This document shows positions 1-64,000 of a stretch of DNA of 64,000 nt, in pieces. The first letter of the stretch is position 1; every line of letters begins with the position of its first letter. Made by a program: the position numbers and the translations under genes. A model generated the notes under the pieces. That model searched no databases and had not been told where the DNA came from. It saw only the letters and a list, made by a program, of their open reading frames with translations. The DNA comes from Octopus vulgaris. Taxonomy: Eukaryota. The stretch is taken from positions 29,016,001-29,080,000 of the forward strand of contig OX597815.1 of the NCBI GenBank assembly GCA_951406725.2, given 5' to 3'.

Positions 1-311
1 TCTTAGATATTTATGGACACATGCCGATATGATTACATACTAAATGAAATTAATACCTCAAGCACTACAGGTTACCATTGCATTCTCAAATCACAATAGT
101 ATCGTTTATGATATTAGGACCGTTTTGAGGTAGACACAGACAAGTTTTGAGGAATTTTAAACGTATAACTTCATAGGTTTCTGTTGCCGGTATTTATTTC
201 ATTGATCCTGGAGAGCTAGAAAACCAAACCCAACTGAGACGGGATTTGAACTCAGAAAGTAGAAATTTGCAATTAAATGCTGTAAAGTCAAATAATCTAG
301 TTATTTGTATC

Positions 312-547
312 TATTTCTTTACTACCCACAAGGGGCTAAACACAGAGGGGACAAACAAGGACAGACAAACGAATTAAGTCGATTACATCGACCCAGTGCG
401 TAAATGGTACTTATTTAATCGACCCCGAAAGGATGAAAGGCGAAGTCGGCCTCGGCGGAATTTGAACTCAGAAACGTAACGGCAAACGAAATACGGCTAT
501 GCATTTCGCCCCCGGCGTGCTAACGTTTCTTCCAGCTCGCTGCCTTA
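312..547 (-). mobile_element. tRNA-derived SINE family B, long-tail (Tx1-like tail) subfamily
   Basis: Minus strand reads GGCAGCGAGCTGGAAGAAACGTTAGC...GAGTTCAAATTCCGCC (A/B-box-like), then GCCTTTCATCCTTTCGGGGTCGAT, then tail TGTCCCCTCTGTGTTTAGCCCCTTGTGGGTAGTAAAGAAAT. 13-bp TSD AGTTATTTGTATC at 299-311 and 548-560. Confidence 0.9.
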
Positions 548-979
548 AGTTATTTGTATCATGTCGCGCCTGCTACCTTATATAATAATCTGTCTGCATC
601 AGCCCTGAGCCCATGTGTGCGTATGTGGGGGGATATTGATTGCTATCAGAACGGCAACCTTTTGTAAGTTTCGCCTGTCATTTACAGGTGTATGTCGCCA
701 CACCTAGATAGATGATTGCTATCTCTGTATAGAGAAAATTTTGATGAGAGCGCACATTTACTCATTGTATTGACAAGTGTTTTGATGAGATTTACGACAG
801 ATGTCTCTTCCTAAAGTTATTCAAGTGCACAACTGACCGATACCTCTCACAAAGTAATAATCTGACTTCCACCATAATCCGTTTTCATTTCGATGCTTTG
901 TACCCGCTTCAAGATACTGCTCTTATGCTTGAGAAAGGTATGACTATCACAACTTCTTGTTTAGAAATTAGATTTATAA

Positions 980-1041
<62 letters not shown>
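980..1041. repeat. (GATA)n microsatellite
   Basis: Perfect tetranucleotide array. Confidence 0.98.
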
Positions 1042-1042
<1 letters not shown>

Positions 1043-1450
1043 TACTCTTTTATTTGTTTTATTCATGCGACTGTGGCCATGCTGGAGCACCGCCTTTAGT
1101 CGAGCAAATCGATGCCAGGACTTATTCTTTGTAAGCCTAGTACTTATTCTATCGGTCTCTTTTGCCGAACCGCTAAGTTACGGGGACGTAAACACACCAG
1201 CATCGGTTGTCAAGCGATGTTGGGGGGGACAAACACAGACACACACACACACACACACACACACATATGTATACATATACACATATACGATGGGCTTCTT
1301 TCAGTTTCCGTCTACCAAATCCACTCACAAGGCTTTGGTCGGCCCGAGGCTATAGTAGAAGACACTTGCCCAAGGTGCCACACAGTGGGAATGAACCCGG
1401 AACCATGTAGTTCGTAAGCAAGCTACTTACCACACAGCCACTCCTACGCC
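1043..1450 (-). mobile_element. tRNA-derived SINE family A (CORE-like motif, internal TA/TG microsatellite, CR1-like tail)
   Basis: Minus strand: GGCGTAGGAGTGGCTGTGTGGTAAG...GGGTTCATTCCC head, ACCTTGGGCAAGT CORE-like motif, internal (TG)n, tail GGCGGTGCTCCAGCATGGCC. More than 12 copies in the window. Confidence 0.9.
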
Positions 1451-2106
1451 TATTTGTGTATCTAAACACACACATATGTATATATATGTGTGTACATATA
1501 AACACACAGATATGTATATATAAACACATACACACACATATATATACAAACATACACACACACACTCACGCACATATAAATATAAAGGAAAAATAAGGAT
1601 AATCGCAAGTTTATATTAAAGTTCCATTTCCCTACATTTGCTCTGTAGCTCACAACTAGTAATACTGCTAAGTGTAGTAGGGTAATCAACAACTATACAG
1701 AGGGCAGACTGGATTATGAAAATCTATATGGGGCTCTGAATATAACAGCAGCATTTGTACATCCACATGTACACATAATTTCATATGCGCCAGCGCGTGT
1801 GTGTGTCTGTGTCTGCGGTTGTGTGTGTGTGTAGATATTTCTCTTTTCACCCATCCTTATCTTGTTTGTCCACTGACCTATTCAGTCGTGCTCTCTTGGG
1901 TTCTCGCTTTAGCATTTACCCACCAGCCCTTGACTCGCCTTATTTTTCCACCTTTCTTTCTATCTCTCAATTTTCCTCTTCTAGTCCAATAGGACATCAT
2001 TTTCCATTATCGTTACTTCTACACATGCTTTGTTTCAATGATGTCCAATAGTCTTTATTTGTATGTATAACCTTTATATTTGTATATATATATATATACA
2101 TACATG

Positions 2107-2200
<94 letters not shown>

Positions 2201-2202
2201 TA

Positions 2203-2392
2203 GTTAGCCACTACACACATTTTTTTCTCTCCTTGTTTCTCTCCTTGTTTTTTTCCTGTGTCCCTTCCTGTAAAAGAGCGTAGGCTCGAAACGTAAAAGA
2301 CTTTTCTATTCCTGAGCGTTATACTAATACATCTGTTTGTTTTCTACACAACCTGTCTTCGTCTTTTGTTTTTTTTTTTCGTAAACTCTCCC
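2203..2392 (+). mobile_element. Penelope-like pseudo-LTR fragment with variant hammerhead motif
   Basis: CTGTAAAA-GAGC-GTAG-GCTC-GAAAC-GT-A at 2268-2295; pyrimidine-rich body; ends in CCC(TA)n; homologous to 2402-2603. Confidence 0.5.
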
Positions 2393-2401
2393 TATATATA
2401 T

Positions 2402-2599
2402 GTGACCTCGTGAAGACGACCTGCAATTTTTTTTCCTCTGTCCTCCCGTCTCGGGATCTTTCTTTCTTTCTCTTATGTTTCCGACGAAGAGCTCCGCTCG
2501 AAACGTCATACCCTCCTTCTTCCATTTTCCTGAGCGCCTAATAATAATAATACTGCAATTGTTCCACTTGTTGTTTTTTCTGTTTTCCCGTTTGGATTA

Positions 2600-2603
<4 letters not shown>
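2402..2603 (+). mobile_element. Penelope-like pseudo-LTR fragment with variant hammerhead motif
   Basis: GTTT-CCGACGAA-GAGC-TCC-GCTC-GAAAC-GTC-ATAC at 2477-2511; shares TTCCTGAGCG with the preceding unit; flanked by (TA)n. Confidence 0.5.

Positions 2604-2684
<81 letters not shown>
2604..2684. repeat. (TA)n microsatellite
   Basis: Perfect dinucleotide array. Confidence 0.98.
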
Positions 2685-2687
<3 letters not shown>

Positions 2688-3189
2688 GAGATCTTCCAAC
2701 TACCTGTGTTGTTTTTCATTATATCTTATCTTATTCTTTCGTCGTTTATCATTTGCTTCTTTTCGCCTCCGTCCTGTACGTTGGCTCACTTAATTCCAGC
2801 AGCTATTTGCTGTTGACGCCATCAAATTGAACAATCTTATCGTTAAAGGCTCGAAATTGTTATGATTTGGGGACGATAACTGATGTTCATTTGTCATCCT
2901 TCTGCAATTTTTTATTATATGTATACATATATATATATAAATGATGGACTCTCTCGTCGAACACGATGTATGAGTGTTCAGCCTTTTAGCTGAACAACCT
3001 GCACAAACGATTTGTTTACAGTGATCAAATGTATGTGCTGTACATAAGCTCTCTCTCTCCATCAAACCGACGTTTCCTGAACAGGTGCAAGGTGTACCAC
3101 GTGCCAGGTCTCAAAGTAATCGTAGAGTAATGATCTTGCGATCGTGAGTGCAACACTCTAACCACTAGGTCATTCGTCCTCACTATATG

Positions 3190-3608
3190 TAGTGGCTGTG
3201 TGGTAAGTAGCTTGCTTACCAACCACATGGTTCCGGGTCCAGTCCTACTGCGTGGAACCTTGGGCAAGTGTCTTCTACTATAGCCTCGGGCCGACCAAAG
3301 CCTTGTGAGTGGATTTGGTAGACGGAAACTGAAAGAAGCCTATCGTATATATGTGTGTATGTGTATATATATATATATATGTATGTATGAGTATATATAT
3401 ATATGTCTGTGTTTGTCCCCTCCCCCAACATCGCTTGACAACCGATGCTGGTGTGTTTACGTCTCCGTAACCTAGCGGTTCGGCAAAAGAGACCGATAGA
3501 ATAAGTACTAGGCTTACAAAGAATAAGTCCTGGGGTCGATTTGCTCGACTAAAGGCGGTGCTCAACATGGCCGCTGTCAAATGACTGAAACAAGTAAAAG
3601 TGTAAAAG
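3190..3608 (+). mobile_element. SINE family A copy
   Basis: Head AGTGGCTGTGTGGTAAGTAGC through tail GGCGGTGCTCAACATGGCCGCTGTCAAATGACTGAAACAAGTAAAAG. Confidence 0.9.
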
Positions 3609-3613
3609 ATATA

Positions 3614-3732
3614 TCAATACGGAGCAAATATTGATTCTGTTATTATCATTTTTATATTGTCACACTAGATAATAACAGAGTCAATGATATCTTCGCAAAT
3701 TATTTTCTTGTAAATTATTTGCTCCGTATTGA
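3614..3732. repeat. Nested short inverted repeat (fold-back)
   Basis: TCAATACGGAGCAAATA (3614-3630) and its reverse complement (3716-3732), with an inner pair TTGATTCTGTTATTATC / GATAATAACAGAGTCAA. Confidence 0.75.
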
Positions 3733-4045
3733 AATTATTTTCACACTGGTGGCTACCATGATTCGGTGCAAAACAAATCAGCTGCATCGCAGACTTCAAT
3801 GTAACGGGTTGGGGGGTCTCTATCATGGTAACAAGTGCTGAAGAAGGTGAGACTATTATGCCAGACCGGAAACCGGTCCACGTGAGTCCAAATACTTGAA
3901 TGTATGCTGAGAGATTGTCTTAGCCCGTTTGCCTTCGGACGGTTGATTTCTGTAGTTATTATCATTATATTTTGGCGATTTAAATAAGAGTTTTGACTGC
4001 AATTTCCAGCAGGTAGACATACTTGGTATGTCCTTTGATTAATTT

Positions 4046-4111
<66 letters not shown>

Positions 4112-4219
4112 ATTTATATTTATATATATATTCTTATATTCAAAGCCAGGAACTATTCCACCCCACCTTGTGTATATACATTCCACTCCTCCTTGTGTAT
4201 AAAAGAAAATACAGGAGGA

Positions 4220-4385
4220 TCAGTTAATTTTGATTTTATTCAACATATTCTCCTCTTAAATTGACACACTTATTGTAGCGGTCCTTCAGTTTTCTTAAGC
4301 TCTGTAAAACAACTCGGAAAGTTGGATCTCCAACCAGCCCTTTCGCGATACCCTTAAAGCCAGGAACTTTTCATCAACCCTCGTA
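4220..4385 (-). mobile_element. mariner-like DNA transposon end fragment
   Basis: Reverse complement begins TACGAGGGTTGATGAAAAGTTCCTGGCTTT, a mariner-type TIR after TA. A second degenerate copy of the motif lies near 4141-4170. No matching opposite TIR found. Confidence 0.55.
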
Positions 4386-4629
4386 TGTATGAACGAAAGA
4401 AAAAGTAACTCAAAACATTTAGCAGGAGTTACATGCATAAAAAAAAAGACAGTTTGGTTCGGCTCTATGCGATTTGATGTTTCGTGAGCCTCTAATAGAA
4501 ACCCATCTCTTTCAGGCTGAGATTAGGATCCTAAAAGGAACGGGTTTCTGTAAGAAGCTCGCGATACTTTAAGTCATATGGAGCCAAATTAAATTGTCTA
4601 AATGATATTATATATATATATATATATAT

Positions 4630-4923
4630 ATCACGTGACCGACCAGACCATCAGATGTTGTTACACATCGCTGGTCACAATGCTTCACATTGTTTTAGTC
4701 TTCGAATGACGTCACCCCGCTGGCTAAGCGAGCAGGCCAACAGAAGAAAGAGTGGAAGAAAGAGTGGTGAAAGAGTACAGCAGGGATCACCACCCCCTGC
4801 TGGAGCCTCGTGGAGCTTTTAGGTGTTTTCGCTCAATAAACATACACAACGCCCGGTCTGGGAATCGAAACCGCGATCCTACGACCGCGAGTCCGCTGCC
4901 CTAACCACTGGGCCATTGCGCCT

Positions 4924-4925
<2 letters not shown>
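4630..4925 (-). mobile_element. tRNA-derived SINE family D
   Basis: Minus strand: GGAGGCGCAATGGCCCAGTGGTTAGGGC (A box), GGTTTCGATTCCC (B box), TTGAGCGAAAACACC CORE-like segment; flanked by microsatellites. Confidence 0.85.
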
Positions 4926-4984
<59 letters not shown>

Positions 4985-5064
4985 CATACATACATACATA
5001 CATACATACAGACAGACAGACATATATAAATATATATATACATACATATATATATGTATATATA

Positions 5065-5096
<32 letters not shown>

Positions 5097-5273
5097 CATA
5101 CATATATGTATATATAAATATATATATATATACATATATATATATAAATATATATATATATACATACACATATATATAAATATATATATGCATACATATA
5201 TATATATACATATATATATATACATTTATATATATAAATACATATATACATACATATATGCACACACCCACAT

Positions 5274-5358
<85 letters not shown>
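4926..5358. repeat. Compound (CA)n/(TA)n/(TACA)n/(TG)n microsatellite
   Basis: Visible simple repeats; source of several spurious ORFs. Confidence 0.95.
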
Positions 5359-5363
<5 letters not shown>

Positions 5364-6072
5364 GTGTACGTAAGCCGTATACCTATAAAACAGACCAGTA
5401 GTTTATGCCCTGTCAGTCTAGAGCCGAAGTATGTATGTGAGTAATCAATATTAGTGAAAACAACGGGCAGCGGAATGGCAGAGAAATAGTGTCTCCCAGT
5501 AAGTAATTAATGTTGCGATCGATAAAATAAATACCAAGCATGTAACGAAATGATTCAATCGATTATAACTCTCCCGATCAATTCATGGCCCTGAGCCAAA
5601 GTAAGAGATAAATATTTCTTTATAAAACAAGTGGAAAGTGTTGTAAAGCAGACAAGTTCCTCTCGAGAGCCAAGTCTACGTGGGACTTCAATTCCCAGCT
5701 GAAGATATTTTCAAACTGAATATCAGCTGCATCCATCTCTCTTGTAAGAGAGGGCCTACGAACCTATGACTACTTCCCTCTTCGCCAAACTAAAATTTTA
5801 TTCATATGCATATATATAAATGTGTGTGTATGTGTGTGTATACATATATGTGTGTGTGTATACATACAGACACACACACACACACACATACATACGCGCG
5901 CGATCACACGCACGCATGCGCAATATTATTTCGGACACTGAGTATGAGTGCTCAATACCGCGTTTAGTGAGTAAATATTCTTTATCTGCGGGTTAATTTC
6001 ATGCGTGGCTTTCGCATTTTCTCGCGCGCTCCTCTCGAGGATGCTGTTAATCGCATTCATGTTGGATGTGAT

Positions 6073-6118
<46 letters not shown>

Positions 6119-6940
6119 TGCGTGCATGTATAAATGTCACCACACTTACGCCATTAAACCATACCGTGGTCCTTCTAAACTGGTGTGCTACAAGGGATAT
6201 CTAGATATGTTGCAGGTTTTTAAGATATAACATAAGGCTTTAGAAAACCCTTACTACCACTGGAGCATCTTGAAAAACGTATTATTCATTATTTATTTTC
6301 TCACGACGATGATTTATAAAACTAAGTTAAACAATAAATGATTTTCAAGATTTCTTCTGCATCATTAAATTTAATACATTCTTTTAACCTTCCCCACAAA
6401 GTGTACCAGTAACTTGTTTTATACGAAGTGAGTTAATATCAGAAATATTTGATTTTGCGTGGGCCACGAAGTTAAAAGACTGAAAACTAATGGCCTCCAA
6501 TGCCTTCAGTTCAATCTTAAAAATGAAAGAAGCCTAATTTCTATCTTTTATTTACTTCAGTCATTAGACTGTGGCCATGCTGGGGCAACGCCATGAAGAA
6601 TTTTTAGTTGAATTAATCGACTCCAGTACTTATGTTTTGTTATGCGTGGTAGAGTAATATCAAAGAATGAACAAGAAGAAAAAATCGTGGGAAAGGCGGA
6701 AGAAGAAATTACCCATCTAACTACACACCTCCGACTTCCCTCGACAATGAGATTTCATTGATTAACATTGACTCTACCTCTACACTAATGATATTGAGGA
6801 CTTACTGGAGTTCATCCCAGTCTTCAAGTTGATAGATCATTAAGTCAGCGGTTCTCCACTCCTGGATATGACGCTATTCTATCTCAGATATATTTCTATG
6901 AATGGTTATTGAAACCTAGCAACAGAAGCCATTGAAATAT

Positions 6941-7640
6941 GTTTCTTTATTAGCCACACAGGGCTGCACACAGACGGGACAGATTACAAAGTAGAGCTTT
7001 TCTTTTTGGGAGGAAAAAAGGGTGGGGTAGGTTTTCGATCAAAAGGGATCGTAAAAGGGAAAAGAGAAAAAAAAGAAAAAAAGGAAAAGAAACAAAAGAA
7101 AAGGAAAAAGAAAAAAGGAGAAAAAAGGGAAAAAAAACGATCAATAGGGATCGTGTATCACAGTGTCATGATGTAAGATGTAAAGGGGGAAGCAGATAAG
7201 GTTTATCCGTGGGAAGAAGAGCCTACGGAAAAGACCACGGTAACCTCGGTCAATATTGTTACATGTTACCACATTTGTTTGCAAGTAGGTAACCCTCTGT
7301 TTTAAATTTCCGTTTTCATAGGATTATGCTAAAGGTGGCTTCGTCATTCATACGTGCCATCCTTGCTACATTCACCCATCTTTTTTTAAAACATTCGCTA
7401 GACAAAACTTGCCTCTCTACTCTCACTTTCCTTTTCAAATGATACTTGAAGAAGTTGATGAGAGATTGACCAGAGAGGAAAGTGTTTGTCTCCAATCCTT
7501 TCAGATGCGTCCACCAGATACATTCTTTCACCATAGCCACAAGGATGATGAAAATAGCTCTTCCTTCCCGTTTGAAGGAAGGAGGCGTGACAATATTGAC
7601 GATAGATTCGGCTGATAAACCGACTCGTCCGCGACACGCT
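6941..7640 (-). mobile_element. 5'-truncated Tx1/L1-clade LINE (ORF2 C-terminus and 3'UTR)
   Basis: ORF 7316-7540 MVKECIWWTHLKGL...ERQVLSSECFKKRW resembles the Tx1 ORF2 C-terminal KxxIWxxR...FxxRW pattern; pyrimidine-rich 3'UTR ending GCAGCCCTGTGTGGCTAATAAAGAAAC. Confidence 0.7.
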
Positions 7641-9214
7641 ACTGTTTTTTCTTGCTTGTAGAGGACTAGGGATTACATGATGCCTATGTTGTCGTTCAAC
7701 TTAGTTCAGCCCTGATCGTGCAGACACGTGATCAAAGATGCTTAAACCATAACCGTCTCGTTTTGCTTTTTCTGGTTTAATGTATCGAAGATTACGTTGT
7801 CAAATGTCTCCTTTTTGAAATATTAGCGTGATTTGGGAGAAGTTTGACTACTCTTTATAGCAGGTCTGGTCGAGATTCTTTCCTTGTCTTACCATAACAC
7901 GCACTTAAATTAGGTCAATTTGGCCATTGATACTTAAATTATGTAGAAATGAAGATAGGAGACATCCATCTTTCGGTTGATAGGTTGGCACTCCTATCAA
8001 CTCAGCCAATTGGAGTCCTACCAATTAATAGTCGAAAGGGGTAATAATCAGAAATATAGCTCAAACTTTACTACGATTACAATAATGAATATGTTCTATG
8101 CTTGTTTTATTTATGTTTGTTTATGTATAAATATAATTTAGTGTATGTGTGTATGTGTGTATGTGTGAGTATGTGTATGTAGTATTGCTTATTGACGTTT
8201 CTGAGGATAGAGTTTCTAGTATTTAGTATCATTAATTGACAAATTATACATAATTCTTCTACTACTTGTAGCGTATTAGTGACACTGAAGAGTTTATTAA
8301 GAATCATTTAAGAGATCATTAAGAGTCACTTCAGTAACATTTCAAAGTATATTAAGTGTTATGCCTACGTTAATTGTGTGACGTATTGATTGCTTATTTG
8401 GGGAATAACTTCGCTCAGATAATCACTTCTGGTGGTCAACTGAGTCATATAAGGATACGAGGTTTGTCGGGCGGGGAACATTGTTCAGCCAGAAGCCATA
8501 TGCAAACAAGCATAGATTGATAACATCTACCATGCTTTTGTTAATTGCTTTAGGTTCCTATGCAGTCGAGAGCAGATATAAATTACTCTCTCAGCCCTTC
8601 TGCCCTCCACCTAGCATGACATCCAGAATGTGACAGCTGAAGGAAGGCAGGACTGCACCAACACTGAGCTAGTACTCATTTTCGATTGAGTAGACTAGAG
8701 CAACGGGAAATAAAGTGATTTACTCAAGGAATGCACGCGTCATCCGGTCAAGGAATTAAGTACACGACCGTGAGCCCTACCTTCCTTTCAATCAGGCCAA
8801 GAACCTTCACTGTATGTGTGTGTGTGTGGCAAAGAACACTTGCTCCAAGGATCTTATGATGGTAAAGCAAATTTCTTAACCTGTCATCCATATCGGAGTC
8901 CACAAAATATATGCGGTGCGCTTGGGAAGAGTCACAGATGTTCGAATCAAATAGCCTGTTATCTATTATCCAAAAACAAGAACAGTTCTCCACACAACTT
9001 CTGCTTTTGGTCGACCCGAGGTTATTTTAGAAATCACTAGCACACTGTACCGTGCGGTATGATTCGATGAGAAATCAAATTGTTGCGAAGGGAATTTATT
9101 AACCACACAGTCAAGTCTGCAGCCATTAACTGGTAATAATTCTATTGAATACTCAGCTTGTAGACTAGTCTCACCTATGTCTTACTACGACCCAATCTTT
9201 AATAGATGAGAAAT

Positions 9215-9430
9215 ATTGATTTCAAATTTTGACACAAAGCCAGCAATTTCGAGGAGGGGGATAGTCGATTACATCGACCCCAGTACTTGAATGGTACTTA
9301 TTTTACCGACCCCGGAAGGATGAAAGGCAAAGCCAACCTCGATGGAATTTGAACTCAGAACATGGAGACGGACGAAATGCCCCTAGCATTTTCCCCGGTG
9401 TGCTAACGATGCTGCCAACTCGCTATCCTT
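9215..9430 (-). mobile_element. SINE family B, short-tail subfamily
   Basis: GTCGATTACATCGACCCCAG...GGATGAAAGGCAAAG...GGAATTTGAACTCAGAAC; first of a tandem pair. Confidence 0.85.
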
Positions 9431-9444
9431 ATACATAAGAAAAT

Positions 9445-9660
9445 ATTCTTTTCTACTCTAAGCACAAGGCTCGATATTTTTTTTTGGGGGGGGGCAGTCG
9501 ATTACATCGACCCCAGTATGCAACAGGTACTTAATTCATCGACCCTGAAAGGATGAAAGTCAAAGTCAACTACAACGGAATTTGAATTCAGAACATGGAG
9601 ACGGACGAAATGCCGCTAAGCATTGTCCCCGGTGTACTTGATGCTGCCAGCTTGCTGTCC
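9445..9660 (-). mobile_element. SINE family B, short-tail subfamily (tandem copy)
   Basis: Second copy, followed by the same ATACATAAGAAAATATT-like flank as the first. Confidence 0.85.
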
Positions 9661-9772
9661 TGATACATAAGAAAATATTGATTTTGTTAGGTAGTCACGG
9701 GACCAACATTTTTAGGGTTATGATAGGCGCCAAGATACTGGCGACTAAATTGTTTTTCAATTGCTTTCTAAG

Positions 9773-10010
9773 TGGAGGCGCGTGGCTTAGTGGTTAGGGT
9801 GTCAGCATCATGATCGTAAGATTGTGATTTCGATTCCTGTACCGGGCGTTGTGTTCTTGAGCAAAACACTTCATTTCACGTTGCTCCAGTCCACTCAGCT
9901 GGCAAAAACGAGCAACGCTGCGATGGACTGGCTGGGGGAACACATACGCCACAGAAACCGGGAAACTGGGCCCATTAGCCTGGCTAGGCTATAAAAGGAT
10001 GCATTTATTT
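9773..10010 (+). mobile_element. tRNA-derived SINE family C
   Basis: GGAGGCGCGTGGCTTAGTGGTTAGG A box, TTTCGATTCC B box, TTCTTGAGCAAAACACTT CORE-like motif, CTGCGATGGACTGGC; homologous copy at 45204-45446. Confidence 0.85.
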
Positions 10011-10516
10011 TTATTATTGTTTTCTAAATTTGGTACAAGGATGCCAGTTTGTATGAAAGGAGTATAATATTGGTACAAGGTAGGGCAGCATTAATAACAT
10101 GATGTGAACTACTAAACCTAACTCTCAACTATCAGTTGTTAACTGAATATATAAGATCACTTTATCAAAGCGTTACATAATTATGAATGACATTAAAAAG
10201 TTCTCTCCTTCACTCACACACACATACACGAGTAAATTTTTACTGCTTTCCATGCGTAATGACTGATCTCGGGGGTGCGGGGTAGATTTGTTTTTGTTTT
10301 TAAATGAAAAATTATTTTCAAACTTAATTTTAATTTTATATGACATTTCCCACATCAGCTCTCTTTAAAGTTCACTCCAGAAATCAGTTTTAGAATATAA
10401 TTTTTTGAAAAAATACAAATTACCAATAGAATATATGGCAGAAATACAATTCATTCAAAAGGTCATAATAATGTGATAAAAAAAAAAAAGATTTAAAAAA
10501 AGTGCTGTCAAGTATT

Positions 10517-10625
10517 AGAAGAAGAAGAAGAAGAAGAAGAAGAAGAAGAAGAAGAAGAAGAAGAAGAAGAAGAAGAAGAAAAAGAAGGGGTGGTGATGGT
10601 GGAGGTGGTGGTGGTAGCGGTGGTG

Positions 10626-10687
<62 letters not shown>

Positions 10688-10720
10688 GGTGGTGGTGGTG
10701 GTGGTGGTGGTAGTAGTAGT
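10517..10720. repeat. Compound trinucleotide array (GAA)n-(GGT)n-(AGT)n-(GGT)n
   Basis: Direct reading of the sequence. Confidence 0.97.
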
Positions 10721-11115
10721 AGTTAGATACATGTAGACAGTAAGGAGGGAACGGCAAGTTAGCCGACACTTCGAAATCACTGTCCACCTTTTCCTTGTAA
10801 AAGTTTAATAAACATGTTCTCTACTAAAAGTATTAAGTAATCCTTCAGTTCAAGATATATAATTCAAGTAGAGGTTAAGTTGGCCTCATGAAGGAATGGT
10901 ATCAGCCAAGAAAATACTAGTTCAACACCTAATATTATAGGGGGGGGGTGAGGTTAATATCCATAAAATAATAGGTTTATATATAAACCAGGGTTTGTAA
11001 TCATGCGAATGAAGAATAAGAAAATGGAGATACTGAAGTTAATAAGAGTTTATTATTAGCAAAAAATCGATCATTATCCCTTACAGCTGTTTCAATTAAG
11101 CTCAGTGAAGTTAAA

Positions 11116-11510
11116 TCTATATATATAAAGCTGAAGTTGTCTGTGTATGGCAGGTTTGGTAGCCTTCAACTAACACTATCTCCTCCGAGACCCTGCGGCG
11201 CAAGTTGACCAAAATTGAGAGTATGATAGAAGGCTGGCTCTTCCTTCCGTAGAAGAAAAAAATTCAAATAGGACCATGTTAACACCAAAAATTATTTACA
11301 TCAAAAAGGTGCTTTTTTCTATGAAAATCCCTATTTTTTTACAATTTTTTGACTGCTGTATCGCCATTTTTCGGTGTATTTCAACCAGAAAAAATGTTCA
11401 CTTAAAGAGAATAACAAGCTACATAATGCGAAATTTTTACTTTTCAAAAATTCCAATTCTAAAGGGTCGAAAAGAAAACAAATCCGAGCAACGCCGGGCA
11501 ATACTGCTAG
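11116..11510 (+). mobile_element. Non-autonomous Helitron
   Basis: 5' TCTATATATATAAAG; 3' CCGAGCAACGCCGGG hairpin followed by CTAG; inserted between A and T without TSD; absent from the mirror arm of the palindrome. Confidence 0.85.
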
Positions 11511-11944
11511 TAAATATTAAAATCCTATTTCTGAGTCAAACCTCTTCAGAGGGAGAAAAAATATACTCTTAGATATTTTGTGTGTTAGTTTTTTTAATCA
11601 CCACGGCAGACTGAACAATACTATTTATGATTAGTAATTGTATATGCCTAGGCGAGGAGGATTACAGGTTTGTTGCGGGTAAGATATAGTATGCAAATAT
11701 AATTAGAGTAATGAAGAATAAATAGTGATTAAAGAGTAAATTACAATGTAAATAAAGTACAATGTGAATTACATTTGTAGTTTAATTCCTCACCTCATTC
11801 CCCTTGCACTTTATTTACATTGTAATTTACGCTTTAATCTCTATTTACTCTTCATTACTCTAATTATATTTGCATACTATATCTTACCCACAACAAACAC
11901 CCTCAACTAGACATATACCATTACTAATCATAAACGGTATTATT

Positions 11945-12177
11945 AAGACGGCGAGCTAGCAGAAGCGTTAGCACACCGGGCGAAATGCTTTGCGGTACTT
12001 CGTCTGCCGTTACGTTGTGAGTTCAAATTCCGCCGAGGTCGACTTTGCCTTTCATCCTTTCGGGGTCGATAAATTAAGTACCAGTTACGCACTGGGGTCG
12101 ATGTAATCGACATAATACCTATGTCTGTCCTTGTTTGTCCCCTCTATGTTTAGCCCCTTGTGGGTAATAAAGAAATA
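11945..12177 (+). mobile_element. SINE family B, long-tail subfamily
   Basis: Full head and core, tail TTTAGCCCCTTGTGGGTAATAAAGAAAT; TSD GGTATTATT at 11936-11944 and 12178-12186. Confidence 0.92.
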
Positions 12178-12395
12178 GGTATTATTCAGTCTGTCGTAAT
12201 GATTCAAAAAACTAACTCACAAAATATCTAAGGGCATATTTTTTCTCCCGCTGAACAAATTACGTTCAGAAATATTTTTTAATATTTATTTTGCTTCACT
12301 AAGCTTAACCGAAACAGCTGTAAGGGATAATGATCGATTTTTTGCTGATGATAGAATCTTATTGACTTCAATATCTCCATTTTCTTATTCATATA

Positions 12396-12785
12396 TTCTT
12401 TTATTCTTTTACTTGTTTCAGTCATTTGACTGCAGTCATGCTGGAGCACCGCCTTTAGTCGAGCAAATCGACCCCGGGATTTATTCTTTGTAAGCCTAGT
12501 ACTTATTCTATCGGGCTCTTTTGCCGAACTGCTAAGTTGCAGGGACGTAAACACACCAATATCGGTTGTCAAGCCATGGTGAGGGAACAAACACAGACAC
12601 ACAAACATACACACTCACACATACACACGAGCTTCTTTCAGTTTCTGTCAACCAAATCCACTCACAAGGCTTTGGTCCACCCGCGGCTATAGTAGAAGAC
12701 ACTTGCCCAAGGTGACACGAAGTGGGACTGAACCCGGAACCATGTGGTTGGTAAGCAAGCTACTTACCAGAAAAACCACTCCTGC
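12396..12785 (-). mobile_element. SINE family A copy
   Basis: Reverse-complement match to family A from head to tail. Confidence 0.9.
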
Positions 12786-12803
12786 AACTAATTTATATAA
12801 ATA

Positions 12804-12839
<36 letters not shown>

Positions 12840-12917
12840 TGTATGTATGTATGTATGTATGTATGAATGTTTGCATGTATGTATGTATGTATGTATGTAT
12901 GTATATATACATACATA

Positions 12918-12965
<48 letters not shown>

Positions 12966-12982
12966 CATAAATACATACATAT

Positions 12983-13390
12983 ACTCTTACTCTTTTACTC
13001 TTTTACTTGTTTCAGTCATTTGACTGCGGCCATGCTGGAGCACCGCCTTTAGTCGAGCAAATCGACCCCGGGACTTATTCTTTGTAAGCCCAGTACTTAT
13101 TCTATCGGTCTCTTTTGCCGAACCGCTAAGTGACGGGGACGTAAACACACCAGCATCGGTTGTCAAGCAATGCTAGGGGGACAAACACAGACACACAAAC
13201 ATATACACACACACTTATATATATATACATATATACGACAGGCTTCTTTCAGTTTCCGTCTACCAAATCCACTCACAAGGCATTGGTCGGCCCGGGGCTA
13301 TAGCAGAAGACACTTGCCCAAGATGCTACGCAGTGGGACTGAACCCGGAACCATGTGGTTGGTTAGCAAGCTACTTACCACACAGCCACT
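12983..13390 (-). mobile_element. SINE family A copy
   Basis: Near-consensus copy with (TACTCTTT)n tail repeats. Confidence 0.9.
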
Positions 13391-13434
13391 GCTTATATAT
13401 ATATATATACATATATATATACATATATACATAA

Positions 13435-13497
<63 letters not shown>

Positions 13498-14277
13498 CAC
13501 ATACACACGGATATTATTAAAGGTAAATACGTTGCCCAGGAGGGCAGCAGACAGCCAACGCTTATTTCTTTGTTTTGGAGAGACAAAAGGTCAGAGTACA
13601 GGGCAATCACGTGTCTTCAGATACTTACATTGTGTACGTTTTCAGTTATTTTGCTTCATTCATTCAGTTTGACACGTAACTTAATTCGTGACCTCCTGCC
13701 ATGGAGTCGGGGAAGGGGCATGGCAGTTGTGAGATTTGGTCTCATGACCAAACAATTAAGATTGTCTGAACAAAGATCTTAGATAAGTTCTGCTGGTGAC
13801 TCAGCTGTATGTTGCTTTACAATACTCAAAGACGGCAAGGTCCTTTTTAAAGCCTTTCACGACTTACTAAGAATTAAAATCCGTCACAACAGCAAGAACA
13901 AGCTCTTCGTGATTTTTTTTTTATATATACGAATCTTAGAGAGGCTTTTTTGCTTGTTTGGTGGGAGTAGGGTTCATTATATGCGCTTCGAAAATTTTAT
14001 GTCACCGAGTCGTATCCGTGATTGCCTTCCGTTTCGTGTATTCACGAATAGAATTATTTCATTTCCCATATGTAACATGTTTTTGAAGGTGTCATGAACG
14101 TCACAGTGTTCAATTTTTTCCAGCATAAAATTGCTGGCTTCCTGACTACGAACTCACACGAAGAATGCTAGGTGTGGTCAATCGGATTTACCTTTGCAAC
14201 ACGAGATGAATGAGTTTCTTCGGTGATTTCTCTACAGTGCAATAGTTTACCAAATATTTTCTATTGTTTTTCACACA

Positions 14278-14348
<71 letters not shown>

Positions 14349-15224
14349 ACACACACACTTACACACGAGATTTGTGTGTGCACTATGTATTGGTAATTTC
14401 TTGATCTTTTGCGATCTGTGGCAATCATTTTCTTATGATTAGACCTATTGACTGTACAGACGACGGAGGAGACGTAACGAAATATTTTGTAATCCATGCA
14501 TTTCCCAAAGAGAATTAGAGTATTAGTTATGTAAAATAAATGAAACGGCAGAAGCTAGAATTGAGACCAAGTCTTCTCAAATTTGCTTGAAGTTTATTTT
14601 TACTTTTCGGCATTTACCAAATAAAGAGAGTTGCAGACATAGTACATACAACACTTCCAGTTAGCTCCATATTAATCACATCAGTCTCACACATTCTTCT
14701 CCAGCATTCTGATTTGAGAAGCCACACACACACACACACAAGCTATAGGCGCTTCCCCTAATCAAACATCATCGTCGTCGTTGTTGTCGTCATCATCATC
14801 ACCATCAACATCATTATCATCATCTTCATCATCCTCCTGCTGTTATCCCTTCTTTTCCTTCCTTGACATGATAAAAATACTAAGGAAATTTAATCAGGTG
14901 TTTAAAGCATAAATAAACAAGTTACTCTTGTGTGTCACTTCAACAAAACATCAACTCAAGGGGAGAGCTATTCTTTTTATTTCTTTACAAACAACATGAA
15001 GACGTTAACGACCGTATTTATTGCTTCTGTGTTGTTGGATGGGGAAGAAAAGTAGAAACCAGCAGCAATATATAAAAACAAGTCAGCGAAGCCACAAAAT
15101 CTCTGTCGAGGACGTTAAAGCTGTTTCATACCGTAAAAAAACACTTCAAACTATTCAACTAAAGAAATTACAGTCACGACGAATTAACTCCGGCGAAAGA
15201 ATGTTGCCAAATAATGCCTCGTTA

Positions 15225-15574
<350 letters not shown>

Positions 15575-16099
15575 CGAGACAAATTTTAATCTATTACATA
15601 CAAGTATATTTGATGTATATAAGTATGTTTAAACACATATAAGATGCACCGAAAATATAGAGCAAAGTGAGACGGAAAGACCAGTTCAGAAGCTATAAAA
15701 TAAAGATAAGATTTTTATGAGCTAAGGTTTGAGTGTAGCAAAATTTTATGTAAAAGTTTATATGACAAGAATAACTGGGTCTCCACCTTCTTTAATACAC
15801 TAAATGGATCAATTTGTATGTCAGCTACAATTGGTAACGTGAGATAACGAATTACGTTAACGGGCTGGTTCATATGAAGTTAGAAGAAATATACTGGATA
15901 TACAGGACTAGCTTATGATGCGCCTGCTTCAGTTCGTCAAATTACGAGCTGAGTGAGGGATCGAACATTTATGTAAACTGCACAGTCATTTATATAAGAT
16001 TGACCCAGTCTCGTTATTAATCACAAGACATACCTGAATATGAGATTCAATTCCACGGGAGATCTAAAAGAATAATTGTGAATCAACAAAAGCATTTGA

Positions 16100-16370
16100 T
16101 CTATACATACATACCTACATACATACACACACACACATACATACATACATACATACATACATACATACATACATACATACATACATACATACATGCATGC
16201 GCAAGCTATTTTTATATATTTTATACATTTAGAGTATATTATATATATATACGTGTGTGTATATGTACGTATACGTATATATGCATAAACATATATATGC
16301 GTGTATATATATATGTATGTATCTATGTGTGTATATATATATATGTATGTATATATGTATATATGTATGC

Positions 16371-16419
<49 letters not shown>

Positions 16420-16712
16420 TGTATGTATGTATGCATGTATATATATATATGTATGCATGTGTGCATATATATATGTATGTATATATATATATGTATGTAT
16501 ATATATATGTATGCATGTGTGTATATATATATGTATGTATATATATATATGTATGTGTGTATATATGTGTGTGTAAATATATACATATATGTATGTGTGT
16601 GTGTATGTATATATATGTATGTATGTATATATATATATATATATTCATACATCCATACACATGTACACGCGTGCGCACACGAACATACACACACACACAC
16701 ACACACACACAC
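16100..16712. repeat. Compound (TACA)n/(TA)n/(TATG)n/(CA)n microsatellite
   Basis: Direct reading of the sequence. Confidence 0.95.
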
Positions 16713-18286
16713 TTACACGCGTGAACGCTAACACAAACCAGTCTTCGTTACACCAAACCGTTGTAAATAAACAGCAGCTACTATGAGAACATTTACCATC
16801 CTTAAATAGGCTGAAGACCTGCGTATCGTCATCACCCAATACAGTAAAAATCAGAAGCCAGCCAATGGCTTTATGTCAATGATATGCTGTACGCGGGGAC
16901 ACTTATATTTTACCCTTTCTGTATTGTTTTCATAATATCCAATTACGAACATAAGCTTTTGATATTTGAATTCAGTTGAGAAATACAAGAGGCTAATTAA
17001 TCTACCCATGGTTCACTTCACTTCAGAGATGTTGAAAACATGTGACAAACCCTGAAGTTACTCGTTCTTAAAATTCGGAAAAGAAAATGACACATTATAA
17101 GCTGTTGTAGTGAATGACAGGTGTACAAGTATGTCATAACTAGCTTGATCTGATAGCACCAAAGAGATTTATAACAGATCGTGTTAAGCTAAGATCTATT
17201 CAGTGAAGGATTCCCTGTTCAGCATAAACAGAAATATACCAGAAAGGAAGAAAGGAAGAAAGAAAAAAGAAAGATAGATAGATAGATACACAGATAACAA
17301 TATTTGTAACTCACATAGGCAAAAAGAAGAAAAATAACGAAATCAAACAGTCTTCGATTAATTATGGACGCGTTTCTGGGTTAGAATTATACAAATTCAT
17401 TCCCGTTTGTATAATACATACATGCATACATAAATACATACATACATACATACATAAATACATACATACATGCATACATACATACATACATACATACATA
17501 CATACATACATACATACATACATACATACATACATACATACATACATACATACATACATAGAAAGACGTTGATTCTTTTAAAAATATATTTACAACTTGC
17601 CGCTTCATTCGGTTTATTTTTCTCTATTTTTCCCACATTTTCCATCTGATTTTTCTTTCACATTACCTTTTTTTATTTTCTCTCGTTATTTAATTTTTTT
17701 TTTTTTTTTACTTCTTCGGTCCTTTTTTTTTTTTTGTTCCCTGTACCCAATTCATTTAATATGGATTTTTTTTGTTTATCCTGAATTCCATTCCTTTAAA
17801 TCATTTGTGTTGAAAATAACTCACTCATATAGAAAAAACTAAACGATGGTAGTTTCCTGTGTGGAATAAAGAAAACGAATGAATGAGACGCCATTTTGTT
17901 AATATTTTCCTTCTCTTTAGTCATTAGAATTTCCAAACATCCTCTTCAATTTGTCAGAAAGCTCCGCACAAAACAGTTTTAGTCCTTGACAGATTTATCA
18001 ACATCTCAAGGATGAGATAAACAAGTATGTCTCGGTTCTCTTTAAGACACTTTCCTTCGTCTTACTTATTTTCCTTTTTCTATTCATAAAGAATGTAACT
18101 AATTAAATCTATGGAACCTACACTCTTAGATATTATTCTCTATGTTCATGGTGTCTGCAACTGCCGACTGTGTTTTTTTTTTTTTTTTTTTTCTTCTCTT
18201 CTTTCCACCGTTGTACAACACACATACACATGCGTGTTCTTAAAAACAATCGTAAATACCAATATATACATAAACTGGAGCGCATG

Positions 18287-18321
<35 letters not shown>

Positions 18322-18348
18322 TAGACAGGAAGAGAGAGAGAGCGATAG

Positions 18349-18680
<332 letters not shown>

Positions 18681-18959
18681 CAGCTAGACAAATTATACGT
18701 TTGTTTCATATTAAATTGTTTATGTGTGCAATGTCGGTAAGATTAGATACGTTAGATAAATCACATCATGTACACATATACTTAATGGCGTTTGAAGGCT
18801 TACATACTAAATCCAGTGGGTTTACGTATTTTCCCATTACTATATCCATACATATATGCACCTCACGATATTTTTCTCTATCTTTTTTCTGTCTTGTTGT
18901 GTGTGTGTAAGCATTTTAGCTACACATACACACAAACATTCTCACTCATACACGCACGC

Positions 18960-19320
18960 CATCATCATCATCATCTTCATTTTTAGTTCATTTTCCCATG
19001 CTTGCAAGGTTTGGACAGATTTCTCCAGCACAGTCTTTCACCAGTTGCTTTGGTCTTTTCTCGTCTCCTTTGTGAGGTTAAGCCTCTTGATGTTTATCTT
19101 GACCATACTTTTCCTTGTCTTCCTACTTCCGCATGTTCCTTCAACTCGGATCGCTTGGCAGTTCTTCACCAAACTCTCATCCTCATACACGTAACGTGGC
19201 CGTACCAATTTAGAGTTCTTTCTTATACACTGTATGTAATTCCTGTTACACCCAATTTTCCTCTCGGCTCACTTTTACTCCGTCCTTCATGCTTACGAAT
19301 ATTACATATCCAGTGGGGGA
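18960..19320 (-). mobile_element. Degenerate RTE-clade LINE 3' fragment
   Basis: Minus-strand pieces translate to WYGHV and VEGTCGS...RK, matching the RTE C-terminal LRWxGHV...VEGxRxRGRP pattern; ends in a (GAT)n tail. Confidence 0.6.
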
Positions 19321-20308
19321 TATGTAATATTCATCTAGTCTTAATATTTCAAGTTAAAAACTACTTTTCAAAGCTTTTAAAAACGATAAATGACGGATTT
19401 CTTTTGTCGATGTGCTAGATCCTTGTGTATGAAAGCGTAGTATTTGGGACTATTACTTGTGCTCCATTGACTATGTGTTATGATAGAATGACGTGTGCGT
19501 AAAGGTGAAGTTGGACAAGTACTGTGTCATCGAATTCACACAGTACATTGACGCTCATTGTTTCGCGCAGGTTAGGAATTTCAACCGTGTTTCGTGGTCT
19601 GCTACCACAACAGCTCCTTTATAGGATCCAGTTAGCTCAAGACATCATCAGGAGGAACCACGTCCGGTTTCGGCCCCTACTCCTCTACCGTTTTGACGTG
19701 GCGCCCCCCCCCTTCGCAGGTGTCTTCAGCTCTGTTGTTGGGTGCATGTCTTCTTTCTTCTGTTCTCTGGCCTCTTCGATGTAGCGTCAACGAGTGTCTG
19801 CGGGCGACTATTATTGGCAGTTTTTTTTTTTTTTTTTACAAGAATGGCTTATCTGTGAGTTGCCGACATGCCGCTCTAAAGCTTTAAAGGTAACAGCGAG
19901 GACTTTGTTCATGTTTCTGCATTTTTCGAGGTGTCTTTTTTTTCTTTCTCTTTGAAAGAGTCCTGGCATGTATCTTTGAAAGAAGAGCAGAGAGATGCAC
20001 TTTTAATTCGGACATGTGGCGACCGAGTCGCACTGCTGATATAACATTTGTTACATGTAGCACTGTGAATGTGATATTCGGTCTCCGTACGTAGGCAGGT
20101 GTCTGTGTTGCGTATGTTTTTATCGTCATGCTTTATTTTATGTTTTTGGTGTTTTTTTCCATATCAATTCTGCATAAATCACCAACATGTACATTTGTTG
20201 TCCGTGTATTATCACCTTATCGAGTACCCTTGTGGCAAATAAAAAAAACCCTCTTCCACTACCTCCTCCATTTCCTCTTCCTCCTCCTCCTAATCATCAT
20301 CATCATCA

Positions 20309-20362
<54 letters not shown>

Positions 20363-20363
<1 letters not shown>

Positions 20364-20582
20364 AGGCGGCGAGCAGGCAAAATCGTTAGCACGCCGGGCG
20401 AAATGCTTAGCGATATTTCGTTTGCCGCTACGTTCTGAGTTAAAATTCCGCCGAGGTTGACTTTGCCTTTCATCCTTTCGGGGTCGATAAATTAAGTACC
20501 GATTGAGTGCTGGGGTCGATATAATCGACTATCACTCTCCCCCAAATTTCAGGCCTTGTGCCTATAGTAGAAAGGATTATTA
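20363..20582 (+). mobile_element. SINE family B, short-tail subfamily
   Basis: Full head and core, tail AAATTTCAGGCCTTGTGCCTATAGTAGAAAGGATTATT; lies in an (ATT)n array. Confidence 0.9.
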
Positions 20583-21035
20583 TTAATATCGTCATCATGT
20601 CGATGAGACATTAAATTAGATAATTTATAACTTGAAGCCACCGATAAGATACGAGTTCTTAACTCAAATCCACACCAAAAGAAAATCTGATAAAAAATAT
20701 ATTTGATTTATACTATTTGCAAAATAATGTATTTAACTGATATACAGTTATTACATAAAAACGTCTCCTCTTAAAAAAGCTGATTTTGTGGTATTTTAAT
20801 CAATACTAATGTGAACTATATTAGTTTCTCGTTAGCCCTTAATTAAAATATTACAAAATCTCTGCCTTCCTCCGGAAATAAAAAAGGAACCATGCGCTGT
20901 TTAAGAAGTAATATGTGTATAGATATTTATATACATGAGTGTGTTAGGCCTATACGTGTGTTAGTTTCTTTACATGTATGTATGCATGTATGTGTGCGTA
21001 TATATGTATGTGTGTGTGTGTATGTGTGTGTGTGT

Positions 21036-21087
<52 letters not shown>

Positions 21088-21289
21088 GGAGAGAGAGAGA
21101 GATGGGAGAGAGAGAATTATAAGCCTTCACCATGTATTGACATCGACAATAGAAAATAATCTTATATTAAGGCATATAAGAGCCGGTAAGGGAAAAAAAG
21201 GCAATTTGTACTAATGCTTATTTTTCCGTTAAGGGGGCTTATATGCCCTAGTATAGAACTGTTTTCTATGGTGAAAATATAGTGAAGGC

Positions 21290-21520
21290 AAGGCGGCGAG
21301 CTAGGAGAATCGTCAGCACGCCGGGTTAAATGCTTAGCGGTGATTCGCCCGTCGCTTCGTTCTGAGTTCAAATTCCAGCGAGGTCGACTTTGACTTTCAT
21401 CCTTTCGGGGTGTCGATAAATTAAGAACCAGTTGCGTAGTGAGGTCGATCTAATTGACTGCCTCCCACCCCCACGCCCTCCCCAAAAAATTTCGGGCCTT
21501 CTGCCTAGAGTAGAAAAAAA
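21290..21520 (+). mobile_element. SINE family B, short-tail subfamily
   Basis: GGCGGCGAGCTAGGAGAATCG...; flanked by TAGTGAAGGC direct repeats (possible TSD). Confidence 0.85.
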
Positions 21521-21879
21521 TATGTAGTGAAGGCTTATAATTCTATTTACAAAATTTCAATCGCCACCGATTCTTAATTCACACGTTTACATACATACAT
21601 ACAATCACACGCACACACGCAAACACACACACACACACACGCACGCACACACATACACACATATTTACATATCTCAGTAAAATTACCTTTTATTGACAAG
21701 TTACTTTATTAATGCCAACTGCCTGCTCTCTGCATTTAGTCATGGCAGGTGTTATATATCTATGTATTACATATATATGATATATATATGTATGTATATT
21801 TGTGAATATTTCTAATCTCTAAATATCATGTATATATGTTTATATATATAATGTACATATATATATATATATATATATA

Positions 21880-22355
<476 letters not shown>

Positions 22356-23386
22356 TACATCAGCATTCGTTTATATTTGGCAGGAATATTTTGAACGACT
22401 GTGTCAGCGGAGAGAATTATCCTCTATCAAATTTGAAATATAACCAAATACAAACGATAATCCTTTCGACAAAGAAATCAAGATTTAAACGAGGTGGTTT
22501 AAATAATCTGGTGAGTTTCATCTTTAATCTTTGAAATGATTTCTAAAATAAACTATTAATTTTTTTTAAAGGGTTAATATTGTCTTTTATGTTTTATCTA
22601 TTACTTTTATCTTTTACTTGTTTTAAAAATTGGACTGCGGCCATGCTATGGCCTCGCTTTGAAGGTTTTTAGTCGAATAAATCTTTTGCCAATCTTTAAG
22701 TCACAGGGATGCAAAATTAGCCACGATTGGATTTGAACTCAGGGCCCGTCCCTCTCTCCAATAAATTTGAAAGTTTTGCCTACGTAAGAAATCAGTCATG
22801 TTTCTTACATGAAACGATATCATCGTGCTGTTTGTTTAGCCCCAGGTCAATCCTGACAAACCAGATCAATGATCAAAGGGGTTCCAGGTGTAATGATTCT
22901 GTCGTTTTTTGTAAATCTAGTATTACATTCCCCAATGTGACTTTTTTTTTCTTCAAACAGTAGGGTTCGATCCTATGGAATTTGACTGCTATTTCCGCCA
23001 CTTCGAGTGGCCGCGCAGAGGTTCTCTCAGTGGTAAATGAATCCTAAGTTCGTATTGTGCAGCGTCTCAAAATAAAACCCTCGTCAGTACTTCTTTTAAT
23101 GATATTATGTAAAACAAATTAAAATAATCATAATTTGTCTATATTTAGTTATAGCTCTTTTGGTTTTTATTCAATGATTCAAAAATATAAAGAAGGTGTG
23201 GTAGCGGAAATAACAGCTGCGATGCTTGTTTCTGTGTAGTGACACACGTTGGACTTTTAAAAAGAAAATCTTTTTGCAATATCATATAAAAAATCTTATC
23301 TATAAGCTTATCTCGAGAGAGTGATTAAGCTAATAATAGACTCACGCAGTGGTTCTATTTCACTTATTACCATTATTATTATTATT

Positions 23387-23942
23387 GAGTGAGAGAGCAG
23401 TGCATGCCATCAAAATGACACTGGGGTAAAATATACAAAGCCCAGTATACCCATCATGACTACCTGTCTGATAAGGGTACACTAGGCACATGCATCACAA
23501 CCAAATGAGCGCGACATGGTGATATCACATCAAGATAAACAGCACATGGCCTTGCATGTGAGGCCCAGTTAGAATTTTCTTCTGGTCGAGTAACCCATTC
23601 TGCTCAAAAGGTCCCTGAATAAGGGTTGTCTAAGGATGTTGAACGAAACACCCATGTTTCCAGAGGTGAATTATTCAAACCCCAAAGAATTCCTCTCAAC
23701 ACATGGCTATGATGCTCCCCCACTACTTCTGCTCGTGACCAGAGATGCACATATCGTCAGCCACTAAGGGACATGCTCAACTAGTTACGGTCAAACAACC
23801 GACAAGCAAATCTGTGGTATTGAGCAGAATATTTGCTGTAGCCCATCTTTTATACCAAGTCAAAACAATGTACATGATAACACTTCCAATCAGTTAAGAT
23901 CAGAAGCCATGAGAGCCACTGCCTGGTACTGCATCGGGGCAT
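23387..23942. mobile_element. Unclassified non-coding insert in an (ATT)n array
   Basis: ~555-bp block of higher GC content with sharp boundaries and (ATT)n on both sides; no long ORF. Confidence 0.45.
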
Positions 23943-24010
23943 TTATTATTATTATTATTTTTTTTTTTTTTTTTTTTTTATTTTTTTTTTTTTTATTATT
24001 ATTATTATCA

Positions 24011-24440
24011 TGGCAGCGAGCTGGCAGAGTCGTTAGCACACCAGGCGAAATGCTCAGCAGCATTTCTTTACGTTCTGACTTCAAATTCCGCCGGGGTATA
24101 CTTTGTCTTTCATCTTATCGGGGTCGATGAAAAAGAGTACCAGTCGAGTACTGGGGTCGATATAATCGACTATCTTTCTCCCCTAATTTTAGGCCTTACG
24201 CCTTTAATAGAAATGATTATTATTATTATCATTAAGGTAGCGAGCTGACAGAATCGTTAGCACGCCAAACAAAATGCTTAGCGGCATTTCGTCCGTCATT
24301 GCGTACTGAATTCAAATTTGTCTTTCATCCTTTCGTGGTCGATAAATTAAGTACCTGTCGAACACTGGGATCGATGTAATCGACTAGTCCCCTACCCCGA
24401 AATTTCAGGCCTTGTGTCTTCAGTAGAAAGAATAATAATT
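24011..24440 (+). mobile_element. Tandem pair of SINE family B short-tail copies
   Basis: Heads at ~24011 and ~24235, each followed by core and GGCCTT...AGAAA tail with ATT repeats. Confidence 0.85.
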
Positions 24441-25250
24441 ATTATTATATAATAACCGATTAACTAATCGATTGTTTGATTAATCTTTTCAGTCTGATTA
24501 ATCTTTCAGTCTGTCAATCAGCCGTCAGTCTATTTCGTCAGAGTCCCTTCGACGCCATTCGCGACCTTGTCACTGACATGCTTTCCGTACTTCAGGTCAA
24601 CTTCACGTCAAGGATCTTGCAAACCAAATGCAAAAACGAAATTATCTATACGCATTTACCCAAAGGTAGAATGCACACACACACACACACACACACATAC
24701 GCTCACATGTGCATATTCATATACATATATTCATACATACTTACCGAATATCAATAAAATAAAACCTATACATGTGTGTGTGTGTCTCAGTGACACTCCA
24801 ATAATATGCAGGATCATGTTATAAAAGCCTTATTTATAAAGATTTTACCTATAACTAAAACACATCTATACACATGATATTCCAACAACAGGGTTATTAG
24901 TGAAATTAACATTTCAGCGGGCTTAAAGGGTTTGCCAACACTGATGCCGGATTAAATGCTATGTAATAGCATTTAATCACGCCTCTCTCCATTTGCAGCA
25001 GGAATACTGTCGTAGTTAACTTCCCTTTTCAGCTTCCCGTTATCGAGAAAAATTAATATCAGACGTATACGGTGTCGATTTAATTCCCAACGCCAAAGTG
25101 AGAGAATTCATGTGTCAAAAGCCAAACAGATAAACAAATACTTTCTATAGTCTTACTAGTTTCAGACAGAGGCTGTGGTCATGCTGGGGCACCGCCTTTA
25201 GTTTGATAGGTTTTCATTTCACACACACTAGCCCTATCTCTCCTCGGAAC

Positions 25251-25461
25251 GAGCTGGCAGAAACGTTAGCACACCGGGTGAAATGCGTAGCCGTATTTCG
25301 TCTGCCATTACGTTCTGAGTTCGATTTTGCCTTTCATCCTTTCGGGGTCGATAAATTAAGTACCAGTTGCGCACTGGGGTCGATGTAATCGACTTAATCC
25401 GTTTGTCTGTCTTTGTTTGTCCCCTCTATGTTTAGCCTCTTGTGGGTAGTAAAGAAATATG
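25251..25461 (+). mobile_element. SINE family B, long-tail subfamily (slightly 5'-truncated)
   Basis: 16-bp TSD TATCTCTCCTCGGAAC at 25235-25250 and 25462-25477; tail TTTAGCCTCTTGTGGGTAGTAAAGAAAT. Confidence 0.92.
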
Positions 25462-25948
25462 TATCTCTCCTCGGAACTATGTCTGGTGAAGTAGCGAGTT
25501 GGACAGAGCTGCTCTTTTAGATAAATAAATAAATGAATAAATAAATAAATAAATAAATAAATGTTATTTATAACAAGTAATGGTTTGACCCTTTTTTTTT
25601 TTTTTATTAAAAGTAAATTTCAAATGTTATCTTCAACTAAAAAAGGGGTAGGGATATGATGTGCTGCTAAGAAAAGCGAGCCTTTCCTAAGAATAACTTC
25701 GACGTTTCTTCTTTCACTTCTCTTTTACGTAAGCGAAGTGGATAAAAAGGAATTTCACATAAGGAAATATCTTAAAGTAATTCAAGTATATAAAATAAAA
25801 CTTGTAATGTACTGACATATAAACACGTGACTAATAAATTGCTGTTAGCACGCTGTGTTCTGAACACAAATCGTAAATGATACTTATATTAAAAGCAATA
25901 AGTTTCTCGCTTCTTTCATGATTGTGACAACGCAGTTTTAAAATGATA

Positions 25949-25979
<31 letters not shown>

Positions 25980-27237
25980 CTGTCTGTGTGTGTGAGTGTG
26001 TGTTGTTGTTGTTGTTATTGTTACTGGTTTCAGTTATACATGAAACTATGCTGGAGATTTCTGTGGATGCTTATAACGTTATAATGATCCGAGTAATTTG
26101 TCTGGATATTTAAATCAAATTCGGCCTTACCAATTTACCTTTGATATCAAGGTTGGATTTTTTTTTAGGTACCCAGATAAGTTACTCTAATAGATATATG
26201 TATGTGTACGTTCGTGTATGTGTGTGTATGCGTATGAATATGCGCGTTTGTGCGTAGGTCGTATATGTAACACATGATTACATATTTATAAATCTGCCAC
26301 AATAATTAAAATTTATCTCAGTTCAAACCAAGTGAATTTTTCTACACGGATACTAGGAATAGCAACCCCAATTGCTTTCTTAGCTTCCACCACTACCACC
26401 ACCACCACCACCACCACCACCACCACTCCACACGCACACGCACACACATCGTCTTAAAGATAAGGCAGACACATTGGAAATTGTCGCTCTTTTTTTACAA
26501 TATATCTGAACAATAGATGGAATAGCCACGGCCGGATTATTTGTGGTCATAATTCTATTTAACCAGAGCTGACTTAGAACTAAATACCAGCAACGAAAAC
26601 AATAATTAATCTCAGAATGTATATTTTATTTCATTGATATTCGATATTACAGACAGTCAAGTAACGCGTCTTTTTAATATACTAGAGCAATACGGTAAGT
26701 GTTAAAGACTCCCTTGCACACGATATACATATCAAAGTAAAAGAAAAGTGTGGAGTAAAGAAACACGAAAAAGAGACGCGGCTATATACGTAATAATCAT
26801 GGAAGCATATTGTAAGAGATGCTATTGTCAGTTAAACATACAATGAAGCAATAGGTAGGAAAGTGGGGGGGAGAAGACAATAGACGAGAAAGAGAAGTAA
26901 ACTGGGAGAGAAGGGAGCTAGGTAGACTTCTTCATTGACAGTACAGTTGTCTCAGCCATCGACAATGGCGACAACGATGACGGCAGTCTCACTTGAATGG
27001 AAAGCTTTCGAGTGCTTTCTCTAACTAATGTCCAGTGCTTCGTGACACAAGTCTGTTTGGTGACAATCTGTGAACACAAGATAGTATAAGACGTCTTAAG
27101 GACACGCAGCTCTTTCACAGCTCAATTAACTTCACGGAATTACTACTTGGCTTGTGTCAAGTGGAGATTCGAAAGGAGTCGGTTTGTAATTGGGGAAATA
27201 CACTCATAAAACTTTGCCAGCAAATTGAGAAGATACT

Positions 27238-27299
<62 letters not shown>

Positions 27300-27601
27300 G
27301 AGATAGAGAGAGACAGGCAGACAGATGTTCCTCTGCGTGTGTGTATGTGTGCGCGTGAGCATGCAAGAGGGAGGAATTTAACTCACTTTCTTCTATAGTG
27401 AGTTCATATGGTACGGTACGATGTGAAGTCCTAGTTAACACTATCACATAAGTACGAATGTTTCCAGCCCAACCCTATGTCAGAATTTGTGTTTTCATAT
27501 TTTTATACAAATATTGTAAAACATGTTAGAGTATATCTTTCTATTTCTTTTATAATTGGATGTCATACAGTTATGTAGATATCAAGTATGTTCCATCACA
27601 A

Positions 27602-27635
<34 letters not shown>

Positions 27636-27638
<3 letters not shown>

Positions 27639-28400
27639 TGGCGACTCCGGCACTCGGGCTGTTCGGGCTTAGCCCGAGTATAAATTTAGTAAAGTGTATT
27701 TACAAGCTGATTTAATTTCTACCAACACTGACTTCAAGTATATAATTACAACCAATAACTCGGGCTCCTTATATTGAGCCTGGTCGCAGTTCATTTATTT
27801 TCGTTCAGCGTCTGGTAGTCGTCTTAGAGGTGCCCTGTGTCAAGAAATATCATTCGTGGCAGACGTTCTCTCGACATCGTTCACACGCGCCTGATTCGGG
27901 CTCAGAAGTTACAATCCGAGTTGTTAGCTATAATCGTAAAAATTAGAAGAAATTCAAATTAAAATTTTTTGAAACAATAAATTTCCAAAGAGATTAGGAT
28001 TTAAATTCCAATCTACGAAAAGTTTCCGTTCTACAATATTCTTAAAGGAACTGAAAATTATCCAGCAACTCGGGCTAACACGAACGAACCAGATAGGTGT
28101 AAAAGACTAACTGGCATCTCTTATCAAGAGTACAGGCGACAGTCAGATCGCAGATGTTTGTTGTGCACTCCGCTGTCGTTATTTGATTACTGTTGTTCAG
28201 TGTGTCTGGGTGTAAAGATCAGTTGTGTTTTGCAGGATTGCTTTATTTTTATCCTTAATGGAGAAAGACATAGTACTAGATATTAAAAAATAAGCCATTT
28301 TGGGCTAGAAATAAAGCGGAAAACGTGAAATTCTTCGAGCAGGCATGTGCCTTATGCGAAATCTGTGATGAACCCGATTGACGCTGATGATCTACAGTCG

Positions 28401-28402
<2 letters not shown>
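27636..28402. mobile_element. Putative hAT-like non-autonomous DNA transposon in (TA)n
   Basis: Left end CAGTGGCGACT, right end AGTCGCC (partial inverted match); repeated CTCGGGCT/AGCCCGAG subterminal motifs; TA runs on both sides. Confidence 0.5.
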
Positions 28403-28438
<36 letters not shown>

Positions 28439-29338
28439 AAGCGTATTCATATCTGTTTAGAGTTTTACTCCTAAAGCTTAAAATTTATCGTATGTTTCTA
28501 TTTCATGGGATGTCATGATCGGAGTCAGAGCTTCATCATATCTACTGCCCTCTTATAAACGTGTCGAAATCGTGTCACATTCGTACGTTTCGTTTTTAGC
28601 TCGGTTTCTATGACTGCATGCCCCTCTTATCAGCAAACCCTTTACATATTGTACTAGGTGCATGTTATCGTGGCACCGGCAGAGGAGAGGTTGCCATGTT
28701 CCCAGCAAGGCTAAAGAGCTTTCTTGACCAGATAGCTAACCCCTGTATAGGGTGTACTGACTCTATCTTATCGTAGCACCAACATAACCGTGCTTGCCTT
28801 CTGCATTAAAACTATAGGGTTTTCAATACCCTATGCTGTGTCCGTTCTCCTAATGTTATGTGACCAAGGATGTGAATAGCATTCAGTGATGACGGGAGAA
28901 ACTAAGATGTGTAGGTGAAGGGAACAGGTATATGATGGTGGAAACAGAGTAAATTTTAATCGTTGTCGCTCATTCTGCTTAGCATTAATTCCAGCTTGAC
29001 AACGTTTTTCGCGCATCAGCATATGTATTTTGGGTTTTTTTTTTAATCTTAATTTTTTTTGCTATTTACATATAAGAACATCAGTTTCGACTGGGCTATG
29101 AACGGTTAAAACGGTGTCTGTCACTGATAAAGCAAAACCACACAGAAACATGAGTCTAAAAGTCGGATTGTCTTCATTCAAAGCCCAGCTCAATGTACCT
29201 TAGCACATACAACACTTAGTCAAGAAAGAGAATATCTTCTCGGAGACAAAAACTGCAACGAACGTCGTTCGTCGTCTCAGTGTAGACCTGTAGATATGCA
29301 GACGGTTCAGATAAATATAAATGAATACACAGCTTTGT

Positions 29339-29377
<39 letters not shown>

Positions 29378-29989
29378 CATATATGTATGTCATTATTCAG
29401 CTTTATTTCAAGATTTCTTGCCACTAGAGAAAGAGCCGGTTTCTAACCTAGATTCAAGGTTCCATTGGAATTTCAACAACAGGTGTATGTATGTATGTAT
29501 GTATGTATGTATGTATGTATATTTGTAGATTTGTATGTTTTGTTTTATGTATGTCTTCTCATGCATATAGTTGCATATCTAGACATGCTCGTATATACTT
29601 AAATGATAAACTTCTGGAAAGTTTTACAGATTTTTACAGTCCCAGTGATGACTTGGATCTGTAGTCTTCGAGACAGCTTTCTCCTTTCTAGTTTTGAGAA
29701 GCCTAATTTCCCAAGATTAGCATTTAAGCAATGTCTTACATATCCCAGTTCCCCAATAATTACAGGTATAAACCTGAACTTGTAATCTGGATAGAGTAAC
29801 TAGATTTCTGAATTGTTCAGCATAGGTATTCTCTTTTTCATTGATCTTCAGAATTTTTATGTTAACATCTGCTGGGCAGCTGATTTCCGCAACTGTACAC
29901 ATGTATGCATGTATGTATGTATGTATGTATGTATGTATGTATGTATGTATGTATGTATGTATGTATGTATGTATGTATGTATGTATGTA

Positions 29990-30315
29990 CGACTCAAGAG
30001 TCATGTTCGTAGTCATAAAGCAAGACAGATGAGTGACAACCTGGCCACTGGTGGTTGTGTTACACACCATACTAATCATATCTATCAGGCATGTGGAAGA
30101 GAGTGTAATTCGGCAGGAGGACTTAAACGACATGCAAAGATACATGAAGCCCAGTTACAACTATAGCCAGCTATTGCCGGTAAAGGTTTTAGCTGCCAAT
30201 TCTGTACAAGACATTGTAGATCTTTGGCTGGGCTAAAAAGTCACATTCGATCACAGCACCAATAACAGTTAAGCTTCGTACAATGGCCATACTCGATAAC
30301 GAGGGGGTAGCCATC

Positions 30316-30316
<1 letters not shown>
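29990..30316 (+). mobile_element. RTE-like LINE 3' end with tandem C2H2 zinc fingers
   Basis: Translates LKSHVRSH; YQACGRECNSAGGLKRHAKIH; FSCQFCTRHCRSLAGLKSHIRSQH (one internal stop). Short 3'UTR with a CTCG-ATAA-CGAG stem; (ATGT)n on both sides. Confidence 0.7.
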
Positions 30317-30348
<32 letters not shown>

Positions 30349-30452
30349 TGTATGTATGTATGTATGTACGTGTGCGTGTGTGTGTTAAATAAAATGAGAC
30401 AACAAAGCCAAGGCTGTGTGGAATTTTTACGACATTTATTCAGATAAATTTA

Positions 30453-30500
30453 GTCTTACAGCTGTTTCTGGGATATTAGGGATATTCCTTCATCAGAGAC
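30453..30500 (-). ncRNA. Type I minimal hammerhead ribozyme motif
   Basis: Minus strand: GUCU-CUGAUGA-A-GGAAUA-loop-UAUCCC-A-GAAA-CAGCUG-UA-AGAC. Confidence 0.75.
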
Positions 30501-30714
30501 GATATGAGAGAGTTAACTAGAGGGAAATAGTAGAGTTCAGTATAAGGAGTGATTTTGGAAAAGTATAGATGTAGGATGTATAAAGGGAAATAAAAGAATT
30601 TTTTTTTTTACTTTTGTTCTCTTATTTCCCTTTATACTTCCTACATCTATCCTTTTCCAAAATAACTCCTTATATTGAACTCTACTATTTCCCTCTAGTT
30701 AACTCTCTCATATC

Positions 30715-30762
30715 GTCTCTGATGAAGGGATACTCCTAATATCCCAGAAACAGCTGTAAGAC
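30715..30762 (+). ncRNA. Type I minimal hammerhead ribozyme motif
   Basis: Stem I GUCU/AGAC, core CUGAUGA, stem II GGGAUA/UAUCCC, GAAA, palindromic minimal stem III ACAGCUGU, GUA cleavage triplet. Confidence 0.8.
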
Positions 30763-31324
30763 TAACTCTTTCTTTATAAATTCCACACTACCTTGGCCTT
30801 GTTGTTTTATTTCATTTAACTTATGCATGCTCACATAAGACCTGCATTAGATTCCTTACTCGTATTATTATCAAACCGAGAGTCTAACTACAGTCCTTCC
30901 GTAGCCCTTACATAGCCTTGCTTGCCATCTTGGGTCTTCTGGATACCAGTACCTCTCATATATATATATATATATATAATACGTTAGTTTTTACGTCGTA
31001 CATGATGTGTGTGGAAAATGTTTGCCTGTTTATTTCTATCTCACTCAACATTATCTACACTGGAATAATTCAAATGAAATATTTCAAAAAGGAAAATGGA
31101 ATCAAACGTAATTCTAAAATTCAGCTTGTCTGAAACCATATCGTCATTCAAATATCAGGACAAGCCCTGTGTCACGGGTTTGTATGCATATTTGTGTGTG
31201 CGCGTATGTGAATGTATGCGTGTGTAATAACGTTTAAAGACATGAAGAACCTGTGCTTAATACTACTACTACAACCACTAACACCTAACATCTCTAAGAC
31301 TACTACTAATAATAATAATTGTAC

Positions 31325-31525
31325 TAATAATTCTGGTTTCAAATTTTGGCATAAGACCAGCATGTTTAGGGGAGGAGTTAAGTCGATTACATCGACCCTA
31401 CTGCGTAACTACTACTTATTTCATCGACCCTGAAAGGATGAAAGGCAAAGTCGACGTCGGCGGAATTTCAACGATGGTCGAAATACCGCTGTGGGCGAAA
31501 TACCGCTAAGCATTTCCTCCAGCGA
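31325..31525 (-). mobile_element. SINE family B short-tail copy (internally deleted)
   Basis: AGTCGATTACATCGACCC...GAAAGGATGAAAGGCAAAGTCGAC...GAAATACCGCTAAGCATTT. Confidence 0.8.
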
Positions 31526-31527
31526 AT

Positions 31528-31842
<315 letters not shown>

Positions 31843-32067
31843 CGCAGCAAATTTAATTTTTATTCGTAGATTTGAAAGAAATCTGGATAAGCCCTTTTCT
31901 AAAAAGTCTTAACATCTGCAGCTGGTTACATCATAGAGTTGCAGCCTAAACTAATTCTTAATAATCCACTAAATGAAGACAAATGTTTCTCTAAAAATAT
32001 TTCTAAATAAAATTACAATAAAAGGAAATATAATGTGCGGGTGAGGAGGTGAGTGTATATCTGTATA

Positions 32068-32119
<52 letters not shown>

Positions 32120-32207
32120 AATTCTCAATAAATCCACTAAATGAAGACAAATGTTTCTCTAAAAATGTTTACAAAATTACAATGAAGAGAAATGTTTGAT
32201 ATATCTA

Positions 32208-32690
<483 letters not shown>

Positions 32691-33032
32691 TGTGCGTGTG
32701 TTGTACACAAATCACATATACATACATGCTGCCCATGCATGCACGTGTGCGCGTATATATGGTGGGTGTAATGTCATTAATATTCTTCGTATTTCATCGC
32801 TTTGCGGTGCATTCCAAATCTGACAAACTCCACCTCAACCCCACAACTATTTGGTAACTTGAACACTTTTTCAACCAAACAAAATTGATTTGCCAACTCG
32901 CTAAATTCATCCTGCCTTGTTGACGAGTGAACACTTGCACGAAACCTAAGGATATATGGTCGGAAAACAATGGTGTACATACATACATACATACATACAT
33001 ACATACATACATACATACATACATACATACAA

Positions 33033-33086
<54 letters not shown>

Positions 33087-33274
33087 GTGTGTGTGTGTGT
33101 GTGTCCAGTTAGAAATATAGAAGGGGTCTCTGCAATAATATTCAGGGGAAAATTGGACCACTTTTGACGAGAATACTGGACCACAGTCCAGTAACTGAAA
33201 TCAGCAAATGAACAGAAGAAAAAAGACTAAAAGAAAAACCGCAGCCACGGCTGCTGGTTAATAATATTGCTCTT

Positions 33275-33470
33275 GCAACCACATGGCAACGGGTTCAATC
33301 CCAGTGCATAGTACCTTAGGCGAGTGTCTCCTACTATAATCTCGAACTGACAATTGCCCTGTCAATGAATCTGATAGACGGAAACTGTATTGAAGCCTGT
33401 CGTATATCTCTGCGTGTCTTCTCCGCCCCTCCAAAAGCTTGACAACAGCGTTGGTTTGTTTACGATCCTC
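33275..33470 (+). mobile_element. Diverged SINE family A copy
   Basis: AACCACATGG...GGGTTCAATCCC...ACCTTAGGCGAGTGTC; shares diagnostic variants with the copy at 39238-39500. Confidence 0.7.
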
Positions 33471-35636
33471 GCTCAATCCTTCTCCCTTTCTCCCACGACA
33501 GGTCACATCGTAGACTATTACGTAAGAGAAACACTGAGATAAGAATAGACTCGCTTTATTTAGCTAACTCGGAAGGATAAAATGACTCCGGAATGATTTG
33601 AACTTAATACTAAGAAATCCAGAAAAAAAATAACCTTGTAAAGTGTTCTATACGACGCGTTAACAACTTTATCAACCCAATGTCAGCATTTATATAATTT
33701 ATGATAGATAAAACTGGTAATTGTACCATTAAACTTCATTTATTCTTTTATAAATCACTTTCGTTTTTGCTTTACTCTTTACTTCGTCAATTAGATTTCA
33801 ATTTTCGCAAATGTATTCGAGTTTTCTTAAAACAGATTTAGCTTTTTTTTCCCCTGTCTGTCACGAATCTCGAACAAATAAATTTAAATCTAGAAGTGTT
33901 TTCTGGAGGCATGTTTTATGATGAAAACAAAAGTATTTCCTTCCAACTCGTCATAATGGCCTCATCTATATCATAACTGCAATGCTTCAACTTCGTGTAT
34001 CTGGCCAATTCAGTTGATTATATGAAGTCATGCGAATCAAGCTGAAAATTGACTGTTTATAGCATTTCATTGACATCCGCGAATTATATGGCTTGGAAAA
34101 AAAAAAAGCATCTAAATTACCTCAAAACTGTAACAGCAACAAAACAGTTGGAGAGTGAAGTAAGCAAAGTATTGTATTCAAATGTAAAGTTTGATATCAA
34201 TTACTTGAGGAAAGATCATACAAAGTTTCGTCTATCAAATAGAGAATGACGTGATAGAAGAAATACATATAACTGCAACGAAAGTCTATTAATGGAGAAT
34301 ATACAACAAAGCAAACAAAAAAAGGTCCATGATGTCACGGGGACTCACGTATGCCTGCAATAAGGAAATTGCGCTTTAAAAAGAATAGATACGAACGAAA
34401 TAAGAACGGCAAGTCAAACGAAGCTTCTAGCTTTAATGAGCCATGTGTCATTTGAGACGTCGTTCCTTGCTTATCTTACAGAGAAGCAACCGGTCTACGG
34501 GTCATTAATGTTTTCAAATCTGTTGGTCAACTGAGATAATATATACGAATAGAACCTGTTCTAGTTACGATACCACTCGAACGATCGATGGGTTTGAATG
34601 TAATTGTTGCGATTGTTGTTGTTGTTGTTGTAGTTGTTTTTCTTCTCACTGATATTGCTATTGTCGTTGCTGTTTAAATGACTGCGATGGCTACGCCACC
34701 ATTTTGAGTCTAAGGAAATATAAATTACTTTTATCACGAATAAAACACTCCGTTCCACTAGTTATCAATTTCCTGCCAAATGACTACGCAATGTTGCTAT
34801 GGCTTTCTAGACATTAAATTCCACTTTAGATCATTGGTTTATCTGTAATGCAACATTGCTCTGATGAGCCGAAAAAAATATTTATTTTGAAATATTGAGT
34901 CTCTCTTAGTAAATGTATTTACTCCTACCTCAGTTCTCTTTATCTATCTACCTATCTATCTATTTATCTATCTATCTATCTGTCTGTCTATCTCCCTCTT
35001 TCTCTTTCTTTCACTAAATCTATTCATCTATCCATCTAATTTTCGACATCGATAATACGTCTATATAAATTCAAATTTCGTGATGTGGAGGAATTTCTTT
35101 TACATTCGGATGATGCCCTGCTAAGTGACTGCTTAGATATTCTATCGACCCATCAGTCATATATAAACTTCTGTCAGTTAACTTCTGAAAAGTTAAGAAA
35201 CAGTATAAGCGACCTAGAAGCAACTACATTTTCGATTACAACGACTTGCAACCAACACAGGTAGGACAATAATTTGAATATGTTCTTACGGCTCCCTTTT
35301 TTTACTGAACAGGTGTAAATTTCAGTGTCTCCTCGCCCAGTGATATAACAGTAATACTTTCAATCCACTTGAAAAATGAACCATACATCTGTTGATTTAT
35401 CAGACATCGCTTGACTTACCCAAAGATTTATCGATCTACCCAAAGATTTATTGATTTACCCAAAGATCTATTGAAGCGCCAGGGCGAACAAAATGTTACT
35501 GCAATTGTTGCTGAACTTGCTTAATCCTAAGTGAATTCTGAATAAACAGATCTATGATGAAGGGCGTTCCAACTATGACCATCCCGTCTTTTTTTTTTGT
35601 ATATAGTGCTGAATTATTCAATATTTCCTTCCTATG

Positions 35637-35815
35637 AGGCTGTGAGCTAGCAGAATCACTTCGTACGTCGTGAGAAATGCTTAGCGGCATTTCGACCGTC
35701 CTTACGTTCTAAGTTCAAATTCCGCCGGGGTCGTACCAGCTGAGCACTGGGGTCAATGTAATCGACTGAGTTCCTCCCCTGAAATTTCAGGCTCAAAATT
35801 CGAAACCAATATTTC
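35637..35815 (+). mobile_element. SINE family B short-tail copy
   Basis: GAGCTAGCAGAATC...GAAATGCTTAGCGGCATTTCG...AGTTCAAATTCCGCC. Confidence 0.8.
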
Positions 35816-36611
35816 CTTCCTTTCAAAAAACGATATAACGATTTTTATGATTTTATTGAAATTTAGTTGTTATTTCTAGTAAGTCGAGTGTCTATGTGAA
35901 GGCATCGTATTTGGTTCGTGCGAACATAAAGTCTTTTGATTTTTTGTTTTTAGCTTTTATTGTTTTGTTTTGTTTTGTTTTGTTTTTTTATTTTGTATTT
36001 GTATTTGTTTTCTGGCGTCTTTTAATCTATTAAGTGTGGGAATATGTAACTGAGGCGATTATTTTTCTACGAAAGACATTGGCAACGGAAGGGTAATGAG
36101 GTGATACCAAGTAAAATTTGAAACCAGTGCGCAGACTCGGTTCACCGAAGTTTACCGTGTGATTTCAGTGACGAGAATACTATTACACACACTCACACTC
36201 ACACACATGAGATCCTTCATAAATACATACATACATACATACAAACATACATACATACATACATACATACATACATACATACATACATACATACATACAT
36301 ACATACATACATACATACATACATACATACATACATACATACGATCACTTAGAAGAACAGAGTGAAGGGGAGACACTTAGATTAAGATTTATAGTTGAGA
36401 AAAAAAAACCGAACAGTGTGTGATAATTATGTCTATCTCTGCAATATGAACTTTGTAAGACATGTAAATCGGTTCCAAGCTGAAATTGAAACTGAAATCG
36501 AAATCACGGTCCACCTAGAATACTTTCAATTCTGTAGAATTTTACTTACAAAGACAATGAAGTACATATACTTTACTGTACCTAAAGTATAGCTAAGGGT
36601 GCACAAAAGAT

Positions 36612-36614
<3 letters not shown>

Positions 36615-36693
<79 letters not shown>

Positions 36694-36719
36694 CTCTCTC
36701 TCTCTTTCTCTCTCTCTCG

Positions 36720-36806
<87 letters not shown>
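36615..36806. repeat. (CT)n-(TA)n-(CT)n microsatellite
   Basis: Direct reading of the sequence. Confidence 0.96.
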
Positions 36807-36811
<5 letters not shown>

Positions 36812-36941
36812 CATTTCCTTGTTTAATTTCTATCATTTTGTTTTTATCTTTTTTGTCTCTCGCTAAATTTTTCCTCTCGTTGTTTTTGTTTGTTTTTTCA
36901 GTCCGTTTTTATTCATTCTCTTATCCCTGTCCTTCCTTTTC

Positions 36942-37001
<60 letters not shown>

Positions 37002-37121
37002 CCTATCTATCTATCTATCTAACTATTTCTTCTGATTCTGTCTCTAGTTTTTACACTCATTACTTCTAAATTTCATTCTCCTCTTTCCTTTAGCCTTTAT
37101 CTTCCTTTATTCTACCTCTGC

Positions 37122-37174
<53 letters not shown>

Positions 37175-37389
37175 ACAGAACTATTTCTTTAAAAGATAAG
37201 CAATACTTTATCAAAAGATTCTTGTTAGAATATTCAATAATTGATCAATCGCTAGTGAATATATCTACGATAATTCAAACAACTCATATCAGCAAATCAC
37301 AATAATCAATGTTTTATATTCAACAAATACAATATAAACAACGTTAGCAGGAATATTCCAATCTGTTTTAACAATTCAGAATTTCTTAT

Positions 37390-37605
37390 AAGGCGGCGAG
37401 CTGGCAGAATCGTTTGCGCATCGGACAGTAGCGCCTAGCAGCATTTCTTCCGGCTCTTTGCATCCCGAATTCAAATTCTACCGAGGTCGATATTACTTTT
37501 CATTCTTTCTGGGACGATAAAATTAGTATCACTTGAACATTGGGGTCGATGTAATCGACTAGCCTCTCTCTCCCTAAAATTGCCAGCCTCGTGTCAAACT
37601 TAGAA
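37390..37605 (+). mobile_element. SINE family B short-tail copy
   Basis: GGCGGCGAGCTGGCAGAATCG...GGGGTCGATGTAATCGACT. Confidence 0.8.
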
Positions 37606-37615
37606 TTATGTAATA

Positions 37616-38127
37616 CCGTAATTCCTCGAGTATAGTTCGCCCTTGAGTATAATACGCAGGGGATTTTTAGGGGGCTGTACCTCTGAAAAGCCTAAACCTT
37701 GTGTATAATACGCACCCCTTCTCTAACTTGAGTCAAGGAGGTCTATATAACGTCCTTGGTTTGTAAAAATGTATACGGTAACGTCCTTTATTAGTATCGT
37801 ACATATAACATAATGCAAACGTGTAGCTTTTTTGTGCATTTTGTTTGCAGAAAATAAAGAAATAACAGTAATAACGTTTAATAAATGTTGCTTACTGCAA
37901 GTTATGGGCGATTCTGTTATGACTTCATTGCTTTCAGGCTTAGCTTAAGGTATTTTCACGCCCGACATCACAAAATGCGTCTGAATAAACATTGCCGGAC
38001 AGCAAATAGAGACTCGGACATTGCTTAGAAAATAATTTTCATTTTTAACCTCGTATATAGTACGCACTAGGGACTTTGACCATTAAATTTTGGGGGGGAA
38101 ATGCGGATTATACTCGAGGATTTACGG
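37616..38127. mobile_element. Tc1/mariner (Tc2/pogo-like) MITE
   Basis: TIRs CCGTAATTCCTCGAGTATAGTTCGC and GCGGATTATACTCGAGGATTTACGG; TA TSD at 37614-37615 and 38128-38129. Confidence 0.88.
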
Positions 38128-38569
38128 TACCTAAACTTATGAATTCTACATCCAGATATATATTACTGTACCCATTCTGATATGCATGAGTGAACACGGT
38201 AGAATCTCACACAATATAGTGCGTGTAAAATCTTCTGTACAGTGAGGTTATCCCTGAAAATAGCAGACGAAAGCTCCTCGGGGTGCTTAAAATCTAAAAA
38301 AAATAATAAATAAACAAATTAGTAAATATGCAAAACGGTCCTTTCAGATATTTTTTCAGAGTATACACATACGCACATACGCACATGTACTATATGTATA
38401 CATACATACATATACATATATATATATATATATATATATCATGTTTTATATACATGTATCTATATTGCATATTTATTACATCACGTATATATAGATATAT
38501 ATACATATTTGTATATCTCATGTTTTATATATATATTTGTAAATATATATTACATCACATATATGTATG

Positions 38570-38638
<69 letters not shown>

Positions 38639-38819
38639 GTATATATATATGTATATCTATATATACATATGTATGTATGTACGTAAAGAGGCGGGTATGC
38701 CAGCATTCCAGTGTTCCGTTGATGTGAAATGCAATTAAGCGAAAGAAATTACCCAGTGCTCTGTCGGAGAATGGAGCATTTAAACATTTATTTAAATCGA
38801 AATCCTGCCGTACAACTCG

Positions 38820-38871
<52 letters not shown>

Positions 38872-38912
38872 AAGAAAGAAAGAAAGAAAGAAAAAAGAAG
38901 GAAAGAAAAGGA

Positions 38913-38961
<49 letters not shown>

Positions 38962-39237
38962 CGAAAGAAAGAGTGTTGGTGTGTATGTATGCATGTATGA
39001 GGCGGTGAATTGTCAGTCGTTAGAGTATCAAGTATAATGTCTTAAGGCATTTGTTCTGGCTTCCTGAGTGTAAATTCCGCAGAAGTCAACTTCGCCTTTC
39101 ATCCATTATGGTTGTATATTAAAATGCGTTCTCTCGTCAGAAGAAAACAGATCCACAAACCAAAATAAAAGAATCTGATGACGATCTATTACGCGATAAA
39201 GTATTATACATGTATTAGTATTCATATATTAGTGCTC

Positions 39238-39496
39238 TTGTACTTGTTTCAGTCATTAGACTGCGGCCATGCTGGGGCACCGCCTTGAAGAACTTTTAGT
39301 CGAATCACTCGATCCCAGTACTTATATTTTTAAGTCTGGTGGTTATTCTATTGGTCTTATATGCCGAACCGGCTTCAATACAGTTTCCGTCTATCAGATT
39401 CACTCACAGGGCAATTGTCAGTACGAGATTATAGTAGGAGACACTCGCCCAAGGTACTGTTGTCAAGAGATGGTGCGAGACAAACACAGACACAAC

Positions 39497-39500
<4 letters not shown>
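39238..39500 (-). mobile_element. Diverged, rearranged SINE family A copy
   Basis: Tail CTTGTTTCAGTCATTAGACTGCGGCCATGCTGGGGCACCGCC, with body segments out of order. Confidence 0.7.
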
Positions 39501-39560
<60 letters not shown>

Positions 39561-40018
39561 AACATTATCTATATCACGTACTTAATGTATGTGTGTTGTT
39601 AAAACGTCAGGAGCTGAGGTTTCCGTCTCGGAGCTGATACATTATCATTTTCGTTTCGGATACATTTTCTGTAACACGTACTTAATGAATGTGTGTTGTT
39701 AAAACGTCTGGAGCTGAAGTTTTTGTCTTTAAAAACGTAGAGTATTTAAAAAAAAGTATACTTGAAAGCTAGGTGAAACGAAACCGTTCTGTAAGTGAAT
39801 GAGAGTGACAGCAGTATTTCTGTGTACTTTGCTGCTTGTCAATGCCGCACACTCGCCTTACTTTCGAAACGAAATCGAAATTGCCAGTCCGAAGTATATA
39901 TTAATAGTGTAAAAAATGATTACTGATTTGCAAAGCGTTTGCATAAGTAAAATAAAATGAAATTGTGTAAGAAGCAACTCAATAATGTAAACATTATCAA
40001 TGTCACATTCTTAAATAA

Positions 40019-40433
40019 GGCGCAATAGTAACTGTGTGGTAAGTAGCTTGCTTACCAACCACATGGTTCTGGGTTCAGTCCTACTGCGTGGCACCTTGGG
40101 CAAGTGGCTTCTACTATAGCCTCGGCCCGACCAAAGCCTTGTGAGTGGATTTGGTAGAGGGAAACTGAAAGAAGCCCGTCGTATATATGTATATGTGTAT
40201 ATATGTATGTATGTGTGTGTTTGTGTGTCTGTGTTTGTCCCCCCAACATAGCTTGACAACCGATGCTGGTGTGTTTACGTCCGCGTCGCTTAGCGGTTCG
40301 GCAAAAGAGACCGATAGAATAAGTACTAGGCTTACAAAGAATAAGTCCTGGGGTCGATTTGCTCGACTAAAAGGTGGTGCTCCAGCATGGCCGCAGTCAA
40401 ATGACTGAAAGAAGTAAAAGAGTGAAAGAGTAA
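40019..40433 (+). mobile_element. SINE family A copy
   Basis: Complete head to tail. Confidence 0.9.
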
Positions 40434-40880
40434 AGCGACGAGCTGACAGAATTGTTACTGCGCCGGGCAAAATGCTTAGCGATATTTCGTCCGTCTTTAC
40501 GTTCTGAGTTCATATTTCACCGAGGTCGATTTTGCCTTTTATCCTTTCGGGGCCGATAAAATAAGGACCAATTGAAAAACTGAGGTCGATGTCTTCTACT
40601 TGTACCCTCCCCCCGAAACTGCTGGCCTTGTGCGAGAACTTGAAATCAATATCATATGCTTACATAAAGCGACGGCTGGTAGAATCGTTACCGCGCTGAG
40701 CAAAATGCTTAGCGGTATTTTGTCTGTCTTTACATTCTATATTCAAATTTCGCAGAGGTCGACTTTGATTTCTATCTTTTCGTGATCGATGTAATAAGTA
40801 CCAATTAAACACTGGGGTCGATATAATCGTCTTACACCCACCGAAATTGCTAGGGCTCGTGCCAAAATTTGGGACCAATA
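40433..40880 (+). mobile_element. Tandem pair of SINE family B short-tail copies
   Basis: Heads at ~40433 and ~40667; both tails end TGCCAAAATTTG/TGCGAGAACTTG...CAATATCATAT. Confidence 0.82.
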
Positions 40881-41174
40881 TCATATACTTGATGTATTTT
40901 GATAAGACACCAGGAACTGTGGTTTTTCATTTAGGAAAGATCCCTTTAAAGATTTAAAGACGAAAAATAAATAAATAAAACAAAAGATTTTCTTAAATTA
41001 TCAATTATGTTAAAAGAATTTTTTAAGTAGCTCTTTATTAATCTGATACATTTAAAGATATTTTTTTTTAATTAGGCTAATACTTTTTAATTTAAGAAAA
41101 TCTTAAATCTTACTTTCAAATATTATGGCTGTATTAAGAAATGTTTTAAAAAATTTTTGTAAATGTATATACAA

Positions 41175-41550
41175 GCGCAGTCGTGGCTGCGTGGAAAGAA
41201 GATTGCTTCTCAACTACATAGTTCCGTGGCACCTTGGGCAAGTTTCTTTACTATAGTCTCGGACCGACCAAAGCCTTGTGGGTGGATTTTGGAAAATAAA
41301 ACAAGCCATCGCACAGACACATACACATATATGGGGGGTATGTGTCTTTGTGTCTGTGTCCCCCACCACCGCTTGAGAACTAGTGTTGATGTGTTTACGT
41401 CCTCGTAACTTAGCGGTTCAACAAAAGAAACCTATAGAATAAGTACAAGGCTTAAAAAATAAGTACTGGGGGTCGATTCAATCGACTAAAATTCTTTAAG
41501 GCGTTGCTCCAGCATTGCCGCAGTCTGGTAACTGAAACAAGTATAAGATA
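41175..41550 (+). mobile_element. SINE family A copy (diverged)
   Basis: GTGGCACCTTGGGCAAGT, CCGACCAAAGCCTTGTG, tail GGCGTTGCTCCAGCATTGCCGCAGTC. Confidence 0.82.
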
Positions 41551-41554
41551 AATA

Positions 41555-41770
41555 ATGGTTTCAACTTTTACCTCAAGGGCAGCAATTTTGGGGGAGGGGA
41601 TGAGTCGATTACATCGACCCCATTGTTCAACTGGTACTTATTTTATCGACACCGAAAGGATGAAATGAAAATCGACCTCGGCGGAATTTGAACTCAGAAC
41701 ATGAAGACGGTCGAAATGCCGCTAGGCATGTTGCCCGGCGTTCTAACGATTCTTCCATCTCGCCGCCTTA
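41555..41770 (-). mobile_element. SINE family B short-tail copy
   Basis: Reverse complement of the family B consensus, ending CTCGCCGCCTTA on the plus strand. Confidence 0.85.
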
Positions 41771-41788
41771 ATTAAAAGATAAATAATA

Positions 41789-41960
41789 CCGTATATGCCG
41801 GCGTATAAGATACATCCTCATAAGACACATCCTTAGTTTATAAACATAATTTGTAGGGAAAATATACAATTTAGGATGTATCATCGTATACCTATTGAAA
41901 GATATTTTGAAGTGGTGTTGTAAAGGAAAATGTATACTATGCTATGATAGTATTCTTAAA
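41789..41960 (+). mobile_element. Tc2-like transposon left-end fragment
   Basis: TA followed by CCGTATATGCCGGCGTATAAGA; right TIR not found. Confidence 0.45.
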
Positions 41961-41967
41961 TAAAGTA

Positions 41968-42112
41968 CGAGTGGCTGTGTGGTAAGTAGCTTGCTTACCA
42001 ACCACATGGTTCCGGGTTCAGTCCCACTTGGCAAGTGTTTTCTACTATAGCCTCGGGCAGACCAAAGCCTTGTGAGTGGATTTGGTAGATGGAAACTGAA
42101 AAAAACCCGTCG

Positions 42113-42153
<41 letters not shown>

Positions 42154-42380
42154 CTGTGTATTTGTGTGTCTGTGTTTGTCCCCCCACCACCTCCACCAAC
42201 ATCGCTTGACAACCGATGCAAGTGTGTTTACGTCCCCGCAACTTAGCGGTTCGGCAGAGACCGATAGAATAAGTGCTAGGCTTACAAAGAATAAGTCCTG
42301 GAGTCGATTTGCTCGACTAAAGGCGGTGCTCCAGCATGGCCACAGTCAAATGACTGAAACAAGTAAAAGAGTAAAAGAGT
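41968..42380 (+). mobile_element. SINE family A copy
   Basis: Head to tail, ending in (GTAAAAGA)2. Confidence 0.9.
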
Positions 42381-42995
42381 ATAGTATAGAAGTACCGAAT
42401 CTCATCTTTATCTTCTTTCAGGTAACTTCTATAGTTGTTTATTCTTTAGTCAAGAGAATCGCCATTCAGGATATAAAATTCATATTTGGTTATGATGCTT
42501 TAGGTCACTAAGGTCGGCCACCAGAGTAGGCAGCCAACTCTATGGTTTTGGTTGACGAAAGTTAAACATACCTTTCATTTTCCGTAGAAAATTTCACTTA
42601 GATAATGAAAAAGCAAAAAGTTTCTTAAAGGTAACCCAGTAATAAAATAACGTAAAATATATCAGGTATGGGTCATGCATTCTGGGGAAGCGAGGGTATA
42701 ATAAGATGATGTGACCTCTCTACATAACTGCTGACAATTTTTCATAAGATTGTGTTAACAAACTGTGATATTTCGGTTTGTTTTCAATATCGCGTTAGTA
42801 AATGACAATTATTATGCCTAACTGACTTAGGCTCATTCAGTATCCCTAACCTACAACATTTGAGTTCCTATCTGTAATACAGCCGCATTAGACGGAGAGC
42901 AATTTTTTGATGCACTTAAAAATAAGACAACCGCGTCACTTATGTCAACAAATACAATATGTGTATGAGTGTATGTGTACATATACACACATAGC

Positions 42996-43428
42996 GGATC
43001 TTTTCGGTTTGAACGGCAGTTTTTAACATAATTTCTAGGTAACTAAAAAATTTTAAACTTCGTATACTGGTAGAATGTGTTTATAAAACATCTTTTTCTC
43101 TTGGCTTTATTGAGAAAATTCTATAGTTTGTAAGATATTTGTTGTTTTTTTTTCTTCAATTTCTGCAATTTCAACCAATCACTGTCGTCTATTGAGGTAA
43201 AAAAAACATTCTGTGCCGTATGAATATGTCCCTCGTTTAAGAAACAGATTGGGTTTATTTACATTTGTGAAGAAAAAAATACCCTTCCCCCCACCCCTAA
43301 CCTAACCCTAACTAACCCTAACCCTAAAACAGATTGAAATGCAATAGATCGATACTAGGGTCATAATTATGGGTGACAATTTCATATGACACCGCTAGAA
43401 AAAACTGCCGTTCAAACCGAAAAGATCC
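42996..43428. mobile_element. MITE with GG-ended TIRs and 8-bp TSD (Merlin-like), containing telomere-like repeats
   Basis: 29-bp TIR GGATCTTTTCGGTTTGAACGGCAGTTTTT at both ends; TSD CACATAGC at 42988-42995 and 43429-43436; internal CCCTAA-like array at ~43295-43327. Confidence 0.9.
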
Positions 43429-44047
43429 CACATAGCTATGTTTGTGTGTGTGTGTGGTGTGCAGCGTGAATTTGTTATGTTTCTGATGGAAACAAGGATT
43501 CGTTAATTTGACACGTGATCTTAGATTACATCGTATCTTTGAGGTCAAAGCTAAGGTGCTATTTTATCACTTTATCGAAGATCTGTTACCTATATCAGGC
43601 AGACAGTCCTAATCGGAAACACAAGCCATAATCTGACTTATTCTTGAGTTGGTAACTGGAGTGTGTATGTGTGTATGGGCGTGTGTGTATGGGCGTGTAT
43701 TTATGTGTGTGTGTATGCGGATGAGTGTGTTTGCGTCCCAAATCTGGACAAGTAGCATACCTATGACCTTTGCAGATTATTCGTGAGTTTGTATGTCAGC
43801 ATGTGCGTGAGAACATGCGGATGGTGAAGGCTTATGATGAGTAAATGGAGAAAGTGTGTAATACAAAGAGAGAAACAGAGATGATCATGTCTTCCGTGAC
43901 GGAGAAAATGTAGGAGAGAGAAATGAAGAAATGTCCAGAAAACACTTAACTGACGCGCAATTCATAAACTTGAGTGTGTTTGAACGTATGTGTGTGTGTG
44001 TGTGTATACTACATGTCCATATATACATATGCATGAATGTATACATG

Positions 44048-44095
<48 letters not shown>

Positions 44096-44309
44096 CGAAA
44101 CAGGCATTGAGTCGAAACAGGGGCAGCTGATGAAGGGGAATATTCCTTGTATTGTTTGTCTTGTACTGTTTTTTCGTTGTTAAAAAAAGTCCGTTTCCTT
44201 GTTTGATTTTATGTTTTCGTTTCTCGTTGTGTTCTACGTTTATTTGTGGTGTCCTGTACTCATATTTATATATATGCATGTATATATACATATGGATGTA
44301 GGTATGTAC

Positions 44310-44342
<33 letters not shown>

Positions 44343-44372
44343 TGTATGCATATGTTTTATTTATTAAATTGT

Positions 44373-44436
<64 letters not shown>

Positions 44437-44526
44437 TGTATATGTAGATGGATACATATACTTATACACGCACACACACACCAGTATTACATGTTTGTAT
44501 GTGTATATATATATATAAGCTATAAA

Positions 44527-44612
44527 GTAGATTTCCCGTACGCGTAGGACTCGAACCCACATCTCTCAGTTTACGCGACCGAGTGTGCTACCGATTACAC
44601 TACCGAATCTAC
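44527..44612 (-). ncRNA. tRNA-like Pol III cassette (not a canonical tRNA)
   Basis: TAGTGTAATCGGTAGCAC D-arm/A box; CTCGG/CTGAG stem with 9-nt loop; GTGGG-TTCGAGT-CCTAC T-arm/B box; outer GTAGATT/AATCTAC pairing; followed by TTT. Confidence 0.65.
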
Positions 44613-45011
44613 CTGCCTTATTTTTTTTCGTCATATTTAAGAATTATAATTAGTTTGTAGTTGTTTTTGTAAACATACTGTAATGTGCTTTTATTGAGAA
44701 TGGTTTTGTTAAGCAGTGCCGATTTTTACAATTCTGTCAATAATAATAATAATAGCATTTTATAAGCTTAAAGCTTGTAGCGATCACTGCGGAATGACTA
44801 AAGAAAGTCTAATAATGGAGCATATAAGCCCTCTACAGAAAAAAAGAGGTTTTCCCGTACGCGTTGGGCCTCGAATATTATTATTATTATTTACAGGAAT
44901 GTCAGAATCGGCACTGCTTAACAAAACCATTCGCAGTAAAAGCACATGAAAGTTTATTTACAAAAACAACTACAAATTAATTATAGCTTTTAAATTTCAC
45001 GGAAAACTGTT

Positions 45012-45098
45012 GTAGGTTCGCTAGTATAATCGGTAGCACACTTGGTCGCGTAAAAAGAGAAGTAAGGGTTCGAGTCCCACGCGTACGGAAAAATCTAC
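45012..45098 (+). ncRNA. tRNA-like Pol III cassette, inverted sister copy
   Basis: TAGTATAATCGGTAGCAC...GGGTTCGAGTCCCAC...AATCTAC followed by a T run. Confidence 0.6.
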
Positions 45099-45203
45099 TT
45101 TTATTTTTTGTTGAGCGGGATTTATATGCTTCATTATTAAACTATTTTCTTTAGTTATTGCGCGGTAATCGCTTTAAGCTTATAAAATACTATTATCATT
45201 ATT

Positions 45204-45446
45204 TTTTTTCGCCCTTTTAAAGCCTAGCCAGGCTCAAGGGCTCGGTTTCCCGGTTTCTATGGCGTATGTGTTCCCCAGCTAGACGGGACGCCAGTCCATC
45301 GCAGCGTTACTCATTTTTGCCAGCTGAGTGGACTGGAACAACGTGAAAGAAGTGTTTTGCTCAAGAACACAGCGCGTCGCCCGGTCCAGGAATCGAAACC
45401 ACAATCTTATAATCATGGTGCTGACAACCTAACCACTAAGCCACGC
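45204..45446 (-). mobile_element. SINE family C copy
   Basis: Reverse complement of 9773-10010; inserted at the (ATT)n junction of the tandem unit. Confidence 0.87.
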
Positions 45447-46384
45447 AGAATTGTAAAAATCGGCACTGCTTAACAAAACCATTCGCATATATATATATAT
45501 ATAGTCTTAAAAGTGACAAGTTTTAAAAGCACAAAGTCCGTCCATTTAGAATAACTAACTCAAAATTAGAAATCTAAGTGCCAAAAGTTTAGTCCGACGA
45601 AACATCTTTCGTTTCATCGGAATGCCGCGTTTTTATTATCTTGTCTTTGTTATTGTTATTTAATTTTTTTTTGCTTCTATTTTCCAAGGTAAAATGTCGC
45701 CATCTTTCATCAATGCTCAATCGTTCTCTCCATGGAAAGTTTTACACCGGAAGTTGAATGGTGTGTTACCTGCACTTTGTTTTCTTCACCTTTTGTATTT
45801 TCACGGAACTAAGGCAGGTAAGGTTTTACATTTCATTTTCATTTTCATTTTCAATACTAATGTTTACATTCTTGCAATAGTTTCATCTCTTACGTTACAT
45901 TGCAGGATCCCCACTTCTAACAGTGGTATAGTGTCACAATTTTTTTTCTTTTTTTTTTTTTTGGCAGTGAACAATTTATTATGTCGAGCATAGACAAAGA
46001 AAACACAACCTGTACTTGGCAGAAGTTTTCAATCAGAAATAACGAAACTGTCAACTCTAAAAACTCCACGATCCGCTTTTTGTATAGTGTGTGTGTGTAA
46101 TGTGATCTGCCGATTTCTCTGTCATAGTATTTATAGTTTTACTATGTTATTTATAGTACTAATGAGTTATCTATCGATTTATTTAGCTTCTTCAAATCGC
46201 CGTTCTCTTCTCTTTAATTGACCGTCTATTATCCATTTACCCAGCCATCTATTTTAGTAATTTTGTGTGCGTCCGTGCATGTGTGTAAGTAAACGATGCG
46301 GTGTGCGTATGTGAATATGTGTATGTATGAATGTATACTTACTTATCTGCACTTAGTCCCTGTTTATATATCACTTTCTCACTC

Positions 46385-46426
<42 letters not shown>

Positions 46427-47061
46427 ACTTTCTCTCTCCCTCTCCCTCCCTCTCTCTCTCTCTCTCTCTCTGTACTTATGTGTGTATGTATGTATGTATG
46501 TATGTATGTATGTATGTATGTATGCATGCATGAATAATTGTGCTCGTATGTATGAGTATAATTGTTTCCGTCATTGAACTGTGCCTATGTTGGTATATCT
46601 ACAAAATACAGAGCTTTTTTAACGTGAACACACACACATACACACACACACAGAGACAGACACACACGCACGCACGCACACACACACACACACACACGCA
46701 CACACACACACACAAAACACACACACACACCAGCTGGTTTGTTTGACTGCTAATTGCATGGATAATATCAATTAGTTGAAGTTTATCTCCTCCCTGTACA
46801 TCTATCTTCGGTTATCGTTAATTCATTCATCACTGATCTGGGATAACACGGTACGCTAATTATGAACCGTGTTACGCTTACCACGAATTGATTTGTGATA
46901 ACGCGGGTCAGCGATCATCAAAGCTCCGCTTGGGCAGCGAAAACGCGCCCCAGCGACGATTCACAATGTTTAGGACAATTTGGGATGTCGGCACGAATCC
47001 TGTTTTTCCCATATGTTCAATTATTCCTTTATCACTGATTCGTTTAAGACGGTATATTTTT

Positions 47062-47230
47062 AAGCTTGCTTCCTAACCATATGGTTCCGGGTTCAGTCCC
47101 AATGCATGGCACCTTGCGCAAGTATCTTTTATTGTAGCCTCGAGCCGACCAAAGCTTTGTGAGTGGATTTGGTAGACGAAAACTGAAAGAAGCCCGTCGG
47201 ATATATATATATTCGTGTGCGTGTGTGAGT

Positions 47231-47276
<46 letters not shown>

Positions 47277-47467
47277 TTGTCCCACCACCATCGCTTGACA
47301 ACTAATGTTGGTGTGTTCATGTCCCCGTAACTTAGAGGTTCGGCAAAAGAAACCGATTGAATAAGACCCAGGCTTGCAAAGAATAATTCCTGGGGTCGAT
47401 TTGTTTGACTAAAAGCGGTGCTCCAGCATGGCCGCAGTCAAATTACTGAAACAAATAAAAGAATAAA
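47062..47467 (+). mobile_element. SINE family A copy (5'-clipped)
   Basis: AGCTTGCTTCCTAACCATATGGTTCCGGGTTCAGTCCC through the tail. Confidence 0.87.
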
Positions 47468-47595
47468 TCCGTGATAAACGAGGGTAGATAGATGTATTCA
47501 CATGTGCGACTACTGAAATCATTTTCAGTAAACAATACATTCTGCTGAGTTTGCTGAGTTTTGGTATTTATAATCACCATATCACTACATTGCTT

Positions 47596-47659
<64 letters not shown>

Positions 47660-47742
47660 GGCCATACTCAATCTTACTGACGATGTAACGCACGTTTCAT
47701 AAAATCCAAACGTATTTAAAGACCAGATTCAATCTGCATTTC

Positions 47743-47975
47743 TACTCTTTTGCTCTTTTTTTACTCTTTTACTTGTTTCAGTCATTTGACTGTGGCCATG
47801 CTGGAGCACCGCCTTTAGTCGAAGAAATCGACCCCAGGACTTATTCTTTGTAAGCCTAGTACTTATTCTATCGGTCTCTTTTGCCGAAACGCTAAGATAC
47901 GGGGACGTAAACACACCAGCATCGGTTGTCAAGCGATGTTGGGGGGACAAACACAGACAAACAAACATATACAGA

Positions 47976-48035
<60 letters not shown>

Positions 48036-48182
48036 CGATGGGCTTCTTTAAGTTTCTGTCTACCAAATCAACTCACAAGGCTTTGGTGGGCCCGAAGCTA
48101 TAGTAGAAGACACTTGAACAAGGTGCCACTTAGTGCGACTGAACCCGGAAACATGTGGTCGGTAAGCAAGCTACTTACCACA
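47743..48182 (-). mobile_element. SINE family A copy
   Basis: Reverse-complement match; tail-to-tail with the previous copy. Confidence 0.88.
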
Positions 48183-48369
48183 TATTTTCCATAATTTTCT
48201 TTTAACTAATTTTGTTGGAGCTATCTTCGTTATTTGTTGTTGTTGTTGTTGTTGTTGTTGTTAACACCATTAGAAGGAATCTCAAGTTACTGACTGTATG
48301 GATAATCTTAGAAAAATTTTCAACTCACTGTATTACATTTGAGATCTCCGGACAAATTTTCCATAGACA

Positions 48370-48665
48370 CAAGCCTGGCTGAGTGGTTAAGAAGTTCGCT
48401 TTGCAGCCACGTGGTTTCAGGTTCAGTCCTTCCACTGCATGACACCTTGGACAAGTGTCTTCTACTAAAGTCCTGAGCCGATCAATTTGATTGATTGATG
48501 GAAACTGTATGGAAGCTTGTCGTATAATTTTTTGTATATTTGTGTTTGTTCCCCCACCACCGCTTGAAACTGATGTTAGTTTGTTTACGTTCTCGGAAAA
48601 AGTCGACGGTAGAATAAGCGCCAGGCCTGAAATAGTACTTGTGTCGATCTGTTCTAGTAAGCCTT
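48370..48665 (+). mobile_element. Old SINE family A copy interrupted by a MITE
   Basis: GGCTGAGTGGTTAAG...ACCTTGGACAAGTGTCTTCTAC; tail remnant GAAACAAGTA resumes near 49085. Confidence 0.7.
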
Positions 48666-48668
48666 TCA

Positions 48669-49071
48669 GGATCTTTTCTGTTGGGCTGCACAAGTGGAAA
48701 TTTCAAAGTTTATTGAAAATTTTAAAATTTGGTGTATTAATGTAGATTTCCAAGCTGAATCTCGGGAGATATTTCACTTTTTTTCCAGAAAATGTTTTTA
48801 AAAAGTTATAGAGGTTTAAAGTTTGATCATTTTTACCCAGTCAGAAAACAGAATTTGGAAGCTGTCATTTTGCACTTGACAGCACGAGTTCTCAACATTC
48901 TGAAAATAGCACATGTTTTAATATGAAACTGTAAATAAATCAACTGCTTTACGCACGGCATATAACCCCTCATAACTTTAGCATATAAAACTACATCATT
49001 ACACCGAATATGAAATCAATTGGAACAGAAATTGAAGAGATTGAGAATTGGCAGCGAAACAGAAAAGATCC
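48669..49071. mobile_element. MITE with GG-ended TIRs and 8-bp TSD (Merlin-like)
   Basis: TIRs GGATCTTTTCTGTTGGGCTGC and GCAGCGAAACAGAAAAGATCC; TSD GCCTTTCA (48661-48668) vs GCCCTTCA (49072-49079). Confidence 0.8.
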
Positions 49072-49276
49072 GCCCTTCAAGGTTGAAACAAGTATGATAA
49101 AGAATAAATATTATTATATTACAAAGAAAATACATATCACAGCATACAGAAGACATTAAGAGTTTCCATAATAAATATGAGAGTCCTAGGAGCATCTAAA
49201 CACACCAGACACATCCATATCACATTCACCGCTTCTTTTTCTTTACTCACATGATTGCCATACAACCAGATACACT

Positions 49277-49813
<537 letters not shown>

Positions 49814-49901
49814 TAACTTAGAATAACTTAGAAAGGTTTTTGGCCAGTATTGGCCCAGGCCATGTCTAACTTAATAGCACCACCTGGCGAAGTCTTTCAG
49901 T

Positions 49902-52900
49902 TCAGGATTTGGGCACCAAGGCCCATTCGAGCAGAGAGTTATTGTTTGCGGAGACATATCCGGGTGTGGATGGTTTGTCCGGTACTGTTTGAAGGAATTT
50001 GTCCAAAGACTTCTTGAATTTTGTGTGGTCAGTTTCTTTTTTGACGTGTCCTGGTGTAATGTTGAAGAGAGCGGGTCCAATTGAGGTGAAATAGTTGTGC
50101 CGTATTGTCGTTATGTGATGCGATTTAGATTTTTGTTGTGGACGGATGGCACGTGGTCCAAGCCTTGGATGCATTTTGAAGGTGATGCCAACATCATTCG
50201 GACAGTGCTGATGGAATATTTTCCACATCATACAGATAATGTAGCGTTCACGGCGTCGTTGGAGTGAATACAATTTCAGCTTCTCTAGTCTACCCCAGTA
50301 GTCAAGGTCTGACATGCCATCTATCTTTTTTGTGATTGACCTTTGGGGAGCTTCAATTCTCATAATATTTTGTTTTGTGTAGGGAGACCACAGTGGACAG
50401 CAGTATTCAAGGTGGGGTCGGGCAAAAGTGGAGAAGAGAAGGATAATAGCGTGGGAATCTCTCGACTGGAAGGTTCTGAGAATCCAGGAACACATTCTGC
50501 GGGCCATGTCAACTTTGCTGCTTATATGTGTAGCCCAGCTTATGTTGTTGTCCACTGTTACTCCCAGGTCTCTGATGTTGTTGGATGCCATGAGAATTTC
50601 TCCAGAAGGAAGAGAGTATGGGAGTTTCAGAGCGTCCTCCCTTCCAAAGTGGATCAGTTCGAATTTGTCTTCATTTAGCAACATGTTATTCTTTTCCGCC
50701 CATTGGACAACAGCTAGTAGGTCTGACTGAAGGTTTATTCGGTCATCCACGCCATTGATGACCTTCTGGAGCTTGGAATCATCAGCGAAGGTTCTGATGT
50801 TGCTGTGTTTGATGGTGTCAGTAATATCATTTATGTAGATGATGAAGAGAAGTGGGCCCAACACAGTGCCTTGTGGGACACCACTGCTGACTTTGGCTGG
50901 GCTGGATTTGACTCCTTCGACTACAACATGTTGGGTTCTGTTAGAGAGGAAGCACTTGATCCATTGCAGCAGCTTTCCAGTGACACCAATATTGGACAGC
51001 TTTCTCAGAAGGATCTTATGATCAACCCTGTCAAAGGCCTTGCTGAAATCAAGGTAGATGACATCAGTGTTGGAACCCTCTCCCAAGGCTCTCAAAATGT
51101 CATCAAAATGATGCAGTAGCTGCGTCAGGCAATCTCTCCCATTACGGAATCCATGCTGGTTGGGGTTCAGCATATTATGACTCTCAAGGAAGTGAGTCAT
51201 ACGCGATCTCAGCACCCTCTCAAATACCTTGATGATATGAGAGGTGAGTGAGATTGGACGGTAATTCACGGCAAGCGATTTGTTTCCTTTTTTGAAAACT
51301 GGGACAACAGACTGGGATAGAAGGTCTTCTGGTATATATCCAGCATCCAATGAGTTCCGCCACAGATTGGCTAGAGGGGGTGCAAGTTGGTTTTGACACA
51401 TCTTCAAGACACAAGCAGGGAACCTATCGGGACCTACTGCTGAATTATGCTTCATTTCCTTTATTGCTGCTAAGACATCAGGAGCGCCAAATGTTATGTC
51501 CGATAAAGTGTATTGGGGAGTAACATCACTGATACAGCCCAGATCAGTCATATCAGGATTGTTGAAAACAGAGCAATATTGTTTCTGCAATATTTCTCCC
51601 ATGGTTTTGGCATTGTCTTGAAGAATACCATTTTCATCAATCAGAGGGCCAACAGTAGAACCAGTGACTCTGTGTTTTTTTGCAAATGAAAAGAACACTT
51701 TGGGATTGAGTTTGATCTTCTCAATGGCCCAGGCCTCTTCAGCTCTTCGCTGACTATTGATGATAGACATCATGTTGTTTTGGAGTTTATGTTTTTTAAT
51801 CTCTAGCGACGAGATGGCAGTCAGGTTGGTGTGTTGCTGTTGACAGTATTTCAGCATGTTGATCTTTTTGTTGATTCTTTTAATTTTCCTTATGAGAGAT
51901 TTTCTATTTCTAGGGATTCGACACTTAGATTTGTTTGCAGATCTTAATGGGGTGTGTCTTGCACATATGTTCGTGATGGTGTCTACAAGTGACTGCCAGG
52001 ACTTTTTGATGTTAGTGGGTGTGTATGTGTGCGTGAAGGACCAATCGACTTGTGCAAGATCATTATTGATCGCTTCCCAGTTTGCATTGTGGAAATCCAT
52101 AGTGTCAAATGGATGAACAGGAGGGATGACATTTGTTTTGCATTTTGGCCAGTGAAATCTCAGATCACAGAGAACCATGTCATGGTCGGAGAGTAGGGTT
52201 TTCTCCACTGCAATATTGTGGATAGTATCAGTGTGATTGCTGAAAATTAAGTCTAAGACGTTTTTGTGACATCTCGTTGGTTCGAGTACCAGTTGGGACA
52301 AGAAGAAGTCATCCATGAAGTCAAGAAGCGATTCCACTGCCTCCCTGTCAGGGGTTGAGAGAGAAGAACCTGGCGGCAGACTGTTTGTAGACCAGTCAAC
52401 CCCGGGAAGGTTGAAATCTCCCATCATTAAAATGTTGTCAGGTTGACACTGCTGAATGAAACACTTTATGCTGTTGAGGCATTCCTTGAAGCATGGTAGG
52501 GGCGTTTGGGGTGGTCTGTAGAGCCCAACTACTGTTAAGTTGTTGGTTTGACTGAATACAGCGACTGCTTCGCAGTATCCATTCGAAAATATGTTCATGG
52601 CTTCTGTTGAGAATGAATCATGGACATAAATGGCAGTCCCACCCTTTCTTCTGCCAACACGATCAGCACGAATGGTTTTGAAATTTTTAACTTTCACCTC
52701 GGCTTCCAAGTGGAGGTCACTAAGATGGGTTTCAGTGAGGACGAAGAAAGGGATGTGGTTTGGATGGGCCTCGACCCAGTCCTCCAGGAATTTTATCTTC
52801 CATTTTTGTGTATTGGTGGAAGGGCTGATGCCTTGGGCATTAAGCAGAAATGTTGAGGCGAGAGTGGATGGTTTTAATTGTTTTGGTGATTTGTTAATTT

Positions 52901-52919
52901 GATTGCTTTTTAATGGCAT
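49902..52919 (-). CDS. LINE ORF2: AP endonuclease plus reverse transcriptase (1005 aa)
   Basis: APE motifs LLNAQG, LTETHL, GLYRPP, MGDFNLP, LDLIF, SDH. RT motifs NYRPISLTS, QHGFR, YLDFSKAFDRVDH, GVPQGTVLGPLLF, FADD. CR1-type C-terminus RPHLEYCCPLWSP...LYSLQRRRERY. Confidence 0.97.
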   Translation of the reverse strand: MPLKSNQINKSPKQLKPSTLASTFLLNAQGISPSTNTQKWKIKFLEDWVEAHPNHIPFFVLTETHLSDLHLEAEVKVKNFKTIRADRVGRRKGGTAIYVHDSFSTEAMNIFSNGYCEAVAVFSQTNNLTVVGLYRPPQTPLPCFKECLNSIKCFIQQCQPDNILMMGDFNLPGVDWSTNSLPPGSSLSTPDREAVESLLDFMDDFFLSQLVLEPTRCHKNVLDLIFSNHTDTIHNIAVEKTLLSDHDMVLCDLRFHWPKCKTNVIPPVHPFDTMDFHNANWEAINNDLAQVDWSFTHTYTPTNIKKSWQSLVDTITNICARHTPLRSANKSKCRIPRNRKSLIRKIKRINKKINMLKYCQQQHTNLTAISSLEIKKHKLQNNMMSIINSQRRAEEAWAIEKIKLNPKVFFSFAKKHRVTGSTVGPLIDENGILQDNAKTMGEILQKQYCSVFNNPDMTDLGCISDVTPQYTLSDITFGAPDVLAAIKEMKHNSAVGPDRFPACVLKMCQNQLAPPLANLWRNSLDAGYIPEDLLSQSVVPVFKKGNKSLAVNYRPISLTSHIIKVFERVLRSRMTHFLESHNMLNPNQHGFRNGRDCLTQLLHHFDDILRALGEGSNTDVIYLDFSKAFDRVDHKILLRKLSNIGVTGKLLQWIKCFLSNRTQHVVVEGVKSSPAKVSSGVPQGTVLGPLLFIIYINDITDTIKHSNIRTFADDSKLQKVINGVDDRINLQSDLLAVVQWAEKNNMLLNEDKFELIHFGREDALKLPYSLPSGEILMASNNIRDLGVTVDNNISWATHISSKVDMARRMCSWILRTFQSRDSHAIILLFSTFARPHLEYCCPLWSPYTKQNIMRIEAPQRSITKKIDGMSDLDYWGRLEKLKLYSLQRRRERYIICMMWKIFHQHCPNDVGITFKMHPRLGPRAIRPQQKSKSHHITTIRHNYFTSIGPALFNITPGHVKKETDHTKFKKSLDKFLQTVPDKPSTPGYVSANNNSLLEWALVPKS

Positions 52920-54139
52920 GTGTAGTGGGGTAATAGTGGTGGATGGCGGTGGGTGATAGCTCGGATGTTTTTTTCCAGTTCTTTTGCTAGATTCATTATA
53001 GCTAAAAAAGAGGAAGAAGAGGTGGTTTCCTGTCTAGGGAACCGCAGGTGACTGTGGCCGCGGCTATTTTTATGTGAGTGGTTATCTTTAAATGTCCGAC
53101 GAGTCCCCGGGAGATGGGTAAAGGGGCAATCCCTGTGCAAACACAATCTGTCTCGCTGGGAATAGCGGCAGATTTGGGGATTCCTTGTTTGAGATATTGG
53201 TGGTTGTGGTGATGTTGTATTATGGTGGTTGCTGTTGTAGTTTGTGGGGATAGAGCGTTTTGTTCCAGGTAAATGGGTGAATTTGCAGTCTCTATCAGTG
53301 CACAGTCTATGGCGAAGAGAATATCGGCAAATGATGGGGTTTCGAGTGGGTGTGTAGGTGCGTGTGTGTGTGTGAGCTGTGAAAGGTGTAGATGATAGTT
53401 TGAAGTTTTGGCGACCTTTGTGACCTGTAGGAGGTAAATTCCTTGAGATAGCATTAGTAGTAGTAGCTGTAGTAGTAGTAGTAGTAGGTAGAAGAGATGT
53501 TGACGGTGGTAATGATTGAGGAGGTCGATTCCAAGACAAAGATGTTTGTCGATATATAGTGGGAGTAGTACTAGTAGTAGTAAGCAGAGGAGATGGTGTT
53601 GACAATGATGATGATTGAGCTGCTGGGGCAGTGAAAGGAAGGGGTGGTGCTTCCTGCTGTGTGACCCTGATGACTGGGGGGTCAATCGTTTCATTTAGCA
53701 AATCGGCCATTGTAGATGAATCAAGGAGTGGTTCATCCTGTTGTTGTTGTTGAGGTTGTTGTTGTTGCCTCTGAGGTTGTTGCTGCTGAAGTTGTTGTTG
53801 TTGCTGTAACTGTTGTTGTTGTTGTTGTTGTTGCCGCTGAGTTTGTTGTTGTTGAGGTTGTTGTTGTTGTTGTTGCGCCGGTGATGCGTTCGAAGAGAAA
53901 ACACATCTCAGTTTATCGAAGTGTTTATTTATTAATTTAAAAGCAACTTCGATTTGTTTTAATTTATTTTGGATCTGCTGTTCAGATCGAGTTTGCAAAT
54001 GGTGAACTGTTCGTTTAGCAATTAGGTTCAGACACGAAGCACCTATGCTCTCTGTTTCGGTAAGGCCATGCCATGTGTTGATAAGAACGTCGACTTCATT
54101 ATCAGACCAGTTTTTGTTGGATTTTTGGTGGCTAGCCAT
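52910..54139 (-). CDS. LINE ORF1 (409 aa): Myb/SANT-like N-terminus, polyQ, two CCCH zinc fingers
   Basis: WSDNEVDVLINTW...RSEQQIQNKLKQI resembles trihelix/Myb-SANT-like domains; CAA-rich polyQ; CRYSLRHRLCTDRDCKFTH and CRYSQRDRLCLHRDCPFTH are C-x8-C-x4-C-x3-H; overlaps ORF2 by 10 nt. Confidence 0.88.
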   Translation of the reverse strand: MASHQKSNKNWSDNEVDVLINTWHGLTETESIGASCLNLIAKRTVHHLQTRSEQQIQNKLKQIEVAFKLINKHFDKLRCVFSSNASPAQQQQQQPQQQQTQRQQQQQQQQLQQQQQLQQQQPQRQQQQPQQQQQDEPLLDSSTMADLLNETIDPPVIRVTQQEAPPLPFTAPAAQSSSLSTPSPLLTTTSTTPTIYRQTSLSWNRPPQSLPPSTSLLPTTTTTTATTTNAISRNLPPTGHKGRQNFKLSSTPFTAHTHTRTYTPTRNPIICRYSLRHRLCTDRDCKFTHLPGTKRSIPTNYNSNHHNTTSPQPPISQTRNPQICRYSQRDRLCLHRDCPFTHLPGTRRTFKDNHSHKNSRGHSHLRFPRQETTSSSSFLAIMNLAKELEKNIRAITHRHPPLLPHYTCH

Positions 54140-54595
54140 TCTGGTTGATATGTTTTATTAAATTTTATTTTGTTCGTTCGTTTTGTTGATTACTTTTAAT
54201 TATTATTATTATTTTTTTTTTTTTTTTAAGGAGAAGTATGTAGAATTGATTGTACAGAATGTTTGTTGTAATACTGAGAAGTTTGTATTTGAATTATGAG
54301 CTTGTAGTTATTTTATCTTTTCTTTTCTTTTTTTTTTTTTCCCTCTTTTTCTAATTTTTAATGTGTGGGTGATCCTTTAGTTATCAGAAGGTGTTTGAAA
54401 ATATTTGGTCGTTTGAAAATTATGAAAATAGTTTGTGGTTAAGGAAAAGTCTACTCACGAGTTGGGAAAAAGCGTGGTTTCAAATATACAGGAATATATG
54501 TGATGGTCAATTACGACGAATGTAGCTGTGAAGCTTGCTGCTGACCGGCGCAGAGAGGAGTAAAAACACGTCTTATCGTCTCAGCTTACAATGAC

Positions 54596-55524
<929 letters not shown>

Positions 55525-57357
55525 TCACATCTTGTGCGTTGGTGTGTGTATGTGCGTACGCGTCTATGTATGATCGCTAATCTTTTTATGCACGTGTGCG
55601 TGTGTTTACATATTTGTATAGGAGATACTAAATTTGGTTTAGGACGTGTGTTTGTGTGTGCGAGAAGAAAGCATATACGTGCGCGCACGCAAATGTGTGT
55701 GCGCGTGAGTGTGTGCGTGCGCGTGTGTGTGGTTTGTATTTAAACGTTTAAGTCAACAAATAACATGAGACAAAGCGTCGTTGAACGAACGAAAACAACA
55801 ATAACAATTGTAACAACAAAAATAAAACTGGAAACATAAACCAGAAACAAATAAACAAAAAAGCTGTAAAGGAGAGCCAAACGACAGACCAAGCAACAGA
55901 AGTCTATCGTTTATAATAACAAATAAAACAGAAGTCCGTTTGAAAATCTATCTTCCTCTCTGTTTGTGAAGAACCCATACCTAATTTCACGCCATCGTTA
56001 TTGTCTAGAGCAACTGACTATCTACCCGAACATTTGCTGCTAATGTCAAACGGATGACCCGATCGCCTTGAATGATACGAGAGATCTAGAGAGTTGGATG
56101 ACGAGTGTGTAGGTGGAGGAAGAAAACACGTCCGGAAGAAGTGTGTGGTATGAGAGAGAGAGAGGAAATTACAACGTTGATCGCTGGTTGTTTTCCAAAT
56201 AAGAAAATCACACCCTTTCTCCCTTTCAGTTACCCACACGCCATAAGATTTACCATTCTTCTTAATCAGTTCAAAACTCACCCACCACCAGTTTTCTCTT
56301 CTTTTTCTCCCTCTCCTCTACCAGGTTTCCTTTTTGATTGTTTTTGTTATGTTTCTTTGTCTTTTTTCGTTTTGTTTGGTTTTTGTTTAGAGTATGTTTT
56401 TAATAAGAAGGTATGCATACTAGTGGGAGACGAGGAGTTGAATGTTTTGCGGATATTACACGGGTGGTTTAACCCTTTCAAATTCATAACGTCTGGAAAC
56501 AAACATAAAAACAATTTATAATTATTCTTTCACAAGTCAAACAAAGCTGAAACTTTCCATCGGGACGTGATGAAAAACAGAAACGAACATGGAGTTGTCT
56601 CATGGGTCATTCCATAACTATAAATAAAACTGGCGCAAGAGATGACAGAAAAGTCCCGAATGAGTCGAACCAGTGACAGTGATTCATCTGATATGACATA
56701 TCGTCCATTATAAATAATTATTCTAACAATGACGTTTGTTAAGATGAATTAAAATCACAGAGAAGACATTAAGTAGATGTGTGTAGATGTAAGAGTAGTA
56801 TGAGTATAAGTGTATGCGTGTATATCAGTGTGTGTATTTGTGTGTTGGTGCAGGCATGGACGGGTGCTTACGAAGTTTGTTTTGCAAACATGAGATCCTG
56901 GGTTGTATTCCTCCACCATGGCATCTTTGGCAGGTGTCTTTTACCACAACTGCGGGTCGACTCAAGTTCTGTGAGTGAAATTGAATTAACGGAAACTGTT
57001 TGGAAGCTAGCCAAGTAATACAATGCGTCACACTGATTCTGCAAGAGGAATGTCCTTAAGGATACACGAATCTCTGAAATTAGGTAGTTCAGCCGATCGA
57101 ACAGCGAGGCATAGAAATGTCCCACGGCGTTTAGTTACAGCTCTTAACGTTCTAAGTTCATATCCTAGCATCCTACTGCGATCGATAAAGTAGAATACTG
57201 GGATCTTTATATTTCTGTAATGCATCTTAAATGTGAATCAAGTTATATCAGAACATTTTTGTTACCCTATCTGGGGTCGAATTGTTTAAACGCTCTCCTC
57301 AAAATTTCTGATATTTTTGACGATGATTGAAATCAATATGATGCACAGCTTTAACGT

Positions 57358-57550
57358 TACTCTTTTACTCTTTTACTTGCTGGAGCACCGCCTTCAGTCG
57401 AGAAAATCGACCCCAGGACTTATTCTTTGTAAGCTTAGTACTTATTCTATCGGTCTCTATCGGTCTCTTTTGCCGAACCGCTAAGTGACGGGGACATAAA
57501 CACACCAGCATCGGTTGTCAAGTGATGTTGGGAAGACAAACACAGACACA

Positions 57551-57628
<78 letters not shown>

Positions 57629-57771
57629 CACGACGGGCTTCTTTCAGTTTCCGTCAACCAAATCCACTCACAAGGCTTTGGTCGGCCCGAGGCTATAGTA
57701 GAAGACACTTGCCCAAGGTGCCACGCAGTAGGACTGAACCCAGAACCATATGGTTGGTTAGCAAGCTACTT
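57358..57771 (-). mobile_element. SINE family A, 3' part (split by an insertion)
   Basis: Family A body up to TGGTTAGCAAGCTACTT; the remaining head continues at 59847-59884. Confidence 0.9.
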
Positions 57772-57945
57772 TATTTCAAAACATTTGCCATAAAGGCAGT
57801 ACACAGATTAAGTTAGCTTTGCGGGCTGGACGAGGACATTAATGAAGTGAATGATAATGAAAGACAGATGATAAGGATGGGAGAAGACAAAAGCGCCCGC
57901 CGACTTTCGCTTCTCTAAAACATTGTTCTTTTTAAAGATAAACAC

Positions 57946-58079
57946 AAAACGAGGTATTAAACCTCTTACAATTTTTTCCAATTTTTGGACTTAGCAGTCC
58001 ATTATTAATAAAATGCAAAACGAGGTATTAAACCTCTTTCAATTTTCCAATTTTTGGACTTAGCAGTCCATTATTAATA
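57946..58079. repeat. ~70-bp direct repeat x2 in the element 3'UTR
   Basis: CAAAACGAGGTATTAAACCTCTT...TTTTTGGACTTAGCAGTCCATTATTAATA twice. Confidence 0.9.
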
Positions 58080-58094
58080 CTAACAGTTCAATAA

Positions 58095-59296
58095 TTACAT
58101 ATCGTCCTCGAAATAGCTTGTGCCCGCGCCCTCCACCATCATACACGCCTCCCTCAGAACGTAATCAAGTTCCGAGTTCGCGTCGCCCGGGACCAAGCTA
58201 TAATCTTCATTGAGCTCCTTTAGCCCAAGCGTCACGTCGAACACCACGGCCTCCACAGCTATCTGCGGAGGCCATTCGGGGTCCTGTGTGAAGGCTAAAG
58301 GAGCTCCCTTGTGGTACTCTTCCATCATTTTTTTTTCAATTTCTCCTCCTCTATAGAAGAGGACCAATACGTTCAGTTCTTTCGTTGGCGGCACAGTTCC
58401 CGCCAACGTCTGCGGCTCATGGATATCAGCCGCCCGACCTTTCTTTCTTTTTCTCCTCCTTCTTTTGGGGGAGACTGCTGACCCAGGGGACTCCGTCACC
58501 AGACACGGGGGATCGCTATCTCCCTCCGCCACCTGAGCGTTCTTTGGCGAGCAGCCATTGTTGCTCGCCTGTCTCTTTCTTTTCGTGGAGGCAACCTCCT
58601 CCACGACTTCCACCGTCTCCCCTCCAATGAGGGGCGGCGGGCGCCTTTTCCCCTTCATGCTCCGGGGCACCACCACGGCCCCCGGGACAATTCCTCTTGA
58701 TATGTCCGGGCTTCAGGCGCAGGTGACACTTGGGGGGGCGTCCCTCGAGTATCACCGGGTACCTGTGCCCAGCCATTCTCAGGAAGTCCGGGAATTTTCA
58801 TTTCTCCCACGGCCACCGGTGTCCACAGGGTCAAAGTTGCCTTTGACCCCTCCCAGGCGACCGCGGGAGCCATTTTCACACTCAGTAGCCTGGGTCCGCT
58901 ATCCCCCAGGCCTCGCCGGATGGTCTTCTCGATCCATTCCGCCTCCGTGCCCGGGGGCAGCCCACAAACCCAGGCTCTTTTTACTTTTCTCCCACAATAC
59001 GAGGGGAGGAACAAAATTTCCTCTCCCTCCAGTGGCTCGCTAGCAAATCTGTTAGCTTCCTCGGGGGTACCAAACAGCAACCACACCGTTGCAAATTTAC
59101 TCCCCCGAGAAATAAACTTTATCGTTGGTAGGTGGTCCCCCAACTCTTTCTCTATGGTGCTCCTGTCGAAGAGGGCGATAGCTCCACGCGACCTAGAATA
59201 GGTTCGTAGGACCACCGTCCTCTTCTCAAGACTTTCAATCCACTGCTTGGGTGGGACAACCTCCCATTCCAAAGCAGTGGTTTCTTTTGTTGCCAT
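58095..59296 (-). pseudogene. Frameshifted Tx1/L1-type ORF1 (RRM-like region, zinc knuckle, basic tail)
   Basis: Three overlapping frames: MATKE...VWLLFGTPEEA...AWVCGLPPG; VILEGRPPKCHLRLKPGHIKRNCP (CCHC knuckle with the second Cys changed to Arg); PKRRRRKRKK and an acidic end. Confidence 0.72.
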
Positions 59297-59461
59297 GATT
59301 TTGAAAAAAAAGTTCAACTAAAGTTCAAAGTCCAATAAGAAAAAACACAATGACAGAACAGAAAGACAGAACAGAGAAAAGGACGAAGGAAGACAGTTCA
59401 AATAATGGCAACACAGTTCTGCAACTGGTAATCCTCACGAAACAGGGTACTCCTAGTTGCA

Positions 59462-59548
59462 GCACACTTGGTTCTCCGTGGTAAATCCAAGCACAATTGG
59501 TTCTCCGTGGTAAATCCAAGCACAATTGGTTCTCCGTGGTAAATCCAA
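59462..59548. repeat. 29-bp tandem repeat x3 in the element 5'UTR
   Basis: GCACAATTGGTTCTCCGTGGTAAATCCAA three times, one substitution, no spacers. Confidence 0.95.
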
Positions 59549-59846
59549 GCGAACAAATTAATTTTTGAGGAGGGGCTATGCCTCTTCAAAATACACAATT
59601 CTCACTAAAAGGTGAGACAATAAATACGCCAACAGGCAGAACAAATACATCCGAAGCAAAGTGGAGCTTATTACGCGCAGAAAAGTGTTAACACTAATTA
59701 ACATTAATGCCAAAAAAGTATCAACGGCAAGCAATAACCTCACTATGCTTCCAAAAATATCCAAAATGTCCTACCTGTTGCCGTAAATGTTCAATAATTC
59801 ACGTTAACACGTGACATTTGCCGGAGCAAAACACAGCACGTCTGTC

Positions 59847-59884
59847 TGGTAAGAAGCTACTTACCACACAGCCACTCCTGCGCC
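59847..59884 (-). mobile_element. SINE family A 5' head remnant
   Basis: AAGCTACTTACCACACAGCCACTCCTGCGCC completes the SINE at 57358-57771. Confidence 0.88.
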
Positions 59885-59998
59885 TTTATAATAATAAATT
59901 CATATCACTGGAATAAGATTTTAGTTTGGCTTTAAAGTAAACGACATTGTGAAGGTCTTTTAGCAGAGACTTAATTTGCTCAATATTAGCGGCCAAAT

Positions 59999-60215
59999 AG
60001 GCGGCGAGGTGGCAGAATCGTTAAGCAGACCAAACAAAATGCTTAGCGGCATTTCGTCCGTCTTAGCGTTCTGAGTTCAAATTCCGCCAAAGTCGACTTT
60101 GCCTTTATCCTTTCGGGGTCGATAAAAGAAGTACCAGTTGAAGATTGGGGTTGATATATTCGACTTTCACCCTCTCCTGAACTTGCTGGCCTTGTGCCAA
60201 AATATGAAACCACTA
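59999..60215 (+). mobile_element. SINE family B short-tail copy
   Basis: Full head and core, tail GGCCTTGTGCCAAAATATGAAACC; flanked by TATTAGCGG(C/T)CAAAT direct repeats (likely TSD). Confidence 0.87.
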
Positions 60216-60549
60216 TTAGCGGTCAAATCTTCTACTTTTTCATTATAGAAGTGAGTACGGCATCAATTAAATTTTTTTTTTTAAATCTTAGTACAGCATA
60301 CACAGCAACGAAGCTGGAATATTGCCGAGTAAACATACTGTTCAAACTTTTCTTTCTACTATATGGATATACTTGCAATTTTGAAATAGGACTAATAAAT
60401 GAAATTACTCTACTACGACTACTACTACTACGACTACTACTACTACCACGACTACTATTACTAATACTACTACTACCACTACTCCTACTACTACCACTAC
60501 TACTACCACCACCACCACCACTACTACTACTACAACTCCTACTACTACT

Positions 60550-60750
60550 ACATGGCACTTTAAGCAAGTGTCTTCTACTATAGCCTCGGATCGACCAAAG
60601 CCTTTTGAGTAGATTTGGTAGACCGAAACTGAAAGAATCCCGTCGTGTGTTTGTGTATATATACCTATATATATGTATATAAATATATATGTATATATAT
60701 TTATGTGTGTAAGTCTTTGTGTTTGCCGCCCCTCCCCCCGCCATCGCTTG
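60550..60750 (+). mobile_element. SINE family A internal fragment
   Basis: GCAAGTGTCTTCTACTATAGCCTCGG...GAAACTGAAAGAATCCCGTCG. Confidence 0.8.
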
Positions 60751-61703
60751 TCAAGGGCTTGAAATAAACAAATCGTGACAGTAAAAATGGTTATATTTTT
60801 GGTTCCGATGATTTCGTTCACCAATAAATTATAACAGCCAAAACTTCTTTTCTCTTCAAAATTCATTAATTTATCTTTTCCTCCACGAACATACTTTTCG
60901 CTGAGAATTTCCCATTAAACGCAAAGAATTCCCTGTACAAGCCATCTCACTATATTAGGTTTCTTAAAATGTCTACCAAAAACATTTTCTTTCACACCTC
61001 GCTGGCTGCTTCACACTTAATACCCTTCCATTTACGTTAGGTCCCCTTTAATTATGTGTGACGCTGTCGTTTGTTTCCCGTGACATGAATGTCTAATGTA
61101 CCATACTGTGTGGTCACAAGATTAAGCTGGTTGCTGTAACCACAAATTTAAAACTGGATCAACCCGATATCTTCTTATCTTCTTCATCTTCGTATCTGAA
61201 GGATAAAATAACACTAATAAAAGTTGCTTCTTTCGTTTGAAATCACTGGTAATAAATAAAGTGAAATTTGTAACGAAATCCGTTGGTGGAAAACATTGTG
61301 GAACATTATGTAAGCTCCCAGACAGTGATACACGCAAAATATTTCCATTCCATTCCGAGTTGAGACTAAATCATGATTTTGTAAAAAGGTTTGAAATTTT
61401 ACATTGCGAAAAGATATCTAAGTCATATCATAAGATGCTGCAACTGAAGTGTAATTGCTATATCTCTTATCATTTATATTGTACTTGTTTCAGTCATTGG
61501 ACTGCAGCCATACTGAGAGTCTGTTGCCTTGAAGGGTTTAGTCGAACAAATCTACCCCAGTACTTATTCTTTTTATGTTTGGTTCTTAATCTATCGGCCT
61601 TTTTGCCGAACTGTTATGTTACGGAAACGTCACCAAACCAAGCGATGGCGAGCGACAAACACACGCACAATCACACACACACACATACACACACACACAC
61701 ACA

Positions 61704-62685
61704 CAGATGCAAAATTATCACAGGCAATAAAAACCAAGATGACGTCGCAAGCTTACAGCGGGACCTAAATTCGATATACAAGTGGGCCGAAATAAACAAC
61801 ATGCAGTTTAATGTTGGAAAATTTCAAGCACTGCGCTATCAACTCACGAATGCACTACAGCTTGCATATACAGGACCCGAAGGCACTACAATCACAGAAA
61901 CACAGGCAGTGAAAGACTTGGGAATCAGTGTGTGTAATGATGCATCATATTATATGCACATTACCAATATCGCAGCGAAGTGCAGTCAACTAGAAGGATG
62001 GATACTGAGGTTCTTCAAGAAACGAGACCAAGAAATTATGTAAACCCAGTGGAGAACCTTTGTTCTCAGACACCTGGACTACTGGTCCCAGTTATGACCA
62101 CCTCATAACAGCGGAGCTTGAAACAGTCCAACGCCACTACACTAAAAAGCTTCTAACAGTGCAGCGGATGAGCTACAGGGATATGGTGAGAAGACTGCAA
62201 CTTTACTCTCTGGAGCGAAGGCGTGAGAGATATGTAATAATATACATATGGAAAACTCTAGAAGGGCTGGTACTTAATTTCTGCATTGAGTGTTATACAA
62301 ATGCCAGAACAGGTCGCCATTGTATTGTACCAAAGGTACTATCCACTTCAGCTACATTCAGGACCAAGTACTACAAAAGTCTAAGATTCAAAGGCTCATA
62401 GCTCTTCAAGGCCCTGCCATAAAAATTAAGAAATCTGCATAAGGTGGAATTAGATGTCTTCAAAAAGGAACTAGACATCTTCCTCTCCACTATACGAGAT
62501 GAACCAACATGAGGTTCAGACGAGGGCAGCGGAATCAAACACCATTATACACTAAATGGGCCAACAGCTGGGACAAAGACACATACAAGAGTGGGGATGT
62601 GAAACGCCCCAGACTGAGTAAATCAGAAAGACCACGGCGGTGCTCCAGCATGAACACAACCGCATGGCTGAAACGAGTAAGAGAG
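61704..62685 (+). mobile_element. 5'-truncated, decayed CR1-group LINE
   Basis: LQRDLNSIYKWAEINNMQFNVGKF, VKDLGI, GWILRFF, LQLYSLERRRERYVIIYIWK are homologous to the intact ORF2; stops and frameshifts present; 3' end GGCGGTGCTCCAGCATG...GCTGAAACGAGTAAGAGAG. Confidence 0.9.
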
Positions 62686-62733
62686 TATATATATATATAT
62701 ATATATAATTTTTCAGATCATTGCGCAGACGCA

Positions 62734-62791
<58 letters not shown>

Positions 62792-63221
62792 TATATTTTT
62801 TTTTTATATTTATATATTTATATATACACAATCGAAAACCAATCATCTTCATCTGCAGTTCCGACGAATCAGCGAAATACGATTTAGAGGCATTAATAGA
62901 ACAAGCCTTATATATTTATGTATGTATGTATGTATGTATGTACGTTGCAGCCCAGTTTTGCATCTAGGTAACTGAAACTTGGCATCAGAGAACATCTTTT
63001 TAAGGTCATAGGTGATCGTATATTTTCTGATATTTTCTATAAAACTAGACAAAGTTGTGTGTGTGTATGTGTGTATATGTTTGTGTGTGTGTGCGTGTTC
63101 GGTATTATTATCATCATCATCAGCATCAGCATCATCATCATCATCATTAGTATCATCATCATTAGCATTATCATCATCGTCGTCGTCGCCGTCGTCATCA
63201 TCATCATCGCCATCATCATCA

Positions 63222-63390
63222 GAGTGACGAATTGGCAGAAAATGTTTCGCAATATTTAGTTACGGTCCTCCTTTACATTCTGAGTTCAAATCTTACCGAG
63301 ATCAATTTTGTCTTTAATCCTTTCGGTGACGATAAAATAAAGTACCAGTCAAGTTATAGAGTCGATGTAATCGAGTATACCCCCCAACCA
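63222..63390 (+). mobile_element. Diverged SINE family B copy
   Basis: TTCTGAGTTCAAAT...TCCTTTCGGTGACGATAAAATAAAGTACCAG...GTCGATGTAATCGA. Confidence 0.75.
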
Positions 63391-63539
63391 CTTACACACA
63401 CACACACACATACACACTCATATCAAATATTGCTGGATTTGTACCTAAATTTGAAAAATTATAACGTTGCATCTCTTTATATTCTGGATTCAACTCTAGC
63501 CTGGTCTAGTTTGTATTTTATTTCCCTTGGTCGAGAAAC

Positions 63540-63960
63540 AATTATTCCGAATTGGATATATTTATTTGGGCAAAAGCGATGTGAAGTTCTTTCAGGAGAT
63601 TTGGGGCATCAACGAATATCAAATGAAGAATATATTCCGAAAGAACTTCCAGAAATTATTGGCCTGGTAATGCTACAAGGAATCATTGCCCGCTCGCGAA
63701 ATTTTTTCCCACGAGAGTTCCGGACTCCTGTAATGAAGTCATTTGCATACACCAATCAGAGTTCACCTTGACCTAGTTTTCAAGTTAACAAAGGTTGTTG
63801 CTGGTGGCAGAAACCGCATTGGTGCAGGCAGATCGTTGACGGATTGTAGGATTGTTTGAAAAGTGTGAAAGGAAAGGTGCCGTTCAGCTCTCAGATTATG
63901 CCTAACAAGAATAACATACCTTATTAAAAGAGAAAAGAAGTATTGTCATTCCTTACCCAA
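63540..63960 (+). pseudogene. Possible highly decayed Tx1-type ORF2 C-terminal fragment
   Basis: One frame reads IFRKNFQKLLAW*CYKESLPARE, reminiscent of the Wxxxxxx(A/S)LP region preceding the L1/Tx1 ORF2 zinc finger; many stops. Confidence 0.3.
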
Positions 63961-64000
63961 GTGACCTTACCTTATCACCCATCACTTGTGATGCGCTCAT

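Follow-up and report, generated by a model that had tools for sequence, protein, structure and literature searches.

A Head-to-Head Pair of 5'-Truncated Noncoding Repeats with Hammerhead-Type Motifs in Octopus vulgaris, Most Likely Inserted by Penelope-Like Reverse Transcription

What is the palindrome found at positions 30384 to 30820 of a 64,000-nt stretch of the Octopus vulgaris genome (assembly GCA_951406725.2, contig OX597815.1, positions 29,016,001 to 29,080,000, forward strand; this whole stretch is the window referred to below), and how did a motif resembling a hammerhead ribozyme come to lie in each of its arms? The preliminary description of the locus had called it a compact palindrome of ~435 bp without any ORF and with two outward-facing ribozymes. 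The 437 nt of 30384-30820 match their own reverse complement at 83% in a whole-length self-comparison, and a repeat search of the window returned inner arms of 165 nt each (30434-30598 and 30617-30781), 92% complementary and separated by an 18-nt spacer, as well as a weaker outer inverted pair (30367-30429 and 30775-30837, 78%). The region is a genuine inverted repeat, with its arms 92% complementary and its full 437 nt 83% self-complementary. The orientation was also described correctly, each sense ribozyme reading away from the centre of the palindrome, and the frames of at least 70 aa over the region only run through flanking microsatellite, in agreement with the claim that it holds no ORF.

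Both arms align with solo copies of an element of ~369 nt. With a natural full-length copy of 369 nt, taken from locus L017, as the reference, the locus was divided into the following parts:

30316..30383, no strand: (TATG)n(TG)n microsatellite adjoining the 3' end of the left arm (sequence and repeat search)
30384..30599, minus strand: left arm, a 5'-truncated copy of the element, reference positions 154-369 (89.8% identity to the L017 copy)
30600..30616, no strand: T-rich head-to-head junction, the spacer between the arms, without homology to the element
30605..30820, plus strand: right arm, a 5'-truncated copy of the same ~369-nt element, reference positions 143-369 (85.0% identity to the L017 copy)
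30821..30960, plus strand: a tail-like 3' extension of 140 nt, called ext, on the right arm only (81% identity to the ext of locus L018)
30961..30978, no strand: (TA)n microsatellite adjoining the end of ext (sequence)

Read on the minus strand, the left arm ends in ...TTTATTTAAC followed by a (CA)n(CATA)n microsatellite, and the (TATG)n(TG)n tract at 30316-30383 was likely the insertion target. The ext of the window terminates in ...CTCTCA, then (TA)n, and the same end followed by (TA)n or (CA)n was found at three other loci (L012, L015, and L020). The two arms of the window diverge from each other by 8-17%. A LINE-like ORF remnant with a (TATG)n tail is present just upstream, at 29804-30262.

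The interest of the locus comes from the motifs in its arms:

30453..30500, minus strand: hammerhead-type motif of the left arm, its core boxes identical to those of the right arm (sequence; predicted cut between 30457 and 30456)
30715..30762, plus strand: right-arm hammerhead-type motif (sequence; the sole descriptor match in the window)

In the right arm, a 4-bp helix I (GTCT 30715-18 with AGAC 30759-62) is followed by the core box CTGATGA at 30719-30725 and one A, by a helix II of 6 bp (GGGATA 30727-32 with TATCCC 30740-45) closed by a 7-nt loop and trailed by one A, by the GAAA box at 30747-50, and by helix III, ACAGCTGT, at 30750-57. Position A17 falls at 30758, so that the cut predicted after GUA at 30758 had been placed correctly (30758|30759). 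CTGATGA and GAAA are found in both arms, together with a closing A...T pair and, where the cut is predicted, GTA; in both, helix III is the palindromic ACAGCUGU. The invariant core (C3 U4 G5 A6 N7 G8 A9, G12 A13 A14, A15.1-U16.1, and an H17 that is not G) is complete in each of them, with 11/11 invariant core bases present and the three helices in correct order and register. The base pair adjoining the core is A.A in the right-arm motif. In the left arm, helix II reads GGAATA/TATCCC, a G-to-A change that leaves one A.C mismatch; the hammerhead descriptor accepted the right-arm motif and rejected the left-arm one, and the predicted energies of the hammerhead fold are -7.3 kcal/mol and +0.3 kcal/mol, respectively. 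Apart from this single mismatch, the CUGAUGA/GAAA cores, stems I and II, and palindromic stem III attributed to each arm are all there. Two free ribozyme RNAs are predicted by cofolding to form an intermolecular ACAGCUGU helix III of 8 bp, and cutting of RNA by the arm motifs is predicted from their sequence.

Could such a motif arise by chance? A loose hammerhead descriptor was run on the window and on 200 first-order resamples of it, giving one match in the window and four over the 200 resamples. Because resampled windows also give descriptor matches, one motif alone is weak evidence. The genome was more informative, with 65 exact copies of the 44-nt ribozyme stretch against none for the reversed control, and 1662 copies of a pattern in which only the core flanks are specified and helix II is free to vary, again against none. 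The core-flank copies split into several families differing in helix II loop and length. Members of one other family (L116, L120, L132, and L135) match the reference only over positions 251-301, that is, over the ribozyme, and in further sister families the match begins at position 254; among these separate repeat families the ribozyme module is the sole common segment. This conservation among genomic copies, and the sharing of the module by distinct families, show that the motif is not a product of chance. Loss of the core among copies, together with a lack of cleavage, had been named in advance as a reason to abandon the ribozyme reading, and the boxes are kept across genomic copies (1662 core-flank copies, 0 in the control).

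The helices were less telling. In an alignment of 39 family members, some of which had been picked because their boxes were intact, the core boxes are unchanged in 39/39, and compensatory changes were seen at 0/15 pairs in these partly box-selected sequences. Helix cells in the 39 members are paired in 87.7% of cases, no higher than in shuffles, and the core-adjacent position is Watson-Crick in only 4/39. Sequence conservation of the helices argues neither way for a hammerhead structure. The covariance-model scan proposed as a check was negative: no Rfam hammerhead family was matched at E<=10, on either 601 nt or 91 nt, and a scan of the full window at gathering threshold returned nothing but a weak tRNA match, located elsewhere. 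The hammerhead assignment comes only from the match to the consensus and from conservation. The lack of an Rfam match, the lack of covariation, the A.A by the core, and the mismatch in the left helix II are features against a canonical ribozyme, as is the lack of a cleavage signal in RNA reads and copy ends; several features argue that any cleavage activity would likely be weak. Among 135 genomic arms, just 1 has its start at the predicted cut or 1 nt away from it.

The same observations can be turned into the proposal that the motif is a chance look-alike, with neither ribozyme ancestry nor activity: no Rfam match, no covariation, A.A by the core, no cleavage sign, and four descriptor matches over 200 resampled windows would all suit it. 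We nevertheless consider this very improbable, given that all 11 invariant core bases are present with three helices in register, that 1662 core-flank copies stand against 0 in the reversed control, that the motif is the only segment common to distinct families, with borders at helix I in DNA as well as RNA, and that its fine features agree with the minimal hammerheads of Penelope-like elements (PLEs) (PMC4209133).

To what kind of repeat do the arms belong? A search of the genome (2.8 Gb) with the palindrome sequence returned 2873 first-look candidate matches, mostly matches to a single arm of ~216 nt, at 88-90% identity among the scored matches. Both arms of the palindrome are copies, shortened at the 5' end, of an interspersed noncoding element. 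The 5' starts of 135 distinct arms range from position 1 to position 324 of the reference, with about 19 lying at position 1 and further groups around 141-155 and 311-324, two AT-rich spots. Starts at 254-256 mostly reflect the onset of homology in sister families rather than truncation. The 3' end does not vary: it reads ...TTTATTTAAC and then runs into (AC)n or (AT)n, in solo copies too. A variable 5' end combined with a fixed, tailed 3' end points to reverse transcription of a sense-strand RNA from its 3' end. Some copies of the element continue into the 140-nt ext past this end and others do not. That ext might be an independent SINE into which the element inserted was ruled out: in loci fetched with the ext sequence alone, it lies directly 3' of the element in 27/29.

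The arrangement of the copies was then examined at 53 distinct sites, obtained by merging duplicates among the first 30 loci each of the exact-44-nt and core-flank searches, a sample that was drawn through the ribozyme motif only. Head-to-head pairs make up 17/53 sites and solo copies 33/53; direct neighbours were seen at 2/53 (one of them weak), 1/53 was ambiguous (matches of 25-34 nt), and a clear tail-to-tail arrangement at 0/53. Over the larger collection of arms, head-to-head pairs number 36 and tail-to-tail neighbours 2 (L072 and L027). Junction positions vary among the head-to-head pairs, so the palindromes formed repeatedly and were not copied from one master. The "compact palindrome" consequently does not hold up as a unit, as it was built anew at each insertion. 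The pairs are also asymmetric. Ext occurs on both arms in 0/36 pairs, on exactly one arm in 26/36, and went undetected in 10/36, and in six of the latter (L003, L005, L007, L009, L010, and L011) a diverged ext can be recognised on one side in the alignment. The same one-sidedness holds for the window copy, where (TATG)n(TG)n adjoins the left arm, whereas ext, with (TA)n behind it, prolongs the right arm.

A transcript of either strand of the palindrome is predicted to fold into a near-perfect hairpin of ~210 bp at -289.4 kcal/mol (mean of shuffles -88.7; z -37.7). In this hairpin each ribozyme pairs with its antisense copy, which makes competition with ribozyme folding a sound prediction, and the earlier suggestion of one sense ribozyme held within a long hairpin that could compete with its folding is supported by the ~210-bp model. 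The hairpin might also, as was suggested at the outset, be a substrate for ADAR editing or small-RNA processing. The antisense copy is transcribed before the sense ribozyme in either palindrome transcript. Inside the palindrome, these models make it unlikely that an intermolecular ACAGCUGU helix would compete with the hairpin.

One could ask whether the hairpin itself is the functional unit, the locus being a foldback or MITE DNA transposon or a hairpin-RNA gene (an miRNA or siRNA precursor). The long near-perfect hairpin predicted here would suit such a reading, as would sub-threshold Rfam matches to long plant miRNA hairpin families (e.g., MIR8643, 48.6 bits versus a gathering score of 135), although matches so far under the gathering scores would be obtained with any hairpin of such length. 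The unit copied in the arms is usually found alone (33/53 sites), the junctions are variable, and the outer ends are retroelement 3' ends followed by microsatellite, not conserved TIRs with target-site duplications. We regard this explanation as having very little chance of being right. Membership of a long-hairpin miRNA family was separately considered and rejected, the matches being generic to hairpins and far below gathering scores.

To look for the family in RNA, raw reads from three runs were matched to the locus at 85% likeness. Reads peak at 30709-30762, with ~23-58 per orientation in two bins versus mostly <26 beside them, and many have unrelated sequence before 30714/15 and after 30762/63, which are the outer edges of helix I. 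The fact that homology stops at the ribozyme edges in both DNA and RNA suggests that the source elements keep the ribozyme module while their surroundings change. In these three runs, at 85% likeness, read ends do not pile up at the predicted cut (30758/59); reads from the three runs cross that site uncut, and they contain no circular or skip joints consistent with unit excision. An opposite-strand joint, 30497-30635, is present in 18 reads over the three runs, and reads at least 99% alike to the window locus number 0 among the raw reads of these runs. Head-to-head copies other than the one in the window are thus shown to appear in RNA.

These results bear on a second way of using a hammerhead, that of the non-LTR retrozymes, where two hammerheads in a tandem transcript would excise a unit RNA whose circle serves as the transposition intermediate. 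The element resembles them in being an AT-rich noncoding repeat of ~370 nt with a type I hammerhead-type motif, within the 170-400 nt given for metazoan retrozymes in PMC7229834, and a preprint argues that animal retrozymes derive from PLE pLTRs (10.64898/2026.07.22.740005). Direct tandems, which processing to unit length needs, are rare in the octopus family (2/53 sites, one weak). The copies run from position 1 to 369, or on to the last base of ext, and are followed by microsatellite; they are not permuted around the cut, and 1/135 arms begins at the predicted cut site. A transcript of a palindrome contains one sense ribozyme, so no unit could be excised from it. A retrozyme origin therefore appears distinctly unlikely to us.

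If a PLE moved the element, an autonomous partner might be recognisable in the genome. The genome contains 6136 candidate GIY-YIG PLEs, many with intact frames of 781 aa. Among the best 30 of these 6136 loci and four full 781-aa copies, no autonomous PLE homologous to the element was found, and the sole similarity seen in the 34 inspected loci is a weak (69%) antisense match to ext at L097. The four complete 781-aa copies have pLTRs of 456 bp, 99% alike, with (TA)n at the end. The CTGANGA...GAAA motif is absent from the pLTRs of the inspected PLEs, and the 456-bp pLTRs have no homology to the element. A tblastn search of 113 ribozyme loci with the 781-aa PLE gave few, inconsistently placed PLE-like ORF fragments; Pfam returned only a sub-threshold PX match on the ORFs between paired copies, and Rfam only microsatellite-driven miRNA-like matches on 20 PLE loci. 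As no autonomous partner was found, we infer mobilisation by a PLE from the architecture of the insertions. On the minus strand of L095/L145, a descriptor match resembling a canonical hammerhead was noted near a PLE.

The other candidate for mobilisation is a LINE, which would move a SINE-like element and create inverted dimers by twin priming or template switching, the hammerhead being a passenger. LINE-dependent elements also have 5' truncations and microsatellite 3' tails, no matching PLE was found among those inspected, the remnant at 29804-30262 with its (TATG)n tail is LINE-like, and a fragment lying between two copies in L083, which gave no Pfam match, has a motif resembling the C-terminus of a LINE-type reverse transcriptase. 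In L1, what twin priming inverts is an upstream stretch within a single copy, and two arms that each have their own 3' end and tail, as is the case here, are not its product. The Rfam scans showed no tRNA, 5S, or 7SL head, and the combination of head-to-head copies at about a third of the sites, a one-sided tail, and a minimal hammerhead is the one published for PLEs (PMC3846280, PMC8557442, and PMC4209133). We consider a LINE to be an improbable agent.

The explanation that accounts best for these observations, and that we hold to be probable, is that the palindrome consists of two 5'-truncated copies of a noncoding element of ~369 nt joined head to head, most likely in one insertion event through PLE reverse transcription in trans. 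A PLE reverse transcriptase/GIY-YIG endonuclease would copy the sense RNA of the element from its 3' end on both sides of a break lying in a TA/CA-rich microsatellite, and the two incomplete cDNAs would then be joined at their 5' ends. In the source elements the hammerhead may act, probably weakly and in dimeric form, paired at the palindromic ACAGCUGU helix III, with multi-copy or read-through transcripts as its possible substrates. The window locus itself is likely an old, probably inert insertion scar; if transcribed, it would yield the ~210-bp hairpin, hiding both ribozymes.

Taken singly, the locus matters little, as a single aged scar left by a retroelement of familiar type. The family provides a compact, ORF-free test case in which the PLE insertion signature (head-to-head, one-tailed, microsatellite-targeted) is contained in units of only 200-500 bp, a handy format for studying the way in which inverted copies arise through PLE reverse transcriptases. 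Its sister families supply natural core-adjacent variants (A.A, A.G, U.U, A-U, and U-A) for activity tests, and its palindromes are predicted sources of long dsRNA. A more far-reaching and unlikely proposal is that several otherwise unrelated, protein-free families share only a hammerhead module with a free 1x1 core-proximal loop and insert as mirror doublets with one arm carrying the 140-nt tail. If that were true, the doublets would testify that PLE-type integration is obligatorily asymmetric, with priming at the true 3' end of the RNA for one cDNA and within it, at a TA-rich site, for its partner, and hundreds of sources of perfect long-hairpin dsRNA would have been seeded for the A-to-I editing machinery. 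A-to-I editing is very active in this animal, and its genome is reported to be rich in RNA editing.

How does the octopus family compare with known systems? Searches of the literature combining hammerhead ribozymes and octopus gave, at the level of titles and abstracts, no account of such ribozymes in octopus. The preliminary description had treated a minimal type I hammerhead with a palindromic stem III as the mark of both PLEs and retrozymes. For this family the PLE reading is supported, the minimal type I features being present, and the retrozyme reading, in the strict sense, is not, direct tandems occurring at 2/53 sites. According to Cervera and De la Pena 2020 (PMC7229834), metazoan retrozymes are 170-400 nt long, their tandem arrays give circular RNAs, and members of the amphibian group have dimer-dependent ribozymes; animal retrozymes have further been derived from PLE pLTRs in a 2026 preprint (10.64898/2026.07.22.740005). 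The window family is like the metazoan non-LTR retrozymes (PMC7229834) in being a small AT-rich noncoding repeat with a type I hammerhead, and unlike them in being dispersed as solo and head-to-head copies that are not permuted around the cut.

The minimal hammerheads of PLEs are closer. They have a helix I of 4-5 bp, a helix II of 6-8 bp, a base between 9 and 10.1, and palindromic positions 15.2-16.2 and loop 3 that suit dimers, and their in vitro activity is low and dimer dependent (PMC4209133). Most of their copies are single and truncated; others lie near one another, at ~100-700 bp, in opposite orientation (PMC4209133). The window motif shares with them the type I order, CUGAUGA/GAAA, the 4-bp helix I, the 6-bp helix II, the extra A after A9, and the palindromic 15.2-16.2 and loop 3 (CAGCUG) within ACAGCTGT, and the octopus copies likewise are dispersed in their thousands, mostly single, with some opposite-strand pairs. 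It differs in that helix II is flanked by another unpaired base at its 3' side, which is not seen in the published description of PLE hammerheads. With this base the core-proximal site becomes a 1x1 loop in place of the reported bulge and highly conserved G10.1-C11.1 (PMC4209133, Cervera and De la Pena 2014). In the window motif a G-C closes helix II and one extra base precedes G12; the 1x1 site is A.A there, and A.G, U.U, C.A, A-U, or U-A in the sister families, and it is Watson-Crick in 4/39 aligned sequences. The published families are moreover "full of covariations" (PMC4209133), whereas no covariation was seen in the window family and no full PLE carrying the motif was found.

The likeness extends to the insertions. 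In PLEs, head-to-head is the commonest inverted form, and the targets are AT-rich and simple (PMC3846280, Arkhipova et al. 2013). Craig et al. 2021 (PMC8557442) describe EN+ PLEs as having much 5' truncation, an inverted 5'-truncated copy that forms inverted repeats, a tail of 30-40 bp that is often at one end only, a bias toward microsatellites, and hammerheads in their pLTRs. Compared with what is given there, the octopus family differs in its ORF-free unit of ~369 nt and in a tail of ~140 nt versus the published 30-40 nt, and direct partial tandems (pLTRs) are rare in the 53-site sample. It has in common with EN+ PLE insertions, as set out in PMC3846280 and PMC8557442, the 5' truncation, the head-to-head inverted copy, the one-sided extension, and the microsatellite or AT-rich flanks.

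The 5′ truncation and junction points of the element copies cluster at positions ~141-155 and 311-324 of the reference copy (a natural full-length 369-nt element), in a sample that is partly biased, as some loci were picked by their likeness to the window's palindrome. The junction between the window's own two arms (30599-30617) belongs with these clusters. The sites are AT-rich and partly self-complementary (CATATAT..., TTTATAAAT), and the clustering at such stretches points to microhomology, either with TA-rich targets or of the two cDNAs with each other.

Variation was also seen in the ribozyme. In an older subfamily (L008, L009, L011), four of the eight arms carry CTGATAA, a G8 to A change that should kill the hammerhead; it may be a subfamily trait or independent decay. 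The loci L116, L120, L132, L135 and L130/131 form a separate family of ~230 nt, in whose ribozyme helix II is lengthened by an insert forming a perfect 8-bp inner helix (ATATCCCA/TGGGATAT). Head-to-head pairs occur in this family as well (L120 and L130/131).

A Penelope-like element (PLE) family was recovered at L144-L147, and a hammerhead-like motif lies near one copy:

L144 130-5372 (G000:C16), PLE copy, family also in L145-L147
L095 and L145, minus strand (in reverse-complemented L145 at ~1472), canonical-looking hammerhead (descriptor hit)

The PLE encodes an ORF of 781 aa, a reverse transcriptase with GIY-YIG at its C-terminus. Its terminal repeats (pLTRs) are 456 bp long and 99.3% alike, its terminus is (TA)n, and units containing TGACGTC are repeated within the 3′ UTR. 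The family is young, and its copies are 93-98% alike. A regular-expression search of the L144-L147 pLTRs did not find the CTGANGA...GAAA hammerhead motif. The L095/L145 motif (CTGAAGA, helix II GGGG...CCCC, GAAA and a longer helix III) lies on the strand opposite to the ORF of one PLE copy, 1.2-1.5 kb beyond the downstream end of that ORF; the sister copy L144 lacks it.

Further features were noted in the window:

44544-44602, minus strand, tRNA-like match (Rfam 29.6 bits against a gathering score of 29; model positions 8-63), possibly the head of a tRNA-derived SINE, or else a pseudogene
31525-31900, very long (~370 bp) trinucleotide microsatellite, (AAT)n/(ACT)n
29804-30262, plus strand, frames with the C2H2-like endings '...GLKRHAKIH' and '...GLKSHIRSQH'
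29900-29990 and 30316-30383, microsatellites accompanying these frames

Pfam gave no match for the frames at 29804-30262. A (TATG)n run follows each frame end, and one such tail runs up to the palindrome. By their motif, these frames resemble degenerate LINE 3′ termini that carry microsatellite tails.

Follow-up and report, generated by a model that had tools for sequence, protein, structure and literature searches.

At one locus in the Octopus vulgaris genome, two partial-tandem copies of a ~315-bp non-coding repeat, which belongs to a dispersed family, stand head to head. The family was probably inserted by Penelope-type (PLE) machinery, and it carries an internal tRNA-like module that is likely an RNA polymerase III gene and is unproven as a stand-in for a hammerhead ribozyme. 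We classify the element as a non-autonomous retroelement of PLE type with a tRNA-like module and no hammerhead, a variant within an established kind of element. The locus lies on contig OX597815.1 within the 64,000-nucleotide stretch analysed here, which we call the window.

The locus consists of two diverging, phase-shifted runs, each slightly longer than one unit, at 44524-44875 on the minus strand and 44876-45487 on the plus strand; their heads abut at 44875/44876, out of phase with each other (unit positions u194 and u1). Family-profile mapping resolves the 352-nt left arm into u194-313 followed by u1-229. Its upstream copy (44757-44875, minus strand; u194-313 by repeat and profile mapping) is 5′-truncated at the inversion junction, inside the T-loop of a partial tRNA-like cassette, and its downstream copy (44524-44756, minus strand; u1 to about u229 by BLAST and HMM mapping) contains a tRNA-like cassette with an outer 7-bp stem (44527-44612, minus strand; Rfam tRNA match and cloverleaf pairing). 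A direct repeat at 319-nt spacing links the two (44524-44548 and 44843-44867). The left arm ends directly past the closing stem plus TTT, at u229, a non-canonical 3′ end outside both 3′-end zones of the family. The 12 nt beyond it (44516-44527 region, TATAGCTTATA) may be unit u294-306 following a deletion, or target DNA, and a (TA)7 tract read from the sequence at the arm's outer (3′) end (44504-44517) is likely part of an AT-rich target.

The right arm starts at the junction with a full unit, u1-315, and the first ~16 nt of the next (44876-45206, plus strand), including a second cassette with its T-run (45011-45109, plus strand; outer stem 45011-45017/45092-45098, T-run 45099-45109) that we aligned with 23 other family copies. 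A younger tRNA-derived SINE on the minus strand (45202-45445; body 45210-45445, A-tail 45202-45209) lies inside the arm, which continues as a ~40-nt 'tail', u19-60 (45446-45487, plus strand), and ends at the second canonical (class B) 3′ end next to (TA)8 (45488-45503, read from the sequence at the outer, 3′, end). This 42-nt continuation is 90% identical to 44894-44935. The arms are inverted with respect to each other, with complementary segments of 131 nt (86%), 81 nt (85%), 42 nt (98%) and 36 nt (92%), and no reading frame of at least 120 amino acids overlaps 44524-45487. Every element described in the first-pass annotation of this DNA, namely a tandem and inverted ~319-bp unit, TA flanks and an internal tRNA-like cassette, is therefore present in the sequence. 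Chance pairing of the arms is excluded, because, with ~10^3 family loci spread over 2.8 Gb, two independent copies should hardly ever be neighbours and because 38 of 83 family loci share the diverging layout. A candidate 25-nt target duplication (44504-44528 and 45490-45514, 84%) is tentative, as just 7 of 11 bases match outside its (TA)7 part.

The repeat family numbers of the order of 10^3 loci. First-look searches returned 1277 and 1696 candidates, 40 of each being scored, and hundreds of separate loci are spread over all large contigs. Structural counts rest on 83 distinct loci with 137 runs, in three differently chosen samples drawn non-randomly from the top of ranked or motif-selected match lists; end positions were counted in the 135 runs of at least 40 nt and come from profile mapping, as a first BLAST mapping under-extended them, the window copy being atypical around the T-run. 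The unit is low in G+C, and runs reach 2.4 units, the longest of the 137 being 744 nt. More than a unit plus tail (>390 nt) is present in 28/137 runs, and 41/137, including both arms in the window, cross the unit junction with at least 30 nt before and at least 100 nt after it. With a mean pairwise identity of 80%, and a best match of 88% to the copy nearest the majority, the family is by sequence divergence old, which obscures target-site duplications and the exact positions of ends.

Copies of the family carry an insertion signature with fixed 3′ ends and scattered 5′ ends. In 113 of 135 runs the 3′ end falls in u296-35 or u45-90, zones with ~40 nt between them that together cover 32% of the unit (p = 4e-35), and ends are most frequent at u21-25 and u56-75; the share is 48/58, 45/53 and 20/24 in the separate samples, of which sample B by construction contains u37-54, inflating the class B count. 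We infer that the two zones are start sites of reverse transcription. By contrast, 5′ ends spread over the whole unit and occupy all but one of 21 bins. The variable permutation points anticipated by the first-pass annotation thus hold for 5′ ends, but with 3′ ends fixed the phases are not free. Adjacent inverted copies diverge, with 3′ ends outward, in 38 pairs and converge in 1 (p = 1.5e-10), and such pairs occur in 38 of 83 loci (46%). The phase-shifted tandem-plus-inverted layout ascribed earlier to a non-autonomous, non-coding element is accordingly typical of the family, and the locus is no one-off rearranged tRNA gene cluster. Where both outer ends of a pair are canonical, one is short and the other ~40 nt longer in 20 of 23 cases (50% expected, p = 2.4e-4). 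The 3′ ends adjoin (TA)n or unique DNA: (TA)≥4 lies within 24 nt past 53 of 137 of them, only 39%, compared with 165 of 2300 background 24-mers (7%), and is found at 8 of 61 5′ flanks of single runs. Both TA flanks and frequent inversion, proposed from the single locus, are therefore seen across copies.

This signature matches that of PLEs. In the Naiads report (PMC8557442), PLE insertions are described as 5′-truncated partial tandems, often with an adjacent inverted 5′-truncated copy and with a 30-40-bp tail at one end, and Naiads as lacking hammerheads and preferring (TA)n. All PLE-type hallmarks examined are matched by the family (5′ truncation, constant 3′ end, partial tandem, inverted copy, tail and AT-rich target), upholding the earlier proposal of Penelope-type integration as far as 3′ and 5′ ends, pairs, tail and TA targets are concerned.

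These features suggest a route by which a copy pair could arise. A tandem master copy would be transcribed into RNA longer than one unit, and a PLE protein would cut an AT-rich or (TA)n target on both strands. On each of these, reverse transcription could then begin at either of two nearby sites within the RNA, ~u22 or ~u60-72, an AC-rich stretch, and each cDNA would stop at a variable point. Joining of the cDNA ends, often at the self-complementary ACGCGTACG or the T-arm region of the module, would leave two diverging, 5′-truncated, phase-shifted arms. In the window, the right arm ends at what would be the second start site (u60), adjoining (TA)8, the left arm ends at the module T-run, adjoining (TA)7, and the SINE would have entered the right arm in a later event. 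The module (B box, partial A box, cloverleaf in an extended stem, T-run) may be transcribed separately by RNA polymerase III, occasionally yielding templates that start at the module head. Multimeric linear RNA with internal start sites would explain the data, making the circular templates suggested by the first-pass annotation unneeded, and a viroid-like or rod-like fold of the whole unit was rejected, as the unit RNA shows no unusual stability (z = -0.83 and -0.39). Two further candidates were discarded. Arrest of reverse transcriptase at a modified T-loop base is unsupported as the cause of the cluster of 5′ ends at u193-211, an approximate position as profile alignments may cross palindromic junctions by a few bases, since the window's own arm runs through that base; self-complementarity of the joining sequence explains the cluster more simply. 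For a stem ACTGC/GCAGT flanking the AC-rich tail there is no covariation support, its pairs being broken in a CACCGC...GCACC subfamily.

The internal module resembles a tRNA in part. The left cassette matches the Rfam tRNA family at 29.6 bits (gathering score 29; 44544-44602, minus strand) over model positions 8-63 only, and contains D, anticodon (9-nt loop) and T arms within the outer 7-bp stem GTAGATT/AATCTAC (44606-44612/44527-44533). It is not a tRNA gene, having no full acceptor-stem cloverleaf and a 9-nt instead of a 7-nt loop; ARAGORN reports zero tRNA genes in the window, the right-arm cassette misses E≤1 in Rfam, and 0 of 20 other family loci reach the Rfam tRNA threshold. Cloverleaf pairing is present in 81% of cells across 24 family copies compared with at most 56% for shifted partners, and includes one compensatory change between subfamilies, UA in 14 copies and CG in 5. 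Complementary flanks (CTGACAGAAAA/TTTTCTGTCAG) place the module within an extended hairpin. Conservation of the module does not exceed that of the rest of the unit (0.80 versus 0.86), a comparison that says little because copies decay neutrally.

The module probably serves as a small gene transcribed by RNA polymerase III. A B box, GGTTCGAGTCC, is present and an A box is matched in part. The module spans u135-225 and most copies include u1-134 as well, yet 13 of 135 runs have 5′ ends at the module head (u123-135, approximate for the same reason as the u193-211 cluster; p = 0.004). At five loci with unrelated upstream flanks, the module without the rest of the unit, spanning profile positions 133-146 to 227-235, is fused to the complete head of another SINE, and these fusions, running from head to T-run, are compatible with its separate transcription by RNA polymerase III. 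A promoter role for the tRNA-like fold thus gains some indirect support, from the enrichment of 5′ ends at the head and from the fused copies. The T-run directly after the module should, however, stop RNA polymerase III, and the module alone therefore cannot explain whole-unit templates.

Searches for a PLE partner and for ribozymes returned negative results within their scope. PLEs are abundant in the genome: a first-look search gave at least 6136 GIY-YIG candidates, and intact frames of 781 aa with GIY-YIG at the C-terminus are numerous. Comparison of the unit by BLAST and nhmmer with 12 GIY-YIG loci and the 5′ region of one intact 781-aa PLE gave only (ATT)n matches or E of about 1, so the autonomous element expected to share the unit was not found among these 13 PLE stretches, out of at least 6136 candidates, and a partner may lie outside this sample. 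A tblastn search of this 781-aa PLE protein against 84 family loci found coding fragments at one only (L130), consistent with chance. No hammerhead family scores E≤1 in 44400-45600 (Rfam) and at gathering score both the whole window and 20 family loci lack hammerhead matches; an Rfam scan of the full window at E≤1 had only microsatellite-driven miRNA noise among the matches listed. Having no hammerhead motif, the family falls outside the definition of a retrozyme.

The absence of a hammerhead raises the alternative that the tRNA-like hairpin takes its place. In one form, the family would be the first SINE-like parasite of PLEs, a 'retrozyme without a ribozyme' in which a hairpin-embedded RNA polymerase III unit supplies template start and/or cleavage through host tRNA machinery and so does the hammerhead's job; we find this doubtful. 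A more specific version, in which multimers are cut or delimited into unit-length and possibly circularised templates, either by the host's RNase P and RNase Z or by where RNA polymerase III starts and stops, seems to us unlikely. The unit indeed has no hammerhead, and the 3′ end of the module lies ~110 nt upstream of the first inferred reverse-transcription start site, a position broadly like that of the hammerhead in a studied PLE, which is cut 85-92 nt before its reverse-transcription start sites (PMC11167929). Some 24 of 135 runs have roughly the length of one unit and a 5′ end close to the 3′-end zone (u295-19), and the compensatory pair change indicates that module structure was kept between subfamilies. 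However, the 5′-end enrichment at u295-19 is not significant (p = 0.055), and insertion ends do not coincide with module borders, with 3′ ends at u121-150 in 0 of 135 runs and 5′ ends at u226-240 in 2 of 135; these counts give no direct backing to the first-pass suggestion of a processing signal that replaces a ribozyme. The unremarkable fold stability of the unit RNA also stands against replacement, and the hammerhead itself is dispensable for PLE insertion in vitro (PMC11167929), so there may be no role to replace.

PLE-type insertion also accounts for the copies better than mobilization of an ordinary tRNA-derived SINE by a LINE, with inverted and tandem forms arising by twin priming, by a template switch of the LINE enzyme or by recombination afterwards, a reading we judge very unlikely. 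The module has the B box, partial A box and T-run of a SINE head, 13 of 135 runs start there, and a LINE with an APE-type endonuclease is present in the window. Twin priming is a known source of inverted 5′-truncated LINE-type insertions and could produce such copies here, but it would leave an internal segment in the inverted arm, whereas inverted pairs occur in 46% of family loci and usually have the element's 3′ end on both arms. Most copies include the 130 nt upstream of the head, instead of being monomers that begin at it, and A-rich tails are absent. A LINE also fits poorly with two constant 3′ ends that differ by 40 nt and with the confinement of the extension to a single arm in 20 of 23 pairs. 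A control SINE of the same genome, the one inserted at 45202-45445, behaves conventionally: among 4313 first-look candidates, 39 other copies, 93-95% identical, all start at position 1-3 (39/39) and end at 231-247, and 1 of 39 has an opposite-strand neighbour.

Highly improbable is a satellite-like tandem repeat spread at the DNA level, by circle reintegration, microsatellite-associated recombination or segmental duplication, in which the tRNA-like part would be a fossil. The unit's length and low G+C, its short tandem runs and its proximity to microsatellites recall dispersed satellites, and one pair of loci (L044/L045) is a segmental duplicate, but long arrays are not seen among the 137 runs, hundreds of separate loci occupy all large contigs, and the strict polarity of the copies (38:1 pairs, fixed 3′ and scattered 5′ ends) is unlike randomly opened DNA circles. 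A derivative of a DNA transposon targeting TA, as a MITE or foldback element, is barely credible: TA-rich flanks and internal inverted repeats around the module would suit it, but copy ends have neither terminal inverted repeats nor a constant 5′ terminus, and 5′ truncation occurs at all positions.

The hammerhead-less, PLE-type family shares features with several known systems. Animal non-LTR retrozymes are short tandem repeats with type I hammerheads, proposed to be non-autonomous derivatives of PLE pseudo-LTRs (PMC7229834, bioRxiv 10.64898/2026.07.22.740005). Like them, the family has a non-coding, G+C-poor unit of a few hundred bp, is scattered through a PLE-rich genome as monomers, dimers and short multimers and probably depends on PLE enzymes; unlike them, it has a tRNA-like module in place of the defining hammerhead, its whole-unit fold is not unusually stable, and homology to a PLE pseudo-LTR was not found among the 13 stretches compared. 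With Naiads, PLEs that lack hammerheads and target (TA)n (PMC8557442), and with Poseidon PAc, a PLE characterised biochemically (PMC11167929), it shares 5′ truncation, partial tandems and an adjacent inverted 5′-truncated copy, AT-rich or (TA)n targets, and a tail at one end that recalls the 30-40-nt PLE tail bounded by two reverse-transcription start sites in an AC-rich stretch. The 315-bp unit differs from PLEs in having no reverse transcriptase or GIY-YIG reading frame and no sequence in common with the 13 PLE stretches compared. The TRIMp3 elements Cassandra (5S), Helenus (tRNA-like) and Ajax are LTR retrotransposons that are non-autonomous and whose terminal repeat contains an RNA polymerase III-type module (PMC10886601). 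They resemble the family in that a small-RNA-gene-derived module, with promoter boxes and terminator, belongs to the portion that is repeated in a non-autonomous retroelement other than a LINE-dependent SINE, but they are bounded by true LTRs, contain a primer-binding site and a polypurine tract, show 4-5-bp target duplications and depend on LTR retrotransposons, whereas the family has PLE-type ends and an LTR-internal-LTR layout in 0 of 137 runs. With tRNA-derived SINEs it has in common a B box and T-arm module, a minority of head-started copies and fusion of the module before another SINE. Unlike in such SINEs, the head lies inside the unit, some 110-135 nt in from its start, the T-run lies directly behind it, copies are tandem and inverted, and an A-rich or LINE-type tail is absent.

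To our knowledge, PLEs are the least understood class of retroelements, and their non-autonomous dependants have so far been recognised by the hammerhead motif alone. A literature search judged on titles and abstract openings found no apparent description of a PLE-dependent element with a tRNA-like module. A family that combines such a module with a full PLE signature would escape ribozyme-based searches and be misfiled as an 'unclassified SINE'. Its copies represent ~10^3 natural insertion products in which two reverse-transcription start sites and a one-sided tail can be read, and which would also record cutting of both strands and joining of cDNAs at self-complementary sequence; they raise the testable question of what purpose a ribozyme or its substitute serves. 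As to the rest of the window, only one hammerhead-motif palindrome, at 30367-30837, could be confirmed of the two put forward by the first-pass annotation, and the LINE with an APE-type endonuclease is a further retroelement in this stretch.

Two runs of a unit of about 315 bp lie between (TA)7 (44504–44517), bordering the left arm, and (TA)8 (45488–45503), bordering the right, and diverge head to head from a junction at 44875/44876. With unit positions u1–u315 numbered on the right arm in the sense of its tRNA-like part, the left arm (44524–44875, minus strand) comprises u194–313 followed by u1–229; the right arm (plus strand) comprises u1–315 and about 16 nt more (44876–45206) and continues with u19–60 (45446–45487) past a younger SINE (minus strand, body 45210–45445, with an A-tail). 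The arms are 85–98% complementary over four blocks. Every part of the locus description in the first-pass annotation was borne out, including the phase-shifted, diverging arms, TA flanks, SINE and tRNA-like cassette. The left arm's outer end at u229, at the T-run, is non-canonical for the family, in which 5 of 135 runs have such ends; possible sources are an RNA with its end at the terminator and an internal deletion, the latter considered because the next 11 nt resemble u294–306. The two outer borders of the double insertion share a direct repeat of 25 nt (84%; 44504–44528 and 45490–45514), which could be a target-site duplication, though outside the (TA)7 part just 7 of 11 positions agree.

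This unit occurs dispersed through the 2.8-Gb genome (227 contigs): two queries gave 1277 and 1696 first-look candidates, of which 40 each were scored. The family is evidently old, as its copies are alike at only 80% (mean pairwise identity of 42 full units) and the copy nearest the majority has no match above 88% among the best 40 scored of its first-look candidates; its age precludes clean target duplications. We collected loci from ranked or motif-selected lists rather than a random census: the best matches to the whole unit (sample 1), all 45 exact genomic matches of the 18-mer at u37–54 (sample B, in which u37–54 is present by necessity) and the best matches to the tRNA-like part alone (sample 3). 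Dropping duplicates left 84 loci, 83 of which yielded 137 runs when mapped with two profile HMMs built from 42 units, one rotated so that unit junctions can be crossed. Two copies 11 kb apart with identical mapped coordinates and flanks (L044 and L045, at C10:63602121 and C10:63613037) are a segmental duplication, counted once after L045 was dropped for sharing 40-mers with L044.

Among the 135 runs of at least 40 nt, 113 have 3′ ends in two zones that together cover 32% of the unit (p = 4e-35): class A at u296–35, peaking at u21–25 right after TTTACAGAAT, and class B at u45–90, with a plateau at u56–75. These counts are 48/58, 45/53 and 20/24 in the three samples, and the stretch between the zones is AC-rich (…CTTAACAAAACCATTCGCA…). 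The 5′ ends of the same runs are spread across the unit and cluster modestly at u123–135 (13/135, p = 0.004) and u193–211 (22/135, p = 2e-5). Runs measure 42 to 744 nt; 41 of the 137 cross the unit junction and 28 exceed 390 nt, longer than a unit plus tail. Adjacent inverted pairs have their 3′ ends outward in 38 cases and converging in 1 (p = 1.5e-10), and outward pairs occur in 17/36, 16/32 and 5/15 loci by sample. Where both outer ends are canonical, 20 of 23 pairs have a class A end on one arm and a class B end on the other (p = 2.4e-4 against an expected 50%), so that an extension of about 40 nt is present on one arm only. Finally, 53/137 runs have (TA)4 or more in the 24 nt past the 3′ end, compared with 165/2300 background 24-mers of the same loci and 8/61 5′ flanks of single runs.

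Penelope-like element (PLE) insertions are described as strongly 5′ truncated, with partial tandems as pseudo-LTRs and often an inverted, 5′-truncated copy at the 5′ side (PMC8557442), and a purified PLE protein is reported to cut and extend both DNA strands and to favour DNA that is AT-rich (PMC11167929). This published anatomy matches six features of the family copies. The PLE-type integration proposed in the first-pass annotation is therefore well supported at the family level, by the 3′ ends, 5′ truncation, tandems, outward pairs, one-sided tail and (TA)n. None of the six is seen in the ordinary SINE lying within the right arm: its 39 other copies, 93–95% identical, all start at the head (position 1–3), with three same-strand partial neighbours and one opposite-strand neighbour. 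We consider it probable that PLE-type insertion of the family, together with a module that is likely a polymerase III gene, explains the whole. A literature search by title and the start of the abstract, incomplete and without repeat databases, found no PLE-dependent element with a tRNA-like module; published annotations may already include the family under 'unclassified SINEs' (PMC13282606).

At the locus, an RNA longer than one unit would have been transcribed from a tandem master copy, and a PLE protein would have cut both strands of a (TA)n tract. On one strand, cDNA would start at the distal site u60, where the right arm ends beside (TA)8, and run back through one full unit to u1; on the other, it would run back through 1.1 units and stop in the T-loop of the upstream module, where the left arm's inner end (u194) lies. 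The two cDNA ends would then be joined at 44875/44876. Across the family, inner junctions of inverted pairs cluster at u193–211, which holds the self-complementary ACGCGTACG and the T-arm hairpin, and the arms often overlap at the junction, at most by a few tens of bases; profile alignments can themselves extend some bases too far across a palindromic junction. Annealing between two same-polarity cDNAs requires self-complementary sequence, and this would explain the hot spot. At the unit boundary, (TAT)n (u1–15) has grown to long (ATT)n tracts in some copies (such as L006 and L029); one PLE endonuclease is reported to cut preferentially at ATT (PMC11167929).

PLEs are abundant in the genome, with 6136 first-look GIY-YIG candidates and many intact 781-amino-acid frames with a C-terminal GIY-YIG domain (for example L072, L077 and L166, C16:20836792–20839089). 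Identical endonuclease scores suggest that these frames form a young PLE family; tandem repeats of about 80 bp lie downstream of the frame. A search for an autonomous element sharing the unit, as the first-pass annotation had advised, came up empty: the unit shares nothing with 12 GIY-YIG loci or with one intact PLE's 5′ region, 13 stretches among thousands of candidates, and has no similarity to the 781-amino-acid family. The partner PLE of so old a family may be extinct. PLE coding sequence lies near the family copy in only 1 of the 84 loci, L130, where inverted fragments (2218–2882; C3:77272457–77273121) lie about 300 nt from it, the C-terminal part (minus strand) abutting the N-terminal part (plus strand). 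The family has the layout and likely dependence of a retrozyme, but no hammerhead was found in the unit, and it therefore cannot be filed as one (PMC7229834; bioRxiv 10.64898/2026.07.22.740005).

The tRNA-like cassette is real but degenerate. In the left arm it scores 29.6 bits against the Rfam tRNA model (gathering score 29), covering model positions 8–63 only and with a 9-nt anticodon loop, and it is closed by an outer 7-bp stem followed by a T-run. ARAGORN reports no tRNA at the cassette, the right-arm cassette does not reach E = 1 in Rfam and none of 20 other family loci reaches the Rfam tRNA threshold. Across 24 aligned copies, cloverleaf and outer stem are paired in 81% of cells versus at most 56% with shifted partners, and one pair of the anticodon stem occurs as U-A in 14 copies and as C-G in 5; 4 of 500 shuffles matched the score for covariation, and related sequences can give such a score without any structure. 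The module lies within a longer hairpin (CTGACAGAAAA… / …TTTTCTGTCAG), so that the T-run doubles as one side of a stem; in one subfamily both sides of this hairpin are changed (CGG/CCG), both changes falling at CpG sites. Conservation of the module is not above that of the rest of the unit (majority frequency 0.80 versus 0.86), and the whole-unit RNA has no unusual stability.

The module does not mark insertion ends: among the 135 runs, no 3′ end falls at u121–150 and only two 5′ ends fall at u226–240. A cleavage signal defining unit-length templates is therefore without support in the copies, and the proposed 'tRNA-like fold in place of a ribozyme' is unproven. The 5′ ends are about threefold enriched at the module head, and several copies starting there include the T-run and continue to a canonical 3′ end (201–259 nt). 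At five loci (L167–L171; C3:90261449, C23:36756418, C18:78074518, C1:111686338 and C9:95869740), the module alone, from head (profile positions 133–146) to T-run (227–235), directly precedes the complete head of another, very abundant SINE in a composite of about 490 nt. The five loci have unrelated sequence upstream, and four of them share an identical junction; 36 further matches in the same search begin at the other SINE's own head (35 separate copies and one adjacent partial). The enrichment and the fusions point to a self-contained RNA polymerase III unit, since polymerase III would make a discrete RNA with those two ends, module head and T-run. The chimeras could reflect template switching onto module RNA or a small dimeric SINE family. 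On these sequence comparisons, a small-RNA gene for polymerase III that travels with the element is a likelier reading of the module than a ribozyme stand-in. A close conceptual parallel is described for Cassandra/Helenus, non-autonomous LTR elements with a 5S- or tRNA-like polymerase III module in their repeats (PMC10886601).

The family, or a sister family, has another and far more diverged head-to-head pair in the window at 21121–21198 (minus strand) and 21220–21272 (plus strand), matching profile positions 225–294 and 225–275 (E about 1e-4); it is bordered by (GT)n/(GA)n to the left and by a different repeat to the right. Elsewhere in the window, a palindrome at 30367–30837 has outward-facing arms that are 92% complementary (30434–30598 and 30617–30781, reaching to 30367 and 30837), each with an outward-facing hammerhead-core motif (CTGATGA...GAAAC), and is flanked on the left by (GTAT)n/(GT)n. 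It does not reach the Rfam gathering score and has no second copy within the window; its appearance is that of two PLE pseudo-LTR fragments set head to head. LINE-type frames occupy 49902–54154 (minus strand), a 414-amino-acid frame preceding one of 1043 amino acids with an Exo_endo_phos endonuclease and an RVT_1 reverse transcriptase, and a long microsatellite block (49137–49870) lies at their 3′ side.
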